A DNA stretch of 64,000 bases from Thermoplasmatota archaeon (GTDB lineage Archaea > Thermoplasmatota > E2 > JACPAO01 > JAHFTW01), in NCBI GenBank assembly GCA_038046725.1, contig JBBSVQ010000040.1, forward strand, positions 9,526 to 73,525, written 5' to 3'. The notes under the pieces were generated by a model. That model ran no database searches. It was not told the DNA's origin and saw only the letters and a program-made list of their open reading frames with translations. Positions 1 to 64,000 of this stretch are shown here, piece by piece. Positions within the stretch are counted from its first letter, which is position 1, and every line of letters starts with the position of its first letter. The translations under genes and the position numbers were made by a program.

Positions 1-373
1 CCTGGAGGCCCGCCTTCGTGGCCTTCTCGATGGCTTCAGGGTTCACGACGCCGAGCTGGAACCAGATGGCCTGCGCCTTCACCGCGATGGCAGCGTCCAC
101 GACGGGCACGACCTGGTCGGGGGCGCGAAAGACGTCCACGATGTCAATGGGTCCGCCCTTGGCGGCGGCCGCCAGGTCAGGCACCGTCGGGACCCCTTCC
201 ACGGCAGGCGTCACGGGGTTGACGGGAATCTGGGTGTAGCCGTGGCTGGCCATGTACTTCCAGACCCGGTTGGAGTCGCGGGCGGGATTGTCGGAGGCGC
301 CCACCATGGCGATGCGTGGCTTGCCGGAGAGGAGGCGACGGACCGCGGCGTCGTCGTGCGTGATGTCGGGCAT
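1..373 (-). CDS. CoA-binding domain protein (YccU/YneT-like); C-terminus cut by window edge
   Basis: Own translation from ATG at 371-373: MPDITHDDAAVRRLLSGKPRIAMVGASDNPARDSNRVWKYMASHGYTQIPVNP... This fits the IAxVGAS...PVNP pattern of CoA-binding proteins. Absent from the ORF track because there is no stop inside the window. Confidence 0.75.
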   Translation of the reverse strand, partial: MPDITHDDAAVRRLLSGKPRIAMVGASDNPARDSNRVWKYMASHGYTQIPVNPVTPAVEGVPTVPDLAAAAKGGPIDIVDVFRAPDQVVPVVDAAIAVKAQAIWFQLGVVNPEAIEKATKAGLQ

Positions 374-396
374 GCGACGGGGATTGGCCGCCACGG

Positions 397-402
397 CTTA
401 AG
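397..402. promoter_or_regulatory. CTTAAG TATA-like box between divergent start codons
   Basis: 24 nt from the minus-strand ATG (373) and 31 nt from the plus-strand ATG (433). An AT island in GC-rich DNA. Confidence 0.35.
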
Positions 403-432
403 AGCGCAGGCTGGAATGGCTGCGCGGTCGCG

Positions 433-1020
433 ATGGTCCGCCTGCAGTGCCCGAATTGTGCCAACGTCATTGATGCCCCCGCCGGGACGACGCCCCGCTG
501 CCCCGCCTGCGGCTTCCTGGGAGCCGTGACGATGGGCAATGCCAACCCCTCAACTCACTTCGGTTCCGCGGAGTCTGCGGGGCCGCAGCAACGCCCCGGT
601 TGGGTGCTCGCCGTCGCCATCCTGCAATTCATCAACGGCGGGTTCGCGATTCTCGGCGGCCTCGCCGTCGCCTTCTTCGGAACCCTGTTCGCGGCCATCA
701 TGTCCGCCTTTTTCGGACCGCTCGGGGCCCTGGGCGGCCTGCTGGTCGCCATCGGACTCGTTATCGTGATCTTCGGCGTTCTGTACGTTCTGCTTGCCAT
801 GCAGGTGCTCAAGGGCCGCGACTGGGCCCGCATCACCAGCATCGTCCTGTCCAGCATCTCCGGCGCGTTCGGCCTGCTCAGCCTCATGGGCGGGAACTTC
901 ACGACGCTGTTCTCCCTGGCCTTCGACGTGCTCATCATCGTCGGCCTGTGCCTGCCGGAGAGCCGCGCCTGGTTCGCCCGGCAGTCGACTGGCCAGCGCC
1001 AAGGCTACGCCACCGCCTGA
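433..1020 (+). CDS. Zinc-ribbon membrane protein, function unknown
   Basis: ORF track 433..1020. N-terminal CPNC...CPAC zinc ribbon followed by several long hydrophobic segments. CTTAAG box 31 nt upstream. Confidence 0.6.
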   Translation: MVRLQCPNCANVIDAPAGTTPRCPACGFLGAVTMGNANPSTHFGSAESAGPQQRPGWVLAVAILQFINGGFAILGGLAVAFFGTLFAAIMSAFFGPLGALGGLLVAIGLVIVIFGVLYVLLAMQVLKGRDWARITSIVLSSISGAFGLLSLMGGNFTTLFSLAFDVLIIVGLCLPESRAWFARQSTGQRQGYATA

Positions 1021-1083
1021 CGGCAAGCGCCGTACCGGGGGGCCCCAGGCGGCCGTCGCTCCCTGGATGGCCGACCGTTGAGG

Positions 1084-1089
1084 TTTAAG
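1084..1089 (+). promoter_or_regulatory. TTTAAG TATA-like box upstream of egsA
   Basis: 24 nt upstream of ATG 1113, consistent with a leaderless transcript. Confidence 0.35.
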
Positions 1090-1112
1090 GCGGCGACCCT
1101 GTGGGAGCGTCG

Positions 1113-2171
1113 ATGCCTTCCGACGAGAAGCAGAAGCACATGGTGTTCCCGCGCCACGTCCTGGTGGGCAACGGCGTCCTCGACCGCGTCGGCGAGACCA
1201 TTGCGGACCTCGAGCTCGAGACGAACGGCATCATCGTCGTGGACTCCAACACGCGCAAGCTCGTCGGCGACCGCGTGCAGGCCTCCCTGCGCCAAGCCGG
1301 CCTCGTCGGCCACTTCTACGAGTCCTCCGGCCCCACGATGACCTCCGTGCAAGCCGCCATCAAGGCCGGCCGCAAGGTCGGCGCGCACTGGTACATCGGC
1401 GCCGGCGGCGGCTCCGTCATCGACGTCGCCAAGCTCGCCGCTTTCGAGCACGGCCCGGCCTTCCTCTCGCTGCCCACCTCCGCCAGCCATGACGGCATCT
1501 GCTCGGGTCGCGCCAGCATCAAGGAGACGCGTGGCTCCGTGTCGATGGAGGCCAAGCCCCCGGCGGCCATCGTCGCCGACACGGAAATCATCTCCAAGGC
1601 CCCGTTCCGCATGCTGGCCGCGGGGTCGGCGGACGTCATCAGCAACCTAACGGCCGTCCTCGACTGGAAACTCGCGCACCGCCTCAAGGACGAGGAATAC
1701 TCCTCCTTCGCAGCCGTCCTGGCCAAGACCGCAGCCGACCAGATCCTCGAGAACAAGCAACTCATCCGTCCCGGCATCGAGGAGGCCGCCTGGCTCGTGG
1801 TCAAATCCCTCGTCGTGTCCGGAGTGTCCATGGCCGTCGCGGGCAACTCCCGCCCGGCCTCGGGTGCTGAGCACCTCTTCGGGCACGCCATCGACCGCCT
1901 CGCCCCCGGCCCCATGCACGGCGAGACCGTCGGCGTCGGCACCGTGCTCATGATGCACTTGCACGGCGGCGACTGGCAGATGATCCGCGACGCCCTGCGC
2001 GAGATTGGTGCCCCCACGACGGCGAAGGAGCTCGGCGTGCCGCCGAAGAAGATGATCGAGGCCCTCACGACGTGCCACAGCCTGCGCCCCGAGCGCTACA
2101 CCATCCTGGGCGAGTCGGGGCTGACGAAGGAAGCGGCGCAGAAATTGTGCAAGGCAACTGCCGTGCTCTGA
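1113..2171 (+). CDS. egsA: sn-glycerol-1-phosphate dehydrogenase
   Basis: ORF track 1101..2171. FPRHVLVGNGVL, GAGGGSVIDVAK and SHDGI motifs typical of archaeal G1P dehydrogenase. ATG 1113 preferred because a TTTAAG box lies 24 nt upstream. Confidence 0.9.
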   Translation: MPSDEKQKHMVFPRHVLVGNGVLDRVGETIADLELETNGIIVVDSNTRKLVGDRVQASLRQAGLVGHFYESSGPTMTSVQAAIKAGRKVGAHWYIGAGGGSVIDVAKLAAFEHGPAFLSLPTSASHDGICSGRASIKETRGSVSMEAKPPAAIVADTEIISKAPFRMLAAGSADVISNLTAVLDWKLAHRLKDEEYSSFAAVLAKTAADQILENKQLIRPGIEEAAWLVVKSLVVSGVSMAVAGNSRPASGAEHLFGHAIDRLAPGPMHGETVGVGTVLMMHLHGGDWQMIRDALREIGAPTTAKELGVPPKKMIEALTTCHSLRPERYTILGESGLTKEAAQKLCKATAVL

Positions 2172-2179
2172 CGCCCCAG

Positions 2180-2253
2180 CCACCGATTTGCACGGATTCT
2201 CACCGAACGACCCGTTCGGTGCAACTCGACACGTCAGCAGGTTCAGTGGATTG
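2180..2253. repeat. 9-nt-unit hairpin element, degenerate (CACCGA/CACGGAT units)
   Basis: CCACCGATT-TGCACGGAT-TCTCACCGA, with a perfect inner stem CACCGAACG/CGTTCGGTG and a diverged outer right arm ending TCAGTGGATTG. Confidence 0.5.
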
Positions 2254-2277
2254 CCTGAACGACGGCGTGGATTCAAC

Positions 2278-2475
2278 GGCGCGCGTTCCTCCTCGCACAA
2301 GTCCAACGCCCCTGACGGCGACGTCGGCGTGCTGCTGATGGAACCTCCCTCGAAGCGCGCGCCGAAGGCGCGCGAGGCGGCGCCCCGCGCCGCCTAGCCA
2401 ATCCACCATCGGCTTGTTGCCGTGGCCGTCGTCGTCACAAAGAGGTTGACTTGCGTGGGGCACCGAACGGGCGCC
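2278..2475 (+). mobile_element. MITE-like repeat core, copy A
   Basis: Starts GGCGCGCGTTCC and ends GAACGGGCGCC (imperfect terminal inverted repeat). The interior has GACGTCGGCG, GCGCGCCGAAGGCGCGC and GGCGGCGCCCCGCGCCGCC hairpins shared with the other copies. Confidence 0.65.
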
Positions 2476-2598
2476 GGCTGGGACTCGAAAGGCCAACGAG
2501 CGCTCGATTTCACCCAACCCTCCATTCAGTTTGCATCGAAACAAGGGGTGTTCAGGATTGTTGTCGTCCATCAACAACCTTCATATGGTTGTGCGCTA

Positions 2599-2934
2599 AT
2601 GTCACCTGTGCTATGGAAGGTCATCGAAGTCCAACTCCTGGAAGACCTGCAGGTCACGGCCGAGTTCCTGGTGGACGGCAGGGACGTGCAGGAACTCAAG
2701 GTGGTCCTGCACACGCAATCGGGCGGACCGGTCCAATGGTTGGTCCGGATCGAAACGCACGGCGGGAAACCCCACAAGCACGTCGCGTGGGACGACGAGG
2801 GGGAGCTCCGGCACAAGCAACTCAAGGGATGGCCAAGCGACTACTCCAAAGTGGTCACACGAGCCATCCAGGACCTCAAGATGAACCGAGAGATTTACCA
2901 AGCAAGGTACAAAGCATGGATGGCAAGCAAGTAG
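2599..2934 (+). CDS. Small hypothetical protein, first gene of a two-gene cassette (possible toxin-like partner)
   Basis: Internal ATG of ORF 2422..2934; the upstream part of that ORF is repeat sequence. 111 aa, contains GGKPHKHVAWDDEG. Its 3' end overlaps the next gene by 19 nt. Local GC is lower than the surroundings. Confidence 0.5.
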   Translation: MSPVLWKVIEVQLLEDLQVTAEFLVDGRDVQELKVVLHTQSGGPVQWLVRIETHGGKPHKHVAWDDEGELRHKQLKGWPSDYSKVVTRAIQDLKMNREIYQARYKAWMASK

Positions 2935-3263
2935 CCGACAGGGCACTCGACCTGGCCGAACAGCAAATGCTGGCCCTCCTGGCCAATCCGGCTGGAGCAC
3001 CCGACAGGCTCACCATCATCCCCATTCTGACGATGCTCGGAGGCCCGAACGGATTGACGCCGGCGCGCATCGCGCTGTTCATCGAAATCCGCAGCCACGG
3101 AATCTACGAACAGATTCAGGAGCTGGCGGACGCCATGGGTCGGGACAAGCACGCGGTCAGCAAGGACGTCGACGTCCTGGTGCATCACGGCCTCGTGCAC
3201 AAGCAGAAGAAAGGCCGAACTGTGACCATCGAAGCCGACAAGCGCCCCATCTTCCTCGCATGA
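2916..3263 (+). CDS. Winged-helix DNA-binding protein (possible antitoxin/regulator)
   Basis: In-frame ATG inside ORF 2451..3263. LTPARIALFIEIRSHGIYEQIQELADAMGRDKHAVSKDVDVLVHHGLV reads as helix-turn-helix plus wing, like small archaeal HTH proteins paired with toxin-like genes. Confidence 0.6.
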   Translation: MDGKQVADRALDLAEQQMLALLANPAGAPDRLTIIPILTMLGGPNGLTPARIALFIEIRSHGIYEQIQELADAMGRDKHAVSKDVDVLVHHGLVHKQKKGRTVTIEADKRPIFLA

Positions 3264-3438
3264 AGCGCTGCGGCCGGCGGGCGTGTAGGCGTTCCACCAG
3301 GAGTGGCCGAGAGCCCGCGCCGGGCCGGGTTCTCCCGGGGGCCGAGCGCAGCGAGCGCCCCCGCCGTCGCCCAACGTGCTCGTCCTTCGTTTGAAGGTCG
3401 CCCCACACGTTCTTGACCACCCATCCAGTCCCATCCCT

Positions 3439-4257
3439 GTGAGCGACGAGCGCCCATCCGTCGACCAGTACTTCATGGACATGACGCACCTCGTCAAGGC
3501 GCGCGGCACTTGCCCCCGCCGCCAGGTGGGCGCCGTCATCGTGAAGGACAAGCGCCTGCTCACCACGGGTTACAACGGCGCGCCGCGCAACTTCCCGCAC
3601 CCCATCGACGTCGGCTGCCTGCGTGACGAGCTGCAGGTCCCCAAGGGCATGCTCGCGGACATCTGCCCGTGCCTGCACGCCGAGCAGAACGCCATCCTGC
3701 AAGCCGCCACGACTGGCGTCTCCATCGAGGGCGCCGACCTGTACTGCACCACTCAGCCGTGCACGCAATGCAGCCGCATGCTGGCCAACTGCGGCATCCA
3801 ACGCGTCATCTTCGCGGAAGAGTACCCCGATCCGCTCGCCACCGGCATCCTCACCACGGCCGGCGTCGAGATGTACCATTGGGACCACGCCGCCAACAAG
3901 CTGCACCGCATCAAGGGCAACACCTTCGAGCAGGCGCAGGACCAATTGCGCAAGAAGTGGAAGGCCGGCGAATTCCACGCAGCCCCCGCGCCGGGAGCCG
4001 TCATCGGCAAGCGCCTGCCCGTGGTCCAGGGCGGCGGCGCGCAACCCTCCAACCGTCTGCGATCCGTGCCCCCGTCTGTGCCCGCGCCGCCTCCCCAGCC
4101 GGAGGAGCAATCCGGCGAGGAGGTGCCGGACGACGCATCGGGCCCGTCGGCGCGTGGCGTGCGCAACTTGCGCGACGACCCGAACCGGGCGGAACTCATC
4201 CGCCGCATGGCACAGGAGAAGGCCGAACGGCGCAAGAAGCAGCGCGAAGGCCTCTGA
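3439..4257 (+). CDS. dCMP (deoxycytidylate) deaminase with long C-terminal low-complexity extension
   Basis: ORF track 3376..4257. DQYFMDM...HAEQNA...PCTQC zinc-deaminase motifs. GTG 3439 is preferred because codons 3376-3400 are repeat sequence shared with 30968-30998. The last 130 aa or so are Pro/Ala/Arg/Lys-rich. Confidence 0.85.
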   Translation: MSDERPSVDQYFMDMTHLVKARGTCPRRQVGAVIVKDKRLLTTGYNGAPRNFPHPIDVGCLRDELQVPKGMLADICPCLHAEQNAILQAATTGVSIEGADLYCTTQPCTQCSRMLANCGIQRVIFAEEYPDPLATGILTTAGVEMYHWDHAANKLHRIKGNTFEQAQDQLRKKWKAGEFHAAPAPGAVIGKRLPVVQGGGAQPSNRLRSVPPSVPAPPPQPEEQSGEEVPDDASGPSARGVRNLRDDPNRAELIRRMAQEKAERRKKQREGL

Positions 4258-4273
4258 TCCAATCGACGCCCAG

Positions 4274-4359
4274 CCACGAGCCACGGATTGCACGGATGCG
4301 CACGGACCGTCGTTTCCGCGCCAATCCGTCGTTTCCGCGCCAATCCGTGCAATCCGTGG
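4274..4359. repeat. 9-nt-unit hairpin element, CACGGAT variant, with internal 19-nt tandem duplication
   Basis: CCACGGATT-GCACGGATG-CGCACGGAC ... CCAATCCGT-GCAATCCGTGG. The sequence CCGTCGTTTCCGCGCCAAT occurs twice in tandem (4307-4325, 4326-4344). Confidence 0.7.
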
Positions 4360-4440
4360 CAGGTCGGCGGCGTCGGCGTCGGAAGACGTTGCACCTTCGC
4401 GACCAGGAACCGGCGTGGCCGACGGTGGCCGGGAAGGCGA

Positions 4441-4992
4441 CTACTTCGCCAACCGGTCGAGCAGATGCTCGACCTTCTTGCGGAACTGCGCCAGCGTGCC
4501 GTCGTTGACGACCATCTCGTCCGCCAAGGCAATGGTGCGCGCGATTCCCCAAGTCATCTCGCGTTCATCGCGGGCCTTCAGGACGGCGGGGTCGCTGGAG
4601 TCGTCGGCGCGGCCGCGTTTGACCATGCGGTCGAAGCGGTGCTCCGGGTCCGTGTGGATGGCCACGAGGTCGAATTCGTCGCCCAGCTCCCGGCGGAACG
4701 TGTCGACCTCCTCGTGGCTGCGGATCCCATCGATCAAGACGAGTTTGTGGCCAGGGGCTTCTTCGCGGACGCGGTCGCAGGTGCGCTTGGCCCAGACGTC
4801 CTTGCCGTGCGAGGCCCGCATGGCGTTGGCGACTTCCCCGACGTGCTTGGCGTCGCGTGGCTTGCCTTGGCGTTCGACTTCCTCCCAGATGAGGTCGCCC
4901 ATGCGCACGACGGGGATGCCGCGCGCCTTCGCGACCTCCATGGCCTCCGACTTGCCGGAGCCAGGCATCCCGGTGAAGCCGAGCACGCGCAC
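4441..4992 (-). CDS. P-loop nucleotide kinase (archaeal UPF0200 / dephospho-CoA-kinase-like)
   Basis: ORF track. N-terminus MRVLGFTGMPGSGKSE (Walker A) and overall similarity to archaeal UPF0200 kinases. Confidence 0.7.
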   Translation of the reverse strand: MRVLGFTGMPGSGKSEAMEVAKARGIPVVRMGDLIWEEVERQGKPRDAKHVGEVANAMRASHGKDVWAKRTCDRVREEAPGHKLVLIDGIRSHEEVDTFRRELGDEFDLVAIHTDPEHRFDRMVKRGRADDSSDPAVLKARDEREMTWGIARTIALADEMVVNDGTLAQFRKKVEHLLDRLAK

Positions 4993-5052
4993 ATCGGCCC
5001 TCAGGCCGATGTGTGCTATAAGCAGCGATGCGAGCGCAGAACGCCTTGCGCA

Positions 5053-5385
5053 CTAGCTCTGCGACGTGCGTTGGCCGTCGTCCACGGGTTCCTCGGCGGG
5101 CGGCTCGGGGTCGCCTTGGAACGTGGCGCGCACCGTGAAGGACCCGATGAACGGCCCCGGCTGCCACGTCGGGTCGCCCCAGGCGTCGTCCGAGCGGTTG
5201 AGGCACGCGAACAACTGCCAAGCCCCCTCGAGGTCGATGCCGCCGGGCTCGATGCGCAGGTCCAAGGGCTGGCCGCGCGCGATGCGCGGTGAGTCCACGA
5301 CGCTTTTCATGCCTGGGGCCCGGTAGCCGAGGACCATGGTCGGCTGCGGGTAGTCGGCGTCCGTCCAGTCGAATTGGATGCTCAT
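5053..5385 (-). CDS. Hypothetical protein, probable mature part of a frameshifted lipoprotein
   Basis: ORF track. Its reading frame stays open upstream of the ATG and abuts a lipobox mini-ORF in another frame. Confidence 0.5.
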   Translation of the reverse strand: MSIQFDWTDADYPQPTMVLGYRAPGMKSVVDSPRIARGQPLDLRIEPGGIDLEGAWQLFACLNRSDDAWGDPTWQPGPFIGSFTVRATFQGDPEPPAEEPVDDGQRTSQS

Positions 5386-5489
5386 CGTGCCGTTGCGTGT
5401 GGGTTGTTTGCCGCCAGCCGTCGGGCCGCCGGGGCCGGCCCGGCGCAGCCGGCGAGCAGGAATCCAAACGCCAGCACGGCTGCGCGCAT
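5382..5489 (-). other. Lipoprotein signal-peptide mini-ORF (MRAAVLAFGFLLAGC...) out of frame with the downstream ORF
   Basis: Internal ATG at 5489 of ORF 5382..5576. Classic signal peptide plus LAGC lipobox. It ends in ATGA overlapping the start of 5053..5385. Confidence 0.45.
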
Positions 5490-5511
5490 GGCGAGGAGTT
5501 TGGCGCCCGCC

Positions 5512-6195
5512 TCAAATCCTCTGTGGTGCACGCGTCGATTCCGGCCTGGGCCCCGGAGCAGCGGCGGCGTCCGCACCGGTCAGGACAAGGCCGCCCCAGG
5601 CCCACCCGGCCAGGACGTCGGTTGGCCAGTGGACGCCGCCCAGGACGCGGGCGACGCCGACGGATAGCGCGAGGCCAATCCACAGCCCGACCGCGAACGG
5701 CATGAAGGGTCGCATGCGCGGCCAGCGCTGCACCAACGCGGGCATCACCACGAGCACGATGAGCCCGTAGGCGAACAGGGCGGTGGCGGCGTGGCCGCTT
5801 GGGAACGCGGCGGTTGCCTCCTCAGCGCCGTCCGGGCGGTCGCGACCGACGGCGGCCTTGAGGACCTGCACCGAGGCGGCGAGGAAAACGGCCGACGCAG
5901 CGGCGACGACAGCGCGCCGACGGGCGCCCAGCAACGCACAGGCTACAGCTCCCGCAAGGCCGACGCCGAGGCCGACGAGAGACTCGCCGGGCCAGGAGCC
6001 TTCCTCCCACGCCACGCGGCGCGCGGCGGGCACGTGGTCGAGGACCCAGTCGTGCGCAGCCTCGTCCGGCCCAGGCCAAGCGGTGGCCACCACGAGGAGG
6101 GCCAGGAAGAGGGCAACCAGGGCGGCCGCCAGGAGCGCTGGCCGGGCGGGCGCCCATCCGCGGCGCGGCGGGCTGGCCTGCGCCGCCGTGCTCAT
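5512..6195 (-). CDS. PAP2-family phosphatase (membrane)
   Basis: ORF track. KAAVGRDRP, PSGH and RVLGGVHWPTD match the three PAP2 motifs. Hydrophobic throughout. Start overlaps the fabI stop (ATGA). Confidence 0.85.
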   Translation of the reverse strand: MSTAAQASPPRRGWAPARPALLAAALVALFLALLVVATAWPGPDEAAHDWVLDHVPAARRVAWEEGSWPGESLVGLGVGLAGAVACALLGARRRAVVAAASAVFLAASVQVLKAAVGRDRPDGAEEATAAFPSGHAATALFAYGLIVLVVMPALVQRWPRMRPFMPFAVGLWIGLALSVGVARVLGGVHWPTDVLAGWAWGGLVLTGADAAAAPGPRPESTRAPQRI

Positions 6196-7109
6196 GCCTT
6201 CTTCTGCCCGAAGACCAGCGGGCGCGCAGCGCCCGTTGCGGGGGTGGCGGTGGTGGCGGGCGTGGGCGTGCCTGGGGCCGACGGGTTGACCGGCGCTGAT
6301 GCGCCGCCCAGCACCATCTTGTCAAGGTCCGGGGGGACACCCATGATGGAGTAGCCGCCGTCCACGTACAGGGTCTGGCCCGTCACGCCGGAGCCCAGGT
6401 CCGACAGGAGGAACAGGGCGGACTTTGCGACGTCCTGTTGAGACACGTTGCGGCCCAGGGGCGCGCTGTGCTTCATCCAGTCCAGGATCATGCTGAACCC
6501 CGGCACGCCCGATGCGGCAAGGGTGCGGATGGGTCCGGCGCTGATGGCGTTCACGCGCACGCCCTTCTCGCGGCCGCAAGTGAAGCTCAATTCACGGGTG
6601 AGTTCCTGCAACGCGGCCTTGGCGGCGGACATGACGCGGTAGCCGGGCACGAAGCGGTCGGCGCCAAGGTAGGTCAGGCACACGATGGCGCCATCCTTGT
6701 TCATGTGCGGCATGGCGTGGCGGGTCAGGCGCACGAGGGAGTAGGCGGAGACGCCGAGGGCGGTGTTCCAGTCGGCCTCCGTGGTGCGCACGACTTCGTC
6801 CTGCAGCGCCGAGGCGGGGGCGAAGGCGATGCAGTGCACCATCATGTCGAAGCCGGCCGGGTTCTTGGCGTGGCTTTGCTGGAAGAAGGAGGCAACCGAC
6901 TCCTCGATGGCAGCGTCGCACTCGAACTGCCCTTCAATCCAGGGCTTGTCCTTGAAGAGGCCCATGATGCGCGACAGGAAGCGCTTCTGGTACCCCATGG
7001 TGACCTTGGCGCCGTGGCGGGCGAGTTCCTCGGCGATGGCCCAGGCGATGGAGTCCTCGGAGGCGACCCCGAAGACGACTGCGCGCTTGCCGGCCAGACT
7101 GAACGTCAT
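6192..7109 (-). CDS. fabI: Enoyl-[acyl-carrier-protein] reductase (NADH), FabI-like SDR, with Pro/Thr-rich C-terminal tail
   Basis: ORF 6192..7187 with internal ATG 7109. GKRAVVFGVASEDSIAWAIA and YRVMSAAKAAL (Y-x6-K) are typical of FabI. Confidence 0.85.
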   Translation of the reverse strand: MTFSLAGKRAVVFGVASEDSIAWAIAEELARHGAKVTMGYQKRFLSRIMGLFKDKPWIEGQFECDAAIEESVASFFQQSHAKNPAGFDMMVHCIAFAPASALQDEVVRTTEADWNTALGVSAYSLVRLTRHAMPHMNKDGAIVCLTYLGADRFVPGYRVMSAAKAALQELTRELSFTCGREKGVRVNAISAGPIRTLAASGVPGFSMILDWMKHSAPLGRNVSQQDVAKSALFLLSDLGSGVTGQTLYVDGGYSIMGVPPDLDKMVLGGASAPVNPSAPGTPTPATTATPATGAARPLVFGQKKA

Positions 7110-7149
7110 CGCCTCTGGCCACGGGCGTCGCGGATTGAAGGCTTTCGAC

Positions 7150-8808
7150 CTAGCGGCGCCGCACGAGGGCAACGGCCAACGCCGCAAGGGTCGCCCCGAA
7201 GGCCAGGCCGGGGGTGGATGCGGACCCGGGGGCGTCCGGCGGCGGTGGCGACCAAAGGGGATCCGGTAGCGGTCGTTGCGGAGGATGGACGATCAGGAAA
7301 TCGAGGGCGTTTCCTCCGTTGCCTTGGCGCCCTGCGAAGGCGAGTCGGCCGTCGTCCGCGACGGCGAGGGCCACGTGGTTGTGGAGGTTGCCGAGGTCGA
7401 TGAGCTGGACATCGCCGTCCAACCAGCGGACCCAGGCGTCACCGGTGCTTCCGTATTCGCCCACGACGGCCATGTCCCCGGCGGCCCCAGCGGCCAACTG
7501 CATCTGGAGACAGGGGTTCCCGCCCGGGCACGCCGGCAAGCCGTCGCGCACGGCGCCACCTTCCCGTTCCCAAAGGAAGCGCGGGTCGCGGTCGCCCGCA
7601 TCCCACACGAAGGCCGGGTCGCCCGCCAGGTCAACCGCGAACCCGAAGGAGCCGTCGTCGGAGACGCTGCGGCCCTCCTCATAGACGTCGGCGATGTCCC
7701 GGATCCGCCAATCATCGGCCTCGGAGGCGACGTGCAGCTGGCCGCCCTTGGACCAGGCTGCCTGGACGGTGCCGTCGCCGGCCTGCGCCAGTTCGAGCGA
7801 CGCGGAGCCGCCGATGGCATGAATCTGCGTCCAGTTGCCGGCCTTGCGTTCCAGGATGGCGTGCCCGGTCGCGATGGGCATCGAGAGGACCATGCGCCCC
7901 CCTTCCCAGGAAAGGTCGGCCGCCGTCCCGGCTCGCAGGCTGGTGGCCGTCGGCGACTCCTGACTCCACGCCGTCCCGTTCCAGAGGTGCAATTGCAGGC
8001 GGGTCGCGCTCGTCGCCAGCAGGGCCACTTGGGGCCCCGAGACGGCAATCACCGTGCGGTCGTCTTGACCGCCGGCCTGGGTCGACAGACGCTGCCATGC
8101 CAATCCCGTCTCGTTCTGTTGGGCATACCACAGGCCGGGTTGGGTGGGTCGGTCTGGCATCTCAGGTCCCGTGCCAGTGACCCATGACGCGGCATGCAGG
8201 GGCGCATCTGGGCCGTCACCAAACGCGATGCTGGCGCCGGCAGCCTGGTAGGGTCCAACCAGGCGATCGTCGACGTCCGAGCGCAGGAAAGCGTGGTTGA
8301 TTCCCGTACCTGAGTCCGGCGCGCGGTCTGCGGTGGCGCCAAGCGGTCCGGTGCTGTTGAGCCAGGCGACCGTGTCCACGACGAGGTCCCCCTCGATGAG
8401 GTCCGTCCCCTCGCCCAGCAAGCCCTTGGTGTCAAGCAGGATGTGGAATTCCGAGGCCGTGGGGGAACCGGAGAACTGCAGCCGGTCGCTGATGTCCTGG
8501 CCGTCGCGCAGGAGGCGCAGAACGGTGCCGTCGGCTTCAATGCGGAACGACGTCCGGTTGGCGCCGTGCAGGACGCTGAACGCCATCGTCGACCAGTAGC
8601 GGTCTTGCAGGCCCGGGTTCGGGTCGGGGTCAACGTAGGAGAAATGGTCGAGCAGCACGTTGAGGGTCGTCGGTGCGTCCCGGTACTCAAGCTGGACAAG
8701 GTCCGCCCGCAAATCGATGCCCCCTTGGTCCATCGTCGGGTCGGTGGCCACGACGGTGGCTCCCGCGGTCGGCAACAAGGCAATTGCAAGCCAACACCAC
8801 CCACGCAC
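7150..8808 (-). CDS. Secreted surface (glyco)protein with PGF-CTERM-like anchor
   Basis: ORF track. N-terminal signal peptide, several N-x-S/T sequons. The C-terminus TPGLAFGATLAALAVALVRRR resembles an archaeosortase PGF-CTERM signal. Confidence 0.7.
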   Translation of the reverse strand: MRGWCWLAIALLPTAGATVVATDPTMDQGGIDLRADLVQLEYRDAPTTLNVLLDHFSYVDPDPNPGLQDRYWSTMAFSVLHGANRTSFRIEADGTVLRLLRDGQDISDRLQFSGSPTASEFHILLDTKGLLGEGTDLIEGDLVVDTVAWLNSTGPLGATADRAPDSGTGINHAFLRSDVDDRLVGPYQAAGASIAFGDGPDAPLHAASWVTGTGPEMPDRPTQPGLWYAQQNETGLAWQRLSTQAGGQDDRTVIAVSGPQVALLATSATRLQLHLWNGTAWSQESPTATSLRAGTAADLSWEGGRMVLSMPIATGHAILERKAGNWTQIHAIGGSASLELAQAGDGTVQAAWSKGGQLHVASEADDWRIRDIADVYEEGRSVSDDGSFGFAVDLAGDPAFVWDAGDRDPRFLWEREGGAVRDGLPACPGGNPCLQMQLAAGAAGDMAVVGEYGSTGDAWVRWLDGDVQLIDLGNLHNHVALAVADDGRLAFAGRQGNGGNALDFLIVHPPQRPLPDPLWSPPPPDAPGSASTPGLAFGATLAALAVALVRRR

Positions 8809-8936
8809 GCCATCCGACTTGCCTTCCGGCTCTTGACTGTAACGGGTCCCTGGTTCGGCAGTTGGGAACCGTCGCCGCGTCGCTTTGAGCCGGACCCCCG
8901 ATGCGCCGGCGCCACAATCGTGGCGGAACTCCCAAC

Positions 8937-9155
8937 ATGAAGGCCATCCTGCTTGCCGCCCTCCTGCTCCTGACCGCCCTCGCCGTCGTCCCCGCCGCGG
9001 ACGCCGCCCCGCCTGAGCCGCAGTGCATGCCCGTCTACCAACGCACCGACGTCGGCACCATCAGCATCGTGCGCAAGGACTCCTGCAGCCTGGACGTCTA
9101 CGAATGCCCCTACGAGGGCGCCCCCATCTCGTCCTGCGAGCACCTGCTGCGCTAG
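8937..9155 (+). CDS. Small secreted Cys-rich protein
   Basis: Internal ATG of ORF 8901..9155. MKAILLAALLLLTALAVVPAADA signal peptide, five Cys in the mature part. Confidence 0.55.
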   Translation: MKAILLAALLLLTALAVVPAADAAPPEPQCMPVYQRTDVGTISIVRKDSCSLDVYECPYEGAPISSCEHLLR

Positions 9156-9159
9156 GCGA

Positions 9160-10221
9160 TTACAGCCACCCGCCGATGGTCGGCAAGTCGAGGAACGCGG
9201 AGTCGTAGAAGCGCTCGGCCTCGGCGGGCACGTCCGTCCATGGGATGCCCATGCGGTGCAGGATGTCCGCGCGCAGCGCTAGGTCCGCTGCAATGTCTCC
9301 GAGTTTGATGCCCGTGGCGTCCGCCACCGACACTTCGTACCCCGTGTCATCGACGAAGTAGTGGATGGCGCCCGCCAGGAGGTCCCGCGTCGCAAGGCGG
9401 ACCATGATGGCGTGCAGGCCCTCCTGCACCTCCGGTGGGAGCTTCGGCCAGGCAGGGAACTTGCCGAGCGCCTTGTGCGGCACCAGTCGGCCGTCCTCCG
9501 TCAACGTCTCCGCGACGACCTCGTCGCCCTGCATGCGGAACCCGAACCACGTGAGGTCCGCGGCGAGGTGGTAGGGGCGAACCATGGGGTCCTCGGCGGC
9601 CAGGGGCGCGAGCGCGAGTGCCCAGGCCTCCGAGGGCGAACCCGCTTCTTCGGCGGACCCCGTCGGCGTGGGCGGCCACGATGCCGGCTGGAACCAGCGT
9701 GCGCCGCGTTCGAGATTGGTCTTGATCTCGCGGTCGACGTCGCCCCACATCCCGGACTCGCGCGCGGCTTTCTCGAACATGCGGTTGACCGTGTCGGCGC
9801 GCTCCTGGCCCTTCTGGAGGCGGTACGCGGGCGCCACGCGGCTGACTTGGTCGTCGAATTCCCGTTGCAGGTTGCCTCCTGCGGCCACTTCGACGCCGCG
9901 GCAGCAACGGTTGACGTACACCTCGGTGCGGCGACCGAAGTAGACGTGGAAGGGGAAGTAGCGGCAATGGGCCGGCCGGTCCTCGTACGCCGTGCACCGC
10001 TTGTTCTTCAGGAGGGTGCAGGCGCCGCAGCCACCTTGCGGGGCGAGGAGAACCATCTCTCCGGTGCGCGTGATGGGCAACTGCGGGAACCGGGTCTTGA
10101 GCTTGGCCAATTCCGGCGCCGACGCCTCGGGAGTGAAGGTGCAGCAGAAGCCACAGCCCTCGATGCAGGCATAGCGCAGGCCGTGCAGTTCACGGCGGTC
10201 CATACTGGGCGCGGCAGGCAT
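9160..10221 (-). CDS. YkgJ-family cysteine-cluster (Zn/Fe-chelating CxxCxxCC) protein with C-terminal extension
   Basis: ORF 9160..10416 with internal ATG 10221. CIEGCGFCC...CGACTLL...CTAYEDRPAHCRYFP matches the YkgJ/UPF0153 pattern. The upstream part of the ORF is repeat sequence. Confidence 0.75.
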   Translation of the reverse strand: MPAAPSMDRRELHGLRYACIEGCGFCCTFTPEASAPELAKLKTRFPQLPITRTGEMVLLAPQGGCGACTLLKNKRCTAYEDRPAHCRYFPFHVYFGRRTEVYVNRCCRGVEVAAGGNLQREFDDQVSRVAPAYRLQKGQERADTVNRMFEKAARESGMWGDVDREIKTNLERGARWFQPASWPPTPTGSAEEAGSPSEAWALALAPLAAEDPMVRPYHLAADLTWFGFRMQGDEVVAETLTEDGRLVPHKALGKFPAWPKLPPEVQEGLHAIMVRLATRDLLAGAIHYFVDDTGYEVSVADATGIKLGDIAADLALRADILHRMGIPWTDVPAEAERFYDSAFLDLPTIGGWL

Positions 10222-10282
10222 GGCGGTCGGGATGGGCGCGTCAAGTCGCGGGGTGATGAACCTGCCGCGTCGGGCCGGCCGG

Positions 10283-10346
10283 GCCGCAGAGAAACGTAGA
10301 GCAATCGCGAACCGGTCTCGTCTGCGTCCTCTGCGTTCTCTGCGGC
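10283..10346. repeat. 9-nt-unit hairpin element, GCAGAG variant (left arm degenerate)
   Basis: GCCGCAGAG-AAACGTAGA-GCAATCGCG ... TCTCGTCTG-CGTCCTCTG-CGTTCTCTGCGGC. Confidence 0.55.
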
Positions 10347-10373
10347 TCGTCGAACCCCCTCGGTAGCTTGACC

Positions 10374-10811
10374 TCACGCGAGGGCGAGGTGGAACGCGCG
10401 CGCCGTGTCCGGGCATGCGCCGCGCAACTCCATGGACTGGTGGAGACCAGGCGGCAACGTGTCTTTCTGAACCTCCGTCCAGCCGAGGCGGGCCAACCAG
10501 TCGGGAATCGTCGTCGTCAAGCCGTACGCGTGGCGCAGGCCGGACTTGCGCATCTCCCCCAGGCCGGCGTGCAACAAGGCGGCCCCCAGGCCAGTTCCCC
10601 GTTGCTCAGGGTCCACGATGAGGGAGCGCAGGAGGCCCTTGTCGCCGTAGGCCTCGTACGCGATGGCGCCGACGACGTCGCCGTCGAGGTCCCACACCCA
10701 GAGCCGTTCGCGGTAGTCGTCCAGGCCTTCCAAGGGCAACTTGGCGGCCGAAAGCAGGCGTCGGACCGCCGGGAGGTCGGCGGTGGAGGCTTTCCGAAGC
10801 AAGAGTCGCAC
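10374..10811 (-). CDS. GNAT N-acetyltransferase (possibly ArsN2-like)
   Basis: C-terminal part of ORF 10374..11330. GTG 10811 gives VRLLLRKASTADLPAV... QRGTGLGAALL is the acetyl-CoA binding motif. Confidence 0.75.
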   Translation of the reverse strand: MRLLLRKASTADLPAVRRLLSAAKLPLEGLDDYRERLWVWDLDGDVVGAIAYEAYGDKGLLRSLIVDPEQRGTGLGAALLHAGLGEMRKSGLRHAYGLTTTIPDWLARLGWTEVQKDTLPPGLHQSMELRGACPDTARAFHLALA

Positions 10812-10855
10812 ATTTCGTCTCGGGATTTGACGGCTTCGACCCGCGTGCCGGCGTG

Positions 10856-11593
10856 CTAGCCCTGGGCTTGGAAGCGCAGCCAACTGAGTCCCTTGGCGCT
10901 GGCTGGTTCGTTGTCGTCGTTCTGCGGTTTGTACCCGGCCCGCGCCGAGAACGCCGACGGGCACTCCTCGCTCAGCGGGCACACGCCGCAGCGGGGGCGG
11001 TTCGCGACGCAGACGAGGCGGCCGTGATCGATGACGCGGTGCGTGTAGCTGGGCCACTGCTTGGGCGCCAGCAAGGCTTCCAAGTCGGCGGCGATGGCGT
11101 CGGGGGTCTTGCTGCGCGTCAAGCCGAGAAGGCGGTTGATGCGCACCATGTGGGTGTCCACGGTGACGCCAGCCGCGAGGCCGAAGGCGGTTCCCAGGAC
11201 CGCGGTGGCCGTCTTGCGGCCCACGCCGGGCAGGGAGGTGAGTGCGTCGAGGTCGGCGGGGACTTCGCCGTGGAAGTCGGCCACGAGTCGGCGCGACAAT
11301 TCGCGCACGTTCTTCGCCTTGGCCCGCCACAAGCCGATGCCGCCGATGTGCATGGCGATGGCGCCGTCAGGCGACTGAGCCATGGACTCGGCATCTGGAT
11401 ACTCCTCGAACAAGGCCCGGGTCGCCTTGTTGACGGCGAGGTCCGTGGTCTGTGCCGACAGGACGGTGGCGACGAGGAGTTGGAACGGCGTCTCGTGGAT
11501 GAGGGCGCACGCGGACTCCGGGTAGGCCCCTTCGAGGTGGCGGGCGATGCGGCGGGCGCGCAGCAGTCTCGCCGCCTTCGACTCGCGCGCCAT
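10856..11593 (-). CDS. nth: Endonuclease III
   Basis: ORF 10856..11725 with internal ATG 11593. HhH-GPD motif LPGVGRKTA and Fe-S cluster loop C-x6-C-x2-C-x5-C. The upstream part of the ORF is hairpin repeat. Confidence 0.9.
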   Translation of the reverse strand: MARESKAARLLRARRIARHLEGAYPESACALIHETPFQLLVATVLSAQTTDLAVNKATRALFEEYPDAESMAQSPDGAIAMHIGGIGLWRAKAKNVRELSRRLVADFHGEVPADLDALTSLPGVGRKTATAVLGTAFGLAAGVTVDTHMVRINRLLGLTRSKTPDAIAADLEALLAPKQWPSYTHRVIDHGRLVCVANRPRCGVCPLSEECPSAFSARAGYKPQNDDNEPASAKGLSWLRFQAQG

Positions 11594-11641
11594 GCTCGGG
11601 AGAGGGGGAGGCGGTTCAAGGCCGTGGCGCTCGCCGCCCAA

Positions 11642-11797
11642 CAATCCGCCGATGACGCCGATGAACGATTCCCACATCGGCGGGTTCGGCGTCATCGCGG
11701 GTTCGTCGCTGCATGGCGAACCCATCCACCGATGACACCGATGCCCACCGATGAACGGTCACCGCATCGGTGCCATCGGTGGGAATCGGTGGATCGG
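11642..11797. repeat. Double hairpin composite (CGCCGATG hairpin + CACCGATG hairpin)
   Basis: Its reverse complement aligns by eye along its whole length with 62799-62960. Confidence 0.8.
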
Positions 11798-11812
11798 TTT
11801 GGGCGTCGTGCG

Positions 11813-12094
11813 TCAGGCGATGACCTCACCCGCGGGCAGACGGGACACTCCCAGCCGCCACATGACGCCGCTGGCGCCGACGGCCGCGATGCCGGCCTGC
11901 ATCCCTGCGGCAGTGTCGCGCGCGAAGCCGGATCCCTGCTCGGCGGCGAGGAACGCCGTGGCCAGGGACGAGGTCAGGGGGAGGCCGAAGACGAGGCCGG
12001 CGACGGCGTGGCCCCAACGGCGCTCGATGGCGTAGATGAGGAGGATGACGAGCGGGGTGGCGACGAGCTTGACGGCAAGCAAGGTCGCGTCCAC
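11813..12094 (-). CDS. Small membrane protein (DUF3147-like?)
   Basis: C-terminal part of ORF 11813..12391, from GTG 12094. Three hydrophobic segments. The upstream part of the ORF is the MITE-like repeat. Confidence 0.45.
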   Translation of the reverse strand: MDATLLAVKLVATPLVILLIYAIERRWGHAVAGLVFGLPLTSSLATAFLAAEQGSGFARDTAAGMQAGIAAVGASGVMWRLGVSRLPAGEVIA

Positions 12095-12200
12095 GGGCGG
12101 TCCACCTCGGGAACCCTCATCAGGAAAGCGCTTCCGCACGACCCGACGAGTCCCGGATTTCGCAGAGCGCCGCAGAACGCAACGCCCGCAAATCTCCAGG

Positions 12201-12403
12201 GGCGCGCGTTCCTGGCCCCGCCGTTCCCACGTCTCCCGACGCCGACGTCGGCGACTTGCTCCACAACCATTTCCCGAAGCGCCGCGCGAAGCGCGGCGAG
12301 GCGGCGCCCCGCGCCCGCCCAGGTTTGCATTCATCGGTTTGAGGTCGCGGTCGGAGTCGTCGTCGGAAGGAGGTTGACTGGCGAGGGTCACCGAACGGGC
12401 GCC
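12201..12403 (+). mobile_element. MITE-like repeat core, copy B
   Basis: Same termini and internal hairpins as copy A, aligned by eye. Confidence 0.65.
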
Positions 12404-12575
12404 GTCGGCTGTTCAGAAAGGACGCCGACTTTGGTCGAGAGCCGACGAACTCGAGGCCGAACGCCGCGAGATGCGGCGCGAGGCGGGCCTGCCCAATCGG
12501 CGAGGCGAGCGTTGGAAACGCGAGCCGAGCGCATGGGGGTTCAGGGGGCCCGCAGGGCCCCCTAGCCTAGGTTTC

Positions 12576-12619
12576 GCACGAAACGCGTGAGGCTTCGAAG
12601 AAGCCGATGCGTTTCGTGC
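12576..12619. repeat. Hairpin GCACGAAACGC/GCGTTTCGTGC with nested GGCTTC/GAAGCC stem (CACGAA-related)
   Basis: Perfect 11-bp stem. Overlaps the stop codon of the 12619..12900 gene, so it may act as a terminator-like structure. Confidence 0.5.
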
Positions 12620-12900
12620 TAGTGGACGCTGTCTGGGTGGTGGTGGCGGTCCCAGCCGGCCATCAGGGCCATGACGCCGAAGAGCACGAAGCCGATGCCC
12701 TCGATGAGGAACAGGAACCCGAGGGCAATCCAGTCGCCGCGGACCGCGGTGGCGCCGATGGGGGAGTCGTCGAAGAACCCCGTCATGCTCAGGCCCCACG
12801 TGATGCCCCCGAAGAGGCCAATCAGCAGCCCGAGGCCGATGAAGATCTCGCCGAACAGGCCGGAGGACCCGACGCCTTCCTGGAATTCCTTGACGTGCAC
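12619..12900 (-). CDS. Small membrane protein
   Basis: C-terminal part of ORF 12619..13716, from GTG 12900. Two or three hydrophobic segments, His-rich tail. The rest of the ORF is antisense to the YyaL-like gene. Confidence 0.45.
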
Positions 12901-12959
12901 GAGGACCCGATGGTCGTCCCTCGGGCAAGAACGTTGCGCTTGCCGTGGGGCCGACCGGA

Positions 12960-13015
12960 CCACGACTTGCACGAAGGCCACGAACCAGGCTTCGTGCGGT
13001 TCGTGCAATTCGTGG
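12960..13015. repeat. 9-nt-unit hairpin element, CACGAA variant
   Basis: CCACGACTT-GCACGAAGG-CCACGAACC aggc TTCGTGCGG-TTCGTGCAA-TTCGTGG. Lies between divergent gene starts. Confidence 0.8.
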
Positions 13016-13074
13016 TTGGTGAAGGATGGCGCCCGTGCGAAAAAGGCCTTCACCGACGCCCCCCTGGCCATGGC

Positions 13075-15150
13075 GTGGCGCAACAGGCGACCGGGAAACC
13101 CAACGCGCTCGCTTCCGAGCCGAGCCCGTACCTGCGCCAGCACATGCACAACCCCGTCGACTGGCGGCCCTGGGGCGACGCTGCCTTCGCGGAAGCCCGC
13201 CGCCGCGACGTCCCCGTCTTCGTTTCCATCGGGTACGCCACCTGCCACTGGTGCCACGTCATGGCGCACGAGTCCTTCGAGGACCCCGCCGTGGCCGCCC
13301 TGATGAACGCCGCCTTCGTCAACGTCAAAGTCGATCGCGAGGAGCGCCCCGACATCGACGACTCCTGCATGGCCGTCTGCCAAGCCATGACGGGCTCCGG
13401 CGGATGGCCGCTCACCGTCGTCATGACGCCGGACCGCAAGCCGTTCTTCGCGGGAACGTACTTCCCGAAGCAGTCGCGGCATGGCCGCATCGGCATGCTC
13501 GACCTCGTGCCCAGAATCCAGGAGGCCTGGGTCGGCAAGCGCGCTGAATTGATGGGGCAGGCGCAGGAGATCCTCGACCACGTCGGCCACGAGCACGCCC
13601 GCGAGGCAATCGAGCTTGGCGAGGCGACCCTGGTCGCGGCCGAGCAGGCGATGGCAAAGCGCTACGACGCTGCGCGCGGCGGCTTCGGCGTCGCACCCAA
13701 ATTCCCCTCCCCGCACACGCTGCTCTTCCTTCTTCGGCGCTGGTCACACACGCGGGACGCGGCGACGCTGCGCATGGTGACGCACACGCTGCACGCGATG
13801 GCGGACGGCGGCATCCACGACCACGTCGGCGGCGGCTTCCACCGCTACTCCACCGACGCGCAGTGGCTGCTGCCGCACTTCGAGAAGATGCTGTACGACC
13901 AGGCGATGCTGGCCATGGCGTACACCGAGGCTTGGCAAGCAAGCGGGGACTCGCGCTTCGCCGACGTCGCGCGCGGCATCCTGGACTATGTCTTGCGCGA
14001 CCTGCAAGACCCGGCCGGAGGGTTCCGGTGCGCCGAAGACGCGGACTCCGAAGGCGAGGAGGGCAAGTTCTACGTGTGGGCGCGGCCCGAGCTGAAGGCC
14101 CACCTTGGTCCCGACGCCGACCTCGTGGCTGCGGCGTACGGCGTCGCGACCGAGGGCAATTTCCACGACGAGGCCACGCACCGGCTGACGGGCGCCAACA
14201 TTCTCCACCTGCCGCGACCCCTGGCTGACGTCGCGAAGGCAAACGGCCTCAGCGTGCCTGATCTCGAGGCGCGCCTCGCCGCGGCTCGCGCCAAGCTGCT
14301 CAACGTCCGGTCGAAACGCGTGCGCCCGCAACTCGACGACAAGGTCCTCACCGATTGGAACGGACTCGGCATCGCCGCGTTCGCCAAAGCCGGGCACGCC
14401 TTGCAGGAGCCGCGCTACGTTGCTGCCGCCGTTGCAGCCGCGACGTTCCTTCGCCGCGAGATGCGCGACGGCAACGGTCAATTGCTGCACCGCTGGCATG
14501 CCGGCCGCAAGGACGACCGCAGCTTCCTCGACGAGCACGCCTTTCTGCTGTGGGGCCTCGTCGAGCTGTACGGGGCCACGTTCGACCCCGCTTGGCTCGC
14601 CTGGGCGCAGGACGTGGCAGACCAACTGCTCGAGCGCTTCGGCGACGGGCGCGGCGGCTTCACGCTCAGCCCCAAGAACGCAGAGGAGTTCGGCGTGAAG
14701 CGCCGCGACGCCTACGATGGCGCGCTGCCGTCCGGCAATTCCGCTGCGGCCTACGCCCTCTTGCGCCTGGGCCTGCTGACTGGCGAGGACCGCTGGTCTG
14801 CTGCGGGGCGCGGCGTCCTCGACTCGTTCTCCGCACAAGCGGGGGAGCACCCGCAGGCGTTCACCATGTTGCTGTGCGCGCTGGACCTCGACATCGGCCC
14901 CACCCGCGAACTCGTGGTGGCCGGCGAAGGCCCGGTCGCTCAACGCCTGCTGGACGTCGCGCGGCACGGGTTCCAGCCACGCCTGGCGGTCCTGCATGCG
15001 CGGTCCGGACTGGCCAAGGTGGCCCCCTGGACGGCGGACCACAAGCCGCTGCCCGCCGGCGCGGCAGCCTACCTGTGCGAAGGGCAGGCCTGTCAGGCAC
15101 CGACGTCGGAGGCAGGCTTTCTCGCGAAGCAATTGGCCACCAAACCCTAA
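13075..15150 (+). CDS. Thioredoxin-domain protein YyaL/DUF255 (SPATA20-like)
   Basis: ORF 12607..15150. [18 protein letters not shown]...[16 protein letters not shown] is the family signature. GTG 13075 chosen, start uncertain. Confidence 0.88.
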
Positions 15151-15174
15151 GTCCCGGCCAAGGGGTCGAGCGGC

Positions 15175-15597
15175 GTGCGCACACTGGCCTTGGCCATTTT
15201 CGTCGTTCCCGCGGCCGGCTGCCGCGACACCCTGGGCTTCACGTGGATGGAGGTGCGCGGGGACGTCCTCACGACGCGCATCCACGATGTCAACGGAACC
15301 TTGCTGTTCCAACGGGTCTTCGACCGAGCCGATCCGGCACGCTCCACGGCGATGGAGCCTGGGCAGGCTCAGGCGCGGTTCACGCCACGTTCCTTGAGGA
15401 GAGCCCGGACGCGGTGCTCAATGTCGTCGCGGACGCGGCGGAATTCCGCCAGCGGCTTTCCTTTGGGGTCGTCCAAGTCCCAGTCGAGGAGCGGCTTGCC
15501 GATGAAGGCTGGACAGGCGTCGTCGCCGCAGCCCATGGTGACGACGAGGTCGCAGGCGTCGCGCACCCAGGCCTCATCGAAGCCCTGGCTCGGATGA
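15175..15597 (+). CDS. Putative small lipoprotein, 3' end uncertain
   Basis: ORF track. The GTG start gives VRTLALAIFVVPAAGC (lipobox), and GC3 is high over the first 65 codons or so. The ORF then runs 230 nt antisense into arsC, so the true stop is doubtful. Confidence 0.3.
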   Translation: MRTLALAIFVVPAAGCRDTLGFTWMEVRGDVLTTRIHDVNGTLLFQRVFDRADPARSTAMEPGQAQARFTPRSLRRARTRCSMSSRTRRNSASGFPLGSSKSQSRSGLPMKAGQASSPQPMVTTRSQASRTQASSKPWLG

Positions 15598-15818
15598 CCG
15601 GAGATGTCGATGCCCTTCTCCCGCATGGCCGCGATGGCTTCGGGCAGGACGTACCCCAGGGGCTTGCTGCCGCCGCTGCGCGCCTCCACGCGAACGCCAC
15701 CGAAGGCGCGTGCGAAGCCCTGCGCCATCTGGCTGCGGGCGCTGTTCCCCACGCAGGCGAACAGGACGCGGAACGGCGGCTGGCGGGGACGCTGCGCCGG
15801 TGTGGTCGCCACGCTCAC
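15369..15818 (-). CDS. arsC: Arsenate reductase, LMW-PTP/thioredoxin-coupled type
   Basis: ORF track. CVGNSARS P-loop plus the Cys pair in TMGCGDDACP, equivalent to Cys10/82/89 of the pI258 and B. subtilis ArsC. Confidence 0.9.
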   Translation of the reverse strand: MSVATTPAQRPRQPPFRVLFACVGNSARSQMAQGFARAFGGVRVEARSGGSKPLGYVLPEAIAAMREKGIDISGHPSQGFDEAWVRDACDLVVTMGCGDDACPAFIGKPLLDWDLDDPKGKPLAEFRRVRDDIEHRVRALLKERGVNRA

Positions 15819-16534
15819 TGCGCCCCCGTTGAGTGCAAGTCAATGGGGCCGAGGGCGCCCAGCGTTTCGCCGGGGTGCGGCTTGCGGGCACCGCGCAGCC
15901 ACTCGTACGTCGCCATGGCTGCGCAGGCACCTGCGACGGGCATGGCAAGGTAGAGCCACAGAGCGTCTCCCTGCAGGTCCACGAGGGCGGGGCCGAGCGT
16001 CCGCGCCGGATTGGTGGACGAGCCCGTGAGGGGCCCGGCCCAAACGGAGTTCACGGCGACGGTGAGCCCGATGGCGATGCCGGCGAAGCCCTGCGACGCG
16101 CGCTTGTCGGTGGCGACGCCGATGATGACGAGGCCGAGGAGGAACGACGCCAGGAACTCGACGGCGGCCGCTGCGGGGATGCCGAGTCCGTCACGCAGCG
16201 TCGTCGTGACCGGGCCGACGCCATCGAAGACCCAGTCGAGCAGCACAGCCGCCGCCAAGGCACCAAGAAGTTGCGCAGCCAAGTAAGGGCCGACGCGGCG
16301 CCAGGGGAAGTGGCCCGTCAGAGCGAAGGCGATGGTGATGGCCGGATTGTAGTGTGCGCCGCAAACGTGGCCGAGGGCGTAAATCAAGACGGCGACGGCA
16401 AAGCCGAAGGCGAGGGCGACCGCGAGCGAGCCGGCCCCGTCCAGGATTGCTGCGCCTCCGGCGAGGACGAGGAAAAACACGCCGAGGGCCTCGGCGGCCT
16501 CGGGGCGCAGGTCGGGCACGAACGCGGGACGCAC
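15815..16534 (-). CDS. MIP-family channel (aquaporin/aquaglyceroporin)
   Basis: ORF track. Two NPA boxes (HYNPAITIA, STNPARTLG), six hydrophobic helices. Stop overlaps the arsC start (ATGA). Confidence 0.9.
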   Translation of the reverse strand: MRPAFVPDLRPEAAEALGVFFLVLAGGAAILDGAGSLAVALAFGFAVAVLIYALGHVCGAHYNPAITIAFALTGHFPWRRVGPYLAAQLLGALAAAVLLDWVFDGVGPVTTTLRDGLGIPAAAAVEFLASFLLGLVIIGVATDKRASQGFAGIAIGLTVAVNSVWAGPLTGSSTNPARTLGPALVDLQGDALWLYLAMPVAGACAAMATYEWLRGARKPHPGETLGALGPIDLHSTGAQ

Positions 16535-16581
16535 TCGGGCCCTAAAGGAGCCGCTATGCCCAGAGAGGGTGCACGCGTTGC

Positions 16582-16661
16582 GTCATCGGTGGGCATCGGT
16601 GACATCGGTGGATGGCCTTGCCAGGAGCGGGCCAATCCAGATGACACCGAGGTCACCGATG
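16582..16661. repeat. 9-nt-unit hairpin element, CACCGATG variant (GGATGG/CCAATCC next to loop)
   Basis: GTCATCGGTGG-GCATCGGTG-ACATCGGTGGATGG ... CCAATCCAGATG-ACACCGAGG-TCACCGATG. Confidence 0.8.
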
Positions 16662-16683
16662 CGGTTTCCCTGCGCGCGGAGAA

Positions 16684-17289
16684 TCAGGCCACGGCTTGCG
16701 CGGCCTTGGCCTGCTTGCCCTTGAGGACCTTGGCGAGGCGGTTGATGCGCTTCTCCAGTTCCGCGGCGACGAGGCGGTGGCCTTCCAGGGGGAGGCCGGT
16801 CGGGTCCCACACGTCGTTCCACTCCTCGATGCGTGCGCCCTCGCGCCAGGCATCGGGGATGCGGGCCTCGAAGAGGATGACGCGGTCGAAGGCCCCCAGG
16901 CGGGCGGGGTCGAGCAGCTTCGGCCGAACGCCGGACAGGTCGAAGCCCTTCTCGCTCATGGCCTCGACGACCTCGGTGGGCACCGCGGGCGCGGGCCACG
17001 TGCCGGCGGACTCGGCATACAGGCCGGCCTGGCGCGCGAAGGCCTCCGCCATCTGGCTACGGGCGGCGTTGCCCGTGCAGACGAAGAGGACGCGGGGGTC
17101 CCGGTGCTTCTTGCGGGTGACGGTGCCCGCGGGCGCGACGGCGTCGCTGGACGAGCCCGACATGAAGCGGCGAACCGGCTCCCACAGCTTGTCGAAGCGC
17201 GAGATGCGCTTCGAGCGCCCCTCGGCGGCGGGCGGCGTGTTCGGCTGGGCGGGCGGCGAGGCAGGCGCGGCGCCGGCGGTCTCGTCCAT
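16684..17289 (-). CDS. LMW protein-tyrosine-phosphatase / ArsC-like protein with 60-aa N-terminal extension
   Basis: ORF track. CTGNAARSQMAE P-loop but no second Cys pair. CTTAAAG box 24 nt upstream of the ATG. Confidence 0.75.
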   Translation of the reverse strand: MDETAGAAPASPPAQPNTPPAAEGRSKRISRFDKLWEPVRRFMSGSSSDAVAPAGTVTRKKHRDPRVLFVCTGNAARSQMAEAFARQAGLYAESAGTWPAPAVPTEVVEAMSEKGFDLSGVRPKLLDPARLGAFDRVILFEARIPDAWREGARIEEWNDVWDPTGLPLEGHRLVAAELEKRINRLAKVLKGKQAKAAQAVA

Positions 17290-17312
17290 GGCCGCGCCGA
17301 CCCCATCCAGGG

Positions 17313-17319
17313 CTTAAAG
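17313..17319 (-). promoter_or_regulatory. CTTTAAG TATA-like box upstream of the LMW-PTP gene
   Basis: 24 nt upstream of ATG 17289. Confidence 0.35.
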
Positions 17320-17393
17320 CGTGAGGCCGGCGCGCCGCGAGGATACGACGGACTTGCCACACACCTTTTTGTCTCGGACCCACACCGGGGTGC

Positions 17394-18434
17394 ATGCGCA
17401 ACGCGTTGCCAGCCATCGCCCTGGCCCTTCTCTTGGCAGGCTGCACGAGCCCGTCTGCCGACGACGACGGGACGGGCAGCGTCACGATCATCACGGACCC
17501 CAACCAGGGCCGAACCGACCCGACGATGGGCGCCCACCTGCACGACTACTGGGGGAGCAAGACCGAACTCACGGTGATGGATGGGTCATTCGAGGCGCCC
17601 GGGTATACGTGGACCGGCCCGTCCTTGTCGGTTGCCGAGTTCCGCCCGGAATCCGGCGACGTCGTCCCCCAAGGTGCCGCCAAGGTGCGCGTCACGGTCT
17701 CCTGGACCAACGACGACCCCACGAATCGCTACGACGGCGCCGAGCTTTGGGTCAAGACCGCAGCCGACTCCGCCCCGACGTCAATTGGTGCCGTCGCAAG
17801 CGGCGACACCTTGGAGGTCACGTCCACCAACGAACGCAACGACCTGCCGCACCAACTCCTGTCCGCCTGGGCATTCCAGCTCGTGCTCCTGTCCGACAAC
17901 TCCCTCGGTGGCCTCGACTGGATTGCCTACACCGGCACGGTGACCCTGCAAGCCGTGGCCGTGCGCGGCTTGGACATCCCCTTGTACCCCGGCCACCCCG
18001 ACCAGTGGCAGAACCGCACCGAGATCCAACTCGTGAACCTGGCGGGCGAGGCCCGCTTCATCGGGGAGACGACGACGCAGTCGTGGTCCTGCTTCGGCGG
18101 CGACTGCCCCTTCTTCATCGTCCCCGACAACGGCACGCTCGTTCCCCTCAACGCCGACCACGTCACCATCGTGCTGGAGCGCGAGACCGGCACGACGCCC
18201 ATCCGCTTGGGCGTCAAGGCCCATTCCGCGGTGACGCGCGACTTCGCGGAGCTTGGGACCAAGGACCAGACCGACACCGTGACGACGTACACAATCCCCG
18301 TCGAGGGCGGCGGCGACGGCCCGTATGCCAAGCAAAGCCAGTGGGAGTTCGTCATCTTCATCGACGGCCCCCGGCCGGACTCCGCCGTCGTGGAGACGTG
18401 GCACCTCACGGCCACGGCGTACAAGGACGCCTAG
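17394..18434 (+). CDS. Lipoprotein, function unknown
   Basis: ORF track. MRNALPAIALALLLAGC signal peptide plus lipobox. Confidence 0.7.
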   Translation: MRNALPAIALALLLAGCTSPSADDDGTGSVTIITDPNQGRTDPTMGAHLHDYWGSKTELTVMDGSFEAPGYTWTGPSLSVAEFRPESGDVVPQGAAKVRVTVSWTNDDPTNRYDGAELWVKTAADSAPTSIGAVASGDTLEVTSTNERNDLPHQLLSAWAFQLVLLSDNSLGGLDWIAYTGTVTLQAVAVRGLDIPLYPGHPDQWQNRTEIQLVNLAGEARFIGETTTQSWSCFGGDCPFFIVPDNGTLVPLNADHVTIVLERETGTTPIRLGVKAHSAVTRDFAELGTKDQTDTVTTYTIPVEGGGDGPYAKQSQWEFVIFIDGPRPDSAVVETWHLTATAYKDA

Positions 18435-18616
18435 GAGTCGGGGCGCGGCGCGAGTTCGGCGCGATCGTCCACCGTCACTGGGCCAGCACCGCCGCCGCAG
18501 GCCTGGAAGACGATGCGCATGGGCGAATCGGTCGTCGGCACCTTGCCGCGAATCGCCCGCCCCGATTGGCCGCCGTGGTAGGTCTGCGACGTCTGCGAGC
18601 CTTCGGGCTCGTTTCA

Positions 18617-19939
18617 TCAGTCGACGTACGCCCCGCCCTTGGGGGCACCCATCCATGAGCCATGGTACTCGGCGTCCTCGTTCTGCAGCGCCCACGTCGT
18701 GACGAGCAGTGGCTTGAACGTGTCCACCATGACGGCCAACTCGTCGGCGCGGTCGTGGCCGAAGCTCGCCTCGTAGCGCCCGGGCTGCGGTGCATGCGGG
18801 ATGCCGGCCGGGTGCAAGCTGATGCTGCCGGGGCCGACGCCCTTGCGGGACGCGAAATTGCCCTCCACGTACCACAAGACCTCGTCGCAGTCGACGCTGG
18901 AGTGCGGGTACGGGCACGGAATGGCCTTCTCGTGGTAGTCCACCTTGCGGGGCACGAAGGAGCACACCACGAAGGAGCCCCGCCCGCCGAGGAACGTCGT
19001 GTGGATGGGTGGGGGCAGGTGCACGAGGCCGGTCTTGGGTTGGTAGTCGTGCACGTTGAATGCCACGGGGTAGTTCACGCCGTCCCAGCCGACGACGTCG
19101 AATGGGTGGTGCGGGAGAAGGCGCTCCGTGTACTTGTCGCCCCGCTTGTTGAGCACGACGTAGTGCCCCTGGTCGTCGGCGTCGTCCTCGGACGGCTGCG
19201 ACAGGGTCGCGGGGCGGCGGAAGTCGCGGTGCGAGTACGGCGCATCCATGGTGAGCTGCCCCGTCGGGTTGCGGAAATTGGCGGGGATGTCGAGGCCGCT
19301 GCGGCATTCGATCCACAGAACGTGCGGTGCACGGGGGGCCGTCTCGCCTTGGGTGGTTCCGGCGCCTGGGTCGCCTTTGGCCTTGTTCGATGCCGCTGAT
19401 GCGGCATCGAACCGGATGCGGTGCACGAGGCCGCGCGGAATCCAGACGTAGTCATGCCGGCGCATGGGGAGGTCGCCCAGTTCGGAGTGCAGGACGCCGG
19501 AGCCCTCATGCAGGAACAGGAGCGTGTCGCCGTCGCCGTTTTGCAGCAACCCCGTGTCGAGCACGGTGGGCTCGCTGGTGCCGATGCGGACGTCCTCGTT
19601 GCCGACGAAGATGCGCAACGACTCCCACAGCGTCCCCTTGGCGGCGGCCTTTGGGGTCCTGAAGTGGCGCCGACGCAGCGGGCCGGAATCGACGACCGTG
19701 AAGGAGTCCAGCAGTTTGGAGGCCCGGTAGCCGGCTTCGCGCCCAGGGTTGTTTTTCCGGTACGCAATGGTGTAGGCCCCGTCGAAGCCCTTGCGCGTCA
19801 TGCAATGCTCGTAGTACACCGGGCAGCCGTCGGTCTCGTCACCGGCCGCACGGGGGAACTGGATGTGGTGCTTGGCCGGCACCTGGCCGAGGCGGTGGTA
19901 GTCGAGCATCTCGACGGCGCGACCCGCCCTGGCCTTCAT
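18617..19939 (-). CDS. hmgA: Homogentisate 1,2-dioxygenase
   Basis: ORF 18617..20023. Cupin-like core with HPFDVVGWDG and LHPAGIPHAPQPG resembling the HGD family. ATG 19939 preferred, start uncertain. Confidence 0.8.
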   Translation of the reverse strand: MKARAGRAVEMLDYHRLGQVPAKHHIQFPRAAGDETDGCPVYYEHCMTRKGFDGAYTIAYRKNNPGREAGYRASKLLDSFTVVDSGPLRRRHFRTPKAAAKGTLWESLRIFVGNEDVRIGTSEPTVLDTGLLQNGDGDTLLFLHEGSGVLHSELGDLPMRRHDYVWIPRGLVHRIRFDAASAASNKAKGDPGAGTTQGETAPRAPHVLWIECRSGLDIPANFRNPTGQLTMDAPYSHRDFRRPATLSQPSEDDADDQGHYVVLNKRGDKYTERLLPHHPFDVVGWDGVNYPVAFNVHDYQPKTGLVHLPPPIHTTFLGGRGSFVVCSFVPRKVDYHEKAIPCPYPHSSVDCDEVLWYVEGNFASRKGVGPGSISLHPAGIPHAPQPGRYEASFGHDRADELAVMVDTFKPLLVTTWALQNEDAEYHGSWMGAPKGGAYVD

Positions 19940-20103
19940 AAGGGAACTGCGGGCGGAGACTCCGTTCAGGACGAATCCGGGGGCACCCCACTCCGAGAGG
20001 CGCGGGCCGCCGCGAATTGTCATATTTAAACTCTATGCGGAAAGGGGATGGTCCTACGGCGGCGAAAACCGGCCTCGCCGCCCCGGTGGCGGGAAGAGGA
20101 CTC

Positions 20104-20952
20104 ATGCGAATCCTTGGTGTTTCGGCAATTGTTGCGTTGCTGCTCGGTCTGGGCCTTGCCCCCCTTGCTTCGGCCCAACTGCCCATCGGAGGCGACATCA
20201 CGAACGTCGTCCCGGTCGTCACCAGCGTCACGGTGACCGGTTCGTCGTTCGACCCCACCTCCGGCACCACCACCTCCATCCCGGTCACCACCGTCATCAC
20301 CGACACCAACGGCTGCAACGACCTCACGACCGGAAGCTCCTCCGTAACCGTCGCCGTGTACACGAGTGGCGACGTCGTGCTCGTCTCCCCGGCAGCCCTG
20401 ACCTACGCCTCGTGCAGCCTTGGCGTCGCCGCCACCTTCAGCGGCAACGCCCTGATGCCATTCCATGCAGCCGCCGGCACCTACAAGGTGCGCGTCGCGG
20501 CCACCGACCAGGCCGCGGGAGCCGTCAGCGCGTCCCTCGTCACGGCGCCCACGTTCACCTACGGGAGCCTGGTGGCCATGACCACCGCAGCCAGCTTCAG
20601 CTTCTCCGCGGCAGTCGCGCCCGGCGCCTCCACCGCAGTCAGCCAAGGCATCGACATCACCAACAAAGGCAACGGCGTGATGGACGCCCAGGTCTCCGGG
20701 ACCGCCTTGACCCTGTCCAGCCCCTCGGCAAGCATCGCCGTCAGCAACGTGGCGTACAGCGTCAACAGCGACATGAGCTCAAGCACGGCCCTGTCGGGGT
20801 CCGCCACCAGCCTCGCCGCCTTCGACCTGGCCGCCGGCGCCTCCAGCTCCAAGACCCTGTACCTGCAGTTGACGGCCCCCAGCGCCGCCAGCCAGTACCT
20901 GCCTGCGGGCACCTACTCGGGCACGTTGACCGTCACGGCCGTTTCGGGTTAG
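20104..20952 (+). CDS. Secreted Thr/Ser/Ala-rich beta-rich protein
   Basis: Internal ATG of ORF 20017..20952. MRILGVSAIVALLLGLGLAPLASA signal peptide. No membrane anchor. Confidence 0.65.
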   Translation: MRILGVSAIVALLLGLGLAPLASAQLPIGGDITNVVPVVTSVTVTGSSFDPTSGTTTSIPVTTVITDTNGCNDLTTGSSSVTVAVYTSGDVVLVSPAALTYASCSLGVAATFSGNALMPFHAAAGTYKVRVAATDQAAGAVSASLVTAPTFTYGSLVAMTTAASFSFSAAVAPGASTAVSQGIDITNKGNGVMDAQVSGTALTLSSPSASIAVSNVAYSVNSDMSSSTALSGSATSLAAFDLAAGASSSKTLYLQLTAPSAASQYLPAGTYSGTLTVTAVSG

Positions 20953-21004
20953 GTCCGAGTCGAATCGAGCACAAGGATAACAGCCCGACGCGCGTTGCCA
21001 ACGC

Positions 21005-22177
21005 GTGGCCCGGGCGATGCCTGCCGCACTCGCCCTGCTTCTCATCGGGGCAGCGGCCATCGTCGCCAGTGCCCAGAGCAGCGAGTCCCTCGGCCTCGCC
21101 CCGGGGCGCATCACGATTGCCGACGCCCAGCCCGGGCAGACCTACCGCGCCACCGTGACGCTGCAGAACCAATACGACTCCCCGACGCCGTTCACCGTGG
21201 AGCGCAACGGAACGGTTGGCGCCTGGACGACGGTGGACCCGGGGCCGCAGTTCACGGTGCCGGCCCGCACCAGCCAAACCGTCGCGCTCGCCATTGCGAT
21301 CCCGCAGGACACCGGGCCGGGCAACAAGACGGGGCAGATCTCCTTCCTTGCCGACGTCCGCGGCAGCACGCGGCAAGGCGTCGGCGTCCTGCTCGAGGTC
21401 AGCGTGGGTGGCGAGGGCCGCGTCAAGGTGACGTGGCAGGCCGCCACGGCCGAAGACGCCCAAGTCGGCCATGCCCTCTTCGCCAACGTCACCGCCCGCA
21501 ACGACGGCAACGTGCGCACACGCGCCCAGGCGCACGCCAGCGTGAGTGCGTTCGGCGGAGGCCCGGCGCTTGCCCAAGGCAACGGTTCCGTCGAACTCGA
21601 CCCCGGCCAGACGGGCGACGCCGTGATCAGCCTCGGCTCGACCTTGCCCGTGGGCCAGTACCTCGTGCGCGTCACCTCCACGGATCCGGCGGGGTTCGAG
21701 GTGGACCTCGACGTCAAGGTGACGGTGTCCGGCGACGCCCCGGACGGCCGCCTGCGGGCCATCGTCAACCCCATCCGCGTCCCGGCCGGAAAGCCCGTGA
21801 CAGTCAACGCCTGGTTCGAGAACACGGGCCGCTCCGACATCGGCTCCGCGCGCCTGTCGGCCCAAGTCCTGCGCGACGGCAAGGTCGAAGCCACGCTGGG
21901 CAGCGACGGCCTGGCGGTGGTCGCCGGGGCGCACGCCAACCTGACGGCGATCTGGACGCCGGCGCGTGAAGGAAATTACCGCATCGTCGGTCACGTCGAA
22001 TACGACGGCTTCCGCACGCCGGACTCCGAGGGCCGCATCGAGGTCGGGCCGGGGGGCTTCAATCAGTTCTGGCTCGTCGTCGGCATGCTCGCGGTGGCCC
22101 TGGTGGCCGGCGTTGTCGTGATCGCCCTCATCGTGCGGGGCCGCCGCGCACGGCGGCCAGCACGTCCGCGGTCATGA
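21005..22177 (+). CDS. Surface protein with Ig-like repeats and C-terminal TM anchor (COG1470/NEW3-like)
   Basis: ORF track. Signal peptide, repeated beta-sandwich-like segments, C-terminal hydrophobic helix followed by RGRRARRPARPRS. Confidence 0.65.
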   Translation: MARAMPAALALLLIGAAAIVASAQSSESLGLAPGRITIADAQPGQTYRATVTLQNQYDSPTPFTVERNGTVGAWTTVDPGPQFTVPARTSQTVALAIAIPQDTGPGNKTGQISFLADVRGSTRQGVGVLLEVSVGGEGRVKVTWQAATAEDAQVGHALFANVTARNDGNVRTRAQAHASVSAFGGGPALAQGNGSVELDPGQTGDAVISLGSTLPVGQYLVRVTSTDPAGFEVDLDVKVTVSGDAPDGRLRAIVNPIRVPAGKPVTVNAWFENTGRSDIGSARLSAQVLRDGKVEATLGSDGLAVVAGAHANLTAIWTPAREGNYRIVGHVEYDGFRTPDSEGRIEVGPGGFNQFWLVVGMLAVALVAGVVVIALIVRGRRARRPARPRS

Positions 22178-22730
22178 CGACGGTCGCGAACTCGCCGTGC
22201 AGTTCCGCCAAGGCGAGGTCGTGCGCCAATTGCGCCGCCACCACGTCGCCGCCGAGGAGCTTCTGCGGGAACGTGGCGCAGGCGTCGCCGACGACGAACG
22301 TCTTGTAGCCGAGGTTTCCAGCCATGCGCGCCGTGGAGGCCACGCAGTAATTCGTCTGGATGCCGCACAGGACCAAGGTCTCGCTGCCAGCGCGCTGCAG
22401 GCGCTCCTCCAAGTCGGTTCCGATGAAGGCGGAGTGCACGGCCTTCGTGACGACGGGTTCCCCGGGTTCCGGCCCGGTCTCTGGTTTGAACGCGTTGCCG
22501 GGCAGGCCGAAGCGGAAGACGGAGGCAGGTTCCTCGGAGTTGTGCTTGACGTGCCACAGCGGGCGGCGGGCCTTGCGCCATGCCGCATGCAAAGACGCGA
22601 TGTTGCCTTCGCACTCGGGGTTGTTGCGGTCGGGGAACTGGTCGAAGCCCTTCTGCACGTCGATGGTGAGAAGCACGGCGTCCGCGGGCAGGCGCAAGGC
22701 ATCGGCGGGACGCGAGGCGAGGGTGGCCAT
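22128..22730 (-). CDS. Isochorismatase-family cysteine hydrolase
   Basis: C-terminal 200 aa of ORF 22128..23384, from ATG 22730. LLTIDVQKGF and CGIQTNYCVASTA are family motifs. Confidence 0.85.
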   Translation of the reverse strand: MATLASRPADALRLPADAVLLTIDVQKGFDQFPDRNNPECEGNIASLHAAWRKARRPLWHVKHNSEEPASVFRFGLPGNAFKPETGPEPGEPVVTKAVHSAFIGTDLEERLQRAGSETLVLCGIQTNYCVASTARMAGNLGYKTFVVGDACATFPQKLLGGDVVAAQLAHDLALAELHGEFATVVMTADVLAAVRGGPAR

Positions 22731-23604
22731 CAGCGAGGCTCCGCAGGGCCGAAGGCCTCCATCAAGTCGTCGTCCGGTTCCCCAAGGGAGCAGGAGCCGA
22801 TGGCGAAGGCCGGCAATTGCGCCAGCCGCGCCGCGGCAACGCGGTGGCCATGCCAGGTGATGCCGTCGCGCACGTCGAAGGCCGAGGGGTTGGATTCCGC
22901 GAGGCAGGCCTCGACGTCGTCGAAGGCGGGGCCCTCGGCTTGGCGCAGGCGCAGCGCGGCGAGGAGGCCGAGGAAGCCGTGCGGGAATCCCGGGCGCGGC
23001 ACCGGGTGATGCAGGCCCTGCGTTGCCTTGAACGGAATCGCGGCGTCCGCGGCGGCTCGCACGGCGGCGGCCAAGGCGGGGCGGTCGAGGGCCGTTGGAC
23101 CGGCGCATCGCACCTTGAGGCCGGCACCGCACGCCTTGGCGACGAGGGCGACGTGGCCAACGTGCGTCCGAACGCGGTCGGCGGGCCAGCGCGGCTCGAC
23201 GAAGACGGGGATTCCGTGCGCGGCGGCGACGGTGGCGCGCAGCGCGGCGGCGTCGAGGTCGCCTTCGCAGTGCACTTCGAGGCTGACGACTTGCACGGCC
23301 TCCGGTATGGCGGCCCGGGCCGCAAGCGCCTGCGCGATGGCGGGCCCTTGGGCGCAGGGGACGCCGACGACGGCGACCCGGCACGTGCCCGAGAACCCCG
23401 CGGCCCGCAGGGCGGCGCCGTCGAGTCCGGGCCAGTCTTTCCAGGCGATGACGAGGTCGGCCCCAACGAGGCCGGGGCGACGCAGCGCGGCGGCGAAGCG
23501 GGCGGCGTCGTGCAGGGCGCCGGCCAGGGGTTTGGCTGCCGGGGGGAACATGCCGGCGTGGTCGAACAGGCCACGCAGGGCGGGCTCCGTTCGGCGGTCG
23601 TCCA

Positions 23605-23608
<4 letters not shown>
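22730..23608 (-). CDS. Conserved hypothetical protein
   Basis: ORF track. GLKVRCAG and FKATQGLHHP motifs, which I recall from an uncharacterised family and cannot name. Coupled at both ends: ATGA with the FAH gene, a 1-nt overlap with the isochorismatase start. Confidence 0.6.
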
Positions 23609-24642
<1,034 letters not shown>

Positions 24643-24697
24643 GCGGCGGCCACCGGCGGGCTCGGCATAACCGTGCCGGGCGAGCTGGCTGCGCGAC

Positions 24698-24884
24698 GGC
24701 GCCCGTTCAAGGCATGCCAGTCAACCATCTCCGACGACTCCGACCACCACTTCGAGCCGATGTTGACGTACCTTGTCGGCGGCAGGCGCCGCCTCGCGCG
24801 CCTTCGGCGCGCGCTTTGGGATGCTTGTGCTGCAAGCCGCCGACGCCGGCGTCGGATACGTTGTCATCAGACCAAACGGGCCCC
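24698..24884 (-). mobile_element. MITE-like repeat core, copy C (one end degenerate)
   Basis: Reverse orientation. Starts GGCGCCCGTTC, central GGCGCCGCCTCGCGCGCCTTCGGCGCGCGCTT. The distal end is diverged. Confidence 0.55.
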
Positions 24885-25142
24885 ATGACGTTGCCACGTC
24901 GGCGCGTCGGGCTCGTCCCACTCTTCCAGGACGCGTACAGCGTCGCGTCGCAGCATCATGCTCGGCATGGGGCAGGAATCGGCCACGATTGCCAGGCGAG
25001 CGCGAGCGTCATTCCCGGCTGCTGCGAGGCTTGCGCGGTCGCGCGGAATGGCGGGGTCGAGCGCCGCGATGTCCACGATGTGGTTCTTGCGGACGTGCCC
25101 GAGCCGGGGCCCCAGCCCGGCGTCGAACACGCAGAGTCGCAT
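24867..25142 (-). pseudogene. Remnant of a second FAH-family gene (N-terminal domain only)
   Basis: ORF track. MRLCVFDAGLGPRLGHVRKNHIVDIAAL resembles the FAH-family N-terminal domain. The ORF ends inside MITE-like copy C and no catalytic domain follows. Confidence 0.4.
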
Positions 25143-25187
25143 GCCCGCGCCAGGTTGGGGCAGAATGAAGGGTTTCCGTCGGCGCGG

Positions 25188-25556
25188 TTAGATTCCCTGC
25201 GAGGGGGCCTCGTCGCCTTCCGGCTCCGTCTTCTCGACGTTTCCGGACTCGGTCTCGGCCATGTCGGGCGCCTCGTTGCCCTTGCCGTGCTTGGCTGCGT
25301 CGTCCGGCTTGTGGCCGGCCTTCGCGGGCTTGCCGGTCAGGACCTTGGGCTGCTCGTCGTCGCGCTTCTCGGGGACTTTCTTGTCCTGTTCCTCGTCGCG
25401 CTTGTGGACCTCGCGTTGCAGGGGCTGCGCGTTTGCGTTGGTCTCCGGGCGCTCGGGGCGGGTCTCGCGGGCCCCTTCGTGCTTGCGGTCCTTGGGCTCC
25501 TCCTGCTTGAGGGCGCCGTACTGCTTCTTGTCGTCCTTGTCGAAGCTAGGCTTCAT
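25188..25556 (-). CDS. Highly charged (Lys/Glu/Asp/Pro-rich) small protein, probably disordered
   Basis: C-terminal 122 aa of ORF 25188..25985, from ATG 25556. No hydrophobic core, no family recognised. Confidence 0.5.
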   Translation of the reverse strand: MKPSFDKDDKKQYGALKQEEPKDRKHEGARETRPERPETNANAQPLQREVHKRDEEQDKKVPEKRDDEQPKVLTGKPAKAGHKPDDAAKHGKGNEAPDMAETESGNVEKTEPEGDEAPSQGI

Positions 25557-25662
25557 GCCCTGACTCTCGGCCGGCATTGGCATTGGCCTTGCGCATAGGG
25601 GCAAACGGAAGGCCTTGCGGCCGGGCGCGCAGGTTTTTCCCCGCCGCCCGGCTGCTGGGAGC

Positions 25663-25998
25663 ATGCTGGGGTTCCTTGCGCGCTTCGACCGCATGCTCAT
25701 GCTGACGGCCTGCATCGCTGGCACAGGGGCCTTGCTCGTCATCGCCTTCGGCATCGCGGAGGCCTTCAACGACCCGCCCATGTCCGGCGTCTCGTCCGTC
25801 CAGAGCGTCGAGGCGTACCAGGACCGCGCGCGCTGGTTCCAGGCGATGCAGGACATCGGCCAGGCGGGCATCGCCATCGCCTTGCCGCTCGCCATCCTGA
25901 CCTTCGCCCTCGCCATGCTGCGCCCAAGCGGCTCGGGCGAGGACCGCAGCGCCCCATCGGCTCCGGCCGTTGCGCGCGCTCCCAAGCGTGGCGTCTAG
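25663..25998 (+). CDS. Membrane protein, function unknown
   Basis: Internal ATG of ORF 25615..25998. Two hydrophobic helices. Confidence 0.5.
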   Translation: MLGFLARFDRMLMLTACIAGTGALLVIAFGIAEAFNDPPMSGVSSVQSVEAYQDRARWFQAMQDIGQAGIAIALPLAILTFALAMLRPSGSGEDRSAPSAPAVARAPKRGV

Positions 25999-26033
25999 TC
26001 CCGCTCGCGCCCGTTCTGGGCCGCCGACACGAG

Positions 26034-26210
26034 TTAACCTCTTTCCGACGGTGACGACGCCGACGGCATCAAACTCTTGAAGCCGAGGAGGGACGGCGCG
26101 GGGCGCCGCTGGCGAACCTTCAGGGCGTCCGTCAGCGGGGCGATGCTGAAGAGCGCCGCGGCCATGCCCACCGTGTTCGCGGCGAACGGGACCCAGCGCC
26201 AAAACCTCAT
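26034..26210 (-). CDS. Possible small membrane protein
   Basis: C-terminal 58 aa of ORF 26034..26480, from ATG 26210. One hydrophobic segment, high GC3. Weak call. Confidence 0.3.
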   Translation of the reverse strand: MRFWRWVPFAANTVGMAAALFSIAPLTDALKVRQRRPAPSLLGFKSLMPSASSPSERG

Positions 26211-26244
26211 GCCCGGATGATGGCCGTGCCCGACCTTGAGCCTT

Positions 26245-27468
26245 TCAGTCGACGAGGTACGGGTTCTGGACGGTGCGCACGCCCTTGCCGTGCGCCTCGT
26301 CCCCGCCCTTCTGTTGCTGTTCGATGGACTCGAAGAGGGCCCGGAAGTTGCCTTCCCCGAAGCCCTGCTCGCCGTGGCGCTGGATGACCTCGTAGAAGAA
26401 CGGCCCCGCCGCGGCCTCATTGTACAGGAGTGCGGCTTCCTGCATGAAGATCTGCAGCAGGTAGCGGTGGTCGCGGCCATCGACGAGGATCTTGTTGCGC
26501 TGCAGCTCCTGGATGTCCTCCTTGAGGTTGTCCACGGCGCGCTCGGCGAGGCGCTTGGGCAGCATCGCGTAGTAGGCGTCGGGCGTCTCGAGGAACTTCA
26601 GGCCATCCTTGCGCATCTGCGGGATGACGTCCATGATGGCGCGCGTGGAGAACGCGATGTGCTGCACGCCTGCGCCGTTGTTGTCTTCGACGTACTTGGC
26701 GATCTGGCTGGCGTAGTAGTTCGGGCGCAGCGGCTCATTGGTGGCGAACTTGACGTTCGACTGCGGATCCCACATCACGATGGAGTTCAGGCCGGAGCCG
26801 CCGGCCATGCCGGGGTTCGCGTCGCGGGTGTGGAAGCGGATGTCCCAGAAGTGCTCGAAGCCCAGCACGTCGCGGTACCAGTTCGTCAGGCTGCGCATTT
26901 CGCGCGTGTTCGACGTGACGTGGTCCATGTGGGTGAATTTGTGGCGGTTGCCGCCGCTCATCGCGGACACGACGGGGGACAGGCGTGGGTCGAAGGCGCC
27001 TTGCGTCTTGTTGCCGGGCGATTCCTCGGCCACGAGGGGCCCGTCCTTCTCGAGGAAATGGTACTCGACGTCGCCGAGCGGGGACGCGATGGCGAACCAG
27101 CGGTATCCCGGCTTGCCCTCGACTTCGCCGAGGAAGTTCGCGCCGCGCGACTCCAGCACCTTGCGTGCGGCGTCCACGGAGTCCACGCGGAACGTAACGG
27201 CGCGGATGCCGTCCGGGTGCGCCTTGAGGAACTTGGCGGCGCGCGAATCCTTCTGCGTGGGCGTCGTGCATTGCACGCGGACACGGGCTGCGTCGAAGAC
27301 GACGGCCTTCTCGCCCGTCTCGCGTTCGTATTGCGGGCTTGACGCCGCCACTGCGGCGAAGTCCATGCGGTCGGCGTAGAAGCGCCGGCTGCGCTCGAGG
27401 TCGTTCACGACGAAGTCGACGTGGTCCAGGCCGCGGATGCCGAGGCCGGAGCCTTTGCCTTGCGCCAT
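26245..27468 (-). CDS. hppD: 4-hydroxyphenylpyruvate dioxygenase
   Basis: ORF track. VOC-fold repeats and the C-terminal signature FYEVIQRHGEQGFGEGNFRALFESIE. Confidence 0.93.
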   Translation of the reverse strand: MAQGKGSGLGIRGLDHVDFVVNDLERSRRFYADRMDFAAVAASSPQYERETGEKAVVFDAARVRVQCTTPTQKDSRAAKFLKAHPDGIRAVTFRVDSVDAARKVLESRGANFLGEVEGKPGYRWFAIASPLGDVEYHFLEKDGPLVAEESPGNKTQGAFDPRLSPVVSAMSGGNRHKFTHMDHVTSNTREMRSLTNWYRDVLGFEHFWDIRFHTRDANPGMAGGSGLNSIVMWDPQSNVKFATNEPLRPNYYASQIAKYVEDNNGAGVQHIAFSTRAIMDVIPQMRKDGLKFLETPDAYYAMLPKRLAERAVDNLKEDIQELQRNKILVDGRDHRYLLQIFMQEAALLYNEAAAGPFFYEVIQRHGEQGFGEGNFRALFESIEQQQKGGDEAHGKGVRTVQNPYLVD

Positions 27469-27554
27469 CGAACCCTTCCAGGAGGTGGACCACTTGACCG
27501 TTGCGGAGCGAGGCCTCTGCAGGCCAACGTGGCGCAGTCAGCTGAAGGCAACCT

Positions 27555-27636
27555 CCTCGGTGCCCTCGGTGGGCATCGGTGGATGGTTCAGACTCTTCAC
27601 TCGCCCATCCACCGATGGCACCGATGCCCACCGATG
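27555..27636. repeat. 9-nt-unit hairpin element, CACCGATG variant
   Basis: CCTCGGTGC-CCTCGGTGG-GCATCGGTGGATGG ... CCATCCACCGATG-GCACCGATG-CCCACCGATG. Confidence 0.8.
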
Positions 27637-27699
27637 TCCGGTCGCGCTGACTGGCTGGCCTCGGACCGACGATGGTTCGTTGGCTCCGACCGGACTCCG

Positions 27700-27706
27700 T
27701 TATATG
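27700..27706 (+). promoter_or_regulatory. TTATATG TATA-like box upstream of corA
   Basis: 25 nt upstream of ATG 27731. Confidence 0.4.
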
Positions 27707-27730
27707 CTCCATTCAGACATAGGCGCGGCC

Positions 27731-28690
27731 ATGCGGGTCCTGGCTTTCGAAGGGGGAGCGTGGCGCCAATCCGGCGACCTCGCCCCGGAAGCGGCCCGCG
27801 ACCTGGCCTGGGGCCCGACGCACGTCTGGATCCGCCTCGAGGGATTGGCGCAGTCGAAGCTCGAAGCCTTGGGCGCCGTCTTCGACCTGCACCCGCTGAC
27901 GCTCGAGGATGTGCGCAACCACCGCCAGCGCCCCAAGGTAGAGGACTACCCGAACTTGACCTTCGTGGTCGCCCGGGCGCCGCGCTGGAACACGGAGACC
28001 GAGGAGATGACGTGGCTCACCGTCGGCCTGTTCCTCGGCCCCGACTTCCTCATCACGTGCTGCACGGACCCCGTCGTCGAACTCGACCTCGTCGAGAAAC
28101 GCATTGCCACGACGAAGGCCAGCCCCAAGACGTCAACCATTGACCACGTGTTCTACCAAGTCCTGGACTCCATGGTGGACTCCTACTTCCCCCTCATGGA
28201 CGACCTCGAGGACCGCATCGAGGACCTTGAAGTCGGCGTCGTCGAGTCGCCCGAGCGCCACGAATTGGCGAAGATCATGGAACTCAAGCGCATCATCTCG
28301 CAGACGCGCAAGACGGTGTACCCCATGCGCGAGGCCATGGTGGTGCTGGAGAAGGGTGAGCACCCGAACATCCGCGAGGAGACCTGCATCTACCTGCGCG
28401 ACGTCGCCGACCACATGACGCGCCTCGTCGAACGCCTCGAGCACGTCAAGGAAGTCGCCGTCCTCACGCAAGAAACGTGGAACGCGACGACGCAGAACCA
28501 GACGAACCGCGTCGTCAAGCTGCTCACCGGGTACACCATCGTGCTCACGGTGCCCATGCTCATTGGCACGTTCTTCGGCATGAACCTGCCCCGCGGGTTC
28601 CCGGACTGGAACTTCTGGACCGTCGTCCTCGGCAGCGTGGGGCTCATGATTCCACTCTACCTGATGGCGCGCAAATTCGACTGGTTGTAG
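27731..28690 (+). CDS. corA: Magnesium/cobalt transporter CorA
   Basis: ORF 27437..28690 with internal ATG 27731. YGMN-type motif FFGMNLP before the last TM helix. TTATATG box 25 nt upstream. Confidence 0.9.
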   Translation: MRVLAFEGGAWRQSGDLAPEAARDLAWGPTHVWIRLEGLAQSKLEALGAVFDLHPLTLEDVRNHRQRPKVEDYPNLTFVVARAPRWNTETEEMTWLTVGLFLGPDFLITCCTDPVVELDLVEKRIATTKASPKTSTIDHVFYQVLDSMVDSYFPLMDDLEDRIEDLEVGVVESPERHELAKIMELKRIISQTRKTVYPMREAMVVLEKGEHPNIREETCIYLRDVADHMTRLVERLEHVKEVAVLTQETWNATTQNQTNRVVKLLTGYTIVLTVPMLIGTFFGMNLPRGFPDWNFWTVVLGSVGLMIPLYLMARKFDWL

Positions 28691-28700
28691 CAGGCCCACG

Positions 28701-28893
28701 GGCGCGCGTTCCTCCTCGCACCCGTTCAACGACTTCCGACGCCGACGCCGGCGACTTGCCCTAGAAACAGCGTTCGAAGCGCCGCGCGAAGCGCGGCGGG
28801 CGGCGCCCGGCGCCGCCAGGGATGGCTAGGACTTGCTGGCCGTTCCCGTCGGCGTCACGAGGAGGTTGACCCGTGGGGCGATGAACGGGCGCG
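28701..28893 (+). mobile_element. MITE-like repeat core, copy D
   Basis: Same termini and internal hairpins. Begins 11 nt after the corA stop. Confidence 0.65.
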
Positions 28894-29055
28894 GTCTGGA
28901 ATCTGCAAACTTGTTTGCGTCCTGCAGGCGACGTGGGTTGGCCGCCGGCTCGCGAAGCGGCCGGCGCCGATCCGGGTTCTCCCGGGGGCCGAGCGAAGCG
29001 AGCGCCCCCGCTAGGCAATCTGCGGAATCCGGGCTTCAATCCGTGAATCGCGCCT

Positions 29056-29439
29056 TCAGGCGCTGAACGACTTGCCGCAACCGCAGCCGCCGGTGGCGTT
29101 GGGGTTGCCGATCTTGAAGCCGCCGCCCATGAGCTCGTCGACGAAGTCGATGGAGATGCCGTTGAGCATGCTGGCGTGCATCGGGTGCACGAAGAGCTTG
29201 ACGCCGTTGGCGTTCAGGGTGACTTCGCCGGACTCGGGGGTCTCGGCGAATTCCATGCCGTAGCTGGCGCCGGAGCAGCCGCCGGCCTGGACCGAGATGC
29301 GGACGCCGACGGCGGACAGGGGCTTGTCGCCGAGGAATTCCTGCAGCTTGCGGCGGGCGATGTCCGTGACGGACATGGTGAGGGTGGATTCGATCTTGAC
29401 GGACCCCTCAGGGGCGCCGGTCGTCTGGGCCTGGCTCAT
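29056..29439 (-). CDS. Iron-sulfur cluster assembly A-type carrier (IscA/HesB)
   Basis: C-terminal 127 aa of ORF 29056..29538. GGCSG ... CGCGKSF motifs. CTTAAG box 25 nt upstream of ATG 29439. Confidence 0.88.
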   Translation of the reverse strand: MSQAQTTGAPEGSVKIESTLTMSVTDIARRKLQEFLGDKPLSAVGVRISVQAGGCSGASYGMEFAETPESGEVTLNANGVKLFVHPMHASMLNGISIDFVDELMGGGFKIGNPNATGGCGCGKSFSA

Positions 29440-29463
29440 GCGTCCCCCTGTGCCGTCCACGCC

Positions 29464-29469
29464 CTTAAG
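29464..29469 (-). promoter_or_regulatory. CTTAAG TATA-like box upstream of the IscA-like gene
   Basis: 25 nt upstream of ATG 29439. Confidence 0.35.
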
Positions 29470-29564
29470 CGTGGCGATGGTGGCGAATGGACTCAACCTC
29501 CACGTGGCGGGCAAGTCACCCCCGAGGGCAGGCTTCATCCGCCCGGATGGGCAAACTGGCAGTC

Positions 29565-29816
29565 ATGAATGAGCACAGCAACAAGCTCGTCGGCAAATCG
29601 AAGCAGGCCGTCGGCGCGGCCCTTGGCAACGAAGACCTCGTGCGTGAAGGCAAGATTCAGGAAGGCACCGGCGAGATCCAAGGCGGCGTGAAAGAGGCTG
29701 GCAAGAAGGTCCAGGATGCCCTTGGAAAGATGGGCGACAAACTGGCCGCCAAGCGCCGGCAGCGCGCTGGGCAGCGCCCCGAGCGAGCCCGCCGCGACCT
29801 CGACCGCGAGTACTGA
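29565..29816 (+). CDS. CsbD-like stress protein
   Basis: Internal ATG of ORF 29487..29816. KLVGKSKQAVGAALGNEDLVREGKIQEGTGEIQ matches the CsbD repeat. Confidence 0.75.
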   Translation: MNEHSNKLVGKSKQAVGAALGNEDLVREGKIQEGTGEIQGGVKEAGKKVQDALGKMGDKLAAKRRQRAGQRPERARRDLDREY

Positions 29817-29856
29817 ACCAAGAAATTGGGCTTTTGAGCGACACGCGAGGACTTCT

Positions 29857-29937
29857 TCATCGGTGGGCATCGGTGACATCGGTGGATGGGCCTGGCATGG
29901 GTCTGACCATCCACCGATGACACCGATGTCACCGATG
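29857..29937. repeat. 9-nt-unit hairpin element, CACCGATG variant
   Basis: TCATCGGTGG-GCATCGGTG-ACATCGGTGGATGG ... CCATCCACCGATG-ACACCGATG-TCACCGATG. Confidence 0.85.
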
Positions 29938-29963
29938 TGGCACTTGGTCCCGCCTAGGCCACT

Positions 29964-30929
29964 TCAGTGACCTTGCGTGAGCTTCGCCACGATGGCCTTG
30001 AAGGCCTGGGATGTGGGGGTCTCCCCGGCGGCCAGGGAGAACGGCTTGCCTTCGTCGCCGCCGTGCATGATGTTGATGTCGAGCGGCACCGCGCCGAGGA
30101 AGGGCACGTTGAGCTTCTCCGCCATGGCCCTGCCGCCGCCGCGCTTGAAGACGTCCACGACGACGGTGAAGTCGCCTTTGTCGTCCGCGGTGGCGACGAT
30201 GGCCTCGTGGCCCGTGTCCAGGGTGACGGGGGCCCGCGGCGTGGTCTTGCCGCGCAGCGTCATGCCGGACATGTTCTCGATGACGCCGACGATGGGCAAT
30301 TGCAGCTTCTCGACGAAGTGGGCCGACTTGCGCACGTCGCCCACGGCGACCTCCTGCGGCGTCGTGACCAGGATGACGCCGTCGGCGTCCGGGATGTTCT
30401 GCGCCACCGAAAGGGGTTCGTCCGAGGTGCCCGGGGGCAGGTCGATGACGAGGTAGTCCAGGTCGCCCCAGGCCACGTCGCCGAGGAACTGGCCAATGAT
30501 CTGCATCTTGATGGGGCCGCGCCAGATGACCGCCTGGTCCGGGTCGGAGAGGAGGAACTGCATGCTGATGCAGGCCAGGTTCGGCGTGACTTGCACGGGC
30601 ACGAGGCCGTCGGGGCCCTCAATCATGACGCCGGCCTTGACGCCGAGCATGAGGGGCACGTTGGGGCCGGTGAGGTCCATGTCGAGGATGCCCACCTTGT
30701 GGCCCGCCGCCGCCAGCGTCGCGGCGAGGTTCGTGGCCACCGTGGACTTGCCCACGCCGCCCTTGCCGGAGGCGACGATGAGCTTGTGCTTGATGCGCTT
30801 CATGTTCTGGATGATGCGCAGGCGACGCTTGAGACGCTCAGCGGCCCTCGGGTCGGCGGGGCCGCCCATGCCCTCGCCCATGGGGGCACCGGGGCCGGCG
30901 AGGGGGAGGGGTTTCGGGACGTCGCTCAT
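29964..30929 (-). CDS. Mrp/NBP35 (ApbC) Fe-S cluster carrier ATPase
   Basis: ORF 29964..30992 with internal ATG 30929. Deviant Walker A SGKGGVGKST. Codons upstream of 30929 are repeat-derived. CTTTTTC box 24 nt upstream. Confidence 0.9.
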   Translation of the reverse strand: MSDVPKPLPLAGPGAPMGEGMGGPADPRAAERLKRRLRIIQNMKRIKHKLIVASGKGGVGKSTVATNLAATLAAAGHKVGILDMDLTGPNVPLMLGVKAGVMIEGPDGLVPVQVTPNLACISMQFLLSDPDQAVIWRGPIKMQIIGQFLGDVAWGDLDYLVIDLPPGTSDEPLSVAQNIPDADGVILVTTPQEVAVGDVRKSAHFVEKLQLPIVGVIENMSGMTLRGKTTPRAPVTLDTGHEAIVATADDKGDFTVVVDVFKRGGGRAMAEKLNVPFLGAVPLDINIMHGGDEGKPFSLAAGETPTSQAFKAIVAKLTQGH

Positions 30930-30952
30930 GTGGCTGCCCACAGGAGGCGTCG

Positions 30953-30959
30953 GAAAAAG
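30953..30959 (-). promoter_or_regulatory. CTTTTTC T-rich box upstream of the Mrp/NBP35 gene
   Basis: 24 nt upstream of ATG 30929. Confidence 0.3.
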
Positions 30960-31106
30960 GTTGGGTCCGACCTTCAAACGAAGGTCGATCACGTTCGGCT
31001 GGCGCGGAGGGGCTTCGCTGCGGTCCGCCCCTCGATTCCAGGCGGAAGGCCCCTTCGCGCTTCGGCGCGGGGGCCGATTCCGGGGGCCTCCCTGACACGC
31101 TCAGCA

Positions 31107-31283
31107 GCGCCCGTTCCTGGCCCTACAAGTCAACCTCCTTGTGGCGCCGACTCCGACGACGAGGTCAAGCCGCTGAAGGCATGTCTTGGCGGCGCGGGGC
31201 GCCGCCTCGACGCATGATGCCTGGGCAAGTCGCCGCCGTCGGCGTCGGAAGGCGTTGGGTGGTCCCGAGGAGGAACGCGCGCC
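31107..31283 (-). mobile_element. MITE-like repeat core, copy E
   Basis: Reverse orientation. Ends GGAACGCGCGCC. Part of a composite spanning about 30968-31337. Confidence 0.6.
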
Positions 31284-31360
31284 GTCACGTCTTGCGCACG
31301 GAGCCCGGGCATCTGCGGGACTCTGCGAAATCCGTGGCTCGTCGGGGGTTGGGTCGCGCT

Positions 31361-32203
31361 CTAGAACTGTGCCAGGCTTTCGTACCGCGCAATCCACAGC
31401 AAATCGTAGCCATGCAGGAACGCCGCCGTGAGGATGAAGAGAAGGTGTGCCCCGGCGGCGGCGATGCAGCGGTCACGCGCTGGCGTGCGCGGCTGATGCA
31501 GGAGGCGCCTGGCAAGGGCGACTTGCGCGGACAGGGCCATGAAGAGCACGACGGGGGGCAACAAGGCGAATGCCAGGGCAGCCACGCCGCGGCTGCCAGC
31601 GGCCAGGCTCCACAGTTGCGGGGGCCATTGCAGGAGGCTGAAGGGGGCCCAGAACGGCTCGAGCAGGAGCGCCCAGACGACGAGCATGGCGGCCACGCCG
31701 ACGAGCAGGGTGTCGCGGCGACGCAGCTTCGGGTCGCCTTCGTGCAAATCGGATTGGCGCGGCCAAACGGCCCCGTGGCGGCCGGCGCGCAGGTACAGGA
31801 TGGGCACGAGCAGGACGACGAAGAGGAACACGGTGGCGAGGCGCACGACCCACTGCTGCGGCACGAGGCCGACGAGGGGGTTGAGGTGCGGGATGCCGTA
31901 GGCCCCTAGGAAGAGGCGCGGCAGGAGCAGGACGACGGCCACGGCAAGCCAGGGGATGCGGGCGAGAATGTGGCGCCATTCGCCAGCCTCGGCGAGGGTC
32001 AGGGCTCGTTCCTGCGCGGCAAGGCCTTCGCGCGGCAGCGTGCACAGCCCCGTGACGAGCAAGGTGAGGGCGGGGATGGTGAATAGCCAGCGGGGGAACG
32101 TGGCCGGAAGGGCTGGCTCCAGCATGGCGGCCACGAGCAGGAGGGCGGTGCCGAGCAGGAGGCCACGGGTCCCCTCGATGGCGTCGGGGATGCCGGCCCT
32201 CAC
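31361..32203 (-). CDS. Polytopic membrane protein, function unknown
   Basis: C-terminal part of ORF 31361..32380. GTG 32203 overlaps the stop of the upstream gene (GTGA). About 8 hydrophobic segments. Confidence 0.6.
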   Translation of the reverse strand: MRAGIPDAIEGTRGLLLGTALLLVAAMLEPALPATFPRWLFTIPALTLLVTGLCTLPREGLAAQERALTLAEAGEWRHILARIPWLAVAVVLLLPRLFLGAYGIPHLNPLVGLVPQQWVVRLATVFLFVVLLVPILYLRAGRHGAVWPRQSDLHEGDPKLRRRDTLLVGVAAMLVVWALLLEPFWAPFSLLQWPPQLWSLAAGSRGVAALAFALLPPVVLFMALSAQVALARRLLHQPRTPARDRCIAAAGAHLLFILTAAFLHGYDLLWIARYESLAQF

Positions 32204-33864
32204 GGGATCCTCCCGTACAGCGCCTCGAGGTCGTCGGATCCTGCGCTGCGCAGGCCGGCCTGCCACCACAGGGGATCCGTGAAGGGGTACCGGAAGTCGT
32301 GCTGCAATAGAGGGCGGGCGGACGTGCCGAGGTCGCGCGTGTAGCGCGTGGTCGGCCCCCACTTGTAGCCGGCGTGCCACGCTTGGTCGCCGAGGAATTC
32401 CAACGAGTAGTTGCCCGGGTCCAAGACCATGCCCTTGCCGTCGAAACGGTCGAAGATGGAGGTGATCGAGGAACGCAGGCGGCGATCGTCGCCGGGGGAG
32501 GGATAGGTGGCGTGGCTTCCGCGGGCGATGTACACGTTGAAGCCACCGTCCAAAGGCGCAGCCCCCGGCTGCGGATCATCCAGGCGCAGGCCTTCGTAGT
32601 GCTGGCTGAATGCGATGGCCGCGGGCGTCCCGTTGCTTGCCGCCTCCCAGCCATCGAAGGTCATCTGCAGGAATTCGCGGTCGCCCTTGTGCTGCAGTTT
32701 CTCGATGTCGGCGCCGGAGTCGTCGAGGACGAAGTTGTAGAAGTACAGGAACCAGAATTGCACCACGACCTGGTCGTCCGTCGTCACGCCGACTTGGGCG
32801 TAGACCGTGGGCGCCGTGGGGTCGTTGGGCACGCAGGGATTCCCCGAAACCAATCCGCACACCAGGGCGTCGGAGAGTTGCTTGGCGTCGCTGTGGCCCG
32901 TGCGGCCGTCGCCATCGAAGTCGGCAAGGAAGAGCCGGTATCCGTCGCGGCCCGCGTTGAAGTCGAAGCTCCAGGTGCGCAAGTCCACGTCGTCCGGTCC
33001 GCGGCGCGTGAAGCCATGGAAACTTTCGAGCAAGTCGCCGCGCACCGGGACGAATGCCTCCTCGGAGTCGAGGAGCAGCGTAGGCGCCCACCTTGCCGCG
33101 ATGGCTTCGAGCGTGGCCCGCGGCGGCCCTGCGGAGGCTTTGACCTGGACGGCGAGGCGCGAGTCCCCCTCCTCGAGAGTCAGATTGGCGGGCAGGGGAC
33201 TCCAGGGCTCCTCGCCCACGCGGGCGAGGCCGAGGTCCAAGTCGACGGCGATGGCCCAGGTCCCGCGAAGCGTGTGCGGGTCGTCGGAGCTGTCGCGCAA
33301 TTCGACGTCCAGGGTGACCAGCGCCCGGTCGTCGCGCACGTTGGCCCACATCGTCTGCGGCCAATGCGCCCCGGACACGCCTGCCGCGCCCAGCGAGCCG
33401 GTTTCGGCGATGGCGATGTCGAGGCCATCCCCTGGCCGGCTCATCCACCACGCGCCGGTGCGCAGGACGTCGCGCTGCCAAGCGGGGCTTCCGGCCTTGC
33501 GGCCGAGCGAATCCGGGTCCACGACGTGCGTCCACTCCAGTTCCGCGCCGGCCCCGTTGCGCCACTGGTCGTCCTCGGTCCCGAGCAGGACGTACGGTTC
33601 GGCATTCCGGCCTGGCACCTCCAGTTCGAGGAGGCGGACACCGACTTGCAAGTCGCCGTCGGCGCGGTCGACTGCATCGGAGTAGGAGTCGCGGTCAGCG
33701 TCCTCGCCAGGACCTGGAAGGGGAATCGCGGTTGCCGCCAAGACCGAACCATGCTCGCCGGCCACGCTTGTGACCGGCATGGCCATCGAGAGAGCCCCCG
33801 CGACGACGGTCAGCGCCAGGAACGCTCCCACGGTGGGACTGTGGAAGTGCAGCCACTCGCGCAC
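32200..33864 (-). CDS. Secreted protein with Vps62/DUF946-like C-terminal domain
   Basis: ORF track. N-terminal signal/anchor helix. VVVQFWFLYFYNFV...HKGDREFLQMTF resembles the YWxFYxxN...GDWE core of Vps62-family domains. Confidence 0.6.
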   Translation of the reverse strand: MREWLHFHSPTVGAFLALTVVAGALSMAMPVTSVAGEHGSVLAATAIPLPGPGEDADRDSYSDAVDRADGDLQVGVRLLELEVPGRNAEPYVLLGTEDDQWRNGAGAELEWTHVVDPDSLGRKAGSPAWQRDVLRTGAWWMSRPGDGLDIAIAETGSLGAAGVSGAHWPQTMWANVRDDRALVTLDVELRDSSDDPHTLRGTWAIAVDLDLGLARVGEEPWSPLPANLTLEEGDSRLAVQVKASAGPPRATLEAIAARWAPTLLLDSEEAFVPVRGDLLESFHGFTRRGPDDVDLRTWSFDFNAGRDGYRLFLADFDGDGRTGHSDAKQLSDALVCGLVSGNPCVPNDPTAPTVYAQVGVTTDDQVVVQFWFLYFYNFVLDDSGADIEKLQHKGDREFLQMTFDGWEAASNGTPAAIAFSQHYEGLRLDDPQPGAAPLDGGFNVYIARGSHATYPSPGDDRRLRSSITSIFDRFDGKGMVLDPGNYSLEFLGDQAWHAGYKWGPTTRYTRDLGTSARPLLQHDFRYPFTDPLWWQAGLRSAGSDDLEALYGRIP

Positions 33865-33944
33865 GGGCCCGCGAGCACGCGGGGCCGTGATGAGGTTGGT
33901 GGGTGGAGTCCTCGCTCAGTTTGGCTCCGAATTGTAGGGTCCAG

Positions 33945-35054
33945 TTAATCCTGCAACTGCAGCCAGGCCCGGATGCCGCCGTGCAGGTTCACGGCCTCGA
34001 CGCCGTTGCGGCGCAGGAACTCGGTCGCCCGGGCGCTGCGGCCGCCGACGGCGCAGTACACGACGACTTGCCGGTCCTTGGGGACCTCGGCAACGCGGCG
34101 CTGGAGGGAGCCGAGGGGAATCAGGTGAGAGCCAGGGATGGCCTGCTCCTCGTGCTCGTCGGGCTCGCGCACGTCGAGCAGGAAGACTTCGCTTTCGTGG
34201 CCGGTGAGGGCCTGGGCCAGGACGACGGGGACCTCGGGGGCGGCCCACGGCAGGGGGCAGGCCACGGGGGTTCCTTCGGCGGGGAGGTCGTACGTGGGCT
34301 TCTCCATGGTGCATTCGCACCCGGCCCGCTTCTTCAGGGTGATGGTGCGCGCAAGCCCAGACCGAGCATCGACGAGGTGCAGCGAGCCAGCGAGGCTGGA
34401 GCCAAGGCCGGCGAGGAGTTTGATGGCCTCCTGCGCCTGCAGGGCCCCGAGTTGGCCGACGAGTGGGCCGAGGACGCCGACGTCGGAGCACGATGCCCCA
34501 GGTGCGGGGTTTGGGAAGGCGCAGAAGTAGCAGGGGGTGCGCGGCGGGTCGAAGACGGCGACGATGCCTTCCCAGCCGGCAGCGGCGCCGTGCACGAGGG
34601 GGATGCCGGCCTGGGCGCAGGCGCGGGCGAGGGCAAGTTTGGCTCCCAGGTCATCGGTGCAGTCGAGGACGACGTCATGCCCCGCGACGAGTTCGGCGGC
34701 GTTGCGAGCGTCGAGGGCGACGGGCTTGACGTCGATGTCCAGGCTGGCGTCCAGGGCGAGCAGGCGTCGGCGAGCAACTTCGGCCTTGGGCTTGTCCACG
34801 TCAGCGGACGTGAAGAGGATCTGGCGGTGCAGGTTTGATGGCGCGATGAGGTCGGGGTCGACGAGTGTGAGGTGGCCGACGCCGGCGCCGGCGAGGTACA
34901 TGGCCGCGGGGCAACCGAGGCCACCGACGCCGACGACGAGGACGCGACCCTCACGGATGCGGGCCTGGCCGCTGACGCCGATGCCGTCGAGGCGAGTCTG
35001 GCGGTCATGCCGGTCCACGACGTGCCCACTCGGCGACTTGCCTTGAAGGTTCAT
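33945..35054 (-). CDS. MoeB/ThiF/UbaA-type E1-like adenylyltransferase with C-terminal rhodanese domain
   Basis: C-terminal 369 aa of ORF 33945..35576, from ATG 35054. VVGVGGLGCPAAMYLAGAGVG nucleotide loop, CxxC pairs, rhodanese CAVGGRS. Confidence 0.88.
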   Translation of the reverse strand: MNLQGKSPSGHVVDRHDRQTRLDGIGVSGQARIREGRVLVVGVGGLGCPAAMYLAGAGVGHLTLVDPDLIAPSNLHRQILFTSADVDKPKAEVARRRLLALDASLDIDVKPVALDARNAAELVAGHDVVLDCTDDLGAKLALARACAQAGIPLVHGAAAGWEGIVAVFDPPRTPCYFCAFPNPAPGASCSDVGVLGPLVGQLGALQAQEAIKLLAGLGSSLAGSLHLVDARSGLARTITLKKRAGCECTMEKPTYDLPAEGTPVACPLPWAAPEVPVVLAQALTGHESEVFLLDVREPDEHEEQAIPGSHLIPLGSLQRRVAEVPKDRQVVVYCAVGGRSARATEFLRRNGVEAVNLHGGIRAWLQLQD

Positions 35055-35072
35055 GTGGGCGCCCGCAAACCA

Positions 35073-35154
35073 CATCGGTGACATCGGTGTCATCGGTGGA
35101 TGGTCTGGCGCGTTGGCGGGCCCATCCACCGATGCGCACCGATACCCACCGATG
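35073..35154. repeat. 9-nt-unit hairpin element, CACCGATG variant
   Basis: CATCGGTG-ACATCGGTG-TCATCGGTGGATGG ... CCATCCACCGATG-CGCACCGAT-ACCCACCGATG. Lies between the ABC-F stop and the moeB-like start. Confidence 0.85.
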
Positions 35155-35170
35155 ACGTTGTTCGGTCTGC

Positions 35171-36970
<1,800 letters not shown>

Positions 36971-37166
36971 GGGCAGGTTTGCCGACACGGGTCCCCTAGA
37001 TGGGCGTGCCGACGCGGGCCTGCGCCCAGCCGCAGGCCTCCGAGGAACCCGGGGAAACAGGGAAACCGAATTGGCCAGTTTCCTCGGGTTCCCCGCGTTT
37101 GCCCGGAGACTCGCCGGCACGCGGGCGGCGGGTTCAAGGGCTCGGAGCGCTGATGCTCTCCAAGCC

Positions 37167-37622
37167 ATGATGCGCGTCCCCGTGAAGCTGGGTCCGAGCA
37201 AGATTCACGGCCTGGGCCTGCACGCAGCGGAGCCCATTCCGGCGGGCACCGTCGTCTGGGACTACGACCCGCCCATCGACCAGATCATCCCCGTGACGCA
37301 GCTGCCGAATCTGGCGCCACACGTGCGGAAATACATCGCCGTGTACGGGTACCGCGAAGACGACCAAATCGTCTTGTGCGGCGACGATGCGCGTTACTTC
37401 AACCACTCCAAGGCGCCCAACTGCAAGAGCGGGCACGGAACCCAGACCGTCGCCATCCGTACCATCGCCGTCGGCGAGGAACTCACGGACGATTACGAGG
37501 GCTTCGACGACGACTTCCCACTGTACGGGCACCTGCTGAAGACGAGCACGGTCCCGGATGCGCGGCGGGCGGCGGCGAAGGAGCGCAAGGTCAAGGACGC
37601 CAAGACGGGCAAGAAGCGCTAG
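37167..37622 (+). CDS. SET-domain protein (putative lysine methyltransferase)
   Basis: Internal ATG of ORF 36939..37622. GLGLHAAEPIPAG, NHSKAPNC and ELTDDY motifs. Confidence 0.8.
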   Translation: MMRVPVKLGPSKIHGLGLHAAEPIPAGTVVWDYDPPIDQIIPVTQLPNLAPHVRKYIAVYGYREDDQIVLCGDDARYFNHSKAPNCKSGHGTQTVAIRTIAVGEELTDDYEGFDDDFPLYGHLLKTSTVPDARRAAAKERKVKDAKTGKKR

Positions 37623-37638
37623 CACCGGCACGAAACAA

Positions 37639-37717
37639 CATCGGCGTCGTCGGCGACATCGGCGGATGGTTGGCCCATTGGGTGACCAATCCGCCGATGG
37701 CGCCGAACGCGCCGATG
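37639..37717. repeat. 9-nt-unit hairpin element, CGCCGATG variant
   Basis: CATCGGCG-TCGTCGGCG-ACATCGGCGGATGG ... CCAATCCGCCGATG-GCGCCGAAC-GCGCCGATG. Confidence 0.8.
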
Positions 37718-37730
37718 TGGGTTCCTGGCG

Positions 37731-39422
37731 CTAGGGTTCCGGCGTGCCGAACTTGCCGGCCAGGCGGGAGCCCTTCGGCCAGCCACCGGACGTCGCCTGC
37801 ACCTCGAGGCCGGGCCGGATGGCGCCCGTCGGGCACGCATCGAAGCAGGCGCCGTCGGCGATGCACAAGTCGCGATCCACGCGGGCCATGTCGGTGACGA
37901 TGGCGGCGTCCGTGGGGCATGCGGCTTGGCAGCCGTTGCACACGATGCAGTCCGCGGCGAGCACCCAGGCCTTCTTCTCCTCCGGGAGGGTCTTGGCGAA
38001 GGCCTTCACTGCGGGAACGTCCTTCGGGTTGCCAGTGAACTTGCCACCGACAGCCTCGGGCGCGACAACCGCCGCGGGGCTCGACGCGGGCGTGGGCGGA
38101 GCCGGCGTGGCCGCGGGGGCCTTCGCCTGCTTGGGCGCCTCGTGCACGACGGGCGATGCCGCCTGCGGCACAGAGCCCACAGAGGACACCGAGTCAGACT
38201 TCTGCGCGCTCTGTGCCTTGGGGAGCGGGGTAGCCGCGGTCCCCGGCGGGGGCACGGCGGCCGGCTTGGTTCCCGACTTCACCGCGCGCTCGGCGGCGGC
38301 CTGACGGTCGGCGTCGAGGGTGTCCTTCGTGGGCACCATCCACTTGGCGGTGGCGAGCTTGCGTTTGTTGGCCTCCGCGATGAGGGCGTCCACGTGGCCC
38401 TTCCAGTCGCCGACGAGGCCGAGATCGGAGTACTGGAAGATGGCGGCGCTCGGGTCGGAGTTGATGGCGATGATGGTGCCCGACTCCTTCATGCCCTCGA
38501 TGTGCTGGATGGCGCCGGAGATGCCGACGGCGATGTACAGCTTGGGACGGACCGAGATGCCGGTCTGGCCGACTTGGCGGCCGCGCTCCATCCAGCCCTT
38601 GTCGGCGACGGGGCGCGAGCAGGCGACTTGGCCTCCCAGGGCCTGGGCGAGCTCCTCGAGCTTGGCGAAGCCTTCCGGGCCGCCGATGCCGACGCCGCCG
38701 GCGACGAGGACGTCGGCCTTCGTGATGTCGGCCTTGACGTCATCGACGACGTAGGAGATGACTTGGGCGGCGTACGTCTTGCCGTCGAGCCACTTCGTGT
38801 CGGCGTTGTGCACCTTGCCCGACCGCTTGGTGTCGGGGTGGAGGGGCTTGAAGATGCCGGGGCGCGCCGTGGCCATCTGGGGGCGGTGGCGGTCGCAGCG
38901 AATGGTGGCGAGCATTTTGCCGCCGAAGGCCGGGCGGCGGGCGAGGAGTTCGCCGTTGACGGCGTCGACGTCGAGTTCCGTGCAGTCGGCCGTCATGCCG
39001 GCGTCAAGGGTCGCGGCCACGCGGGACGAGATGTCGCGGCCGGTGTGCGTGGCGCCGATGAGGACGATGTTGGGCTTGTGTTGCTCGATGAGGGCGTTCA
39101 GGACGTCCGTCGAGGGGCGGGCCAGGGGGGTCTTCAGGACAGGGTGCTGCGCCAGGATGACTTCGTCGGCGCCCGCGTGCAGGCACTGGGCGGCGAGGTC
39201 GGTGACTTGGTGGCCAAGGATGACGGCGGTGACCTTGTGGTGCAGCTTCTCCGCCATGGGGCGCGCGGCGCCGAGCAGTTCGAGGGTGACCGGGCGCAGT
39301 TGGCCGTCGCGGTGCTCCACGATGACCCAGACGCCCTTCCAGTCCGCGAAGGAGTCGCAGGGTTTGCAGGCGCGGAACTGGATGGCGTCGTAGCGGCTCC
39401 CCTTGCGACGGGACCGATCCAC
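37731..39422 (-). CDS. etfA: Electron transfer flavoprotein alpha subunit fused to a C-terminal 2x[4Fe-4S] ferredoxin domain
   Basis: ORF 37731..39512. EtfA core (AVGISGAIQHIEGMKESGTIIAIN), then a 110-aa Ala/Pro-rich linker or so, then CIVCNGCQAACP...CIADGACFDACP. GTG 39422 chosen, start uncertain; upstream codons are hairpin repeat. Confidence 0.85.
   Translation of the reverse strand: MDRSRRKGSRYDAIQFRACKPCDSFADWKGVWVIVEHRDGQLRPVTLELLGAARPMAEKLHHKVTAVILGHQVTDLAAQCLHAGADEVILAQHPVLKTPLARPSTDVLNALIEQHKPNIVLIGATHTGRDISSRVAATLDAGMTADCTELDVDAVNGELLARRPAFGGKMLATIRCDRHRPQMATARPGIFKPLHPDTKRSGKVHNADTKWLDGKTYAAQVISYVVDDVKADITKADVLVAGGVGIGGPEGFAKLEELAQALGGQVACSRPVADKGWMERGRQVGQTGISVRPKLYIAVGISGAIQHIEGMKESGTIIAINSDPSAAIFQYSDLGLVGDWKGHVDALIAEANKRKLATAKWMVPTKDTLDADRQAAAERAVKSGTKPAAVPPPGTAATPLPKAQSAQKSDSVSSVGSVPQAASPVVHEAPKQAKAPAATPAPPTPASSPAAVVAPEAVGGKFTGNPKDVPAVKAFAKTLPEEKKAWVLAADCIVCNGCQAACPTDAAIVTDMARVDRDLCIADGACFDACPTGAIRPGLEVQATSGGWPKGSRLAGKFGTPEP
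38167..38217. repeat. 9-nt-unit hairpin element, GCAGAG/CACAGAG variant, inside the etfA linker coding region
   Basis: GGCACAGAG-CCCACAGAG-GACACCGAG tcag ACTTCTGCG-CGCTCTGTGCC. Translated on the minus strand as KAQSAQKSDSVSSVGSVPQ. Confidence 0.7.
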
Positions 39423-39490
39423 CGATGACACCGATGTCACCGATGCGGTTGCCGTGCCGGCCATCGGTGTCATCGGTGACATCGGTGGAT
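39416..39490. repeat. 9-nt-unit hairpin element, CACCGATG variant (ATCC ends distal)
   Basis: ATCCACCGATG-ACACCGATG-TCACCGATG cggttgccgtgccggc CATCGGTG-TCATCGGTG-ACATCGGTGGAT. Lies between etfB and etfA. Confidence 0.9.
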
Positions 39491-39508
39491 TCGTTTCGTG
39501 GGCGGGAG

Positions 39509-40414
39509 TCACTGGCCCACGCTCCCGCGTGTGAACAGTTCATTGACGAGTTCGCCGGCGTTACCGAGTTTCTTTGCGTGGCGCTCGAAACCGCTCGAGA
39601 TATCGACCTTGCCGACGATGGTGGGGCTGCCCTTGAGGCCGACCCAGGAAGGGTCCTTGATGTCGGTCAGGTCCGCGAGGCTCCAGACGACGAGTTGCGT
39701 CTGGGCGCCCTTGACTTTGCCGTTGAGGGTGGCGATGCGCGGCGTGTTGATCTTCAACTCGCACGTCAAGGCGACGGGCAGCGGGAGGCGGAGGGTCTCG
39801 TGGCCGCCGCCGATGGAACGGACCGCGGTCACGGTCTCGGACACCGGGTCGAACTCGGCGCTGTGGATGTAGGTCGCCTGCTCGGTGTCGAGTTGGCCTG
39901 CGACGCCGGGGCCGACTTGGCCCGTGGAGGCGTCCGTGGTCTCCTCGCCGAAGAGGATGATGTCGACGTCGCCCCAGGTCTTGCTGATCTTCTTGATGCC
40001 GGCCGAGAGCGTCATGCTCGTCGGCCAAGTGTCGGCGCCGGCAAAGGCACGGTCCGTGATGAGCACGCCGCGGTCGGCGCCGCGGGCGACGCATTCGCGC
40101 AGCATGATGTCGAAGAACGGGGGGCCCATGGTGACCACAGAGACCTGGGCGCCGAAGCGGTCCTTGAACTGCAAGGCCATCTCGAAGGCGTTCTCGTCGG
40201 GGGGGTTGATGATGTTCTTGACCTTGGTGCGGTCGAGCGTCTTCTTGACGGGATCGATGGTCAAGTCGGTGGCGTCCGGCGTCATCTTCATGCAGACGAC
40301 GACGTGCAGCGGGCGGCCGAGCGAAGGGATGTTGACGGGCTGCGAGACCCTGCGGCTGGCGGCCTGCGGGGTTCCCTTTTGGGCTCCGTTGCTCGACGGG
40401 GGGACCGAAGTCAT
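39509..40414 (-). CDS. etfB: Electron transfer flavoprotein beta subunit
   Basis: ORF track. VVVCMKMTPD...NPPDENAFEMAL...DIILFGEETTD, typical EtfB. N-terminal extension of about 35 aa. Confidence 0.9.
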   Translation of the reverse strand: MTSVPPSSNGAQKGTPQAASRRVSQPVNIPSLGRPLHVVVCMKMTPDATDLTIDPVKKTLDRTKVKNIINPPDENAFEMALQFKDRFGAQVSVVTMGPPFFDIMLRECVARGADRGVLITDRAFAGADTWPTSMTLSAGIKKISKTWGDVDIILFGEETTDASTGQVGPGVAGQLDTEQATYIHSAEFDPVSETVTAVRSIGGGHETLRLPLPVALTCELKINTPRIATLNGKVKGAQTQLVVWSLADLTDIKDPSWVGLKGSPTIVGKVDISSGFERHAKKLGNAGELVNELFTRGSVGQ

Positions 40415-40507
40415 GGCTGCACCGGTTGGGCCTGGCCCCGGCTCAACGCTGGAACCGGCCCTGGCTGCGCCGACTTGGGGGGGTCATTTAAGCGGTGCGA
40501 CCCCGGC

Positions 40508-40798
40508 CTAGGGCAGGCCGTTGAGGTAGTCGGCGATGACTTGGCCATGGCAGGGCTTTGGCACACAGAAGCAACCCAGGCGCTTGCCCTTGAGGGCGAG
40601 CACCTTCGCTTTGAACACGGGATCCTCGGCGAGGCGCTTGTGGAAGTAGCCGCGGTACTGCTCAATGACCTGCAGGCGAATCTCCTCGCGGTTGACCCAG
40701 TAGGGGTTTCCGAAGGTGCCGTCCTGCCCCGGCCGCGGCTTGCCGATGTACACGTCGTACGGCGCGGTCCGCAGGTTCACGACCGTCGTGGCGGACAT
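40508..40798 (-). CDS. DUF4326-like small protein
   Basis: ORF track. VYIGKPRPG...GNPY...RLGCFCVPKPCHGQVI resembles DUF4326. Confidence 0.6.
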   Translation of the reverse strand: MSATTVVNLRTAPYDVYIGKPRPGQDGTFGNPYWVNREEIRLQVIEQYRGYFHKRLAEDPVFKAKVLALKGKRLGCFCVPKPCHGQVIADYLNGLP

Positions 40799-40807
40799 GC
40801 GGGGCCG

Positions 40808-41191
40808 CTACCCGTAGCGGTAGTTGACGCCGAAACTGGCCCGGGGGTTATTCCACTTCACGGAGCCCGGCGTGCACACGATGTCGCAGGTGCCGCATTC
40901 GACGCAGTCCTCGTACGTGAACTGCATCTTGTCATTGACGAATTCGAAGCACTTCGCCGGGCACGAGTTGACGCACATCGTGTGCGGGCACGTCTCGCAG
41001 ATCTCCGGGTCCACGGTGATGTGTTGGTACTCGTGCGCGTCCGTGACGAACTTGGAGGTGCCGAGTCGGGCCTTGACGTCCAAGATGGGCAGTTTGGCCA
41101 GGATGGAGGGCTCGCCGGCTGCGAAACGCGGCTTCGGGGCCGTGGTCGGGCCAGTCTGGGCGGGCGCGTGCGCTGCGGGGGCGTGCGACAT
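40808..41191 (-). CDS. fixX: Ferredoxin-like protein FixX
   Basis: C-terminal 127 aa of ORF 40808..41587. CETCPHTMCVNSCPAKC...CVECGTCDIVC. Start overlaps the fixC stop. Confidence 0.85.
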   Translation of the reverse strand: MSHAPAAHAPAQTGPTTAPKPRFAAGEPSILAKLPILDVKARLGTSKFVTDAHEYQHITVDPEICETCPHTMCVNSCPAKCFEFVNDKMQFTYEDCVECGTCDIVCTPGSVKWNNPRASFGVNYRYG

Positions 41192-42504
41192 TAGAGGTTC
41201 ACTCCCGCGCTGAGGCCGTCGGCGGCCAAGTCGGTGGCCTTGATGCCGTGCTTCTTCATGGCGCCGCGCAAGTGGTCGCGCAGTTTCTTCTTCGGGCCCT
41301 CGGCGGCCAGCATCGACTTGAAGGTCGAGGCCAGGAAGTCCGGGTACTTCTGGAAGAGGCGCGGGTTCCACATGAATTTCCCGACGTTCTTGAAGCGCTC
41401 GAAGTCGGATACGACGCCGTCCTTCTCGAGGATGCGCTCGTAGGCCTGCAGGGTGACGGCCGTGAAGTCGCCCTTGCCGATGGCGTGCACGCAGGCGTCG
41501 GCGGCGGCGATGCCGCTGCGCACGGCGTAGTTCATGCCCTGGATGACGATGCCATTGCTGAAGCAGAATCCCGCCGCGTCGCCGCACACGAGGACACCGT
41601 CCTGGTAGAACTCGGAGAAGCTGGCGTAGCCGCCCTCGGGAACGAGGTGCGCGCCGTACTCGACCATCTCCGCACCCTTGACGAGTTGCTGGATGTACGG
41701 GTGGTTGCGGAACTGCTCGATGATGTGGTGCGTGGTCAATTCGCCCTGGCCCTTCATCGTCTTGAGGTTGATGACGACGCCCAGCGAGAGCGTGTCCGCG
41801 TTCGTGTACAGGAAGCCGCCGGCCATGACGCCGTCACTGCGGCCGAGGACGAATTCGCCCGCCATGCCGCCGTCGGCGCCGACGTGGAAGCGGTCCTCGA
41901 TGACGTTGCGCGGGAGCTTGAGGACTTCCTTGACGCCGAGGGCGTAGTGGTCCATGTCGAGCTTCTTGTCGCCGTGGCGCAAGTCGCCCTGGAGCGTGAG
42001 GCGGGAGTTTGCCCCGTCGGCGACGATGACGACGTTGGCGCGCGTGACTTCGCCGGATTGGATGACGCCGACGACGTGGCCGTTCTCGCGGTGCAGGCCC
42101 TCGACGTTGACGCCCGAGATGACCGTCGCGCCGGCTTTGCGGGCCTGGTCGACGAGCCACTTGTCGGTCTTGGCGCGCAGGACGGCGACGCCGACGCCTT
42201 CGGCCTTCATGCCGGCGTCGTGGTAGTCGATGACGAAGGCCGGGCCCTTCTCCGAGAGGAAGCCGACCTTCTTGTTCGTGACCGGGCGCTCGGAGGGGAA
42301 CGTGGCCTTCCAGTCGGGCAGGATCCTCGCGAGGTCGTTGCCCCACAGGATGCCGCCGGACAGGTTCTTGGCGCCGCCTTCGTCGGCGCGTTCGACGAGG
42401 AGGACCTTGACGCCTTTCTGGGCGAGGCGGATGGCGGCCGAGCATCCGGCGAAGCCGGCGCCGACGACGATGACCTGGAAGCCTTGGTTGGAGGTCGTGC
42501 TCAC
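41191..42504 (-). CDS. fixC: FAD-dependent oxidoreductase FixC (ETF-quinone oxidoreductase-like)
   Basis: ORF track. VIVVGAGFAGCSAAIRLAQKG FAD fold and overall FixC/EtfX-partner architecture. Confidence 0.88.
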   Translation of the reverse strand: MSTTSNQGFQVIVVGAGFAGCSAAIRLAQKGVKVLLVERADEGGAKNLSGGILWGNDLARILPDWKATFPSERPVTNKKVGFLSEKGPAFVIDYHDAGMKAEGVGVAVLRAKTDKWLVDQARKAGATVISGVNVEGLHRENGHVVGVIQSGEVTRANVVIVADGANSRLTLQGDLRHGDKKLDMDHYALGVKEVLKLPRNVIEDRFHVGADGGMAGEFVLGRSDGVMAGGFLYTNADTLSLGVVINLKTMKGQGELTTHHIIEQFRNHPYIQQLVKGAEMVEYGAHLVPEGGYASFSEFYQDGVLVCGDAAGFCFSNGIVIQGMNYAVRSGIAAADACVHAIGKGDFTAVTLQAYERILEKDGVVSDFERFKNVGKFMWNPRLFQKYPDFLASTFKSMLAAEGPKKKLRDHLRGAMKKHGIKATDLAADGLSAGVNL

Positions 42505-42608
42505 GTGCGCCCTTCCTTGGCGGCGCGACAGAGGGGCGGTTTATGAGGAAAGCGGGGCGGCCTAGCCCACATCCAGGACGCGGTCAAGCAACATGCTCAT
42601 GGTCTGCC

Positions 42609-42796
42609 CGCGCGCGCTCCTGGCCCCAACCGTGCAACAGCTTCCGACGCCGACGGCGGCGGTTTGCACCACCAAGACTCGAAGCAGCGCGCGAAGCGCG
42701 CCGAGGCGGCGCCCCGCGCCGCGGCCAATCTCTGGCTTGTGAGCGTCGTCGGAGTCGTCACAAGGAGGTTGAATTCTGTGGCAATGAACGGGCGCC
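42609..42796 (+). mobile_element. MITE-like repeat core, copy F
   Basis: Left end GCGCGCGCTCC (diverged), right end GAACGGGCGCC, central hairpins conserved. Confidence 0.6.
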
Positions 42797-42877
42797 GGCA
42801 TGACGTTTGGGGGGATTGGCGAAAGGCGCGGCAAGACGGCGGTTCTTGCCGATGCCGGCCCCTTTAGGCGTTCGTCG

Positions 42878-43648
42878 TCACTCGTCGTGGCCTTCGCCGG
42901 GCGGGTGGTTGTGGAACTCGTGCCCCGGCTCGTCCGGCATCACGGGGAACGTCTCCACGAACTTGATGGCCTTGCCCTTGCCCGTGGCGCGGCGCACGTC
43001 GGCGACGACGCGGAACTTCGCCATCGCCCAGTTCTGGTCGAACGTGACCTGGGCGGGGACCTCGATGGTGACTGCGTCCTTGCTGACCTCGAATTTGTAG
43101 GAGTCCTTCGGGAACAAGTTGTCCAGGACCGCAGTGAGCTTCTCCTTCTCATCCGTGACGATGCTGCGGATGGTGTACTCGTAGGTGAGGTCCTTGCCGG
43201 CGAGGTCGTGGTTCGTGTCCACGCGCACGCGGCCGCCCGCGACCTGGGTCACGACGCCACGCTCGTTGCCGAGGTTGAGCTGCATGCCCACCTGCGGCTC
43301 GACCTTCTGCGACTTGAACTTGGCCATGGGGATGGTTTGGACCTTCTTCGGGTCGCGGGCGCCGTAGGCGTCCTCGGCCTTGATGTCGGTCTTGACGGCG
43401 GCACCAGTCTTGCCGTGCGAGCGGATGTGCGACTCGAGGCCCTTGATGATCTGCGAGGCGCCGAGGGTGACGGTGATGGGCTTGTAGCCGCGGCCCTCGC
43501 GGTGGATGTTGTTCGCCTTGGCGACGTCCTCCTGCGAGGTTTCGACGAGCTTGCCGTCGACCCAGAGCGTGTAGTCGAAGCGGATCACGTCGCCGTCCTT
43601 CAGTCCGGCGGGGGCGGTCTGCGTGGTGGCGGCATCCTTGGAGGCCAT
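42878..43648 (-). CDS. FKBP-type peptidyl-prolyl isomerase (long archaeal type)
   Basis: C-terminal 256 aa of ORF 42878..43879, from ATG 43648. DGDVIRFDYTLWVDGKLVETS...GASQIIKGLE...HDLAGKDLTYEYTI. TTTTTGTA box 23 nt upstream. Confidence 0.85.
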   Translation of the reverse strand: MASKDAATTQTAPAGLKDGDVIRFDYTLWVDGKLVETSQEDVAKANNIHREGRGYKPITVTLGASQIIKGLESHIRSHGKTGAAVKTDIKAEDAYGARDPKKVQTIPMAKFKSQKVEPQVGMQLNLGNERGVVTQVAGGRVRVDTNHDLAGKDLTYEYTIRSIVTDEKEKLTAVLDNLFPKDSYKFEVSKDAVTIEVPAQVTFDQNWAMAKFRVVADVRRATGKGKAIKFVETFPVMPDEPGHEFHNHPPGEGHDE

Positions 43649-43670
43649 GGCTGCGGCGACAAGGGGCGGG

Positions 43671-43678
43671 TACAAAAA
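43671..43678 (-). promoter_or_regulatory. TTTTTGTA TATA-like box upstream of the FKBP gene
   Basis: 23 nt upstream of ATG 43648. Confidence 0.35.
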
Positions 43679-43713
43679 CCCGGTTCCGCGGGCACCTGAC
43701 GACTCCCGAACCG

Positions 43714-43786
43714 GGATTGCGGTGATGACGGTGACGCCGGCCCTGGCTCGGCGCACCCCATCACTGGGCATCACCGGAATCACTGG
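43714..43786. repeat. 9-nt-unit hairpin element, GGTGAT/ATCACY variant
   Basis: GGATTGCGGTGATG-ACGGTGACG ... CCATCACTG-GGCATCACC-GGAATCACTGG. About 18 of 24 positions are complementary by eye. Confidence 0.6.
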
Positions 43787-43808
43787 TTGGGTGGTCGAGG
43801 GCGGGAGC

Positions 43809-44120
43809 CTACCATTTCCCTTGGTACTTGAGCCAAGCCGCCACCAGGAGGATGGCGGCGACGAAGACCGTGAGGGCATTGAGGATGATGACCGTCTCCA
43901 GCAAGCCCGCCACGAGAAGCATCAGGCCGAGGGCCGCGATGCCCAGGCCAAGCACGCGGTTTCCGCGCGGGCGAGCCACGGCCAGCACCAAGCCGACGAA
44001 GAGAAGGCCGATGGCGACCGCCGTGTCAATCCAAGGCACAGGCAACAGACCGGCGAAGACGGCGACGCCAAGGACGAGGAGAAGCCGCGCAACGGTGCCT
44101 TCAGAGAGCTCCTGCGTCAA
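43809..44120 (-). CDS. Small membrane protein
   Basis: ORF track. Three or four hydrophobic helices. Confidence 0.55.
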   Translation of the reverse strand: MTQELSEGTVARLLLVLGVAVFAGLLPVPWIDTAVAIGLLFVGLVLAVARPRGNRVLGLGIAALGLMLLVAGLLETVIILNALTVFVAAILLVAAWLKYQGKW

Positions 44121-44131
44121 GCGTCAGCGCC

Positions 44132-44440
44132 CTACATCTTTCCGACGAGCTTCAGGACGCCGACGACGATGAGGATGATGGCGACGATGGTGATGAGCAT
44201 GTTCGCAATGCCGTCGAGGAAGTTCAATCCGAGACTCGCGAGGATCGCGATCGCGCCGAGCACGATGAGTGTCCACGCCAACCAGGAGGCGCCGGAGACC
44301 TTGCCCGTCAGGATCAGAATCCCCACCACGAGCAGCAAGACGCCCAGGATCAACGTCAAGTACGGGATGTTGAGCCAGCCCAGCAGGAGAAGGGCGCCGA
44401 CGACGATGAGGACGATTCCGAGGATCTTGTTGTTTTCCAC
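44132..44440 (-). CDS. Small membrane protein
   Basis: ORF track. Four hydrophobic helices, GTG start. TTTAAT box 24 nt upstream. Confidence 0.55.
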   Translation of the reverse strand: MENNKILGIVLIVVGALLLLGWLNIPYLTLILGVLLLVVGILILTGKVSGASWLAWTLIVLGAIAILASLGLNFLDGIANMLITIVAIILIVVGVLKLVGKM

Positions 44441-44463
44441 GGCCTTGACAATTGCCGGGCCCC

Positions 44464-44469
44464 ATTAAA
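44464..44469 (-). promoter_or_regulatory. TTTAAT TATA-like box upstream of the small membrane protein gene
   Basis: 24 nt upstream of GTG 44440. Confidence 0.3.
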
Positions 44470-44503
44470 CCGTTGCAACTTGCGCCGGAGCCTCGCGCAG
44501 CCG

Positions 44504-44968
44504 TCAGCAGGGCCCGGTCTTGGAGTCGTAGATGCAGTCCCCGCCCTCGGATTCGTACAGCGTCGTCCGCTGCGTGCGGATGCGGTACTCCACGAAGTTG
44601 CCCGGCTCGAGGAGGAGGCACTGCGTGACGGGGATGCCGCGCACCGTGTGTTCGAGGCCAAACTGCTTCGTCCGCACCGTGACCTCCAGAACGTCGCAAC
44701 GCGTGTCCTCGACGGTGGCGTCCACCTTGTAGTCCGCGACGTAGAGCAGGGCCCCGAGGATGGCGACGAGGAACAGGACCGAAAACAGGAAGCCCGCGAC
44801 CCGGCCGAGCACCTTTCGGGGCCCCCGCTTGCCAACCGGCCGGGCGGGAACGGCTTCAGGCGTCGGCGACTGCTCGTCGGCGTCGACCACCCCGCCCTCG
44901 GCGCTTGCTTGCCCCGGCTCGGGGTCGGCGTCGAACCCGCCGACGTCTTCAGGCGTCTTCCGGGGCAT
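44504..44968 (-). CDS. Membrane-anchored protein, function unknown
   Basis: ORF track. Disordered N-terminus, one TM helix, Cys-containing C-terminal domain. Start overlaps the ABCE1 3' end by 20 nt. Confidence 0.55.
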   Translation of the reverse strand: MPRKTPEDVGGFDADPEPGQASAEGGVVDADEQSPTPEAVPARPVGKRGPRKVLGRVAGFLFSVLFLVAILGALLYVADYKVDATVEDTRCDVLEVTVRTKQFGLEHTVRGIPVTQCLLLEPGNFVEYRIRTQRTTLYESEGGDCIYDSKTGPC

Positions 44969-46733
44969 AGTAGTACTCCCCAGCCTGCCGTTGCTCGCGG
45001 TCGAGTCGGGAATCGGTCTTGTTGATGCGCGGCCGCCGCGTCTCGTTGTCCCGGCGGAACGTCACGCCGACGTCCTTCAGGAACCGGTTCATGCCGTTGC
45101 GCAGCGTGTGCGGGCCGGTGGCGTGCCCCTTCTTTCCCGGCTCCCCGCCGAAGACCATCATGGAGTCCGAGACGAGGTCGAGGAAGTACACGTCGTGGTC
45201 CACGATGAGGGCGCTGCGGCCCTTCTTCTCCATGACGCGCCGGATGGTCTTGGCGGCATTGATGCGCTGGTTGACGTCCAGGTACGCTGACGGCTCGTCG
45301 AGCAAGTACATGTCCGCATCGCGGTAGAGGGCGAGCGAAACGGCAACGCGCTGCAGTTCGCCACCGGACAGGCGGCTGACGTCCTTGTCGAGGAGGGTCT
45401 TCAGGGTCATGGGGCGGAAAATCTCGCTCTGGTAGAACCCCGACGTCATCAGTTCGGGGGCCTGGGCCGCAATCATCTCGCGCACCGTGCCGTCGAATTC
45501 CGCCTTGATGTACTGCGGCTTGTACGCCACCGACACCTTGCCCAATTTGGTGCCGCCGTCCGGCTCCATGACGCCGGCGAGAATCTTGACGAACGTCGTC
45601 TTGCCCGTCCCGTTGGGACCGACGACGCCCACGACCTCCGCGCGGTGGATGGTGCCCGCGTCGGCCGAGAGCTGGAAGCCGCCAAGGTCCTTCGTGATGG
45701 CCGGGAAGTCCAGGAGATCCATCAATTCATGCGCCTGCTTGGGCGGATGAGCCTCGAAGCGGATGGCCTCCTCGCGCACCCGAATGTTCTCCTCGTGCAG
45801 GAACCCCTCCAGGTACGTGTTGATGCCGTGGCGCACGTTGCGCGCCTCCGTGATCACGCCGTACGTGCCCTCCTCGCCGTACACAAGGTGAACCTGCTCC
45901 GTGAGGAAATCGAGGACGGCAAGGTCATGCTCGATGACGATGACGCGCTTCTTCGTGGCCAGGTCCTGGATGACCTGGGCGACGCGCAAGCGCTCATGGA
46001 TGTCGAGGTACGACGACGGCTCGTCGAAGAAGTACACGTCCGCGTCCTTCAGCAGCGTCGCCGCAATGGCGATGCGCTGCAATTCGCCGCCCGACACCTG
46101 GTCCATCTGGCGGTCGAGGACCCCCGAGATGTTGAGCCGGGGCACGACGAGGTCCCAGCGGCCATCCGTATCGGTCTTCTTCAGGAGCTCGCGCACGCTC
46201 CCCTTGAAGGCCTTCGGGAGCTGGTCCACGTACTGCGGCTTGCGGGCGGTGCGCACGCCCTTGTCGACGACCATCTTGAGGTAGTCGCCGAGTTCGGTGC
46301 CCTTGTACTTCGCGAGGATGCCGTCCCACGTGGCCTCGGCCTCCCAGTTGCCCATGTTGGGAATCTCTTCGCCGGCCAGGATGCGGATGGCCGTCGTCTT
46401 GCCCATGCCGTTGGGGCCCAGGATGCCGGTCGCGGCGCCGAGACGGGGCACGGGGAGTTGGAAGAGACGGAAGCCATTCTTGCCGTACTGGTGCACGAGG
46501 TCGTCGCCGAGCTGCTCGGGCAGGCCGATGATGCGGATGGCATCGAAGGGGCACTTGTTGACGCAGATGCCGCACCCGATGCACAGCTCCTCCGAGATGA
46601 CGGGCTTGCCCTTCTCCGGGTCCATCTTGATGGTGTCCACCACCCCCGACCGCACGGGCGGGCAGAACCGGATGCACTCCTGCTGGCACTTCTTCGGTTG
46701 GCACCGGTCGGCCAGAAGGACAGCAATGCGCAC
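44949..46733 (-). CDS. ABCE1 / RNase L inhibitor (ribosome recycling ATPase)
   Basis: ORF track. N-terminal Fe-S domain CQPKKCQQECIRFCP...CIGCGICVNKCP plus two ABC domains. Confidence 0.95.
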   Translation of the reverse strand: MRIAVLLADRCQPKKCQQECIRFCPPVRSGVVDTIKMDPEKGKPVISEELCIGCGICVNKCPFDAIRIIGLPEQLGDDLVHQYGKNGFRLFQLPVPRLGAATGILGPNGMGKTTAIRILAGEEIPNMGNWEAEATWDGILAKYKGTELGDYLKMVVDKGVRTARKPQYVDQLPKAFKGSVRELLKKTDTDGRWDLVVPRLNISGVLDRQMDQVSGGELQRIAIAATLLKDADVYFFDEPSSYLDIHERLRVAQVIQDLATKKRVIVIEHDLAVLDFLTEQVHLVYGEEGTYGVITEARNVRHGINTYLEGFLHEENIRVREEAIRFEAHPPKQAHELMDLLDFPAITKDLGGFQLSADAGTIHRAEVVGVVGPNGTGKTTFVKILAGVMEPDGGTKLGKVSVAYKPQYIKAEFDGTVREMIAAQAPELMTSGFYQSEIFRPMTLKTLLDKDVSRLSGGELQRVAVSLALYRDADMYLLDEPSAYLDVNQRINAAKTIRRVMEKKGRSALIVDHDVYFLDLVSDSMMVFGGEPGKKGHATGPHTLRNGMNRFLKDVGVTFRRDNETRRPRINKTDSRLDREQRQAGEYYYAPEDA

Positions 46734-46785
46734 AGGTTGGCCAGGTGCCCTCTGATTTCAAGGGTTCGATGGGTGGCGGCACGAC

Positions 46786-46985
46786 GGCGCGCGTTCCAAC
46801 TTGCGACCGAATGGCGCTTTCTCCGCCGACGGTGGCGGCTTGCCCAGGGATGCGTTGGCGAAGCGGCGCGCGTAGCGCGCCGAGGCGACGCCCCGCGCCG
46901 CCAAGGGACGTCATCAGAGGCTTGACGGCGGCGTCGGCGTCGCCGTCAGAAGGAGGTTGACTGGCGTGGCGCCCGAACGGGCGCG
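46786..46985 (+). mobile_element. MITE-like repeat core, copy G
   Basis: GGCGCGCGTTCC ... GAACGGGCGCG. Lies between the ABCE1 start and the MBL hydrolase. Confidence 0.65.
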
Positions 46986-46990
46986 GTCGA

Positions 46991-47998
46991 TTGAGGGATG
47001 AGCCTGAAGCGCAAGGTCTCGCAGGCAAAGACCTAACCCGGACGCGCCGCTGGCCCCGTGCCGTGCCCGAACGTCAATGGCCGAAGGACTTCAAGGACCG
47101 CCTCACGACGCCCCTGCCCGGCCGCTCGCACATGTGGCGCATCCTGCGCGAAGGGGGCTTCCGCGGTGACGGCAACGCCGTCCGCGACGCCGCCCTGGTC
47201 CCGCGCGGCGACCGCAAGCTCCCCGACCTGAAGCCAAGCCAATCCAGTGTCACCTGGATTGGGCACGCAACGTTCCTCATCCGCACCGGCGGCCTCAACA
47301 TCCTCGCCGACCCCGTCTGGTCCCCCAAACTCCCCGCCCGCTCCCGCCGCATGACGGAACCCGGCCTCCCCTGGGAGGACCTGCCGCGCATCGACGCCGT
47401 CGTGATCAGCCACAACCACTACGACCACCAAGACAAGCCCACCCTGCTTCGCCTGCCCAAGACGACACCAATGCTTGTCCCCGGCGCATCCGCCACATGG
47501 TTCCGCGCCCTCGGCTTCACCGACGTCCGCGAACTCGACTGGTGGGAATCCACCGAGCTCCAGGGCGTCAAGTTCGACTTCGTCCCCAGCCACCACTGGA
47601 GCCGCCGCGGCCTGCTCGACACCTGCCGCCACCTCTGGGGCGGATGGATCATCACATCGAAGGAGCACCGCCTGTACCACGCCGGCGACACCGGATACGG
47701 CCACTTCTTCACGGAAATCGGCAAACGCTACCCCCGCATCGACGTCGCCATGCTCCCCATCGGCGCCTACGCCCCCCGCTGGTTCATGAAACCCGTCCAC
47801 ACCGACCCCGACGAAGCCATCCAAGCCCTGAAGGACGTCGGCGGCAAAGCCATGGCCTGCATGCATTGGGGAACGTTCGTGCTCACCGCCGAGCCGTTGC
47901 TGGAACCCCTCCACCGGACCCGCGACGCCTGGGCGAAGACGGGGCGCCGCCGCGAGGACCTGTGGGACCTTGGCCTCGGCGAGACGCGGATTCTCTGA
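46991..47998 (+). CDS. MBL-fold metallo-hydrolase (NAPE-PLD-like)
   Basis: ORF track. WIGHATFLI, SHNHYDH and HWGTF motifs. Start uncertain: TTG 46991 lies 6 nt after MITE-like copy G, and ATG 47132 is the alternative. Confidence 0.8.
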   Translation: MRDEPEAQGLAGKDLTRTRRWPRAVPERQWPKDFKDRLTTPLPGRSHMWRILREGGFRGDGNAVRDAALVPRGDRKLPDLKPSQSSVTWIGHATFLIRTGGLNILADPVWSPKLPARSRRMTEPGLPWEDLPRIDAVVISHNHYDHQDKPTLLRLPKTTPMLVPGASATWFRALGFTDVRELDWWESTELQGVKFDFVPSHHWSRRGLLDTCRHLWGGWIITSKEHRLYHAGDTGYGHFFTEIGKRYPRIDVAMLPIGAYAPRWFMKPVHTDPDEAIQALKDVGGKAMACMHWGTFVLTAEPLLEPLHRTRDAWAKTGRRREDLWDLGLGETRIL

Positions 47999-48070
47999 CA
48001 GTTCCGGGGAACGCAGCCCATTCACCGACCTCGCCGTAGGTTCCTCGAGGAGCCTCGTGTTTCCTCAGCC

Positions 48071-48268
48071 ATGGTCCGAACCCGTGACGCCACAACCATC
48101 GAACTCTCCGTGGTCCTGCGCGACCGTCTCCTGCGGTTGAAGGTCCACGAGCGTCAGGCCTGCCACGAAGTCATCGAGGAGGCCCTCGACGTCTATGAGG
48201 ACCTCCTTCGTGAGGGGACGCCGCGGGCCGAAGTCTTATCGGCTTCCTCCGAGTCGGCGCCGACGTGA
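48071..48268 (+). CDS. Small ribbon-helix-helix-like protein
   Basis: ORF track. The TTIELSVVLRDRLLRLKV...HEVIEEALDVYE pattern is compatible with the strand-helix-helix of CopG/RHH. Stop overlaps the lipA GTG (GTGA). Confidence 0.45.
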   Translation: MVRTRDATTIELSVVLRDRLLRLKVHERQACHEVIEEALDVYEDLLREGTPRAEVLSASSESAPT

Positions 48269-49224
48269 CGGGACTGCCGAACCTTCCTTTGGCTGGGGCG
48301 AGCCCGTTGCCCGGAAGTGGTCGTCCGAGGTTGCCGGAGTGGTTCAAGGTCAAGGCGCCCAGCGGGCAGGCTTACACGGAGATTAAGCAGGCGTTGCGCG
48401 AGCGCGGCTTGTCGACGGTGTGTGAGGAGGCGCGTTGTCCCAACCTTGCGGAATGCTGGTCGGGGGGGAAGTCGGGGAAGGGGACGGCGACCATCATGGT
48501 GATGGGTGGCGTGTGCACCCGGGGGTGCCGGTTCTGCTCCGTTCCGACGGGCAAACCGGGCCCTCTCGACGTGGAGGAGCCGAGGAAGGCCGCGGAGACG
48601 GTGGGCATCATGGGGGTCGGGTACGTCGTCATCACGAGTGTGGACCGCGACGACCTGCCGGACCGCGGTGCCGACCACTTTGCGAAGGTCATCGAGCGCT
48701 GCAAGGCTGACCACCCGGAGGTCCTCGTCGAAGTGCTGACGCCGGACTTCGCCGGCAACCCGGACGGGCCCCGCCGCATCGTGGCGGCCAAGCCGGACGT
48801 CGTCGCGCACAACATCGAGTCGGTGCGCCGCCTCACGCCGCTCGTGCGCGATCGCCGGGCCGCTTACGAGCAGAGCCTTGCCGTGCTGCGGGCCTACAAG
48901 GCCGCCGGGGCGAAGTACACGAAGACGAGCATCATGGTCGGCTTTGGCGAAGCCGAAGCGGAGGTCCTCGAGACTCTCAAGGACTTGCGCGCCGCCGGCG
49001 TCGACATCGTGACTTTCGGTCAGTACCTGCGCCCGACGCAGGAGGCCCGTCATCTGCCGGTCACGGAATTCGTTCACCCGGACCAGTTCGCGAAGTACCA
49101 GCGCATGGCCGAGTCGTTGGGGTTCCTCTACGTGGCGTCGGGGCCGCTCGTGCGTTCATCGTACAAGGCGGGCGAGTTGTTCCTTGAAGGCATGATTCGC
49201 GGCGCGAACCCGAAGGTGGCGTGA
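48265..49224 (+). CDS. lipA: Lipoyl synthase
   Basis: ORF track. CEEARCPNLAECW and radical-SAM CTRGCRFC motifs. Confidence 0.95.
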   Translation: MTGLPNLPLAGASPLPGSGRPRLPEWFKVKAPSGQAYTEIKQALRERGLSTVCEEARCPNLAECWSGGKSGKGTATIMVMGGVCTRGCRFCSVPTGKPGPLDVEEPRKAAETVGIMGVGYVVITSVDRDDLPDRGADHFAKVIERCKADHPEVLVEVLTPDFAGNPDGPRRIVAAKPDVVAHNIESVRRLTPLVRDRRAAYEQSLAVLRAYKAAGAKYTKTSIMVGFGEAEAEVLETLKDLRAAGVDIVTFGQYLRPTQEARHLPVTEFVHPDQFAKYQRMAESLGFLYVASGPLVRSSYKAGELFLEGMIRGANPKVA

Positions 49225-49727
49225 TGGAGCCCACCGAACTGCTGCCCTACTTCCAGCTCGTGGGACAGATTGCCCTCGTCGTCGGCGCCGGCGTGGCCGT
49301 CTACCAGCTGATGCAGTTGCGCCAGTCGCGCCATTCGGAGGCGGCGCTGCAAGTCATTACGAGTCTGCAGACGCAGGAGTTCCGCGACGCCTTCAACCTC
49401 GTCAATGAATTGCCGCTCGGGGCGACGGCGGACCAGGTGCGCGCCGACCCGCGCGTCGAGACTGCGGCGGGCACCATCATGATGACGTTCGAGACGCTCG
49501 GTGTTCTCGTGCATTCGCGCATCGTTCCCATTGAACTCGTGGACCAGGTCATCGGCGGGTTCCTGCGCGAGTCCTGGCGCCGCCTGGAGCCGTACACGAT
49601 GTGGAAGCGCAAGGCCATCGGCTCCGCGCGTTGGGGCGAGTGGTACCAGTGGCTCTTCGAGCACCTGGCCGTGAACCCGAGGCGCCAGCAAGGTGCGTAC
49701 GAGGTCTTCCGCGAGTGGAAGGCCTGA
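49224..49727 (+). CDS. Hypothetical protein with N-terminal TM helix (DUF4760-like?)
   Basis: ORF track 49221..49727. ATG 49224 overlaps the lipA stop (TGATG). Family assignment is from memory only. Confidence 0.5.
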   Translation: MEPTELLPYFQLVGQIALVVGAGVAVYQLMQLRQSRHSEAALQVITSLQTQEFRDAFNLVNELPLGATADQVRADPRVETAAGTIMMTFETLGVLVHSRIVPIELVDQVIGGFLRESWRRLEPYTMWKRKAIGSARWGEWYQWLFEHLAVNPRRQQGAYEVFREWKA

Positions 49728-49729
49728 CC

Positions 49730-49924
49730 GCGCCCGTTCGGTGCCCACGCGCAACCAACGTCTTGTGACGCCGACCCCGACGCCGAGGTCAAGCCAGTGA
49801 TTTCTTGGCGGCGCGGGGCGCCGCCTCGCGCGCCTTCGGCGCGCGCTTCGGCACCTGTTGCGTGTGCAAGTCCCCGTCGTCGGCGTCGGAAGGCGTTGGA
49901 CTCGTGCGAGGAGGAATGCGCGCC
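49730..49924 (-). mobile_element. MITE-like repeat core, copy H
   Basis: Reverse orientation. Starts 3 nt after the stop of 49224..49727. Its reverse complement aligns almost end to end with copy A. Confidence 0.65.
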
Positions 49925-50012
49925 GTCATGGCGCGTTGCGGTTGGTGGGGCGCATGAGTCTTGACTTGCACCGGTCCAAGCCGACGCGCTGGACCGTGGG
50001 GGCGGGTCGCCC

Positions 50013-50465
50013 TTAGGCGACCGTGAAGGTCTGCTCGTCGCTCCAGTAGTGGTGCATCTGCTGGTCCTCGTCCATCATGCGGGTGTGGGCGCGCATGTGG
50101 TACGTGCCGGCCTGCATCGGTGCGGTGCAACGCGCCGTGAACGTGCCGGGGACTTCGCCGCTGGTGTGGACGCAGCCCGTCGAGGCCGTGAAGGCCGCCG
50201 TCGGGTCGGATTGGGTGTTGTTCCAGAAGTGGGCGCCGATGTGGTCGCTCATCATGCCGTGCATGTTCTGGTGTTCGGCCGTCGACCGGACCGTGACGTT
50301 GAACATGCCTCCCGGCGCCATCGGCGCCATCGGCACGCCGGACAACTCCATGTGGTAGCTGTCGGTGCCCATCGGCATGTTGCCGTCGTCCCCGGCCGTG
50401 TCGCCGCAGCCGGCAAGCAGGAGGGTCAGGAGGGAGGCGGTGAGGAGGCTGGCGAGGGTTCGCAT
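50013..50465 (-). CDS. Met/His-rich lipoprotein (possible metal binding)
   Basis: ORF track. MRTLASLLTASLLTLLLAGC lipobox. The mature part has many Met and His (MPMGTDSYHM, HQNMHGMMSDH, MMDEDQQMHHY). Confidence 0.65.
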   Translation of the reverse strand: MRTLASLLTASLLTLLLAGCGDTAGDDGNMPMGTDSYHMELSGVPMAPMAPGGMFNVTVRSTAEHQNMHGMMSDHIGAHFWNNTQSDPTAAFTASTGCVHTSGEVPGTFTARCTAPMQAGTYHMRAHTRMMDEDQQMHHYWSDEQTFTVA

Positions 50466-50594
50466 GACCTTGGCATCGGGCCGGCAGCGTTCAACCTTGC
50501 CGGTCGGCTGCTTCTAGGGCGTGCACCTGGAACCTGAACGTTTTCCAGCGTTGTGCCACACACATGATTGGCTGTTCATCTTTGGACGCTCACC

Positions 50595-50601
50595 CTTAAA
50601 G
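50595..50601 (+). promoter_or_regulatory. CTTAAAG TATA-like box upstream of the E1alpha operon
   Basis: 36 nt upstream of ATG 50637, with GAGGAG between the box and the ATG. Confidence 0.35.
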
Positions 50602-50636
50602 GAACCCCCGACTTCGCGCCGCTTGCGAGGAGTGGA

Positions 50637-51731
50637 ATGGCCGACAAGCCGCTTTCGATCCTGGAGTCCAAGAAGAAGTCCGACCTCGAGTTGGACCTCA
50701 GCGACGCCGACCTGCGCCACCTGTACACGACGATGGTGCGCGTGCGCCGCATGGACGAGAAGCTCATCCTGCTGCAGCGCCAGGGCCGCATCGGCTTCTA
50801 CCTCTCCTGCCTCGGGCAAGAGGCCTGCCACATCGGCGCCGCCTACGCCCTCAACGAGGACGACTGGATCTACCCCCACTACCGCAACCCCGGCACCCCG
50901 CTCCTTCGCGGCGTCTCCATGTTGCGCATGGTGAACCAGTGCTTCGGCAACGCCGCCGACGAAATCAAGGGCCGCCAGATGCCCGTGCACTACTCGTTCA
51001 AGGACATCAATTTCTTCAGCATCAGCTCCCCGCTGGGCACGCAGATCATCCAGGCCGCCGGCACGGCGTACGCCATGAAGCTGAAGGGCACGAAGCAGGT
51101 CGCCATGACCTCCTTCGGCGACGGCTCGTCCTCGGAGATTGACTTCCATTCCGGCATGAATTTCGCGGCGGTCACGAAGTCGCCCACCATCTTCATGCTC
51201 GAGAACAACCAGTGGGCCATCTCGGTCCCCACGAGCAAGCAGAGCGCGTCGGAGTCGTACGCCATCAAGGCAGCCGCGTACGGCATGCCCGGCATCCAGG
51301 TGGACGGCAACGACATCCTCGCCGTCTACAAGGTCACGAAGGACGCCGTGGAACGCGCCCGCAACGGCGAGGGCCCGACGCTCATCGAGCTCGTCACCTT
51401 CCGCATGGGCGCCCACTCGACGTCGGACGACCCGAGCCGCTACTGCCCGCCCGAGCAACTGAAGGAGTGGGCCGCGAAGGACCCGCTCAAGCGCTTCGAG
51501 GCGTACCTGCTCAAGACGAAGGTCATCGACGCCAAACTCATCGAGAAGACGAGCGCCGACGCCGTCGCCGAAGTGGACGCCGCCATCAAGGCCGCGGAGA
51601 AGAACGGCCCGATGCCGCCCGTCGAGACGATGTTCGACGACGTCTACGAGCACCTGCCTGACCTGCTCAAGGACCAGAAGGAGCAGATGCTGCGCGACTA
51701 CAAGGAACACGGAATCCCAGGGGCGCACTGA
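50637..51731 (+). CDS. 2-oxoacid dehydrogenase E1 component alpha subunit
   Basis: ORF 50568..51731 with internal ATG 50637. ThDP motif GDGSSSE...ENNQWAISVP. Confidence 0.92.
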   Translation: MADKPLSILESKKKSDLELDLSDADLRHLYTTMVRVRRMDEKLILLQRQGRIGFYLSCLGQEACHIGAAYALNEDDWIYPHYRNPGTPLLRGVSMLRMVNQCFGNAADEIKGRQMPVHYSFKDINFFSISSPLGTQIIQAAGTAYAMKLKGTKQVAMTSFGDGSSSEIDFHSGMNFAAVTKSPTIFMLENNQWAISVPTSKQSASESYAIKAAAYGMPGIQVDGNDILAVYKVTKDAVERARNGEGPTLIELVTFRMGAHSTSDDPSRYCPPEQLKEWAAKDPLKRFEAYLLKTKVIDAKLIEKTSADAVAEVDAAIKAAEKNGPMPPVETMFDDVYEHLPDLLKDQKEQMLRDYKEHGIPGAH

Positions 51732-51928
51732 TGCTGACCACCAACGAATGGGTGCGCGTCTTGATCTGCATCTTCGGCCCGCCGATGGTCCTTGGACTTG
51801 TGCACGTGACGACGAATTTCTTCCAAGTCATGACGCTCGCCGAGGTCATTCTCTTGGGCCTCGTCGCCGGAATTGCAGGCTCTTTTGGCATTTGGAGCAA
51901 GCGCAAATCGCGCGAGGAAGTGGCCTGA
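51731..51928 (+). CDS. Small 2-TM membrane protein (65 aa)
   Basis: ORF track. TGATG overlap with the E1alpha stop. GAGGAA Shine-Dalgarno-like sequence near its own 3' end, ahead of the next ORF. Confidence 0.55.
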   Translation: MLTTNEWVRVLICIFGPPMVLGLVHVTTNFFQVMTLAEVILLGLVAGIAGSFGIWSKRKSREEVA

Positions 51929-52015
51929 ATGGCCGGCTCCACCATCCTCTACCTCCTCCTCACAGGCGCCGGCTGCTGTGTAGCCGGGGCCTGCTTCGTC
52001 CTCGGAGGCAACTGA
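51929..52015 (+). CDS. Micro-ORF, 28 aa hydrophobic Cys-rich peptide (MAGSTILYLLLTGAGCCVAGACFVLGGN)
   Basis: Own translation; too short for the ORF track. The ATG abuts the preceding TGA (TGAATG). GGAGG lies 8 nt before the next ATG. Confidence 0.4.
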   Translation: MAGSTILYLLLTGAGCCVAGACFVLGGN

Positions 52016-52016
52016 G

Positions 52017-52274
52017 ATGCCAGCAACCCTTGAGGAAAACGCCTTGCTCGCCTACGTGAAGGACCGCAAGCAGACGACGGCCAGCCGCGACGCGCGGCTC
52101 CGGACTTACGGGTCCACCGCCATGGAATCTTTGGGAATTGCGATGCTGATTGCGGGCTTCGCGATCGGCCTGTCTGCGACCTTCTTCAGCCCCCTTGTCG
52201 CCATGGCCCTGTTGGCAGCTGCGTGCACGGCAGTCATCCTCATCATCCGGTCCAACAAGAAGGAGGCCGCCTGA
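52017..52274 (+). CDS. Small 2-TM membrane protein (85 aa)
   Basis: ORF track. Starts 1 nt after the micro-ORF stop. AGGAGG in its last codons, ahead of the next ATG. Confidence 0.55.
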   Translation: MPATLEENALLAYVKDRKQTTASRDARLRTYGSTAMESLGIAMLIAGFAIGLSATFFSPLVAMALLAAACTAVILIIRSNKKEAA

Positions 52275-52469
52275 ATGGACACGGAGGTCACTTGGCGGAC
52301 CATTTGGCAGGCCGTGACGTTCATCCTGGTCACCCTCGCCATCGCCTCCCTCGTCGGCAGCATCTTCCCGTTCGGCCAGGTCTTCGTGTTCCTGTTCGCC
52401 GGCTTGATCGCCTACCTCAACGCGCGCTTCTCTCCCTTCACCACGCCGCAGCAGGAGGTCGCCAACTAA
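52275..52469 (+). CDS. Small 2-TM membrane protein (64 aa)
   Basis: ORF track. The ATG abuts the preceding TGA. AGGAGG in its last codons. TAATG overlap with the E1beta start. Confidence 0.55.
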   Translation: MDTEVTWRTIWQAVTFILVTLAIASLVGSIFPFGQVFVFLFAGLIAYLNARFSPFTTPQQEVAN

Positions 52470-53443
52470 TGCCCGTCATGACACTCATCCAGGCCGTCAC
52501 GCACACCCTCGACCAAGCCATGGGCAAGGACGACAACGTCGTCATCCTCGGCGAGGATGTCGGCAAGAACGGCGGCGTCTTCCGCGCCACCGACGGCTTG
52601 TGGGCCAAGTACGGCGACGCCCGCGTGCTCGACACGCCGCTCAACGAGTCCCTCATCATCGGTGCTGCGATTGGCATGGCCACGTACGGCCTGCGCCCTG
52701 TGCCGGAGATCCAGTTCCAGGACTTCATCTTCCCCGGCTTCGACCAGATCGTGTCCGAGGCCGCGAAGATCCGCTACCGCAGCGGCGGCCAGTACTCCGT
52801 CCCGATGGTCATCCGCACGCCGTACGGCGGCGGCATCCGCGGCGGCCACTACCACTCGCAATCCGGCGAGGCGTACTTCGCGCACACGCCCGGCATCACC
52901 GTCGTCATCCCGTCGACGCCGTACGACGCCAAGGGCCTCCTGCACGCCTCCATCGCCTCCAATGACCCCGTGATGTTCATGGAGCCGAAGAAGATTTACC
53001 GCGCCGCCAAGGGCGAGGTCCCCGAGGAGTACTACACCGTCCCCCTCGGCAAGGCCAAGGTCACCCGCGAAGGCACCGACGTCACCCTCGTCTCCTACGG
53101 CGCCATGCTCCCCCTGTGCGAGCAGGCCGCCATCGCCGCCGAGAAATCGAAGATCAGCTGCGAAGTCATCGACCTGCGCACCATCAACCCCTGGGACCGC
53201 AAGACCGTCCTCGACTCCGTCAAGAAGACCGGCCGCGCCGTCATCGTCAACGAAGCCCCCCTCACCGGCGGCTTCGCCAGCGAAGTCTCGGCCACCATCG
53301 CGGAGAACTGCATCGAGCACCTCGAGGCCCCCATCAAGCGCGTCACCGGCTACGACACGCCGTTCCCGTACACGCTGGAGAACCTGTACATGCCCAACGC
53401 CAACAAGGTCGTCCAGGCCATCGAGGACGTCATCAACTTCTGA
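52469..53443 (+). CDS. 2-oxoacid dehydrogenase E1 component beta subunit
   Basis: ORF 52223..53443 with internal ATG 52469. MPVMTLIQAVTHTLDQAM...GEDVGKNGGVFRAT is typical of E1beta. Confidence 0.92.
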   Translation: MPVMTLIQAVTHTLDQAMGKDDNVVILGEDVGKNGGVFRATDGLWAKYGDARVLDTPLNESLIIGAAIGMATYGLRPVPEIQFQDFIFPGFDQIVSEAAKIRYRSGGQYSVPMVIRTPYGGGIRGGHYHSQSGEAYFAHTPGITVVIPSTPYDAKGLLHASIASNDPVMFMEPKKIYRAAKGEVPEEYYTVPLGKAKVTREGTDVTLVSYGAMLPLCEQAAIAAEKSKISCEVIDLRTINPWDRKTVLDSVKKTGRAVIVNEAPLTGGFASEVSATIAENCIEHLEAPIKRVTGYDTPFPYTLENLYMPNANKVVQAIEDVINF

Positions 53444-53476
53444 GGCTGGCTATGCTCTCCCACATGTTCGCCCGCC

Positions 53477-53546
53477 GAACCACGAAACCCACGAAGCGCA
53501 CGAACGAGAGCGCAGCGCTTCGTGCGTTTCGTGCAATTCGTGGTTC
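53477..53546. repeat. 9-nt-unit hairpin element, CACGAA variant
   Basis: GAACCACGAAA-CCCACGAAG-CGCACGAAC ... CTTCGTGCG-TTTCGTGCA-ATTCGTGGTTC. Lies between E1beta and E2. Confidence 0.85.
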
Positions 53547-53563
53547 TAGCGGAGGCGCCTGAC

Positions 53564-55000
53564 ATGACATTCCAATTCAAGCTGCCCGACATCGGCGAAG
53601 GAATCCAAGAGGGCGAAATCGTCCGCTGGATCAAGAACGAGGGCGACGCCGTCAAGGAAGACGAGCCCATCGTCGAAGTCATGACGGACAAGGCCACCGT
53701 CGAGTTGACCAGCCCGCGCAAGGGCGTCATCAAGAAGTGCCACTTCGCCGAGGGCGACATGGCGAAGGTCGGCCAAGTCATCGTCGAGATCGAGGAAGGC
53801 GCGACTGCCAATCCGACGGAGCCACAGAGCGCGCAGAGTCCGCAGACAACGTCTTCTGCGACCTCTGCGGGCTCTGCGGCCCCGGCGAAGTCCGCCGCCA
53901 AGGACGCCAAGGCCGAGTCCAAACCCGAGGCCAAGAAGGAGGAAAAGGAGGAAAAGACCCTCTTCGAGCTCCCCAAGGAGATGGCCGCAGCGACGAAGGT
54001 CATCAACCGGCGCGGAGCCGCCCCGTCGGCCCCGGCCCAGCCCTCCGCGCCCACCAAGCCGGCTGTGCCATCCGGCTACAAGGCCACGGCCGCGCCCGCC
54101 GTGCGCCGCTACGCCCGCGAGAAGGGCATCGACCTCAACCAGGTCCTCGGCACCGGCCAAAATGGCCGCGTGACCCGGGAAGACCTCGACGCGTTCCAGT
54201 CGGGCGGCGCCCGCGCGCCGCAGGACGCCCCCGCCCCGATGGCCGTCGGCGGTGCCCGCTTTGGGTACACCGACGTCAAGTACAGCACGAACCCGGCCCT
54301 CGAGGAGCGCGTGCCGCTGCGCGGCCTGCGCCGCACCATCTCGAAGGCGATGGAGCGCTCGAAGTTCACGGCGACGCACTTCACGTACGTCGCGGAAGTG
54401 GACTGCGACAACCTCGTTCGCCTGCGCGACTCCGCCAAGAAGGTCGCCGATGAGCGCGGCGTGAAGCTCACCTTCATGCCGTTCTTCGTCAAGGCCGCCG
54501 TCGCGGCGCTCAAGCGCCACCCGGACGTCAACGTCGCCTTCGACGAGAACACCTCCGAGATTGTCAAGAAGAAGTACTGGCACATCGGCGTCGCCACGGC
54601 CACGGACGCGGGCCTCATCGTTCCCGTCGTGAAGGACGCGGACCGCAAGGGCGTCCTCGACATCGCCCGCGAAGTGGCGGACCTGTCGGAGCGAACCAAG
54701 GCCGGCAAGGCCAAGCTCGAGGAGCTCACCGGCTCGACGTTCAGCATCACGAGCCTCGGCAAGCTCGGTGGTGTCCTGGCCACGCCCATCCTGAACTACC
54801 CCGAGGTCGCCATCATGGGCGTCCACGAGATGAAGCAGGTCCCCGTCGTCAAGGAGGGCCAACTTGCCATCGGTTGGCGCATGAACCTGAGCTTCACCTT
54901 CGACCACCGCATCGTCGACGGCTACAACGGCGCCATGTTCGCCAACACCCTCGTCTCCTACCTCGAGGACCCCCAGCTCCTCCTGCTGGAGAGTCTCTGA
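53564..55000 (+). CDS. Dihydrolipoamide acyltransferase E2
   Basis: ORF 53522..55000 with internal ATG 53564, GGAGG 9 nt upstream. Lipoyl domain ([11 protein letters not shown]), PSBD ([14 protein letters not shown]), catalytic DHRIVDG. Confidence 0.93.
53808..53880. repeat. 9-nt-unit hairpin element, GCAGAG variant, inside the E2 linker coding region
   Basis: CCAATCC...GCCACAGAG-CGCGCAGAG-TCCGCAGAC aacg TCTTCTGCG-ACCTCTGCG-GGCTCTGCGGC. Translated as [20 protein letters not shown]. Confidence 0.8.
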
Positions 55001-55001
55001 G

Positions 55002-56480
55002 ATGGGCGTCGTGGAGCAGATGCCGCAGGCGCGCGACGAGAAGCGGGACACCAAGGCCACGGACGGGACATACGACGTCGCCATCATCGGCGCCGGGCCG
55101 GGCGGCTACGTCGCGGCCATCCGCGCCGGGCAACTCGGTTTGCGCACCGTCATCATCGAGGAGACGAAACTCGGCGGCGTCTGCCTCAACGTCGGCTGCA
55201 TCCCCTCCAAGGCCATCATTTCGGCCGCGAAGGACTTCAAGCACGCCGCCGCAGCCGCGGACAAGGGCATCACCTTCGCCGACCCCATCGTCGAGATGCC
55301 GAAGCTCGTCAAGTGGAAGCAAGGCGTCGTGGACAAGCTCACCTCCGGCGTCGCGGGTCTCCTCAAGGCCAACAAGGTCGAGGTCCTCAACGGCCGCGCC
55401 ACCCTGGTTGCCAAGGACCTCGTCGAAGTCAACGGACCGATGGGCAAGCGCACCATCAACGCCCGCAACGTCATCGTGGCCACGGGGTCGTCAACCATCG
55501 AGATTCCCGGATTCAAGTTCGACGAGAAGCGCATCCTGTCCTCGACGGGCGCACTCGAGATCCAATCCGTTCCGAAGCACCTCGTCGTCATCGGCGGAGG
55601 CGTCATCGGCCTGGAACTGGGCTGCGCCTACGCCAACCTGGGCTCCGAGGTCACCGTCGTCGAGATGATGGACCAACTCGTGCCCGGCGTGGACGCCGAC
55701 ATCGCCAAGGGCTTGGAGCGCATCCTCAAGCGCAAGGGCTTCGCCATCCACCTCAAGGCGCGCGCCAAGGAAGCCAAGGCGAGCGCCAGCGGCGTCAAGG
55801 TCACCTTCGAGGCCAACGGCTCCGAGCAAGTCGTCGAGGCCGACTACGTCCTCGTCAGCGTCGGCCGCCGCCCGAACACGAAGGGACTCGGCTTGGAGAA
55901 GGTCGGCGTCAAGCTCGACGAGCGCGGGTTCGTGCCGACGGACCTGCAGCGCCGCAGCAACGTGCCGCACATCTATGCCATCGGCGACATCACGCATGGC
56001 CCCATGCTCGCCCACAAGGCCAGCAAGGAAGGCATCGTCGTCGCCGAAACCATCGCGGCCTCAATCAAGGGAACGAAGTCCAGCGCCGCGGCCGATTGGG
56101 CGACCATCCCCGGCGTCATCTTCACCGACCCCGAGATTGCCACCGCGGGCCTCACCGAGGCGCAGGCGAAGGCCGCCGGGCATGAAGTCAAGGTCGGCAC
56201 GTTCCCCGTCGCCGCTCTCGGACGCGCCCTCGCCGCCAGCGAACCCGATGGCTCCTACAAGGTCATCGCGGACGCCAAGACGGACCGCCTGCTCGGCGTG
56301 CACATCCTGGGCGCCAACGCGTCGGACCTCATCTCGGAGGCAGTCCTTGCCCTCGAGATGGGAGCCACGGCCGAGGACCTCGCACTCACCGTGCACCCGC
56401 ATCCAACGATGTCGGAAGGCATCATGGAAGCCGCCGAGGCGCTGCACGGCAAAGCCATCCACGCGCTCAACCGGTCCTAG
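55002..56480 (+). CDS. lpdA: Dihydrolipoamide dehydrogenase E3
   Basis: ORF track. GAGPGGY FAD loop, redox-active GGVCLNVGCIPSK, C-terminal HPHPTMSE. Confidence 0.95.
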   Translation: MGVVEQMPQARDEKRDTKATDGTYDVAIIGAGPGGYVAAIRAGQLGLRTVIIEETKLGGVCLNVGCIPSKAIISAAKDFKHAAAAADKGITFADPIVEMPKLVKWKQGVVDKLTSGVAGLLKANKVEVLNGRATLVAKDLVEVNGPMGKRTINARNVIVATGSSTIEIPGFKFDEKRILSSTGALEIQSVPKHLVVIGGGVIGLELGCAYANLGSEVTVVEMMDQLVPGVDADIAKGLERILKRKGFAIHLKARAKEAKASASGVKVTFEANGSEQVVEADYVLVSVGRRPNTKGLGLEKVGVKLDERGFVPTDLQRRSNVPHIYAIGDITHGPMLAHKASKEGIVVAETIAASIKGTKSSAAADWATIPGVIFTDPEIATAGLTEAQAKAAGHEVKVGTFPVAALGRALAASEPDGSYKVIADAKTDRLLGVHILGANASDLISEAVLALEMGATAEDLALTVHPHPTMSEGIMEAAEALHGKAIHALNRS

Positions 56481-56503
56481 CCCGGCCGCAGGCAACCGAG
56501 CGC

Positions 56504-56510
56504 TCATATG
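56504..56510 (+). promoter_or_regulatory. TCATATG TATA-like box upstream of the lipoprotein gene
   Basis: 22 nt upstream of ATG 56532. Confidence 0.3.
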
Positions 56511-56531
56511 CGGAATCCCCGATGCCGTGCC

Positions 56532-57158
56532 ATGCGCTTCGCACGAGCCTTGGCCCTCGTCGTTCCTCTCCTGGCAAGCGGCTGCTTCCAGGACACCCCA
56601 AATCAGGTGCCGACCACGGAGGACCCTGCCCCCGACTTGGCCATGCCGGAGACGACACCAACGACCTGGTACTTGCATCATGCCCCGACAGGAACGAGCC
56701 CCAGCGGCCAGCCCAGTTGCGGAACCGTGGACCCTTACATGGATCTGCAGGACACGGCCGGCGACTGCGGCGCCCACGGCCGCCGCTTCAATCTGTCTCC
56801 GCTGGGCGAGACACCATGCGCCGACCTGTGCTTCGTGGCCCGCAACGCGACGACCCCGACTTATGCCCTCGAAGCCCCCGTCGAGGTCCTGCTCTACTTG
56901 ACGGCCGATGCCGTGGACCAGGCCGACATCTGGGTCCAACTCCTAGCCGATGGGACGGAGGTTGGCGTGGCCGAGGCGACCGACGTGGTCGTCTTCGGGA
57001 CTGGCGGCGCAACCTTCCAGGAGGTCCCCGTGACCTTCCTGCTCACGGCTGCCATTCCTGCAGGAGCAGAGCTTGAGCTCCACGTGGAAATCAAGGCCAT
57101 CGAATCCTATTTCGTTGGGTACGAGGGCGCCAGCGCAAGCCGGTTCACCATCGGCTAG
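56532..57158 (+). CDS. Lipoprotein, function unknown
   Basis: Internal ATG of ORF 56508..57158. MRFARALALVVPLLASGC lipobox. TCATATG box 22 nt upstream. Confidence 0.6.
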   Translation: MRFARALALVVPLLASGCFQDTPNQVPTTEDPAPDLAMPETTPTTWYLHHAPTGTSPSGQPSCGTVDPYMDLQDTAGDCGAHGRRFNLSPLGETPCADLCFVARNATTPTYALEAPVEVLLYLTADAVDQADIWVQLLADGTEVGVAEATDVVVFGTGGATFQEVPVTFLLTAAIPAGAELELHVEIKAIESYFVGYEGASASRFTIG

Positions 57159-57164
57159 CCGAAC

Positions 57165-58100
57165 GTGTTCTCGCCCGGCCTGGACGGCGGGGTCGCATCC
57201 GTGAAGGCCTGGTTGCGACCGGTGCCCCAGGCGCAGTGTTTTCCCTGGCCGGACCACTGCCTTGCCGTGCCCCACCCGCGACACGCGCTCGTCATCGAGG
57301 GCGGCGGCATGAAGGGCGCCTACGCCTCGGGGGTCCTCGCGGCCTTCGAGGAACACGGGCACCATCCATTCGACGCCGTGTACGGCACCTCGGCTGGCGG
57401 CGCCTTGGGGGCATGGTTCTCGGCCGGGCAGGCGCGCTTCGCCCAGCGCACGTGGGACTACGCCGCCGATCGGCGCATCGTGTCGTACCGGCGATTCGCC
57501 CGCGGCGGCCCCCTGCTCGACCACGAGGCCCTGCTCGACATCGTCTACGTCCAGGAGGCCCCCATCGACCAGGAGGCCATCCTGCGATGCCGCCACCCGG
57601 TCGTCGTCACCGCCGTCGACATCCACACCGGCGAGACGGTCTACCACGACCTGCGCGAAGGCGACATCATCCCGTGGCTCAAGGCAACGGGGCGGCTGCC
57701 GTTCGGCGCGGGCACGCCCGTCACCATCGGGTCGCGCACGCTGCTCGACGGCGGCATCTTCGATCCCATCCCGGTGCGCAAGGCGGTCGCGGACGGAGCT
57801 CGCAAGTTGACCGTCGTCCTCAACACGCCGCCCAACGCGACGGCGCGCGACAGCCGCATCGCAAGCGCCCTTGTGGCGCGCCGCTATCCGCCGCTGCGGC
57901 ACGGGATCATCAACCACCACCACATCAAGGAGGAAGCCATCGCGTATGCGAGCTCGCCGCCGCTGGGCGTGCAGGCGACCGTAATCAGGCCAAGCAAGGC
58001 AACTGGCTTGAGTCGCTTGACGCGGGACTTGGACAAGATCCGGCGAACCCTCGAGCAGGGACGGGCCGACGGGGCAGCGCACGTGGCCCGCGCCGATTGA
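57165..58100 (+). CDS. Patatin-like phospholipase
   Basis: ORF track. GGGMKGAY oxyanion loop, GTSAG serine motif, DGG aspartate motif. Confidence 0.88.
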   Translation: MFSPGLDGGVASVKAWLRPVPQAQCFPWPDHCLAVPHPRHALVIEGGGMKGAYASGVLAAFEEHGHHPFDAVYGTSAGGALGAWFSAGQARFAQRTWDYAADRRIVSYRRFARGGPLLDHEALLDIVYVQEAPIDQEAILRCRHPVVVTAVDIHTGETVYHDLREGDIIPWLKATGRLPFGAGTPVTIGSRTLLDGGIFDPIPVRKAVADGARKLTVVLNTPPNATARDSRIASALVARRYPPLRHGIINHHHIKEEAIAYASSPPLGVQATVIRPSKATGLSRLTRDLDKIRRTLEQGRADGAAHVARAD

Positions 58101-58192
58101 CGGGGCCCGATTCGCACGCCCAGCCCTCGCTGGGCACGCATGTCCCATTCCAGACACGTGTGCCCAGACCTGTTCCCACGTCGTCATCGACC

Positions 58193-58199
58193 CTATAAG
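58193..58199 (+). promoter_or_regulatory. CTATAAG TATA-like box upstream of argC
   Basis: 34 nt upstream of ATG 58233. Confidence 0.35.
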
Positions 58200-58232
58200 T
58201 GGAAGGGACGAGTGTTGTTGCGTCATTTGGCA

Positions 58233-59237
58233 ATGGTCAACGTCGCCGTCATCGGAGCCCGGGGCTATCTCGGCCGGGAATGCGTCCGGATCCTCCTCGC
58301 CCACCCGCAAGTCGCCTCAATCACGCCCGTGAGCAACACCGAGGCCGGCAAGGCCTACGGCGACCTCGTCCCCGGGTTCCGCGGACGCCCCCTGACCTTC
58401 GCGCCCTCCAACGACCCAAAGGTCGCCGCCGCCGACGTGCTCTTCCTCGCCACGGACGCCGAGGAGGCCAAGAAGGCCGTCGCCGCCGCGAAGGACGGCC
58501 AACTCGTCATCGACCTCAGCCGCGCCCACCGCCACCAAGGCTTCGAGGCCGGCTCGCAGTGGGTGTACGGCCAACCCGAACTCCTGCCCGTCGCCAAGGG
58601 TGCCAAGCGCATCGCGAACCCAGGCTGCTACCCCACGGCCACGATGCTCGCTGCCGCCCCGGCCCTGGCCGCCGGCCTGGTCGCCGACGGCGTGCTCATC
58701 AGCGACGGCATCAGCGGCGTCAGCGGCGCCGGCGCCACTCCACGCGGGGACCTGCACTTCCCGGAAGCCAACGAGGCCGTTCGCGCCTACAAAGTCCTCG
58801 GCCACGACCACCTGGCGGAGATCCGCCTGGCCGCCGCCGCAGTCGAACACAAGGCCGGCTCGCGCACCGCCGCTCAGGCACCGCGCGCCGTGCGCTTCAC
58901 GCCGCACCTGGCGCCCTTCAACCGCGGACTGCTTGCCACCGTGTACCTTCCCCTCAAGTCCGGCGTCACGGCCGAGCAGGTCAAGGCCGCCTACGCAGCG
59001 CACTACGCGAACACGCCCTTCGTGCACGTCGTCGCCGAGGCAGACACCGCCAACGTGCGCGGCAGCAACCGCGCCGAAGTCGCCGTGGACGTCGACTTGG
59101 ATGCCGGCCTCATCGTCGCGCGCTGCGCCATCGACAACCTCATCAAAGGCGGCTCCGGAAACGCGGTGCAGAACATGAACCGCGCACTCGGCCTTGCCGA
59201 GGGCGCTGGCCTGCCGACCCTCGGAGGCGGTCCTTAG
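58233..59237 (+). CDS. argC: N-acetyl-gamma-glutamyl-phosphate reductase
   Basis: ORF 58140..59237 with internal ATG 58233. VIGARGYLG NAD loop and active site NPGCYPTA. CTATAAG box 34 nt upstream. Confidence 0.9.
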   Translation: MVNVAVIGARGYLGRECVRILLAHPQVASITPVSNTEAGKAYGDLVPGFRGRPLTFAPSNDPKVAAADVLFLATDAEEAKKAVAAAKDGQLVIDLSRAHRHQGFEAGSQWVYGQPELLPVAKGAKRIANPGCYPTATMLAAAPALAAGLVADGVLISDGISGVSGAGATPRGDLHFPEANEAVRAYKVLGHDHLAEIRLAAAAVEHKAGSRTAAQAPRAVRFTPHLAPFNRGLLATVYLPLKSGVTAEQVKAAYAAHYANTPFVHVVAEADTANVRGSNRAEVAVDVDLDAGLIVARCAIDNLIKGGSGNAVQNMNRALGLAEGAGLPTLGGGP

Positions 59238-60556
59238 TGCTCCTTGGATGGCGGCGCACCGTCGCCAAGCTTCAAGGCACCGCGCCGGAGTCGCCGGGCG
59301 TGCCCACGGCCAACGGCCAGTCCACCAGCGCCTACACCGTCACCATCGTTGCGGACAAGCACCTCAACCACGTCCCCGGCTTCAAGGCCCAAGGCGTCTG
59401 GGCGCAGATCAAGAAGAAATCCAAGGACGTCTGCCTGATCGTCAGCGACCGCCCCTCCAAAGGCGCGGCCGTCTTCACGCAGAACGCCTTCTGCGCCGCT
59501 CCCGTCATCGTCTCGCGCGAGAACGTCGAGAACGGCGACATCCGCGCCATCGTTTGCAACGCCGGCAACGCCAACGCCGTCACCGGTGAGCAGGGCCTGA
59601 AGGACGCCCGCGAGATGGCGGAGGTCGCGGGCAAGGCCCTCAAGCTCCAGCCGGACCAATTCATCGTCTGCTCCACGGGCATCATCGGACGCCCCATGCC
59701 GATGGACAAAGTCCGCGCCGGCATCGTCGAGGCAGCACGCACCCTGGGCGACGCCACCGGCGGCGAGGCTGCCGAAGCCATCACGACCACGGACAGCCAC
59801 CCCAAGCATGTCTTCGTCGAGGTCAAGGTCGCCGGGCGCACCTTCAACATCGCAGGCATCGCCAAGGGCGCCGGCATGATCCACCCCAACATGGCGACCA
59901 TGCTGTCGTTCCTCGTCACCGACGCCCCAATCACGACGACGTTCCTGCAGGCGAACCTGAAGGAGGCCGTGAACGCCACCTTCAACATGATCACCATCGA
60001 CGGCGACCAGTCCACGAACGACACATGCGCCCTGATTGCCAACGGCGCCGCCGGCGGAGCGAACCTCCGCAAGGGCACCCCCGAAGCCGAAGCCTTCCAG
60101 GCCGGCCTGCGCCTCGCCTGCAAGGTCCTCGCCAAGCACATCGCCGGCGACGGCGAAGGCGCCACCTCGGTCCTCGAGGTCCGTGTCGAAGGGGCCAGCA
60201 CCCTCGACGACGCCCGCACCATCGCGCGCGCCGTGGCGAAGTCGAACCTCGTCAAGAGCGCCCTGCACGGCAAGGACCCCAACTGGGGCCGCATCGTCGC
60301 CGCCGTCGGCGCATGCGGAGCCAACGTGGACCCCAACCGCGTCAGCGTCCGCTTCGAGTCCAGCCTTGGCTCCGTCCCCGTCCTCGACAACGGCGAACCC
60401 CTGGGCGCAACCGAACTCAAGGCCGCCAACGCCGTCCTGCAGACGCGCGAAGTCCGAATCCTGGTCACCCTCGGCCTCGGCCCCCACATGGCGGAAGCCT
60501 GGGGCTGCGACCTGAGCGAAGAGTACGTCACCTTCAACAGTGCGTACTCGACGTGA
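59237..60556 (+). CDS. argJ: Bifunctional ornithine acetyltransferase / N-acetylglutamate synthase
   Basis: C-terminal part of ORF 58199..60556. Autoprocessing site NMATMLSF. GTG 59237 overlaps the argC TAG and has GGAGG 10 nt upstream; the alternative GTG is 59300. Confidence 0.88.
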   Translation: MLLGWRRTVAKLQGTAPESPGVPTANGQSTSAYTVTIVADKHLNHVPGFKAQGVWAQIKKKSKDVCLIVSDRPSKGAAVFTQNAFCAAPVIVSRENVENGDIRAIVCNAGNANAVTGEQGLKDAREMAEVAGKALKLQPDQFIVCSTGIIGRPMPMDKVRAGIVEAARTLGDATGGEAAEAITTTDSHPKHVFVEVKVAGRTFNIAGIAKGAGMIHPNMATMLSFLVTDAPITTTFLQANLKEAVNATFNMITIDGDQSTNDTCALIANGAAGGANLRKGTPEAEAFQAGLRLACKVLAKHIAGDGEGATSVLEVRVEGASTLDDARTIARAVAKSNLVKSALHGKDPNWGRIVAAVGACGANVDPNRVSVRFESSLGSVPVLDNGEPLGATELKAANAVLQTREVRILVTLGLGPHMAEAWGCDLSEEYVTFNSAYST

Positions 60557-60580
60557 GGCCTGGTCAGTCCATGGACAGGC

Positions 60581-60646
60581 GAACCACGAATTGCACGAAG
60601 GCCACGAACCGCGACGGTTTCGTGCATTTCGTGCCATTCGTGGTTC
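60581..60646. repeat. 9-nt-unit hairpin element, CACGAA variant
   Basis: GAACCACGAAT-TGCACGAAG-GCCACGAAC cgcgacgg TTTCGTGCA-TTTCGTGCC-ATTCGTGGTTC. Lies between argJ and argB. Confidence 0.9.
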
Positions 60647-60700
60647 CGCTGCCGCCCAACCTCGGCTTGATACCCTCCCCCCGCGTCCGGTGAACTGCCC

Positions 60701-61489
60701 ATGCCCACAATCGTCCTCAAGCTCGGCGGAGCCATCTGCCTCGATCCGTCCCAAGTGGACGCCGTCGCGGGGGAAGTCAAGGCCCTGCAAGCCGCCGGCC
60801 ACCAAGTGGTGCTCGTGCATGGCGGCGGGCCGCAACTCGACGCCGCAATCGCGGACCTGGGCGAAGCGGCCGTCAAGATTGATGGCCTGCGCGTCACCAG
60901 CAAGGCGGCCGCCAAGGTCGTCCTCGACGTCATGGACGCCATCGGCAAGCAGCTCACCAGTCAGCTCGGCGCGGCCGGCGTCAAGTCTCACCACGTGCCC
61001 GGCGTCGCGGAGGGCTTCCAGGCGTCCGTGAAGAGGTCGGACAAGGGCGACCTCGGCCGCGTCGGGACCGTGCAGCGCTTCACGGCGCAGCACCGCATCC
61101 ATGGCGCCGCTGAACTGGCCGTCGTGACTCCCGTCGGCTTCGATGCGCAGGGTCCGCTCAACATCAACGCCGACGAGGGGGCCGCCTCGGTCGCCACCGC
61201 CTTGCGGGCGAAGTGGCTCATCCTCGGCACCGACGTCGCCGCGGTCCGGGGCGCCGAAGGCGAACCCCTGTCCCGCCTGACGCCGCGCTCGGCGCGCAAG
61301 CTCATCCAGGAGAACACCGCCGTCGGCGGCATGATTCCCAAGCTCACCTCGGCGGTCAACGCGCTGTCCGGCGGTGTGTCCAAGGTCATCGTGACGAAAG
61401 TGCAGCCGGGCCTCCTGGTGGATGCCATCCTGCGCGGCAAAGTGCAGGGAACGCTCGTCGAGAACGACGCCGTCATGGGGCTGGCCTGA
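60701..61489 (+). CDS. argB: Acetylglutamate kinase
   Basis: ORF track. VLKLGGA, VLVHGGGPQ and NINADEGA motifs. Confidence 0.9.
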   Translation: MPTIVLKLGGAICLDPSQVDAVAGEVKALQAAGHQVVLVHGGGPQLDAAIADLGEAAVKIDGLRVTSKAAAKVVLDVMDAIGKQLTSQLGAAGVKSHHVPGVAEGFQASVKRSDKGDLGRVGTVQRFTAQHRIHGAAELAVVTPVGFDAQGPLNINADEGAASVATALRAKWLILGTDVAAVRGAEGEPLSRLTPRSARKLIQENTAVGGMIPKLTSAVNALSGGVSKVIVTKVQPGLLVDAILRGKVQGTLVENDAVMGLA

Positions 61490-61503
61490 TGCACGCCCGC
61501 CCA

Positions 61504-61562
61504 GCCGCGAATTTCGCGAAGGACCGCGAAGCCCTGTTCGCGCTTTTCGCGCAATTCGCGGC
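61504..61562. repeat. 9-nt-unit hairpin element, CGCGAA variant
   Basis: GCCGCGAAT-TTCGCGAAG-GACCGCGAAG ccctg TTCGCGCTT-TTCGCGCAA-TTCGCGGC. Lies between argB and argD. Confidence 0.85.
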
Positions 61563-61583
61563 TTCGTCGTCGGGGGTCGCCGC

Positions 61584-62795
61584 ATGACGTACTCCGCGAA
61601 ACGCTGGGAGACCGCGATGGCGCCCAACTACACGACGCCCGCCATCCAGCTCCTGTCGGGAACCGGCAGCCGCGTCACGGACGCCGACGGCAAGGAATAC
61701 CTCGACCTGCTCGCCGGCATCGCCGTCAACATCCTCGGCCATGCGCACCCGGCCATCGTGAAGGCCGTGACGACGCAGGTCGGCCTGCTTGCGCACACGT
61801 CGAACCTCTACGCCAACGCGCCTTCGCTGCGGCTGGCCGAGCGACTGCAGGAACGCACAGCTGGCTTCGCCCCTGGCGGATACAAGACCATCTTCCAGAA
61901 CTCGGGGACGGAAGCCAACGAGGGCGCGCTCAAGCTGCTGCGCCGCCATGCCCACGCGCAGGGAATGCCCGAAGCCGTCGTCGTCGCCTTCGAGAATTCC
62001 TTCCACGGCCGCACGACTGGCGCCGTCAAACTGACGGGCCAGAAATCGTACCAGGAAGGCTTCGACCCGCTGCCGACGCAGATCGTGCACGTGCCCTTCA
62101 ACGACCCCGCCGCCCTCGAGCGCGTCTTTGCGCAGAACAAGGTTGCCGGCGTCTTCTTCGAGTCCGTCCAAGGCGAAGGCGGCGTGCTGCCCATGGACGC
62201 CGACACCGCGTGGGCGCTGCGCAAACTCAGCCAAGCCAACGGAGCCCTCCTCGTCGCCGACGAAGTCCAGACCGGCGTCGGCCGCACGGGCAAATTCTTC
62301 GGCTTCCAACACGACGGCCTCACCCCGGACGTCATCACGCTCGCCAAGGGCCTGGGCGGCGGCCTGCCCATTGGAGCCATCCTCATCCACCCGAAGGCTG
62401 CGACCCTGTTCGCCCCCGGCGCCCACGGAACGACGTTCGGAGGCAACGCCGTGGCCTGCGCCGCTGGCAACGCCGTCCTCGACGTCCTCGAGCGCGATTC
62501 CCTCGTGCCCCGCGCCGGCAGCCTCGGCGAACAGTTCATGGCGGAGTTGGCTGAGCAGGGCTTGCCTGCCCGCGGCCGCGGTTTGCTCGTCGGCGTCCCG
62601 CTCGACGGCCCCAAGGCCCCCGACGTCGTGACCGCCTTGCGCGGCAAGGGCATCCTCGTCGGCCAGGCGGGCAAGTCGGTGCTTCGCATCGCGCCGGCCC
62701 TCAACATCAAGGAAGCGGACCTCGTGGGCGCAATCCCGGCCATCGTCGACGCCATCGCGTCGGTGAAACCCGCGGCGACGGCTACCGCGCACTAG
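61584..62795 (+). CDS. argD: Acetylornithine aminotransferase (class III PLP)
   Basis: ORF 61422..62795 with internal ATG 61584. NSGTEANE, DEVQTGVGRTG and TLAKGLGGG (PLP lysine) motifs. Confidence 0.9.
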   Translation: MTYSAKRWETAMAPNYTTPAIQLLSGTGSRVTDADGKEYLDLLAGIAVNILGHAHPAIVKAVTTQVGLLAHTSNLYANAPSLRLAERLQERTAGFAPGGYKTIFQNSGTEANEGALKLLRRHAHAQGMPEAVVVAFENSFHGRTTGAVKLTGQKSYQEGFDPLPTQIVHVPFNDPAALERVFAQNKVAGVFFESVQGEGGVLPMDADTAWALRKLSQANGALLVADEVQTGVGRTGKFFGFQHDGLTPDVITLAKGLGGGLPIGAILIHPKAATLFAPGAHGTTFGGNAVACAAGNAVLDVLERDSLVPRAGSLGEQFMAELAEQGLPARGRGLLVGVPLDGPKAPDVVTALRGKGILVGQAGKSVLRIAPALNIKEADLVGAIPAIVDAIASVKPAATATAH

Positions 62796-62798
62796 CCG

Positions 62799-62960
62799 CA
62801 ATCCACCGATGCCCACCGATGGCACCGATGCGGTTCCCCATCGGTGGAAATCGGTGTCATCCGTGGATGGGTCCGTCGTGCCGCGACAATCCGCCGATGA
62901 CGCCGAACCCGCCGATGCAGGAATCGTTCATCGGCGATATCGGCGTCATCGGCGGATTGG
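62799..62960. repeat. Double hairpin composite (CACCGATG hairpin + CGCCGATG hairpin)
   Basis: CAATCCACCGATG-CCCACCGATG-GCACCGATG ... GGATGG, then CAATCCGCCGATG-ACGCCGAAC-CCGCCGATG ... CATCGGCGGATTGG. It is the inverted counterpart of 11642-11797. Confidence 0.85.
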
Positions 62961-62980
62961 GTCGGCTGGTCGCGACGCGC

Positions 62981-64000
62981 CTACAACTTGTAGCGCAGAA
63001 GGGCAACGATGCCGCCGAAGGCGCGGTCGAGGATGCCGCCTTCTTCGCTGGCTGGGCTGACGATGTGCACTTCGCCGCCGGAGCCTTCCGCGAGGTCGGA
63101 GAGTTCTTCGATGAGGTCCTTGCGTTCGACTTCGGTCTGGTTGCCGCCCCACTTCTTCGACATCTCGCTGATGGCGGCGTCGGTGGCCTCGCCGCGTGGC
63201 ACCGACTTGGCGACCACTTCGCCGGTCTGGCGGTTGGTGAAGACGAGGCGTTCCTTGCGCAGGTTCTCGGACAGCAGCAAGTGCTGGACGGCGGCCGCGT
63301 CGAGGGCCTTGCGCACTTCGTTCTCACCGTACGTGCCGAGGCCGGCGTCGGGTTTGGCCGTCTCGCGCAGGAATTGCTGCATGAGCTTGCGGTCCTGCAT
63401 GCGCCCGATCTCCTCGATGGCGGCGCCGGCGTTCTCGACCATCTCCTTGAGGCCCTGGTCGTCGTCGGTGTAGCCGGTGTCGAAGAACTGCGGGTAGAGC
63501 TTCTTGCGAATCTCGTGGTGCAGGTACTCCTCGCGTGCGAAGAACTCCTTCGTCGGGCCGGGTCCCCCCAGGAGGAGGGCCTTGATGTCGGCGTTGAGGA
63601 AGATCTCCGTCGCCTTCTCGGCGCACTGCGTGAACCACTCGTGCGCGGCGATCTCGATGAGGCGCTCGAAGCGTTGCGCCGATTGACCGCCGCGGCCGTG
63701 CTTGGACGGCACGAGGGAGCCGCGGTTGTAGACGGGGACGATGGTCTTGCCGCGCAGGAAGCCCATGGAACACTCCTTGCGGTCGAGGATGATGAGGCCG
63801 TACTGCTCCTCGACGGCGCCGATGGCCTTCAGCGGCTCGAGGTTGAACGTGGACTCGCAGCGGTACTGGTACGTGTTGACCGGCGCGGGAGGCTCGATGA
63901 GGTGGGCGACGCTCATCGTCTTGTTGGCGCCGATGTTGACATCGCCGACGAAGATGGCGAGGCCGTTCTTGGGGGTCTCGCGGTAGTTCTTCAATCGCGC
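62981..64000 (-). CDS. prf1: Peptide chain release factor aRF1; N-terminus beyond window edge
   Basis: ORF 62981..63994 remains open to the window end. GGQ motif in HGRGGQSAQRFERL and overall aRF1/eRF1 similarity. Confidence 0.93.
   Translation of the reverse strand, partial: ARLKNYRETPKNGLAIFVGDVNIGANKTMSVAHLIEPPAPVNTYQYRCESTFNLEPLKAIGAVEEQYGLIILDRKECSMGFLRGKTIVPVYNRGSLVPSKHGRGGQSAQRFERLIEIAAHEWFTQCAEKATEIFLNADIKALLLGGPGPTKEFFAREEYLHHEIRKKLYPQFFDTGYTDDDQGLKEMVENAGAAIEEIGRMQDRKLMQQFLRETAKPDAGLGTYGENEVRKALDAAAVQHLLLSENLRKERLVFTNRQTGEVVAKSVPRGEATDAAISEMSKKWGGNQTEVERKDLIEELSDLAEGSGGEVHIVSPASEEGGILDRAFGGIVALLRYKL

Follow-up and report, generated by a model that had tools for sequence, protein, structure and literature searches.

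The question raised by this locus is how two unrelated proteins, an EtfA-ferredoxin fusion and an E2 dihydrolipoamide acyltransferase, came to carry the same repeat-like segment in a linker. Both genes lie in the window, that is, the whole 64-kb stretch of DNA that was analysed, and they belong to a high-GC archaeon of the Thermoplasmatota that has not been cultured. The two segments, called elements A and B, and their genes were located as follows.

38169..38216, minus strand: element A, a 48-nt in-frame hairpin-repeat relic coding for AQSAQKSDSVSSVGSV
37731..39440, minus strand: EtfA-ferredoxin fusion gene, its protein identical to P0121
53822..53878, plus strand: element B, 57 nt, in frame, with the same core variant as element A
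53564..55000, plus strand: E2 dihydrolipoamide acyltransferase gene, its protein 100% identical to P0001

Two in-frame hairpins in interdomain linkers

The letters quoted in an earlier note for 38167-38217 of the minus strand were found as given, with the translation ...PKAQSAQKSDSVSSVGSVPQ... inside the ORF 37731..39512(-), and 53821-53880 translates to 20 residues within the E2 ORF. Element A corresponds to residues 403-418 of the annotated 563-aa P0121. The Pfam domains of this protein (ETF at 31-207, ETF_alpha at 232-312 and a 4Fe-4S dicluster at about 485-536) place the element in an interdomain linker. Element B encodes a 19-residue peptide (residues 87-105 of P0001) in the first linker of E2, which joins the lipoyl domain (4-76) to the E3-binding domain (176-208), the catalytic domain being located at 247-475 (Pfam).

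The arms of both hairpins are built of tandem 9-nt units, each consisting of a 7-nt core (CRCAGAG/CTCTGYG) and about two spacer bases. In element B both arms have three units (3+3), with the left arm at 53823-53847 reading (CRCAGAS NN) x3, the loop at 53848-53853 and the right arm at 53854-53878 reading (YTCTGCG NN) x3. Element A has the composition 2+3: the left arm at 38200-38215 reads CACAGAG-CG-CGCAGAA, its third unit being lost, and the right arm at 38169-38193 reads CTCGGTG-TC-CTCTGTG-GG-CTCTGTG. The predicted RNA fold reached -33.3 kcal/mol for A (z = -5.3 versus shuffles) and -43.1 kcal/mol for B (z = -7.0). The earlier note had recognised neither the hairpin form of the two segments, with a 9-nt period in the arms, nor the loss of one left-arm unit in A.

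The left arms of A and B were identical at 15/15 positions, including the CG spacer, and the right arms had the GG spacer in common. Only two exact copies of the 15-mer CACAGAGCGCGCAGA were present in the window (38201-38215(-) and 53823-53837(+)), and perfect matches to the right-arm motif CCTCTGYGGGCTCTGYG were limited to 38169-38185(-) and 53862-53878(+); when three or fewer mismatches were allowed for this motif, nine sites were detected versus 1.7 expected, a number reached in 0 of 100 shuffles. The pairwise alignment proposed earlier as a check of nucleotide resemblance gave a local score of 32, against a mean of 12.0 (sd 2.8) for window tiles on both strands, and none of 5000 codon shuffles scored as high. 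Apart from A itself and its own palindrome, the best match to A in all 64 kb was B. The resemblance is one of nucleotides, as had been claimed. It is confined to the repeat, with unrelated flanks, and A and B have a common origin at this level.

The two elements are also read in the same frame, in agreement with the earlier claim: in both, a codon starts at column 3 of the covariance model described below, the left arm being read with CAG as Gln and the right arm with TCT-GYG as Ser-Ala/Val. The serine codon TCT accounts for 17/870 serine codons (2%) elsewhere in the window genes, for 3/6 in A (P ~1e-4) and for 4/6 in B (P <5e-6). Codon usage within A and B is dictated by the repeat.

A family of periodic hairpins in the window

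A covariance model (R1) was built from 20 intergenic copies only, with A and B left out. It nevertheless recovered A at 38166-38218 (24.8 bits, E ~6e-4) and B at 53820-53881 (57 bits, E ~5e-12), the values being obtained with filters off and a rough calibration. The proposal that two unrelated proteins share a repeat-derived linker segment was borne out by this result. The model detected 14 loci at E<0.01, to which about five inside-out members were added, giving a family of about 19 hairpins in the 64-kb window; two (A and B) are coding and the other 17 intergenic. The members other than A and B, together with weaker or decayed ones, are given below.

4279..4361: core CACGGAT/ATCCGTG, long loop
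10282..10347: third CGCAGAG/CTCTGCG copy, intergenic, spacers unlike those of A and B, 25.7 bits
11640-11703 and 11724-11794: two adjacent members, core CRCCGATG
12958..13017: core CACGAA, ahead of the true start of a DUF255/thioredoxin gene
29863..29933: inside-out member, core CATCGGTG
16584-16660, 27557-27634 and 35066-35160: members similar to the inside-out one at 29863-29933
37038..37108: weak or divergent member of the GGGGAAC type in the SET-ABC gap, 18.5 bits, E ~0.02
37638..37718: inside-out member, (CATCGGCG N)x3-GGATGG-loop-(N CGCCGATG)x3, just 3' of the EtfA stop
39417..39490: core CACCGATG/CATCGGTG, between etfB and etfA, 64 bits
43709..43788: decayed member, intergenic, 25.7 bits
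53478..53545: core CACGAA/TTCGTG, between E1-beta and E2, 58.7 bits
60582..60645: core CACGAA, between argJ and argB
61503..61563: core CGCGAA/TTCGCG, between argB and argD
62889..62957: core CGCCGATG
62801-62868: truncated further copy near the 62889-62957 member

The family core is of the type C-R-C-N-G-A-W (7-nt), followed by about two unpaired spacer bases per unit, with three units in each arm. The intergenic members carry cores unlike those in A and B, and these cores co-vary (CACCGATG, CACGAA, CGCGAA, CACGGAT). In the alignment of the family (A3), core columns were paired in 90-100% of sequences and 26/29 pairs varied at both positions, and pairing at the spacer columns 20-21 was seen in only 25-35%. 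The intergenic members occupied gaps of every gene orientation. The arms were found in both relative orders, as would be the case if one arm were the basic unit and two arms together made a hairpin. The left arms of the members at 12958 and 60582 (12958-13017 and 60582-60645) shared 26 of 27 bases, spacers included, a sign of copy-and-paste spread.

Strict hairpins with 9-nt periodic arms numbered nine in the window versus none in 10 Markov-shuffled windows. A relaxed version of the periodic-hairpin detector caught period-3 coding noise, and the census was therefore based on the covariance model. As a negative control for the relaxed detector, distant bacterial E2 loci (L033-L103) gave eight weak matches in 470 kb. 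These bacterial E2 genes were all that a peptide-pattern metagenome scan with E2 returned. Two detector matches that seemed to be coding copies, at 12960 and 27557, lie upstream of the true starts by the GC3 profile and are not coding. No Rfam family matched the window at the gathering threshold. Readings of the core as a K-turn, a box C/D or an origin box were dropped on inspection, the cores being fully complementary. In the literature on Thermoplasmatota repeats, nonamer repeats and linker palindromes, no account of such repeats was found.

Copies in relatives and the origin of the linker segments

The E2 protein of locus L106 (85% identical) has an empty site, TE|AP, with no element, and in that of L107 (82%) the orthologous copy is decayed, has the same loop, ACAACGTC, and folds no better than shuffles (z = -1.25). 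For EtfA, the comparison with orthologues suggested in the earlier note showed K|PQ and no hairpin in P0122 of L112 (83%). The low-complexity linker around A is compatible with a clean insertion of 48 nt at AAG|CCGCAG as well as with a replacement. The two linkers are practically equal in total length (110 versus 113 aa), and MAFFT preferred a scattered alignment and gave no unique empty site.

Among EtfA linkers, further members were identified in L005 (core CACGGAA), in L006 (two copies in tandem with the core CGCAGA) and in L113, where an intact copy with the core CRCAGAA, a close relative of the variant in A and B, has a counterpart of this core in the etfB-etfA spacer. E2-linker members were found in L104, L105, L108 (a mosaic element), L109, L110 and L111, and an apparent member in a SerRS-like ORF of L007. 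In the related MAGs the linker members carry other cores than A and B. Among intergenic sites, the L112 position orthologous to 39417-39490 carries a CGCAGA-type element, and the orthologous SET-ABC gap of L112 is without a counterpart of the 37038-37108 element. Between close relatives, elements at orthologous positions differ in core, both in intergenic gaps and in the E2 linker, which calls for insertion more than once at identical places or for conversion in place.

One phase is common to 11 of the 12 coding copies and encodes a Pro/Gln/Ser/Ala-rich peptide, and in the remaining two frames the repeat yields a peptide rich in His/Arg or in Cys/Leu, or runs into a stop. The agreement in frame is best understood as a survivorship filter and not as a property of the insertion.

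Element A is probably, at roughly 80%, a decaying remnant of a non-coding interspersed hairpin repeat that turned into linker-coding DNA, with B as its sister copy. A REP/MITE-like repeat copy would have landed in, or recombined into, the DNA for the disordered EtfA-ferredoxin linker, and a sister copy with the same core variant would likewise have entered the lipoyl-arm linker of E2. Candidate routes are transposition in trans, hairpin-mediated template switching and ectopic gene conversion between members. Survival would need three conditions jointly, namely a length divisible by three, a stop-free frame and a tolerated peptide; the frame in use would turn the arms into Pro/Gln/Ser/Ala/Thr/Gly/Val, residues that a flexible linker may tolerate. 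The peptide would now be plain linker and the hairpin a left-over without maintenance. The lost fold of the L107 copy and the missing unit of A argue against structural maintenance, and the present effect of both peptides is presumably near-neutral. Arrival of A and B by insertion from elsewhere, as the earlier note had argued in preference to convergence, is suggested by their family membership, the TCT codons and the close orthologues lacking the segments. Against this reading, no transposase, integrase or RAYT-like gene was detected among the 54 proteins scanned in the 64-kb window, and the filled and empty sites compared at A (AAG|CCGCAG) and B (GA(A)G|CCCCGG) gave no clear target-site duplication, with a direct repeat of possibly 1-2 nt at most. 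The core differences at orthologous sites and the non-unique empty site of A also count against it, and some role of the hairpin may persist, as A still folds strongly.

The hairpin could instead be functional in the mRNA, where a stable stem at the domain boundary would make ribosomes pause while the preceding domain folds co-translationally, or would mark a point of processing or termination that uncouples EtfA from the ferredoxin domain, so that selection would recruit hairpins to linkers repeatedly. The folds of A and B, far more stable than those of shuffles, and the recurrence of the same architecture with differing cores in the same two linkers of many lineages are in line with such a function. 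It is nonetheless improbable, as the closest orthologues (L106, L112) are without the hairpin, the L107 copy has lost its fold, A lacks a unit and the same elements sit in intergenic gaps of all gene orientations, for which linker tolerance is the simpler reading. Somewhat less probable still is direct copying between the E2 and EtfA linkers by ectopic recombination, in place of separate arrivals from the intergenic pool. Although A and B resemble each other, spacers included, more than either resembles the third copy of the core at 10282-10347, their similarity ends at the element limits, the CRCAGAA copies in the EtfA linker and etfB-etfA spacer of L113 indicate that intergenic sources of such a type exist, and the pool for comparison was 64 kb of the genome only. 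Convergence, by which Ser/Ala/Gln-rich linkers would resemble each other by chance in a high-GC genome, may draw on the composition-biased Pro/Ala/Ser-rich setting of both elements but is very improbable given the exact 15-mer restricted to these two sites, the codon shuffles, the palindromes with 9-nt periodicity and the detection of both by a model of intergenic DNA, and the TCT-rich serine codons rule out convergent selection for a low-complexity peptide.

With insertion of sister repeats as the preferred reading, selfish or recombining DNA became protein sequence in the EtfA-ferredoxin and E2 linkers. This gives a survival rule for in-frame repeats (linker position, length divisible by three, one benign phase) and a concrete source for the fast turnover in length and sequence of Ala/Pro/Ser-rich linkers in multidomain enzymes. 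Annotation is affected as well: junction hairpins are translated as false N-terminal extensions, as in the 593-aa ORF versus the 563-aa EtfA, and the E2 called from GTG 53522 is another such case. With cores that co-vary, spacers that stay unpaired, arms in two orders and differing cores at orthologous sites, the family is a tractable case for studying the spread and internal uniformity of short hairpin repeats. A broader and more tentative proposal, for which the odds are below even, is that the family may form an undescribed class of archaeal interspersed repeats with a unit of three codons and six cores changing together. Elements at orthologous sites would accordingly differ in core and agree in architecture. 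Across the lineage, the class would recurrently supply housekeeping enzymes (E2, EtfA-Fd and perhaps SerRS) with interdomain linker peptide, and it would be spread or homogenised through the hairpin itself (insertion of a single arm, template switching or gene conversion), outside the REP/RAYT and MITE/IS models.

Comparison with known systems

Palindromic repetitive elements with coding potential were reportedly described in Methanocaldococcus jannaschii by Suyama, Lathe and Bork in 2000. They form an archaeal precedent for palindromes readable within genes; phylum, sequence and architecture differ. PARCELs likewise are translated DNA with dyad symmetry; unlike A and B, they occur in surface proteins as long tandem arrays of amphipathic domains of 25 residues, and constitute a protein domain family and not an interspersed intergenic repeat.

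Bacterial MITEs (Correia, BOX, ERIC, Nezha, Coxiella QMITE) resemble the archaeal elements in being non-autonomous, in folding into long stem-loops, in occupying a site in one relative and not in another, and in occasional in-frame ORF fusions (PMC10969869, PMC3184786, PMC5896051). The archaeal elements are much shorter, are without the layout of terminal inverted repeats and internal core and without a known parent insertion sequence, and showed no target-site duplication. REPs and REPINs, mobilised by RAYT, are also short GC-rich hairpins, dense in intergenic gaps including those within operons, and occur in both arm orders as do the archaeal elements (PMC3733652). However, the archaeal arm is a tandem triplet of 9-mers and not a small palindrome, and REPs, unlike A and B, are rarely reported in frame (PMC3733652). 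No RAYT gene was seen in the 64 kb examined, and the ends of the archaeal elements, with the alignment read by eye, were AACC/ATCC/GCC...GGTT/GGAT/GGC, with no GTAG or CGTC tag.

A and B are the Rickettsia palindromic element (RPE) phenomenon in an archaeon, in kind and not as a sequence family; kinship in sequence is not to be expected. In the accounts of Ogata et al. (2000, 2002) summarised by PMC10969869 and PMC3184786, RPEs belong to an obligate intracellular bacterium, measure about 105-146 bp and encode a conserved peptide in each family. Compared by length and architecture, the archaeal elements are different, with 48-80 nt, three 9-nt units per arm and many co-varying cores; their host is a free-living high-GC archaeon and the coding copies so far lie almost only in interdomain linkers. 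The likeness concerns a multi-copy palindrome found between genes and in frame in unrelated housekeeping genes, where it is translated into an extra peptide absent from orthologues and placed where the fold tolerates it (PMC10969869, PMC3184786). Correspondingly, the archaeal family has many copies inside and outside genes (about 19 in 64 kb, two coding), which are in frame in the unrelated EtfA-Fd, E2 and L007 SerRS-like genes and missing from orthologues, the comparison for A being ambiguous in detail.

Sequence likeness and anatomy of the two coding segments

Two repeat segments lie in coding DNA, with limits set after comparison with orthologues:

38169-38216, minus strand: element A, in the linker of the EtfA-ferredoxin protein (EtfA-Fd); 48 nt, 16 codons, residues 403-418 of the annotated protein
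53822-53878, plus strand: element B, in the linker of the E2 acyltransferase; 57 nt, 19 codons, residues 87-105

According to Pfam, A stands between the end of ETF_alpha (312) and the start of the 4Fe-4S dicluster (~485), and B is flanked by the lipoyl (4-76) and E3-binding (176-208) domains.

The minus strand at 38167-38217 reads GGCACAGAGCGCGCAGAAGTCTGACTCGGTGTCCTCTGTGGGCTCTGTGCC and is translated as ...PKAQSAQKSDSVSSVGSVPQ... within the ORF 37731..39512, as the earlier note had stated. The plus strand at 53821-53880 reads GCCACAGAGCGCGCAGAGTCCGCAGACAACGTCTTCTGCGACCTCTGCGGGCTCTGCGGC, with a 20-residue translation within the E2 ORF. The claimed nucleotide likeness of the two was confirmed, as the 15-mer CACAGAGCGCGCAGA has only two exact occurrences in the 64 kb, one per segment, and exact matches of CCTCTGYGGGCTCTGYG are confined to A and B. 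A pairwise local alignment gave a score of 32 against a mean of 12.0 (sd 2.8) for every 60-nt tile of the window on both strands, and none of 5000 codon shuffles reached this score. Apart from self-matches on either strand, the E2 segment was the best match to A in the window. The sharing of a repeat segment by the EtfA-Fd and E2 linkers is real, and its interpretation as an element inserted into coding DNA is supported.

In a 9-nt register, each arm of B contains three 7-nt cores with 2-nt spacers (left CACAGAG-CG CGCAGAG-TC CGCAGAC, right TTCTGCG-AC CTCTGCG-GG CTCTGCG), both arms being complementary around a 6-nt loop. In A the third unit of the left arm (CACAGAG-CG CGCAGAA) is gone and the right arm is CTCGGTG-TC CTCTGTG-GG CTCTGTG. 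The RNA folds had energies of -33.3 kcal/mol (z = -5.3) for A and -43.1 kcal/mol (z = -7.0) for B. The end of the E2 linker (53936-53956) also carries 2.3 copies of AAGGAGGAA, a perfect tandem repeat of 9 nt encoding KEEKEEK, which forms no hairpin and is separate from this family.

The hairpin family in the window and its host lineage

The wider repeat family is a more interesting object than A and B themselves. Tandem Repeats Finder detected about 30 period-9 arrays in the window, which pair into hairpins and are present in nearly all intergenic gaps longer than ~80 nt. The 3 x 9-nt hairpins occur at a density of ~19 per 64 kb irrespective of how the flanking genes are oriented, including gaps within operons (etfB-etfA, E1beta-E2 and argJ-argB-argD).

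Intergenic 3 x 9-nt hairpins of the window
Left part: 4279-4361, 10282-10347, 11640-11794, 12958-13017, 16584-16660
Middle: 27557-27634, 29863-29933, 35066-35160, 37038-37108, 37638-37718, 39417-39490
Right part: 43709-43788, 53478-53545, 60582-60645, 61503-61563, 62801-62957

A strict detector, set to arms of 27 nt with 20 or more complementary positions and 9-nt periodicity, found nine elements in the window; 10 Markov-shuffled windows gave none. The core types were CACCGATG or CGCCGATG, CACGAA, CGCGAA, CACGGAT and CGCAGAG; the core differs from element to element, yet it is uniform over the six units of any one element. In an alignment with ungapped arms of 20 intergenic elements, drawn both from the window and from related loci, core columns were paired in 90-100% of sequences, with both-side changes at 26 of 29 pairs and a covariation score of 0.525 (0.197 when shuffled, 0/500 reaching 0.525; 0.07-0.15 with slid partners). 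Spacer columns 20-21 were paired in just 25-35% of sequences, so that the structure consists of three short helices split by small internal loops.

The covariance model built from this alignment (R1), with A and B left out and run with filters off, gave 14 window loci with E<0.01. Among them were B (57 bits, E ~5e-12) and A (24.8 bits, E ~6e-4 by a rough calibration), both exactly at the coordinates flagged earlier, and they are the only members in coding DNA of the window. Two other apparent coding members were rejected, being upstream of true starts. The family had no match in Rfam.

About five further elements, poorly detected by R1, have the opposite arm order, (CATCGGTG N)x3-GGATGG-loop-CCATCC-(N CACCGATG)x3. 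The CACCGATG class shows two orders, with the ATCC...GGAT ends either outside or toward the loop (16584-16660, 27557-27634, 29863-29933, 35066-35160 and 37638-37718 compared with 39417-39490 and 62889-62957). The unit would seem to be one arm of 27-31 nt that pairs in either order, like REP singlets and REPINs.

Several junction hairpins are open in one frame (window 39441-39512 and 53522-53563; 10001-10090 of the related locus L112), and ORF callers consequently run the downstream gene through them. EtfA appears as a 593-aa ORF compared with the 563-aa annotated protein, E2 is called from GTG 53522 and not from ATG 53564, and the call for P0122, the EtfA of L112, runs to 591 aa and overlaps etfB; such N-terminal extensions are likely false. 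In the 2-oxoacid dehydrogenase cluster, the E1-alpha and E1-beta genes are separated by one, two or three small ORFs of 59-95 aa for which no Pfam match is recorded (window 51731-52469; L105 3838-4017; L111 8518-9005). The plus-strand gene placed at 43791-44468 by a GC3-based caller is doubtful, and its codon-position GC pattern shifts midway.

The window has a GC content of 64-72%, and a 'Candidatus Thermoplasmatota archaeon' MAG encodes proteins 100% identical to the window's E2 and EtfA. Close EtfA loci all belong to Thermoplasmatota MAGs, a few of which bear the labels Halobacteriales or 'bacterium'. Across 488 kb of related loci, R1 detected 35 distinct elements; L009-L014 and L016-L029, which are more distantly related, had none, and this indicates a family restricted to a subclade.

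The same linkers in related lineages and the reading phase

The EtfA-Fd linker contains intact elements in L005 (core CACGGAA/TTCCGTG, peptide TTEITERTEKAKLPSVASVGSVV) and L113 (CRCAGAA, a close variant of the A/B core in the same phase, peptide PQKAQNAQKPASAVSAGSVV). In L006 (11172-11302) it holds two tandem CGCAGA-core copies, AAQPQIAQKPAEQASAKSAPAAP followed by AAQPQIGQKPAETVSAKSAPSAVPS; this in-frame element is duplicated or was inserted twice. The nearest EtfA orthologue, P0122 (83%), has no element and reads ...TPAK|PQPAAAA... against ...PLPK[AQSAQKSDSVSSVGSV]PQAAS... in the window, a pattern that would fit a clean 48-nt insertion at AAG|CCGCAG. The two linkers are, however, equal in total length (110 versus 113 aa) and MAFFT yields another alignment, so A may stem from either insertion or replacement.

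In the E2 linker, L106 (85%) has an empty site (TE|AP), L107 (82%) a decayed orthologue of B (z = -1.25) that shares its loop, ACAACGTC, and L104, L105, L108, L109, L110 and L111 have elements at the same site with cores CCCGAG, CGCCGAG, CGCAGAT/CGCCGA (mosaic), CGCCGAT and CGCCGA. Element-type peptides (QPQI..., ...SAKSAKSA...) occur in many of 96 E2 orthologues and are missing from others. A seryl-tRNA-synthetase-like ORF of L007 (2167..3588, minus strand) would be a third unrelated host, as it reads in frame across a member at 2809-2885 (core AACAGATG; ...TDG QQMKQNKQIAGSPSASSAASVPSV DKF...). The L108 mosaic (2253-2317, in P0025) has left units CGCAGAT, CGCAGAG and CGCCGAG and right units TCTGCG, ATCGGC and ATCTCCG, with partners pairing out of register, which is suggestive of conversion between two core types.

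A and B were indeed found in the same reading frame, with the codon start at model column 3. Of the 12 coding copies, spread over three proteins, 11 have this start together with a match length of 2 mod 3; if ~8 independent events are counted, the chance of seven or more sharing one phase is P ~0.003-0.008. The phase is constant along an arm owing to the 9-nt period. In it the arms encode Pro/Ala-Gln-x and Ser-Ala/Val-x, and the other two frames of A and B give a peptide rich in His/Arg or in Cys/Leu, or else a stop. This phase would account for the survival of the coding copies.

Convergent low-complexity sequence, the alternative to an insertion-type origin, was excluded by codon usage. In window genes, 2% of Ser codons (17 of 870) are TCT, compared with 3/6 in A (P ~1e-4) and 4/6 in B (P < 5e-6), indicating that the CTCTG core of the repeat dictates the peptide and not the reverse.

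Possible turnover or conversion of copies and comparison with known systems

The elements at 12958 and 60582 agree at 26 of 27 bases of their left arms, spacers included, and A and B have spacers in common; these sequence identities are evidence for copying. No transposase or integrase was found among the 54 window proteins, all of them housekeeping (arg cluster, 2-oxoacid dehydrogenase, ETF, ETF-QO, ABCE1 and others). Relative to L112, the core differs in the etfB-etfA spacer (CACCGATG in the window, CGCAGA in L112) and in the etfA-SET spacer (CATCGGCG and CNGGAAT, respectively), and one intergenic gap is filled in the window only. The L112 etfB-etfA hairpin (10020-10081; left arm CGCAGA x3 units, right arm TCAGCG x3) carries the same uncompensated base change three times, in each unit of one arm, which suggests that the tandem units were homogenised or that the arm arose by triplication. 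Together with the L108 mosaic, these observations suggest frequent turnover and/or conversion of units and copies.

No target duplication, a defining feature of MITEs, was evident at A and B, nor was the GTAG or CGTC end tag of REP/RAYT elements found. MITEs and REP/RAYT elements are further marked by a parent insertion sequence and a RAYT gene, respectively; the 54 window proteins include neither a transposase nor a RAYT-like gene. The literature search returned no paper describing these repeats. In-frame palindromic repeats reportedly have an archaeal precedent in M. jannaschii. For the Rickettsia RPEs it is established that palindromic repeats insert in frame into unrelated genes, and several bacterial MITEs also form in-frame fusions (PMC10969869; PMC3184786). 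The insertions described here are events of this kind, but they differ from the known systems in their free-living high-GC archaeal host, in the size of the elements (48-80 nt), in the architecture (arms of 3 x 9 nt, cores that co-vary, spacers left unpaired) and in the near-exclusive location of in-gene copies in linkers.

Follow-up and report, generated by a model that had tools for sequence, protein, structure and literature searches.

A lineage-specific array of small hydrophobic ORFs, probably translationally coupled, between the E1α and E1β genes of an archaeal 2-oxoacid dehydrogenase operon

The window analyzed here is a 64,000 nt stretch of a Thermoplasmatota MAG that contains a 2-oxoacid dehydrogenase (OADH) operon. 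The gene for the TPP-binding E1 alpha subunit (E1α) of a 2-oxoacid or pyruvate dehydrogenase spans 50568..51731 (+) as its longest ORF; translation probably begins with the ATG at position 50637 (MADKPL...), which matches relatives. Its product scores E = 8.6e-95 against Pfam E1_dh and 405 bits against NCBIfam PDH_E1_alph_x, and its homologs are 363 to 384 aa long. The E1 beta subunit gene (E1β; 52469..53443, +) encodes the Pfam domains Transket_pyr (6.6e-43) and Transketolase_C (6.7e-43), E2 (53564–55000, +) combines Biotin_lipoyl, E3_binding, and 2-oxoacid_dh, and E3 (55002–56480, +) carries Pyr_redox_2 and Pyr_redox_dim. With E1_dh, Transket_pyr/Transketolase_C, a lipoyl-bearing E2, and E3 on a single strand, the locus is an OADH operon of the heterotetrameric E1 (α2β2) kind. 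All four enzymes have soluble Pfam domains, with GRAVY values from −0.31 to 0.11. Thermoplasma acidophilum provides an example of the E1α–E1β–E2–E3 operon, and archaeal OADHC operons have been discussed in the literature (PMC3904984). The window operon has the same four enzyme genes as the canonical archaeal or Gram-positive-type operon, in the same order and with the same domain content, but departs from it in two places: 737 nt with four extra cistrons lie between E1α and E1β, and a palindromic repeat element lies between E1β and E2.

The interval 51731–52469 is occupied end to end by four plus-strand ORFs of 65, 28, 85, and 64 aa (hereafter o1 to o4), in agreement with an earlier note on this DNA that had described a gap filled by four tiny ORFs of these lengths. 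The junction strings given there, TGATG, TGAATG, TGAgATG, TGAATG, and TAATG, are all correct, and they correspond to stop-to-start distances of −1, 0, +1, 0, and −1 nt. Thus, o1 (51731..51928, +) begins within the E1α stop codon (TGATG), o2 (51929..52015, +) and o3 (52017..52274, +) follow, and the stop codon of o4 (52275..52469, +) overlaps the E1β start (TAATG). The final codons of E1α (CCA GGG GCG CAC TGA) form a G-rich Shine–Dalgarno-like sequence for o1. The earlier claim of a GGAGG or AGGAGG motif ahead of every start holds for o3, o4, and E1β, whereas o1 (GGGGCG) and o2 (GAGGAAG) are preceded by weaker G-rich sequences.

Composition supports the proposed reading frames. As had been noted, the GC content of the cassette (61.6%) is below that of the flanking genes (64.0% and 65.6%), and GC3 is coding-like, at 0.75, 0.82, 0.81, and 0.94 for o1 to o4 compared with 0.90 to 0.95 in E1, E2, and E3. 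GC3 is highest in the proposed frames of o1 to o4; o1 has the lowest value of the four, and o4 resembles the host genes. When all six frames were compared, the codon-usage log-likelihood was above zero in the proposed frame alone for each ORF, and T at codon position 2 accounts for 0.32 to 0.45 in the small ORFs (sORFs) compared with 0.26 to 0.29 in host genes. It could be held that the interval contains no genes and is a noncoding spacer, an RNA element, the site of an antisense gene, or an assembly artifact: long ORFs arise readily in GC-rich DNA, the array region also contains overlapping antisense ORFs, 92 and 85 aa long, and gene callers missed the 25 to 28 aa ORF in every relative for which gene calls were returned. 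Against this, the codon log-likelihood is zero or negative in the other frames and on the opposite strand, an Rfam search of 51400–52800 gave a single chance-level snoRNA match (E = 0.42), and the abutting arrangement of ORFs recurs across 19 gaps far beyond chance (see below). An assembly artifact, which the earlier note had allowed for, is ruled out by the same architecture in more than 20 independent assemblies (NCBI, JGI, ENA, and Logan). We consider the absence of genes to be effectively refuted.

The four products are hydrophobic. Hydropathy reproduced the topology proposed earlier, with two hydrophobic segments in o1, o3, and o4 and one in o2, and AlphaFold2 predicted two helices each for o3 (pLDDT 77) and o4 (pLDDT 71). 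The other frames of the cassette have GRAVY values of 0.21 and −1.02. Taken with the junction geometry and the Shine–Dalgarno motifs, hydropathy is consistent with the proposal that these ORFs are translationally coupled and encode hydrophobic helical peptides. A further feature noted earlier, the similar charged tails of the products, is real as a likeness but does not reflect a shared protein feature. The tails are alike because the GGAGG(Y)C... of the next gene is translated in frame: NAG GAG GYC GCC TGA reads as K/Q/R-E-V/A-A, and unrelated ORFs carry these tails in all of the relatives. The terminal Gly-Gly of o2 is likewise the GGAGG Shine–Dalgarno sequence of o3.

None of the four belongs to a described small-protein family (Pfam and NCBIfam cut-offs; PDB for o2 and o3). 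Searches of o1 to o4 against Pfam, NCBIfam, PADLOC, and PHROGs returned nothing at or above threshold, with 0 PADLOC hits; o2 and o3 had no match when the PDB was searched by sequence; and no account of sORFs like these in OADH operons turned up in a literature search. For o1, which has two hydrophobic helices, no homolog was found among the 41 related sORFs from the compared loci, and the best PHROG match was a subthreshold holin (E = 0.003). We rejected the idea that o1 is a diverged member of the first-position "a-type" family (LRGxxxG), for which the hhalign probability was 0.6%. The o3 product (NCBI hypothetical protein AABY18_09650) has an amphipathic helix at its N-terminus and, after it, a hydrophobic hairpin of two helices. 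When 1.84 billion representative proteins were searched exhaustively with HMMER, one real homolog emerged, P0122, at 36% identity; a word-based search returned o3 itself as the sole match. P0122 lies in locus L171, in the order E1α, Cys peptide, o3 homolog, E1β, and the pair retains its architecture with ω = 0.37 and z = 20. An assignment of o3 to DUF3040 (PF11239) was rejected at 18.0 bits, below the Pfam gathering threshold of 24.7. The two-helix hairpin o4 (NCBI hypothetical protein AABY18_09655), the last before E1β, shows a weak, above-shuffle likeness to ORFs in L082, L008, L009, L163, and L010, with a common S/T-A/T-W-x-A-G motif ahead of helix 1; a profile of this family, used in a word-indexed search of 5.8 billion proteins, recovered its own five members and nothing else.

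The comparison of related OADH operons that the earlier note had called for is informative. Across 26 loci from independent assemblies, zero to four coupled small ORFs occupy the same junction, in gaps of 75 to 817 bp that are each tiled completely. Stop-to-start distances within the clade sORF chains range from −4 to +1 nt at all junctions, and a G-rich Shine–Dalgarno-like motif (GGAGG, GGGGG, or GAGGTG) precedes 52 of the 54 starts. Hydrophobicity outlasts the turnover in sequence: at least one hydrophobic segment is present in 36 of 41 sORF products, whose median GRAVY is 0.99 compared with −0.31 to 0.11 for E1, E2, and E3. We assessed tiling against shuffles of each gap (500 for the window gap), for which the per-locus chance ranged from 0.4 to 20%. 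Abutting ORFs covered the full 737 nt window gap in 2 of 500 shuffles, and tiling was complete in 19 of the 19 gaps tested, comprising 18 clade E1α–E1β gaps and the E1β–E2 spacer of the window. It is not a general trait of E1α–E1β spacers: gaps of 55 to 130 bp in Planctomycetota and elsewhere lack tiling ORFs. Larger inserts in other lineages proved to be ordinary genes instead of the same phenomenon, and encode a 192 aa Ala/Leu-rich repeat-like protein (TPR-like by eye), a 221 aa protein with a lipoprotein-like N-terminus, a 136 aa protein, and a second E1α copy.

These comparisons bear out the suggestion that the array is a lineage-specific inserted small-protein module. E1α and E1β lie side by side or overlap in outgroups, and the same is true of five clade loci that lack the array (L004, L007, L011, L013, and L162); L162, an ingroup lineage observed on 43 contigs, has none of it. 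As judged from the adjacency of the E1 genes in the five clade loci, the array is dispensable, and an essential structural role is argued against because L162 has lost the whole array and the copy number varies from zero to four.

The conserved element among the inserted ORFs is the shortest. The o2 product, MAGSTILYLLLTGAGCCVAGACFVLGGN, is a 28 aa peptide with a single hydrophobic helix (hydrophobic segment, residues 2–27) and cysteines at positions 16, 17, and 22. Sixteen other loci have a homolog at this junction, and the peptides are 25 to 28 aa long; of the 22 ingroup loci, 17 carry the peptide, six of them with no other insert. Every complete copy (16/16) has exactly three cysteines, and conservation extends to the hydrophobic N-terminal helix and the Gly-rich turn. 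Cysteine spacing varies: seven of the 16 copies, including that of the window, have a CC pair, and nine have CxxCxxC, Cx5CxxC, or Cx4CxxC. Pooled over six independent pairs, pN/pS is 0.53 (binomial p = 6e-4), and some pairs have ω near 1. A six-frame motif scan of 1.32 Mb of collected loci found no Cys-type peptide away from this junction. These sequence comparisons identify the Cys-rich ORF, rather than the hairpin proteins, as the conserved and selected core of the array. As in the relatives, it may lack an annotation in this MAG, for which named database entries exist for o3 and o4.

Several identities for the Cys peptide were considered and set aside. On sequence alone, a lipoprotein signal peptide is disfavored by the lack of N-terminal positive charge in most copies, by Val or Phe at −1 in several, and by a mature part of just 8 to 13 residues. 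The Cys-rich C-terminus bears a superficial likeness to RiPP precursors (sactipeptide- or ranthipeptide-like), and no maturase gene lies in or adjoining the array; the sole radical SAM gene nearby in relatives encodes the lipoyl synthase domains LIAS_N and Radical_SAM. The window copy contains a local stem (GCCGGCUGC/GCAGCCGGG), but RNAalifold found 0 conserved pairs across 15 copies, and the predicted RNA fold of that copy is unremarkable (z = −1.6). These RNA results also weigh against a regulatory reading, in which ribosomes would pause on the Cys-rich sORF when Cys-tRNA is scarce and so tune translation of E1β, E2, and E3. Mycobacterial polycysteine leaderless sORFs act as attenuators of this sort (Canestrari et al., bioRxiv 10.1101/834739), and o2 resembles them as a short Cys-rich ORF directly upstream of operonic genes, with three conserved Cys codons ahead of a coupled gene and, in seven of 16 copies, the two consecutive Cys codons that the mycobacterial study used as its criterion. 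Unlike those attenuators, o2 is neither leaderless nor 5′-terminal but lies inside the operon downstream of a 1.1 kb gene; it has no conserved structure that would sequester a ribosome-binding site; the genes that follow it do not serve cysteine metabolism; in nine of 16 copies the Cys codons are not consecutive; and an attenuator would not need the conserved hydrophobic helix or Gly-rich turn. We regard cysteine-sensing attenuation as very improbable.

The remaining ORFs behave differently from the Cys peptide. Accessory ORFs have ω values of 0.37 to 0.74, and dS in the sORFs is two to three times that of the flanking genes. The accessory ORFs L161_a and L164_a are barely alignable at an E1α dN of just 0.028, and L001 has the order a-b-Cys and L163 the order a-Cys-c at an E1α dS of 0.21. 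On the sequence evidence, the two-helix ORFs are accessory, fast evolving, locus restricted, and often gained or lost, and the array region is a hot spot for gain, loss, and rearrangement.

Hairpin repeats inserted into these operons offer a second view of the junction. In the window, a 36-codon ORF (53452..53562, +) spans the palindromic repeat element of the E1β–E2 spacer (about 53477–53546; hairpin of −61.9 kcal/mol, z = −5.6). It starts 8 nt past the E1β stop and ends 1 nt ahead of the E2 ATG, and its final codons (GGA GGC GCC TGA) are the E2 Shine–Dalgarno sequence. This 120 bp spacer was tiled in 42 of 500 shuffles, so that taken alone its tiling is not beyond chance; the ORF is a possible relay ORF. 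In all five cases of a hairpin repeat inserted into the operons, this one included (after E1α in L008, L009, and L171; between E1β and E2 in the window and in L002), an ORF that abuts both neighbors runs across the repeat and encodes a nonhydrophobic product. Evidently, the constraint of a translational relay can by itself yield ORFs whose products have no function.

The whole array might then be filler, in which repeats and duplications at the junction stay open as abutting ORFs solely because E1β translation depends on ribosomes arriving from E1α, and the peptides are functionless and tolerated as doing little harm. The spanned hairpins, the rapid gain, loss, and reordering exemplified by L001 and L163, ω values of 0.7 to 1 in several pairs, the complete loss in L162, and the reduced GC3 and elevated dS of the sORFs would all fit this account. 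It explains less well why the Cys peptide persists across the ingroup with its three cysteines invariant and its pN/pS depressed, why hydrophobicity is so strong and consistent (unconstrained ORFs in 62 to 68% GC DNA are not expected to show it), and why o3 and its homolog keep the same architecture at 36% identity. We judge filler alone to be possible but rather unlikely.

A cassette of selfish or imported origin that hitchhikes on a well-expressed operon, for example a small hydrophobic toxin, a holin, a bacteriocin with its immunity protein, or a defense module, would also account for a highly variable presence among relatives and for GC and GC3 slightly under those of the host genes, and small hydrophobic peptides and two-helix hairpins have the shape of type I toxins, holins, and immunity proteins. 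Apart from the weak holin match of o1, PADLOC, PHROGs, Pfam, and NCBIfam gave nothing to identify such an element, and we rejected holin, type I toxin, and defense small protein as candidates. A mobile cassette would be expected in other genomic contexts too, whereas the homologs of o3 and o4 found in the two large searches all lie at the same junction in the same clade, one Cys motif had no matches in viral contigs, and neither an integrase nor repeats nor target-site features border the array. A selfish origin thus seems highly unlikely.

Among known systems, the closest counterparts to o2 are small subunits of membrane complexes. KdpF, encoded in kdpFABC, is 29 aa long. CydX, encoded in cydABX, is 37 aa long (PMC4325964). 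Like o2, such subunits are single-helix peptides of under 50 aa, encoded inside an operon and translationally linked to their neighbors, commonly unannotated, and poorly conserved in sequence while remaining hydrophobic. There is no sequence relationship, and the partners of KdpF and CydX are integral membrane complexes, whereas the operon of the array, with its zero to four ORFs varying among close relatives, encodes soluble E1, E2, and E3. Among these soluble enzymes a membrane peptide has no evident partner. The concept of de novo or young transmembrane microproteins arising from T-rich sequence comes from yeast work, and related work has been done in bacteria (PMC10065794). The array ORFs share with such microproteins a distribution confined to one lineage and one locus, the lack of homologs found elsewhere, hydrophobicity, weak constraint, and quick turnover, but they lie inside an essential-looking operon and not in intergenic DNA.

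The junctions themselves resemble those of cistrons coupled by termination–reinitiation, which are codirectional, spaced at −4, −1, or 0 to +1 nt, and supplied with a Shine–Dalgarno sequence in the 3′ end of the upstream gene. Both the spacing and the placement of the Shine–Dalgarno sequence are found here, and the products of the operon are subunits of a heteromeric complex, a class enriched for such overlaps. In Haloferax volcanii and E. coli, this coupling requires overlap or a very short distance, and a distance of about 20 nt nearly abolishes it (PMC10666635). Known coupled cistrons are ordinary gene pairs, whereas the anatomy of the array implies up to five successive reinitiation steps by way of micro-ORFs, which seem to be there in part to span the inserted DNA.

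On this junction anatomy and the published experiments in other species, we infer a relay in which a ribosome ending E1α would reinitiate at o1, then at o2, o3, and o4, and lastly at E1β. The final codons of each upstream ORF would supply the next Shine–Dalgarno sequence, with stops and starts that overlap or lie within 1 nt, and E1β would in this way stay coupled to E1α across the 737 nt of inserted DNA. The products would be small helical peptides of hydrophobic character, most likely inserted in the membrane. The o2 peptide, with its single helix, Gly-rich turn, and three cysteines, is the member of the array that is conserved and under selection; the two-helix hairpins o1, o3, and o4 are accessory, weakly constrained, and evolutionarily short-lived. 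Overall, we think it reasonably probable that the array is lineage specific and consists of four real microprotein genes inserted at the E1α/E1β junction and kept as a termination–reinitiation relay. As to what the peptides do, our favored guess, a tentative one, is that they form a dispensable membrane-associated accessory factor produced in step with E1. A bolder proposal, which we offer as speculative and rather doubtful, has two parts: that the three-Cys 25 to 28 aa peptide is a new membrane-anchored accessory subunit or regulator of the archaeal 2-oxoacid dehydrogenase complex (for example, a membrane tether for E1 or a site of thiol or metal chemistry), and that the E1α/E1β junction is a nursery in which the need for a relay converts any DNA inserted there into micro-ORFs that are translated, and some of these become real genes.

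Small proteins are badly underannotated, and a conserved 25 to 28 aa gene has been overlooked here by the gene callers applied to related assemblies. The array also carries a warning, that common C-terminal motifs of small ORFs can be ribosome-binding sites translated in frame. The clade provides a natural series of zero, one, two, three, and four cistrons inserted between subunit genes that need matched expression, which makes it testable how far a termination–reinitiation relay stretches and whether the coupling constraint itself drives the birth of microprotein genes. Should the three-Cys peptide bind the dehydrogenase, a classic soluble multienzyme complex would gain an accessory subunit of a new kind; should it not, the locus still illustrates clearly how inserted DNA is shaped by operon architecture.

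The interval between the E1alpha and E1beta genes of the 2-oxoacid dehydrogenase (OADH) operon is filled, as the earlier note had it, by four small plus-strand ORFs at 51731-52469: o1 (51731-51928, 65 aa), o2 (51929-52015, 28 aa), o3 (52017-52274, 85 aa), and o4 (52275-52469, 64 aa). The array is preceded by the E1alpha gene (E1_dh, E=8.6e-95) and followed by the E1beta gene (Transket_pyr and Transketolase_C), then E2 and E3. All five junction strings described earlier proved exact, and GC content is indeed lower in the array (61.6%) than in the flanking genes (64.0% and 65.6%). Of the GGAGG/AGGAGG sequences that had been assigned to every start, those ahead of o3, o4, and E1beta are present; o1 and o2 are preceded by weaker G-rich motifs. 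The reported coding-like GC3 was reproduced for o1-o4 (0.75, 0.82, 0.81, and 0.94), being maximal in each proposed frame, and a log-likelihood of codon usage, with E1, E2, and E3 as the training set, was positive, among all six frames, only in the proposed frame of each ORF. Abutting ORFs fully tiled the gap in 2 of 500 shuffles, and the array region had no Rfam match. For both o3 and o4, NCBI has identical entries, annotated as hypothetical proteins of a "Candidatus Thermoplasmatota archaeon" MAG (AABY18_09650 and AABY18_09655, respectively). An artefact or a noncoding spacer fits the array poorly, and we give this account practically no weight. By hydropathy, on which all transmembrane calls here are based, o1, o3, and o4 carry two hydrophobic segments each and o2 a single one, as predicted earlier. 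AlphaFold2 modeled two helices both in o3 (residues 5-56 and 59-84, pLDDT 77) and in o4 (residues 2-30 and 34-52, pLDDT 71).

We gathered 26 related junctions from independent assemblies. Some came from an E1beta scan of JGI metagenome contigs and of genomes sampled at one per species, others from the contigs of close E1alpha homologues and of the sole o3 homologue. These loci (L numbers), related to the window by 69-92% identity in E1beta or 58-94% in E1alpha, were arranged in a crude neighbour-joining tree of 180 residues. Within the ingroup of 22 loci, window included, the same junction holds zero to four small ORFs (sORFs). It is empty in L162 (on 43 contigs). A 25-28-aa homologue of o2, the Cys peptide, is the sole insert in L003, L165, L166, L168, L169, and L170 and is joined by one to three further ORFs in the window, L001, L002, L006, L008, L009, L082, L163, L167, L171, and L172. 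The Cys peptide is missing from L005, L161, and L164, with one hydrophobic ORF of 67-77 aa each, and from L010, where a 77-aa ORF follows a 17-aa ORF. Sister lineage L081 has three hydrophobic ORFs at the junction (67, 104, and 101 aa). The suggestion that the cassette is an inserted small-protein module holds: the array is lineage-specific, and the E1 genes are adjacent in sister loci L004, L007, L011, and L013 and in L162. In distant operons (other Thermoplasmatota, Planctomycetota, and other groups), E1alpha and E1beta are mostly adjacent or overlapping; some have short noncoding spacers without tiling ORFs, and a few have one ordinary gene between them. Ordinary genes occupy the site in other lineages at L037:2335-2913, L104, L105, L107, L111, L112, L117, L049:5339-6004, L076:5561-5971, and L023:2512-3612. 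They include a 192-aa protein, TPR-like by eye, in a second Thermoplasmatota group; a 221-aa protein with a lipoprotein-like N terminus and a 136-aa protein, at one Planctomycetota locus each; and a second E1alpha copy in L023. Insertions at this junction are evidently well tolerated.

E1 is an alpha2beta2 enzyme. The gaps, 75-817 bp long, are all tiled by ORFs, and successive ORFs of a chain lie -4 to +1 nt apart from stop to start. Experiments in Haloferax volcanii and E. coli show that coupling by termination-reinitiation requires overlap or a very short distance and is nearly abolished by ~20 nt, and such gene overlaps are enriched between subunits of heteromeric complexes (PMC6728339, PMC10666635). 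The ancestral E1alpha/E1beta junction is an overlapping one, and inserted DNA would keep E1beta coupled only as a chain of abutting ORFs, an expectation that matches the tiling of every gap. The array has all the geometric features of cistrons coupled in this way, and from this anatomy we infer a relay that passes ribosomes from E1alpha through the sORFs to E1beta. Independent support for the relay comes from five hairpin repeat inserts, three of them after E1alpha (L008, L009, and L171) and two in the E1beta-E2 spacer (the window and L002). Each is spanned by an ORF that abuts both neighbors and encodes a nonhydrophobic product. The similar charged tails, previously taken as a feature shared by the proteins, are the next cistron's Shine–Dalgarno sequence read in frame (AAG GAG GCC GCC TGA yields K-E-A-A; GGA GGT CTC TGA yields G-G-L). 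Because such tails (EVA, EAA, PEAA, GGL, and RCV) also appear in every relative on ORFs that are unrelated, they are a side effect of translational coupling and do not represent a motif of the proteins. Where relatives have no gap, the last residues of E1alpha are PGGH, encoded over the GGAGG that serves E1beta.

The window contains a palindromic repeat family (12945-13022, 53477-53546, and 60580-60650) with arms of CACGAA units at 9-nt spacing (CACGAAnnnCACGAAnnnCACGAA ... TTCGTGnnnTTCGTGnnnTTCGTG); for this motif the expected count is 0.07 and the observed count 11. These elements look like REP/MITE-type intergenic hairpins, and the copy in the E1beta-E2 spacer (53477-53546) folds at -61.9 kcal/mol (z=-5.6). 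Analogous unit-repeat hairpins lie at operon junctions of relatives: L008:5319-5440 (CACCGAT, z=-6.25), L009:5446-5555 (CACTGA), L171:83-130, and L002:6975-7113 (E1beta-E2 spacer, CCACGAATT). The mechanically called E2 ORF begins within the hairpin element, at GTG 53522; alignment with relatives, together with a GGAGG at 53551-53555, puts the true start at ATG 53564. Divergently upstream of the operon, a minus-strand 150-aa ORF (50013-50465) has a lipobox-like N terminus (LLLAGC), a Met/His-rich mature part, and no Pfam match; an unannotated 155-168-aa gene on the opposite strand at the same position in relatives may be its counterpart. Just upstream of the operon region (48265-49727), a 319-aa ORF overlaps a DUF4760 gene by 4 nt. 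At its position in L162 lies a gene with lipoyl synthase domains (LIAS_N and Radical_SAM), which probably sets the OADH operon next to its lipoylation gene.

The Cys peptide, found at 17 of the 22 ingroup loci, is the only widely shared element of the array. It has an N-terminal hydrophobic helix and a Gly-rich turn, and each of the 16 complete copies has exactly three Cys, spaced CC-x4-C, C-x2-C-x2-C, C-x5-C-x2-C, or C-x4-C-x2-C. Across six phylogenetically independent pairs we counted 64.5 nonsynonymous changes over 323 sites and 47.5 synonymous changes over 127 sites (pN/pS = 0.53, binomial p=6e-4), with some single pairs near 1. Within the retrieved DNA (1.32 Mb in total), a motif scan in six frames turned up Cys-type peptides at no site but this junction, and the ORF had been left uncalled wherever relatives' contigs came with gene calls. 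The array core is a conserved three-Cys micro-protein, apparently new to description. That it acts as a cysteine-sensing attenuator seems very unlikely, given its position, the lack of a conserved RNA structure, and downstream genes of the wrong kind.

The other ORFs are far less widely shared. Among 1.84 billion representative proteins, o3 has one real homologue, which follows the Cys peptide at the same junction in L171 (36% identity, omega 0.37). Weak, above-shuffle similarity links o4 to ORFs of L082, L008, L009, L163, and L010, all with an S/T-A/T-W-x-A-G motif; a profile of this family found no further members among 5.8 billion proteins. No homologue of o1 was found among the related loci compared. 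A first-position family in L001, L163, L167, and L002 shares LRGxxxG; in the comparison of L001 with L163, this family has an omega of 0.47 and a dN eightfold higher than E1alpha's. These two loci differ in ORF content and order (a-b-Cys versus a-Cys-c), yet E1alpha dS is only 0.21, and the breakpoints coincide exactly with ORF junctions; structural turnover of the array outpaces substitution. When each genome pair is compared, sORF synonymous divergence exceeds that of the adjoining E1 genes two- to threefold (e.g., 0.48 versus 0.21, and 1.49 versus 0.3-0.5; 51731-52469 of the window and homologous sORFs in L001, L163, L082, L166, L168, and L171). This divergence, with sORF GC3 below that of the E1 genes, fits weaker selection on codon usage; either such selection lowers dS in E1, or sORFs are exchanged between lineages. 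A mobile toxin or defence cassette is very unlikely, as there were no library matches (the peptides belong to no Pfam, NCBIfam, PHROG, or PADLOC family), viral contigs scanned for one Cys motif gave none, and the homologues found sit at this same junction.

Hydrophobicity persists through this turnover: of 41 sORF products (median GRAVY 0.99), 36 have one or more hydrophobic segments, T at codon position 2 is 0.32-0.45 versus 0.26-0.29 in host genes, and the cassette read in its other frames lacks the property. Were the ORFs filler, kept open by the relay alone, the invariant three Cys, the Cys-peptide pN/pS below 1, and the consistent hydrophobicity of the other ORFs would go unexplained. We regard filler as a minority possibility overall, still serious for o1 and other orphan ORFs, and lean toward real micro-proteins, in which case the Cys-triad peptide would be the core under selection and the hairpin proteins accessories under weak constraint.

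Position suggests a possible link between the peptides and the dehydrogenase, one made less likely by the array having been lost repeatedly and by E1, E2, and E3 being soluble. The array is like in kind to KdpF and CydX, small membrane subunits embedded in operons, but these share no sequence relationship with its peptides and are defined by a membrane-complex partner, which the array lacks. The literature searched held no description of sORFs within OADH operons. Beyond what the earlier note recorded, the array is a lineage-specific, fast-evolving set of coupled micro-ORFs.

Follow-up and report, generated by a model that had tools for sequence, protein, structure and literature searches.

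The E2 dihydrolipoamide acyltransferase gene of this Thermoplasmatota archaeon contains, in the stretch that encodes the linker between the lipoyl domain and the PSBD, a segment that can be read both as peptide and as a palindrome built from 9-nt units. This raises the question of whether the segment is ordinary linker sequence, a structure kept for a function of its own, or a repeat of non-coding type which entered a protein gene and was tolerated there. We analysed it within the window, by which we mean the whole 64-kb stretch of DNA studied, and all positions given below are positions in the window.

The palindromic segment of the E2 linker

A previous sequence-only reading of this DNA had described a 3 x 9-nt inverted repeat inside the gene, preceded by CAATCC, and the letters agree with that description. 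As first read, the left arm comprises GCCACAGAG (53821-53829), CGCGCAGAG (53830-53838) and TCCGCAGAC (53839-53847), followed by aacg (53848-53851) and by the right-arm units TCTTCTGCG (53852-53860), ACCTCTGCG (53861-53869) and GGCTCTGCGGC (53870-53880); the CAATCC of the left flank is read directly. Repeat finding delimits a longer inverted repeat (53814-53887), with arms of 33 nt that are 82% complementary and a loop of 8 nt, and inclusion of the outer degenerate units brings each arm to about four units (Table 1). Tandem Repeats Finder reports a period of 9, with 3.0 copies, at 53855-53881. The complete element measures approximately 75-80 nt, and its right terminus has decayed to GGCCCC, where GGATTG would match CAATCC.

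Folded as RNA, the element reaches -51.3 kcal/mol, compared with -32.3 +/- 3.2 kcal/mol for 200 dinucleotide shuffles, none of which was as good (z -5.95), and the z-scores for folding as DNA are -5.93 for the + strand and -6.12 for the - strand. The whole window is without a match in Rfam 15 at the gathering score, and 53807-53892 gives only generic hairpin matches far under threshold.

The host gene begins at ATG 53564 and not at the GTG 53522 of the ORF list, and its orthologues all begin at the corresponding Met; the protein is 100% identical to that of a Thermoplasmatota MAG (P0001). Counted from this ATG, the codons from 53807 encode in frame 27 residues (82-108), located between the Pfam domains Biotin_lipoyl and E3_binding. 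In the AF2 prediction, residues 83-165 stay under a pLDDT of 50 and form no secondary structure, in line with the earlier placement of the predicted translation in a flexible linker after the lipoyl domain, and this region is hypervariable across a 40-sequence alignment.

Four of the six Ser codons in the segment are TCT, a codon that accounts for 2.7% of Ser codons in the genes of the window (binomial tail 8e-6); three lie in the right arm and the fourth in the loop, at 53852-53854. Left-arm CAG pairs with this rare codon in the right arm, while in relatives left-arm CCG pairs with right-arm TCG. Ranked by codon typicality among 27-codon windows, the segment belongs to the lowest 1.2%. The segment is shown to be shaped by palindromy and not by codon preference. 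A Ser/Ala/Gln-rich linker of the usual kind, palindromic by chance through its repeated codons, could have been expected given that E2 linkers are of low complexity and vary in every lineage. However, the strength of the fold, the presence of TCT exactly where pairing needs it, the significant similarity of the segment to non-coding copies described below and the linkers of more distant E2 proteins (L001, L002 and L003), which are plain Ala/Pro sequence lacking a hairpin (z -0.1 to -1.3), already refute this reading, to which we give practically no weight.

The 9-nt period had been proposed to render such insertions frame-neutral, which holds for the gain or loss of units only. Among the six possible frames of the element, the one used is the only one that yields a peptide without hydrophobic residues, without Cys and with only 2 charged residues, and the choice of frame therefore looks filtered by selection rather than free.

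A superfamily of periodic hairpins

Hairpins of the same 3 x 9-nt superfamily are present in at least 16 copies in the 64-kb window, most of them at gene boundaries (Table 1). Every kind of boundary is occupied, with the flanking genes in any orientation. An element detector found 14 clusters in the 64 kb, against approximately none in Markov simulations, and a single cluster in 1.37 Mb of E2 loci (mostly bacterial, with a few from distant archaea). Across the superfamily, elements measure about 55-90 nt and each arm consists of 3-4 tandem 9-nt units. Two further candidates for copies inside ORFs, 43720-43776 and 12959-13016, were rejected, as both lie upstream of the real starts.

Table 1 Positions of the E2 gene, the parts of its palindrome and the related elements in the window.
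Feature	Position	Strand	Details
E2 dihydrolipoamide acyltransferase gene, host of the element	53564-55000	+	Pfam lipoyl 4-76, E3_binding 176-208, catalytic 247-475
E2 element, left terminus	53809-53814	+	CAATCC; intergenic copies share a (C/G)AA(T/C)C-C terminus
E2 element, left arm	53814-53846	+	units CCGACGGAG / CCACAGAGC / GCGCAGAGT / CCGCAGA; 11 residues encoded
E2 element, loop	53847-53854	+	CAACGTCT
E2 element, right arm	53855-53887	+	units TCTGCGACC / TCTGCGGGC / TCTGCGGCC / CCGGCG
Element between convergent genes	4282-4358		CACGGAT core
Intergenic family-C element	10283-10346		core CGCAGAG / CTCTGCG
Two adjacent elements	11641-11791		CGCCGATG core, then CACCGATG core
Family-B element	12959-13016		upstream of real start of DUF255-like gene
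Family-A element, other arrangement	16584-16661		CATCGGTG arm first, GGATGG..CCAATCC at loop
Family-A element, other arrangement	27557-27634
Family-A element, other arrangement	29858-29937
Family-A element, other arrangement	35073-35154
Element directly after etfA-ferredoxin stop codon	37626-37730		CGCCGATG core
Family-C in-frame element, EtfA-ferredoxin linker	38167-38217	-	gene 37731-39422 (-); read as AQSAQKSDSVSSVGSV; z -3.5
Family-A element, etfB stop to conserved etfA start	39408-39499		CACCGATG / CATCGGTG
Weaker element upstream of FKBP gene	43720-43776		CGGTGAT / ATCAC
Family-B element, E1beta/E2 spacer	53477-53546		core CCACGAA / TTCGTGG; fills spacer
argJ/argB spacer element	60581-60646		family B
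argB/argD spacer element	61503-61563		CCGCGAA core
Two adjacent elements between convergent genes	62803-62966		CACCGATG core, then CGCCGATG core

The E2 element aligns locally to the copies at 10283-10346 and 38167-38217 with scores of 21 and 21, compared with a mean of 8.2 and a maximum of 15 in shuffles (z 8-9; none of 500 as good). Smith-Waterman comparisons with window positions 10278-10352 and 38158-38226, with copies from two other genomes (L170 and L171) and with one from Gemmatirosa gave z values of 8-16, again with none of 500 shuffles as good, and those with families A and B gave values of about 1. By this measure, the E2 element is a member of the CGCAGAG/CTCTGCG family (family C). 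The architecture had been said to match that of intergenic elements, and the scaffold is indeed shared, but one of the copies compared, at 38167-38217, sits within a gene rather than between genes, in frame between the ETF_alpha (232-312) and Fer4 (489-536) domains (Pfam) of the EtfA-ferredoxin protein. The element at 39408-39499 is also open and in frame with etfA, whose annotated GTG start lies inside the right terminus of the element.

The E2 element and 23 others that we collected align on one scaffold of 3x9 nt, loop and 3x9 nt. Their termini read AAYCC...GGRTT and, like the spacers, are common to distant loci, to different genomes and even to an archaeon and a bacterium. The window E2 element has the left end and, on the right, the decayed GGCCCC, and the orthologous element of L082 has both ends (ATCC...GGAT). 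A C-R-C-(N)-G-A skeleton is shared by the cores, and the spacers are kept across core variants.

Comparison with relatives indicates how these elements may have reached their sites. In the window they occupy the E1beta/E2, etfB/etfA, argB/argD and argJ/argB spacers. In relatives, the counterparts of these filled spacers overlap or measure at most about 15 nt: the E1beta/E2 spacer is approximately 10-15 nt in seven relatives, and argB and argD overlap (L167) or lie a few nt apart (L168). The exception is argJ/argB, a plain 88-nt spacer in L167. The filled spacers also bear extra flanking sequence that is common to several copies. In these comparisons of filled and empty spacers, the elements behave as insertions. 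Neither a transposase nor a candidate mobilising gene was found in the window, Pfam scans of its approximately 44 ORFs included, and no target-site duplication was visible when the filled E1beta/E2, etfB/etfA and argB/argD spacers were compared with empty ones, whose flanks have also changed. An autonomous parent with the same termini was likewise found neither in the window nor in the relatives' loci examined. With no mobilising gene found in the window and no target-site duplication visible, mobility is inferred from presence and absence only.

We consider it very unlikely that the E2 palindrome arose in place, through slippage that gave the 9-nt units and a template switch during replication that gave the inverted copy, with a convergent likeness to the intergenic elements. 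Nearly every locus does have its own core variant, the same variant runs through all units of an element, as homogenisation in place predicts, and such an origin is consistent with the lack of a transposase in the window ORFs and of target-site duplications at the filled spacers. However, it is opposed by the termini and spacers common to distant loci and to archaeon and bacterium, by the similarity between genes and between genomes, by the presence of several copies of one family in one genome and by the extra flanking sequence of the filled spacers.

Age and upkeep of the in-frame copies

A search of genome contigs with the E2 alignment gave at least five useful Thermoplasmatota loci among the matches listed; a metagenome search with a lineage-specific E2 fragment was unusable, since relatives reached at most 41% identity among the matches listed. 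Of the seven E2 orthologues closest to that of the window (among the matches listed), six have an element at this site, with cores that differ and arms that match. In L082, L083, L084 and L166 the codon register is also the same, with cores CGCCGAG, CCGAG, CGCCGATG and CGCCGA, and the element of L165 aligns to that of the window almost without gaps (score 34, z 13.6). The E2 proteins form a 7-member clade with 95% bootstrap support, in which L081, the sister of L083 (100% bootstrap), has kept a remnant of the left arm and lost the right arm. The hairpin z-scores within the clade range from -6.8 to -1.5, with those of L083 and L165 decayed to about -2, a spread which indicates that the hairpin is tolerated rather than required.

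Judging from this distribution, the E2 element is an old copy and not a recent insertion, inherited vertically since at least the ancestor of the 7-member clade. The expectation that the segment is an insertion relative to orthologues is thus borne out by the plain linkers of the distant E2 proteins and by the shared site in the closest clade, with the correction that the event is old. Where DNA suffices (L082, L168 and L003 at E2 loci; L170 at ETF loci), relatives that share the segment carry the repeat family as well, so the case that would have pointed to ordinary linker sequence did not arise, and the palindrome in the E2 linker lies far outside what chance gives.

In-frame copies are also found in other genes. 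The EtfA-ferredoxin linkers of L169, L170 and L171, genomes which are only about 75% identical in protein, carry in-frame elements with z-scores of approximately -6, and many ETF orthologues have no hairpin. Further in-frame elements lie in a second E2 linker, in L168, and at the N-terminus of EtfA in L171. Together with the family similarity and the TCT codons, these copies support the proposal that an element of non-coding type is tolerated as linker peptide.

The E2 segment is probably an old, small palindromic repeat of the REP/MITE kind, in frame, tolerated in the linker and with its arms matched at the level of DNA. The superfamily would have colonised the gene boundaries of a soil Thermoplasmatota lineage, with copies surviving where the peptide is harmless, as in disordered stretches between domains and in N-terminal tails. 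The E2 copy would have entered the lipoyl-to-PSBD linker in the ancestor of the closest clade and descended vertically since, and its predicted translation, about 27 polar or small residues, may act as a spacer like an ordinary Ala/Pro linker. Complementarity of the arms may be maintained by processes acting on DNA: one arm may template the correction of the other, slippage may occur between 9-nt units, and other copies may perhaps contribute through conversion. Selection on protein or RNA structure would not be needed, and decay or loss of the hairpin in some relatives would follow. Side effects may include an mRNA hairpin of approximately -50 kcal/mol which ribosomes have to unwind, and a cluster of rare codons.

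The aligned elements show how closely the arms change together. With the register set by hand (RNAalifold, run on the same 24-element alignment, picked a register one unit off), 83.8% of cells are paired, compared with 69.8% in shuffles, none of 500 of which reach this value, and with 31-42% when partners are slid; changes on both sides affect 104 cells, against 41 in shuffles. Only about 12 of 536 cells are G-U pairs, a near-absence that is more in keeping with a palindrome of DNA than with a structured RNA.

Passive residence nevertheless has weak points. The same linker site holds differing cores with well-matched arms in many lineages, both in the E2 clade and in the ETF copies with z-scores near -6, and the in-frame E2 and ETF copies score 31 with each other, against 20-21 with intergenic copies. 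Long neutral residence is a poor fit to such recurrence at one site, which could reflect repeated re-insertion, conversion or selection on the hairpin. The last of these belongs to an explanation which we regard as unlikely, namely that the hairpin is a selected cis-element and not a passenger: an RNA that pauses ribosomes after the lipoyl domain and aids co-translational folding, or that acts in mRNA processing or stability, or else an RNA or DNA site for a host factor that reads the 9-nt units, in which case intergenic and viral copies would serve the same factor and linkers would have recruited them. Hairpins that stay paired at equivalent linker positions across lineages although their sequences differ, compensatory changes that hit all units of an element together, and a shared core skeleton with conserved spacers, as would suit protein recognition, all favour selection. 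On the other side, the hairpin is dispensable, being lost in L081 and decayed in L083 and L165, and the E2 linkers of L001-L003, like many ETF orthologues, do without it; the scarcity of G-U pairs and the equal folding of both strands point to palindromy of DNA rather than to an RNA fold; and elements occupy any gene boundary irrespective of the orientation of the flanking genes.

The superfamily extends to the cultured bacterium Gemmatirosa kalamazoonensis (Gemmatimonadota) and to tailed-virus contigs, one of which (L184) has an element in each of five intergenic spacers, an arrangement that would suit a cis-element and is suggestive of a functional role for the hairpins. No match to the viral-contig element was found in the phage GenBank collection. 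The family-A pattern CACCGATGNCACCGATGNCACCGATG also occurs in viral contigs, but in low-GC contigs only and with no inverted partner, and was read as unrelated. A bolder proposal, possible but more doubtful than not, is that soil Thermoplasmatota, Gemmatirosa and tailed viruses share an undescribed superfamily whose 9-nt units are read by a putative dedicated protein or nuclease, with one specificity per core; the elements that recur, their pairing intact, in the same E2 and EtfA-ferredoxin linkers would in that case be actively maintained or recruited, for instance to signal a translational pause or processing, rather than passively tolerated.

Relation to known repeats and significance

In the literature, we found no description of the superfamily or of an archaeal counterpart inside genes, and no relevant repeat from Thermoplasmatota or Gemmatirosa. 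The sequence-only reading drew a parallel with the palindromic elements of Rickettsia (RPEs; Ogata et al. 2000), and in both groups the palindrome does occur outside coding sequence as well as in frame within genes. Both groups lie between genes and also in permissive regions of unrelated housekeeping genes, and have several sequence families per genome. RPEs are given a length of about 100-150 bp and a conserved encoded peptide in PMC10969869. In the same account RPEs are not composed of short tandem units, as opposed to the 3-4 tandem 9-nt units per arm found here, and the E2 element, compared by description and not by sequence, is outside their length range (PMC10969869). The families described here also differ from each other at one or two core positions, altered in all units together, and they are hosted by an archaeal lineage, by a bacterium of the Gemmatimonadota and by tailed viruses.

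REPs and REPINs (PMC3116915, PMC3733652, PMC12306157) are likewise short G+C-rich palindromes, present in many copies at the ends of genes and within operons, with inverted pairs, long vertical inheritance and several families per genome. REPs measure 20-40 nt, seldom overlap coding sequence, depend on a RAYT gene and have been described chiefly in bacteria. One of their ends carries the tetranucleotide GTAG or CGTC as a tag (PMC3733652), whereas our elements lack this tag and have AAYCC/GGRTT termini and periodic arms. Furthermore, no RAYT-like gene was found among the approximately 44 window ORFs scanned with Pfam.

Archaeal MITEs are known from Sulfolobus, Halobacterium and Haloquadratum; MITEs are also small non-autonomous repeats with inverted termini at many loci, and some of them are fused in frame to ORFs of the host (PMC10969869). 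However, a MITE is flanked by target-site duplications and has a parent insertion sequence that can be recognised (PMC10969869), neither of which we found, and our elements consist of a single hairpin throughout. Integron attC sites were rejected, because some left termini fit the RYYYAAC of their R''/R' boxes but the right termini are not GTTRRRY and attC is not periodic; CRISPR repeats, iterons or origin boxes and intrinsic terminators were set aside on the 9-nt period, the occupation of all kinds of boundary and the absence of a T-run.

For the upkeep of the arms, one parallel is the template-switch correction of quasi-palindromes in bacteria. Another is the arm-to-arm gene conversion of Y-chromosome palindromes (PMC4233959). 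In both, a change copied from arm to arm gives 'compensatory' changes without selection on structure; these are mutational processes and not element families, and their action here is our inference.

The elements have consequences for annotation, as they create spurious ORF extensions and alternative starts, such as the GTG 53522 of the E2 gene and the annotated etfA start, and place stretches of rare codons in otherwise well-adapted genes. The periodic arms, the family cores, the conserved termini, the abundance of elements in uncultured soil archaea and their occurrence in the cultured Gemmatirosa and in virus contigs make the mechanism testable. Orthologous in-frame copies with co-changing arms are a natural experiment that could set homogenisation of DNA against selection on RNA structure. 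If our reading is true, selfish palindromes within protein genes would extend from Rickettsia to archaea, and flexible linkers and N-terminal tails would be the sites of the proteome where such DNA persists.

The palindromic segment of the E2 linker

The product of the E2 gene is 100% identical to P0001, a dihydrolipoamide acetyltransferase from a Thermoplasmatota MAG, and genes for eRF1 and an ABCE1/RLI-type protein, likewise in the window, show the contig to be archaeal. As the N-terminus, M(T) followed by 11 residues, is common to all E2 orthologues, the true start is ATG 53564 and not the GTG at 53522 chosen by the ORF caller. The sequence of 53808-53880 transcribed in the sequence-only reading matches the DNA exactly, and an inverted-repeat search extended the repeat to arms of 33 nt with 82% complementarity, separated by 8 nt. 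A 91-nt stretch folds as RNA at -51.3 kcal/mol, where 200 dinucleotide shuffles average -32.3 ± 3.2 (z -5.95, 0/200). Folded as DNA it has z -5.93 on the + strand and -6.12 on the - strand, while Tandem Repeats Finder reports period 9 (3.0 copies, 53855-53881). The hairpin first noticed in the sequence alone is borne out by these arms, a folding z of about -6 and the period of 9; both hairpin and period are genuine rather than due to chance.

The element codes for 27 residues (82-108) lying between the Biotin_lipoyl and E3_binding domains, and its placement in the lipoyl-to-PSBD linker was correct. In an AlphaFold2 model (40 orthologues), residues 83-165 lack secondary structure and stay under pLDDT 50. 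The Ser codon TCT accounts for 4/6 in the segment versus 2.7% in the genes of the window (binomial tail 8e-6), AGT, ACA, CCA and AAT are also used, and in synonymous-codon typicality the segment ranks among the lowest 1.2% of 27-codon windows. Its rare codons coincide exactly with those that pair with CAGAG in the opposite arm: the sequence of this segment is shaped by the palindrome, not by translation. Among the six reading frames through the element, only the one used yields no hydrophobic residues, no Cys and just two charged residues, and we infer that the segment is translated and neutral for E2.

Further along the same linker, a motif of 17 residues is invariant or nearly so in 40/40 orthologues. 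It lies mid-linker in hypervariable surroundings, has low pLDDT and no Pfam match, and may be a lineage-specific docking motif.

A superfamily of hairpins that behave as insertions

Three scans (for inverted repeats, for hairpins, and for k-mers repeated at 9-10 nt with their reverse complement nearby) agree on at least 16 hairpins in the window, with about three 9-nt units per arm. The k-mer detector found 14 clusters in 64 kb at its strict setting versus ~0 in Markov-1 simulations, and 17 versus 0-6 at a looser one. The cores define families, while termini follow the form (C/G)AA(T/C)C-C ... G-G(A/G)TT(G/C) and inter-unit spacers are kept across core variants (GAA-TTG-CxCGAA-GG-CCxCGAA in CACGAA, CGCGAA and CACGGA elements). 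Convergent, divergent and tandem gene boundaries alike carry elements. No Rfam family matched them, and no transposase was found among the ~44 window ORFs scanned. Elements 43720 and 12959 were rejected as intra-ORF copies, both lying upstream of real starts.

Family A occurs in two arrangements, with termini outside or at the loop; therefore the basic unit may be a half-element (a terminus plus three units), and half-elements may pair head to head or tail to tail. In the CACGGAT-core element, a 19-nt stretch of the right half is perfectly duplicated in tandem, which suggests that units expand by slippage. Separately, a repeat of ~115 nt, whose start contains two CGCAGA units, has two inverted copies 19 kb apart (77% identical over the aligned stretch), each upstream of a gene; it may represent a further repeat family, or else a leader or regulatory region that the two genes have in common.

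The elements act like insertions: the junctions that they fill in the window are mostly short or overlapping in relatives. The E1beta stop and E2 start are separated by ~10-15 nt in seven relatives (TGAGGTCATGAGATG) and by 120 nt in the window, where a CCACGAA hairpin is found; the loci of two relatives, L166 and L168, have other, different elements at this junction. Three more junctions are listed in the table. No target-site duplication was evident at filled junctions compared with relatives. Between etfB and etfA, the reading frame of etfA stays open through the element (..NPPMSPMTPMAGTATASVTSVSSVD..), whose right terminus contains the annotated etfA GTG start (39422). This element may provide etfA with its start codon or with an N-terminal extension. 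A small ORF of 85 aa, its C-terminal half hydrophobic, is situated between E1alpha and E1beta, where three relatives have gene calls of 55-67 aa.

Positions of the elements and associated features (window coordinates unless a locus is named)
Feature	Position	Core or sequence	Observation
E2 gene	53564-55000 (+)		Pfam (residues): Biotin_lipoyl 4-76; E3_binding 176-208; catalytic domain 247-475
E2 element arms	53814-53846, 53855-53887
17-residue motif	53942-54010		E2 residues ~127-149
Family A		CACCGATG, CGCCGATG	about ten copies
Family A, arrangement 2 (termini at loop)	16584-16661, 27557-27634, 29858-29937, 35073-35154
Family A, arrangement 1	39417-39490		ATCC termini outside
Family A, arrangement 2		CATCGGTG..GGATGG-loop-CCATCC..CACCGATG	termini at loop
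Family B	12959, 53477, 60581	CCACGAA
Variant core	61503	CCGCGAA
Variant core	4282	CACGGAT
Family C	10283, 38167, E2 copy	CGCAGAG
19-nt duplication	4307-4348	CCGTCGTTTCCGCGCCAAT	2.2 copies, 100% match
~115-nt repeat	12140-12255 (+), 31240-31355 (-)	CCCGACGAG.C.CGGATTTCGCAGAG..CCGCAGA
E1beta/E2 junction	53477-53546	CCACGAA
etfB/etfA junction	39408-39512 (- strand gene start)	CACCGATG	~105 extra nt; overlapping in relatives
argB/argD junction		CCGCGAA	~95 extra nt; overlapping in L167, few nt in L168
argJ/argB junction		CCACGAA	~150 nt; 8 nt in L168, plain 88-nt spacer in L167
Small ORF	52017-52274 (+)
Called genes, same site	L082 8667-8846, L167 8807-9010, L168 8766-8933
Intergenic, relatives	L003 11411-11464, L170 4768-4824, L168 6425-6503	CGCAGAT or CGCGAA
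Viral contig L181	7288-7359
Viral contig L184	959-1018, 3466-3568, 3980-4029, 4225-4294, 8990-9090
Gemmatirosa L206	2535-2611, 11250-11323, 12970-13099, 14089-14216	CGCAGAGGA, ACGCGGAGA, GGACAGGAT	termini GAACC..GGTTC

With the strict detector, density is 2.2 clusters per 10 kb in the window and 0-1.7 in relatives, with 1 cluster in total in 1.37 Mb of E2 loci (mostly bacterial and a few distant archaeal). Intergenic elements with CGCAGAT or CGCGAA cores in relatives show the family to be present across the lineage, more sparsely than in the window; the one in L003 lies directly 3' of the E2 stop codon. The CGCAGA hairpin pattern matches four IMG/VR contigs. Hairpins of the form ATCC-(GCAGATTAC)x3 ... 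(ATCTGCGNA)x3-GGAT occur in tailed-virus contigs: L181, whose genes include those for a phage capsid protein and a cement protein, L184 (IMGVR_UViG_3300035701_004545), with a tail-like 1560-residue ORF, an Ig-domain protein and five elements in five intergenic spacers, and L204, in which CGCAGAT and CGCGGAT cores are mixed; the half-element ATCCGCAGATTNCGCAGATTNCNCAGAT was found in 23 stretches of viral contigs. BLAST against a plasmid collection led to plasmid 1 of Gemmatirosa kalamazoonensis KBS708, a cultured soil bacterium (Gemmatimonadota, 72% GC), with four elements in 20 kb (NZ_CP007129.1, 915506-935534), one of which, GAACCGCAGAGGACGCAGAGGACGCAGAGGAG..TCCTCTGCGTCCTCTGCGTCCTCTGCGGTTC, has the termini and core of family C. 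Because this plasmid carries the same 3 x 9-nt hairpins, the superfamily spans archaea and bacteria.

Kinship and age of the in-frame copies

By Smith-Waterman alignment, the E2 element scores 21 against both the window copy at 38158-38226 in the linker of the EtfA-ferredoxin fusion gene (ETF; z 9) and the intergenic copy at 10278-10352 (z 8), 23 and 31 against the ETF-linker elements of L170 (z 12) and L171 (z 16), and 20 against the Gemmatirosa element (z 8), where shuffles average ~8 with maxima of 13-16 and 0/500 reach the observed scores. The proposed relation to 10283-10346 and 38167-38217 is upheld by these alignments. Families A and B have no significant primary-sequence similarity to the E2 element (z ~1), and the likeness to them is of architecture only.

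We compared the best 75-nt window of each E2 linker in the window and eleven other E2 genes. Elements occupy the window's E2 site, in its codon register, in L082, L083, L084, L165 and L166. In a codon-based NJ tree (394 gap-free codon columns) these five, L081 and the window form a clade with 95% bootstrap support. Within it L081 pairs with L083 as sister (100% bootstrap) and keeps a left-arm remnant without loop and right arm; L167, outside the clade, has three CGCAGAG left-arm units and one right-arm unit only. The most parsimonious account is one ancient insertion, divergence in place, and decay or loss in some lines.

Folding and elements of E2 and ETF linkers
Linker	Fold z	Element
E2, window	-6.8
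E2, L084	-4.2	core CGCCGATG/CATCGGCG, read as SMSPMT..ASAPSAPS
E2, L082	-3.5	ATCCGCCGAGTGCGCCGAGCACGGCC..TCGGCGCCGTCGGCGGGGTCGGCGGAT, complete, ATCC..GGAT termini, core CGCCGAG/TCGGCG
E2, L166	-3.1	core CGCCGA/TCGGCG, left end GCC AAT, like window
E2, L168	-2.4
E2, L165	-2.2	near-gapless alignment to window's (score 34, z 13.6); mixed cores, weaker hairpin
E2, L083	-2.1	core CCGAG/CTCGG
E2, L081	-1.5
E2, L167	-1.5
E2, L001	-1.3
E2, L002	-0.7
E2, L003	-0.1
ETF, L169	-6.1	ACCACGGAA x3 / TTCCGTGG x3
ETF, L170	-6.4	two tandem CGCAGA elements
ETF, L171	-6.1	GAACCACAGAA..CTCTGTGGTTC

Between the window and L082, left-arm CCG-to-CAG changes are matched by right-arm TCG-to-TCT changes, which are synonymous and toward the rare codon. 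In a 24-element alignment with the true register supplied by hand, standard pairs fill 83.8% of cells against 69.8% in shuffles (0/500 reach this) and 31-42% with slid partners, and both-side changes fill 104 cells against 41, figures which describe the family and are not proof of selection, as the control has a known weakness, in that relatedness alone can beat shuffles without structure. These statistics, the scarcity of G-U pairs (about 12/536 cells) and the equal folding of both strands favour pairing that is maintained in the DNA over a selected sense-RNA fold, and we infer that arm matching is maintained by DNA-level correction.

Other in-frame copies were found. The copy at 38167-38217 lies in the EtfA-ferredoxin inter-domain linker of a minus-strand fusion gene, in the register of the E2 copy (AQSAQKSDSVSSVGSV), and linker peptides of the type Q..Q..Q / S(A/V)xS(A/V)GS(A/V) occur in at least 8 of 48 ETF orthologues whose linkers were compared. 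In L168, a CGCAGA element lies within the latter part of the E2 linker, immediately ahead of the E3-binding domain (PTQPQIPQTSQNASASAQSAV), and the peptides of P0034, P0045, P0062 and P0063 suggest the same for them. EtfA of L171 begins MAATTTQPQKPQNPQNGGSV, and here an in-frame element encodes the N-terminus.

REPs have been described, among them archaeal cases detected by RepRanger (PMC12306157), and REPIN/RAYT systems are described in bacteria. A limited literature search, which is no proof that the elements are undescribed, found neither the element strings nor such repeats in Thermoplasmatota or Gemmatirosa. In R. conorii, Rickettsia palindromic elements (RPEs), which measure about 150 bp and form ten families, have inserted 44 times into metabolic genes (ORFs) that are unrelated to one another (PMC10969869). 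The likeness lies in a palindromic element tolerated in frame as peptide, here in the E2 linker, and the sequence-only reading of a non-coding-type palindrome of this kind is supported, with one correction: the E2 copy is ancient and vertically inherited, and its arms have changed together.
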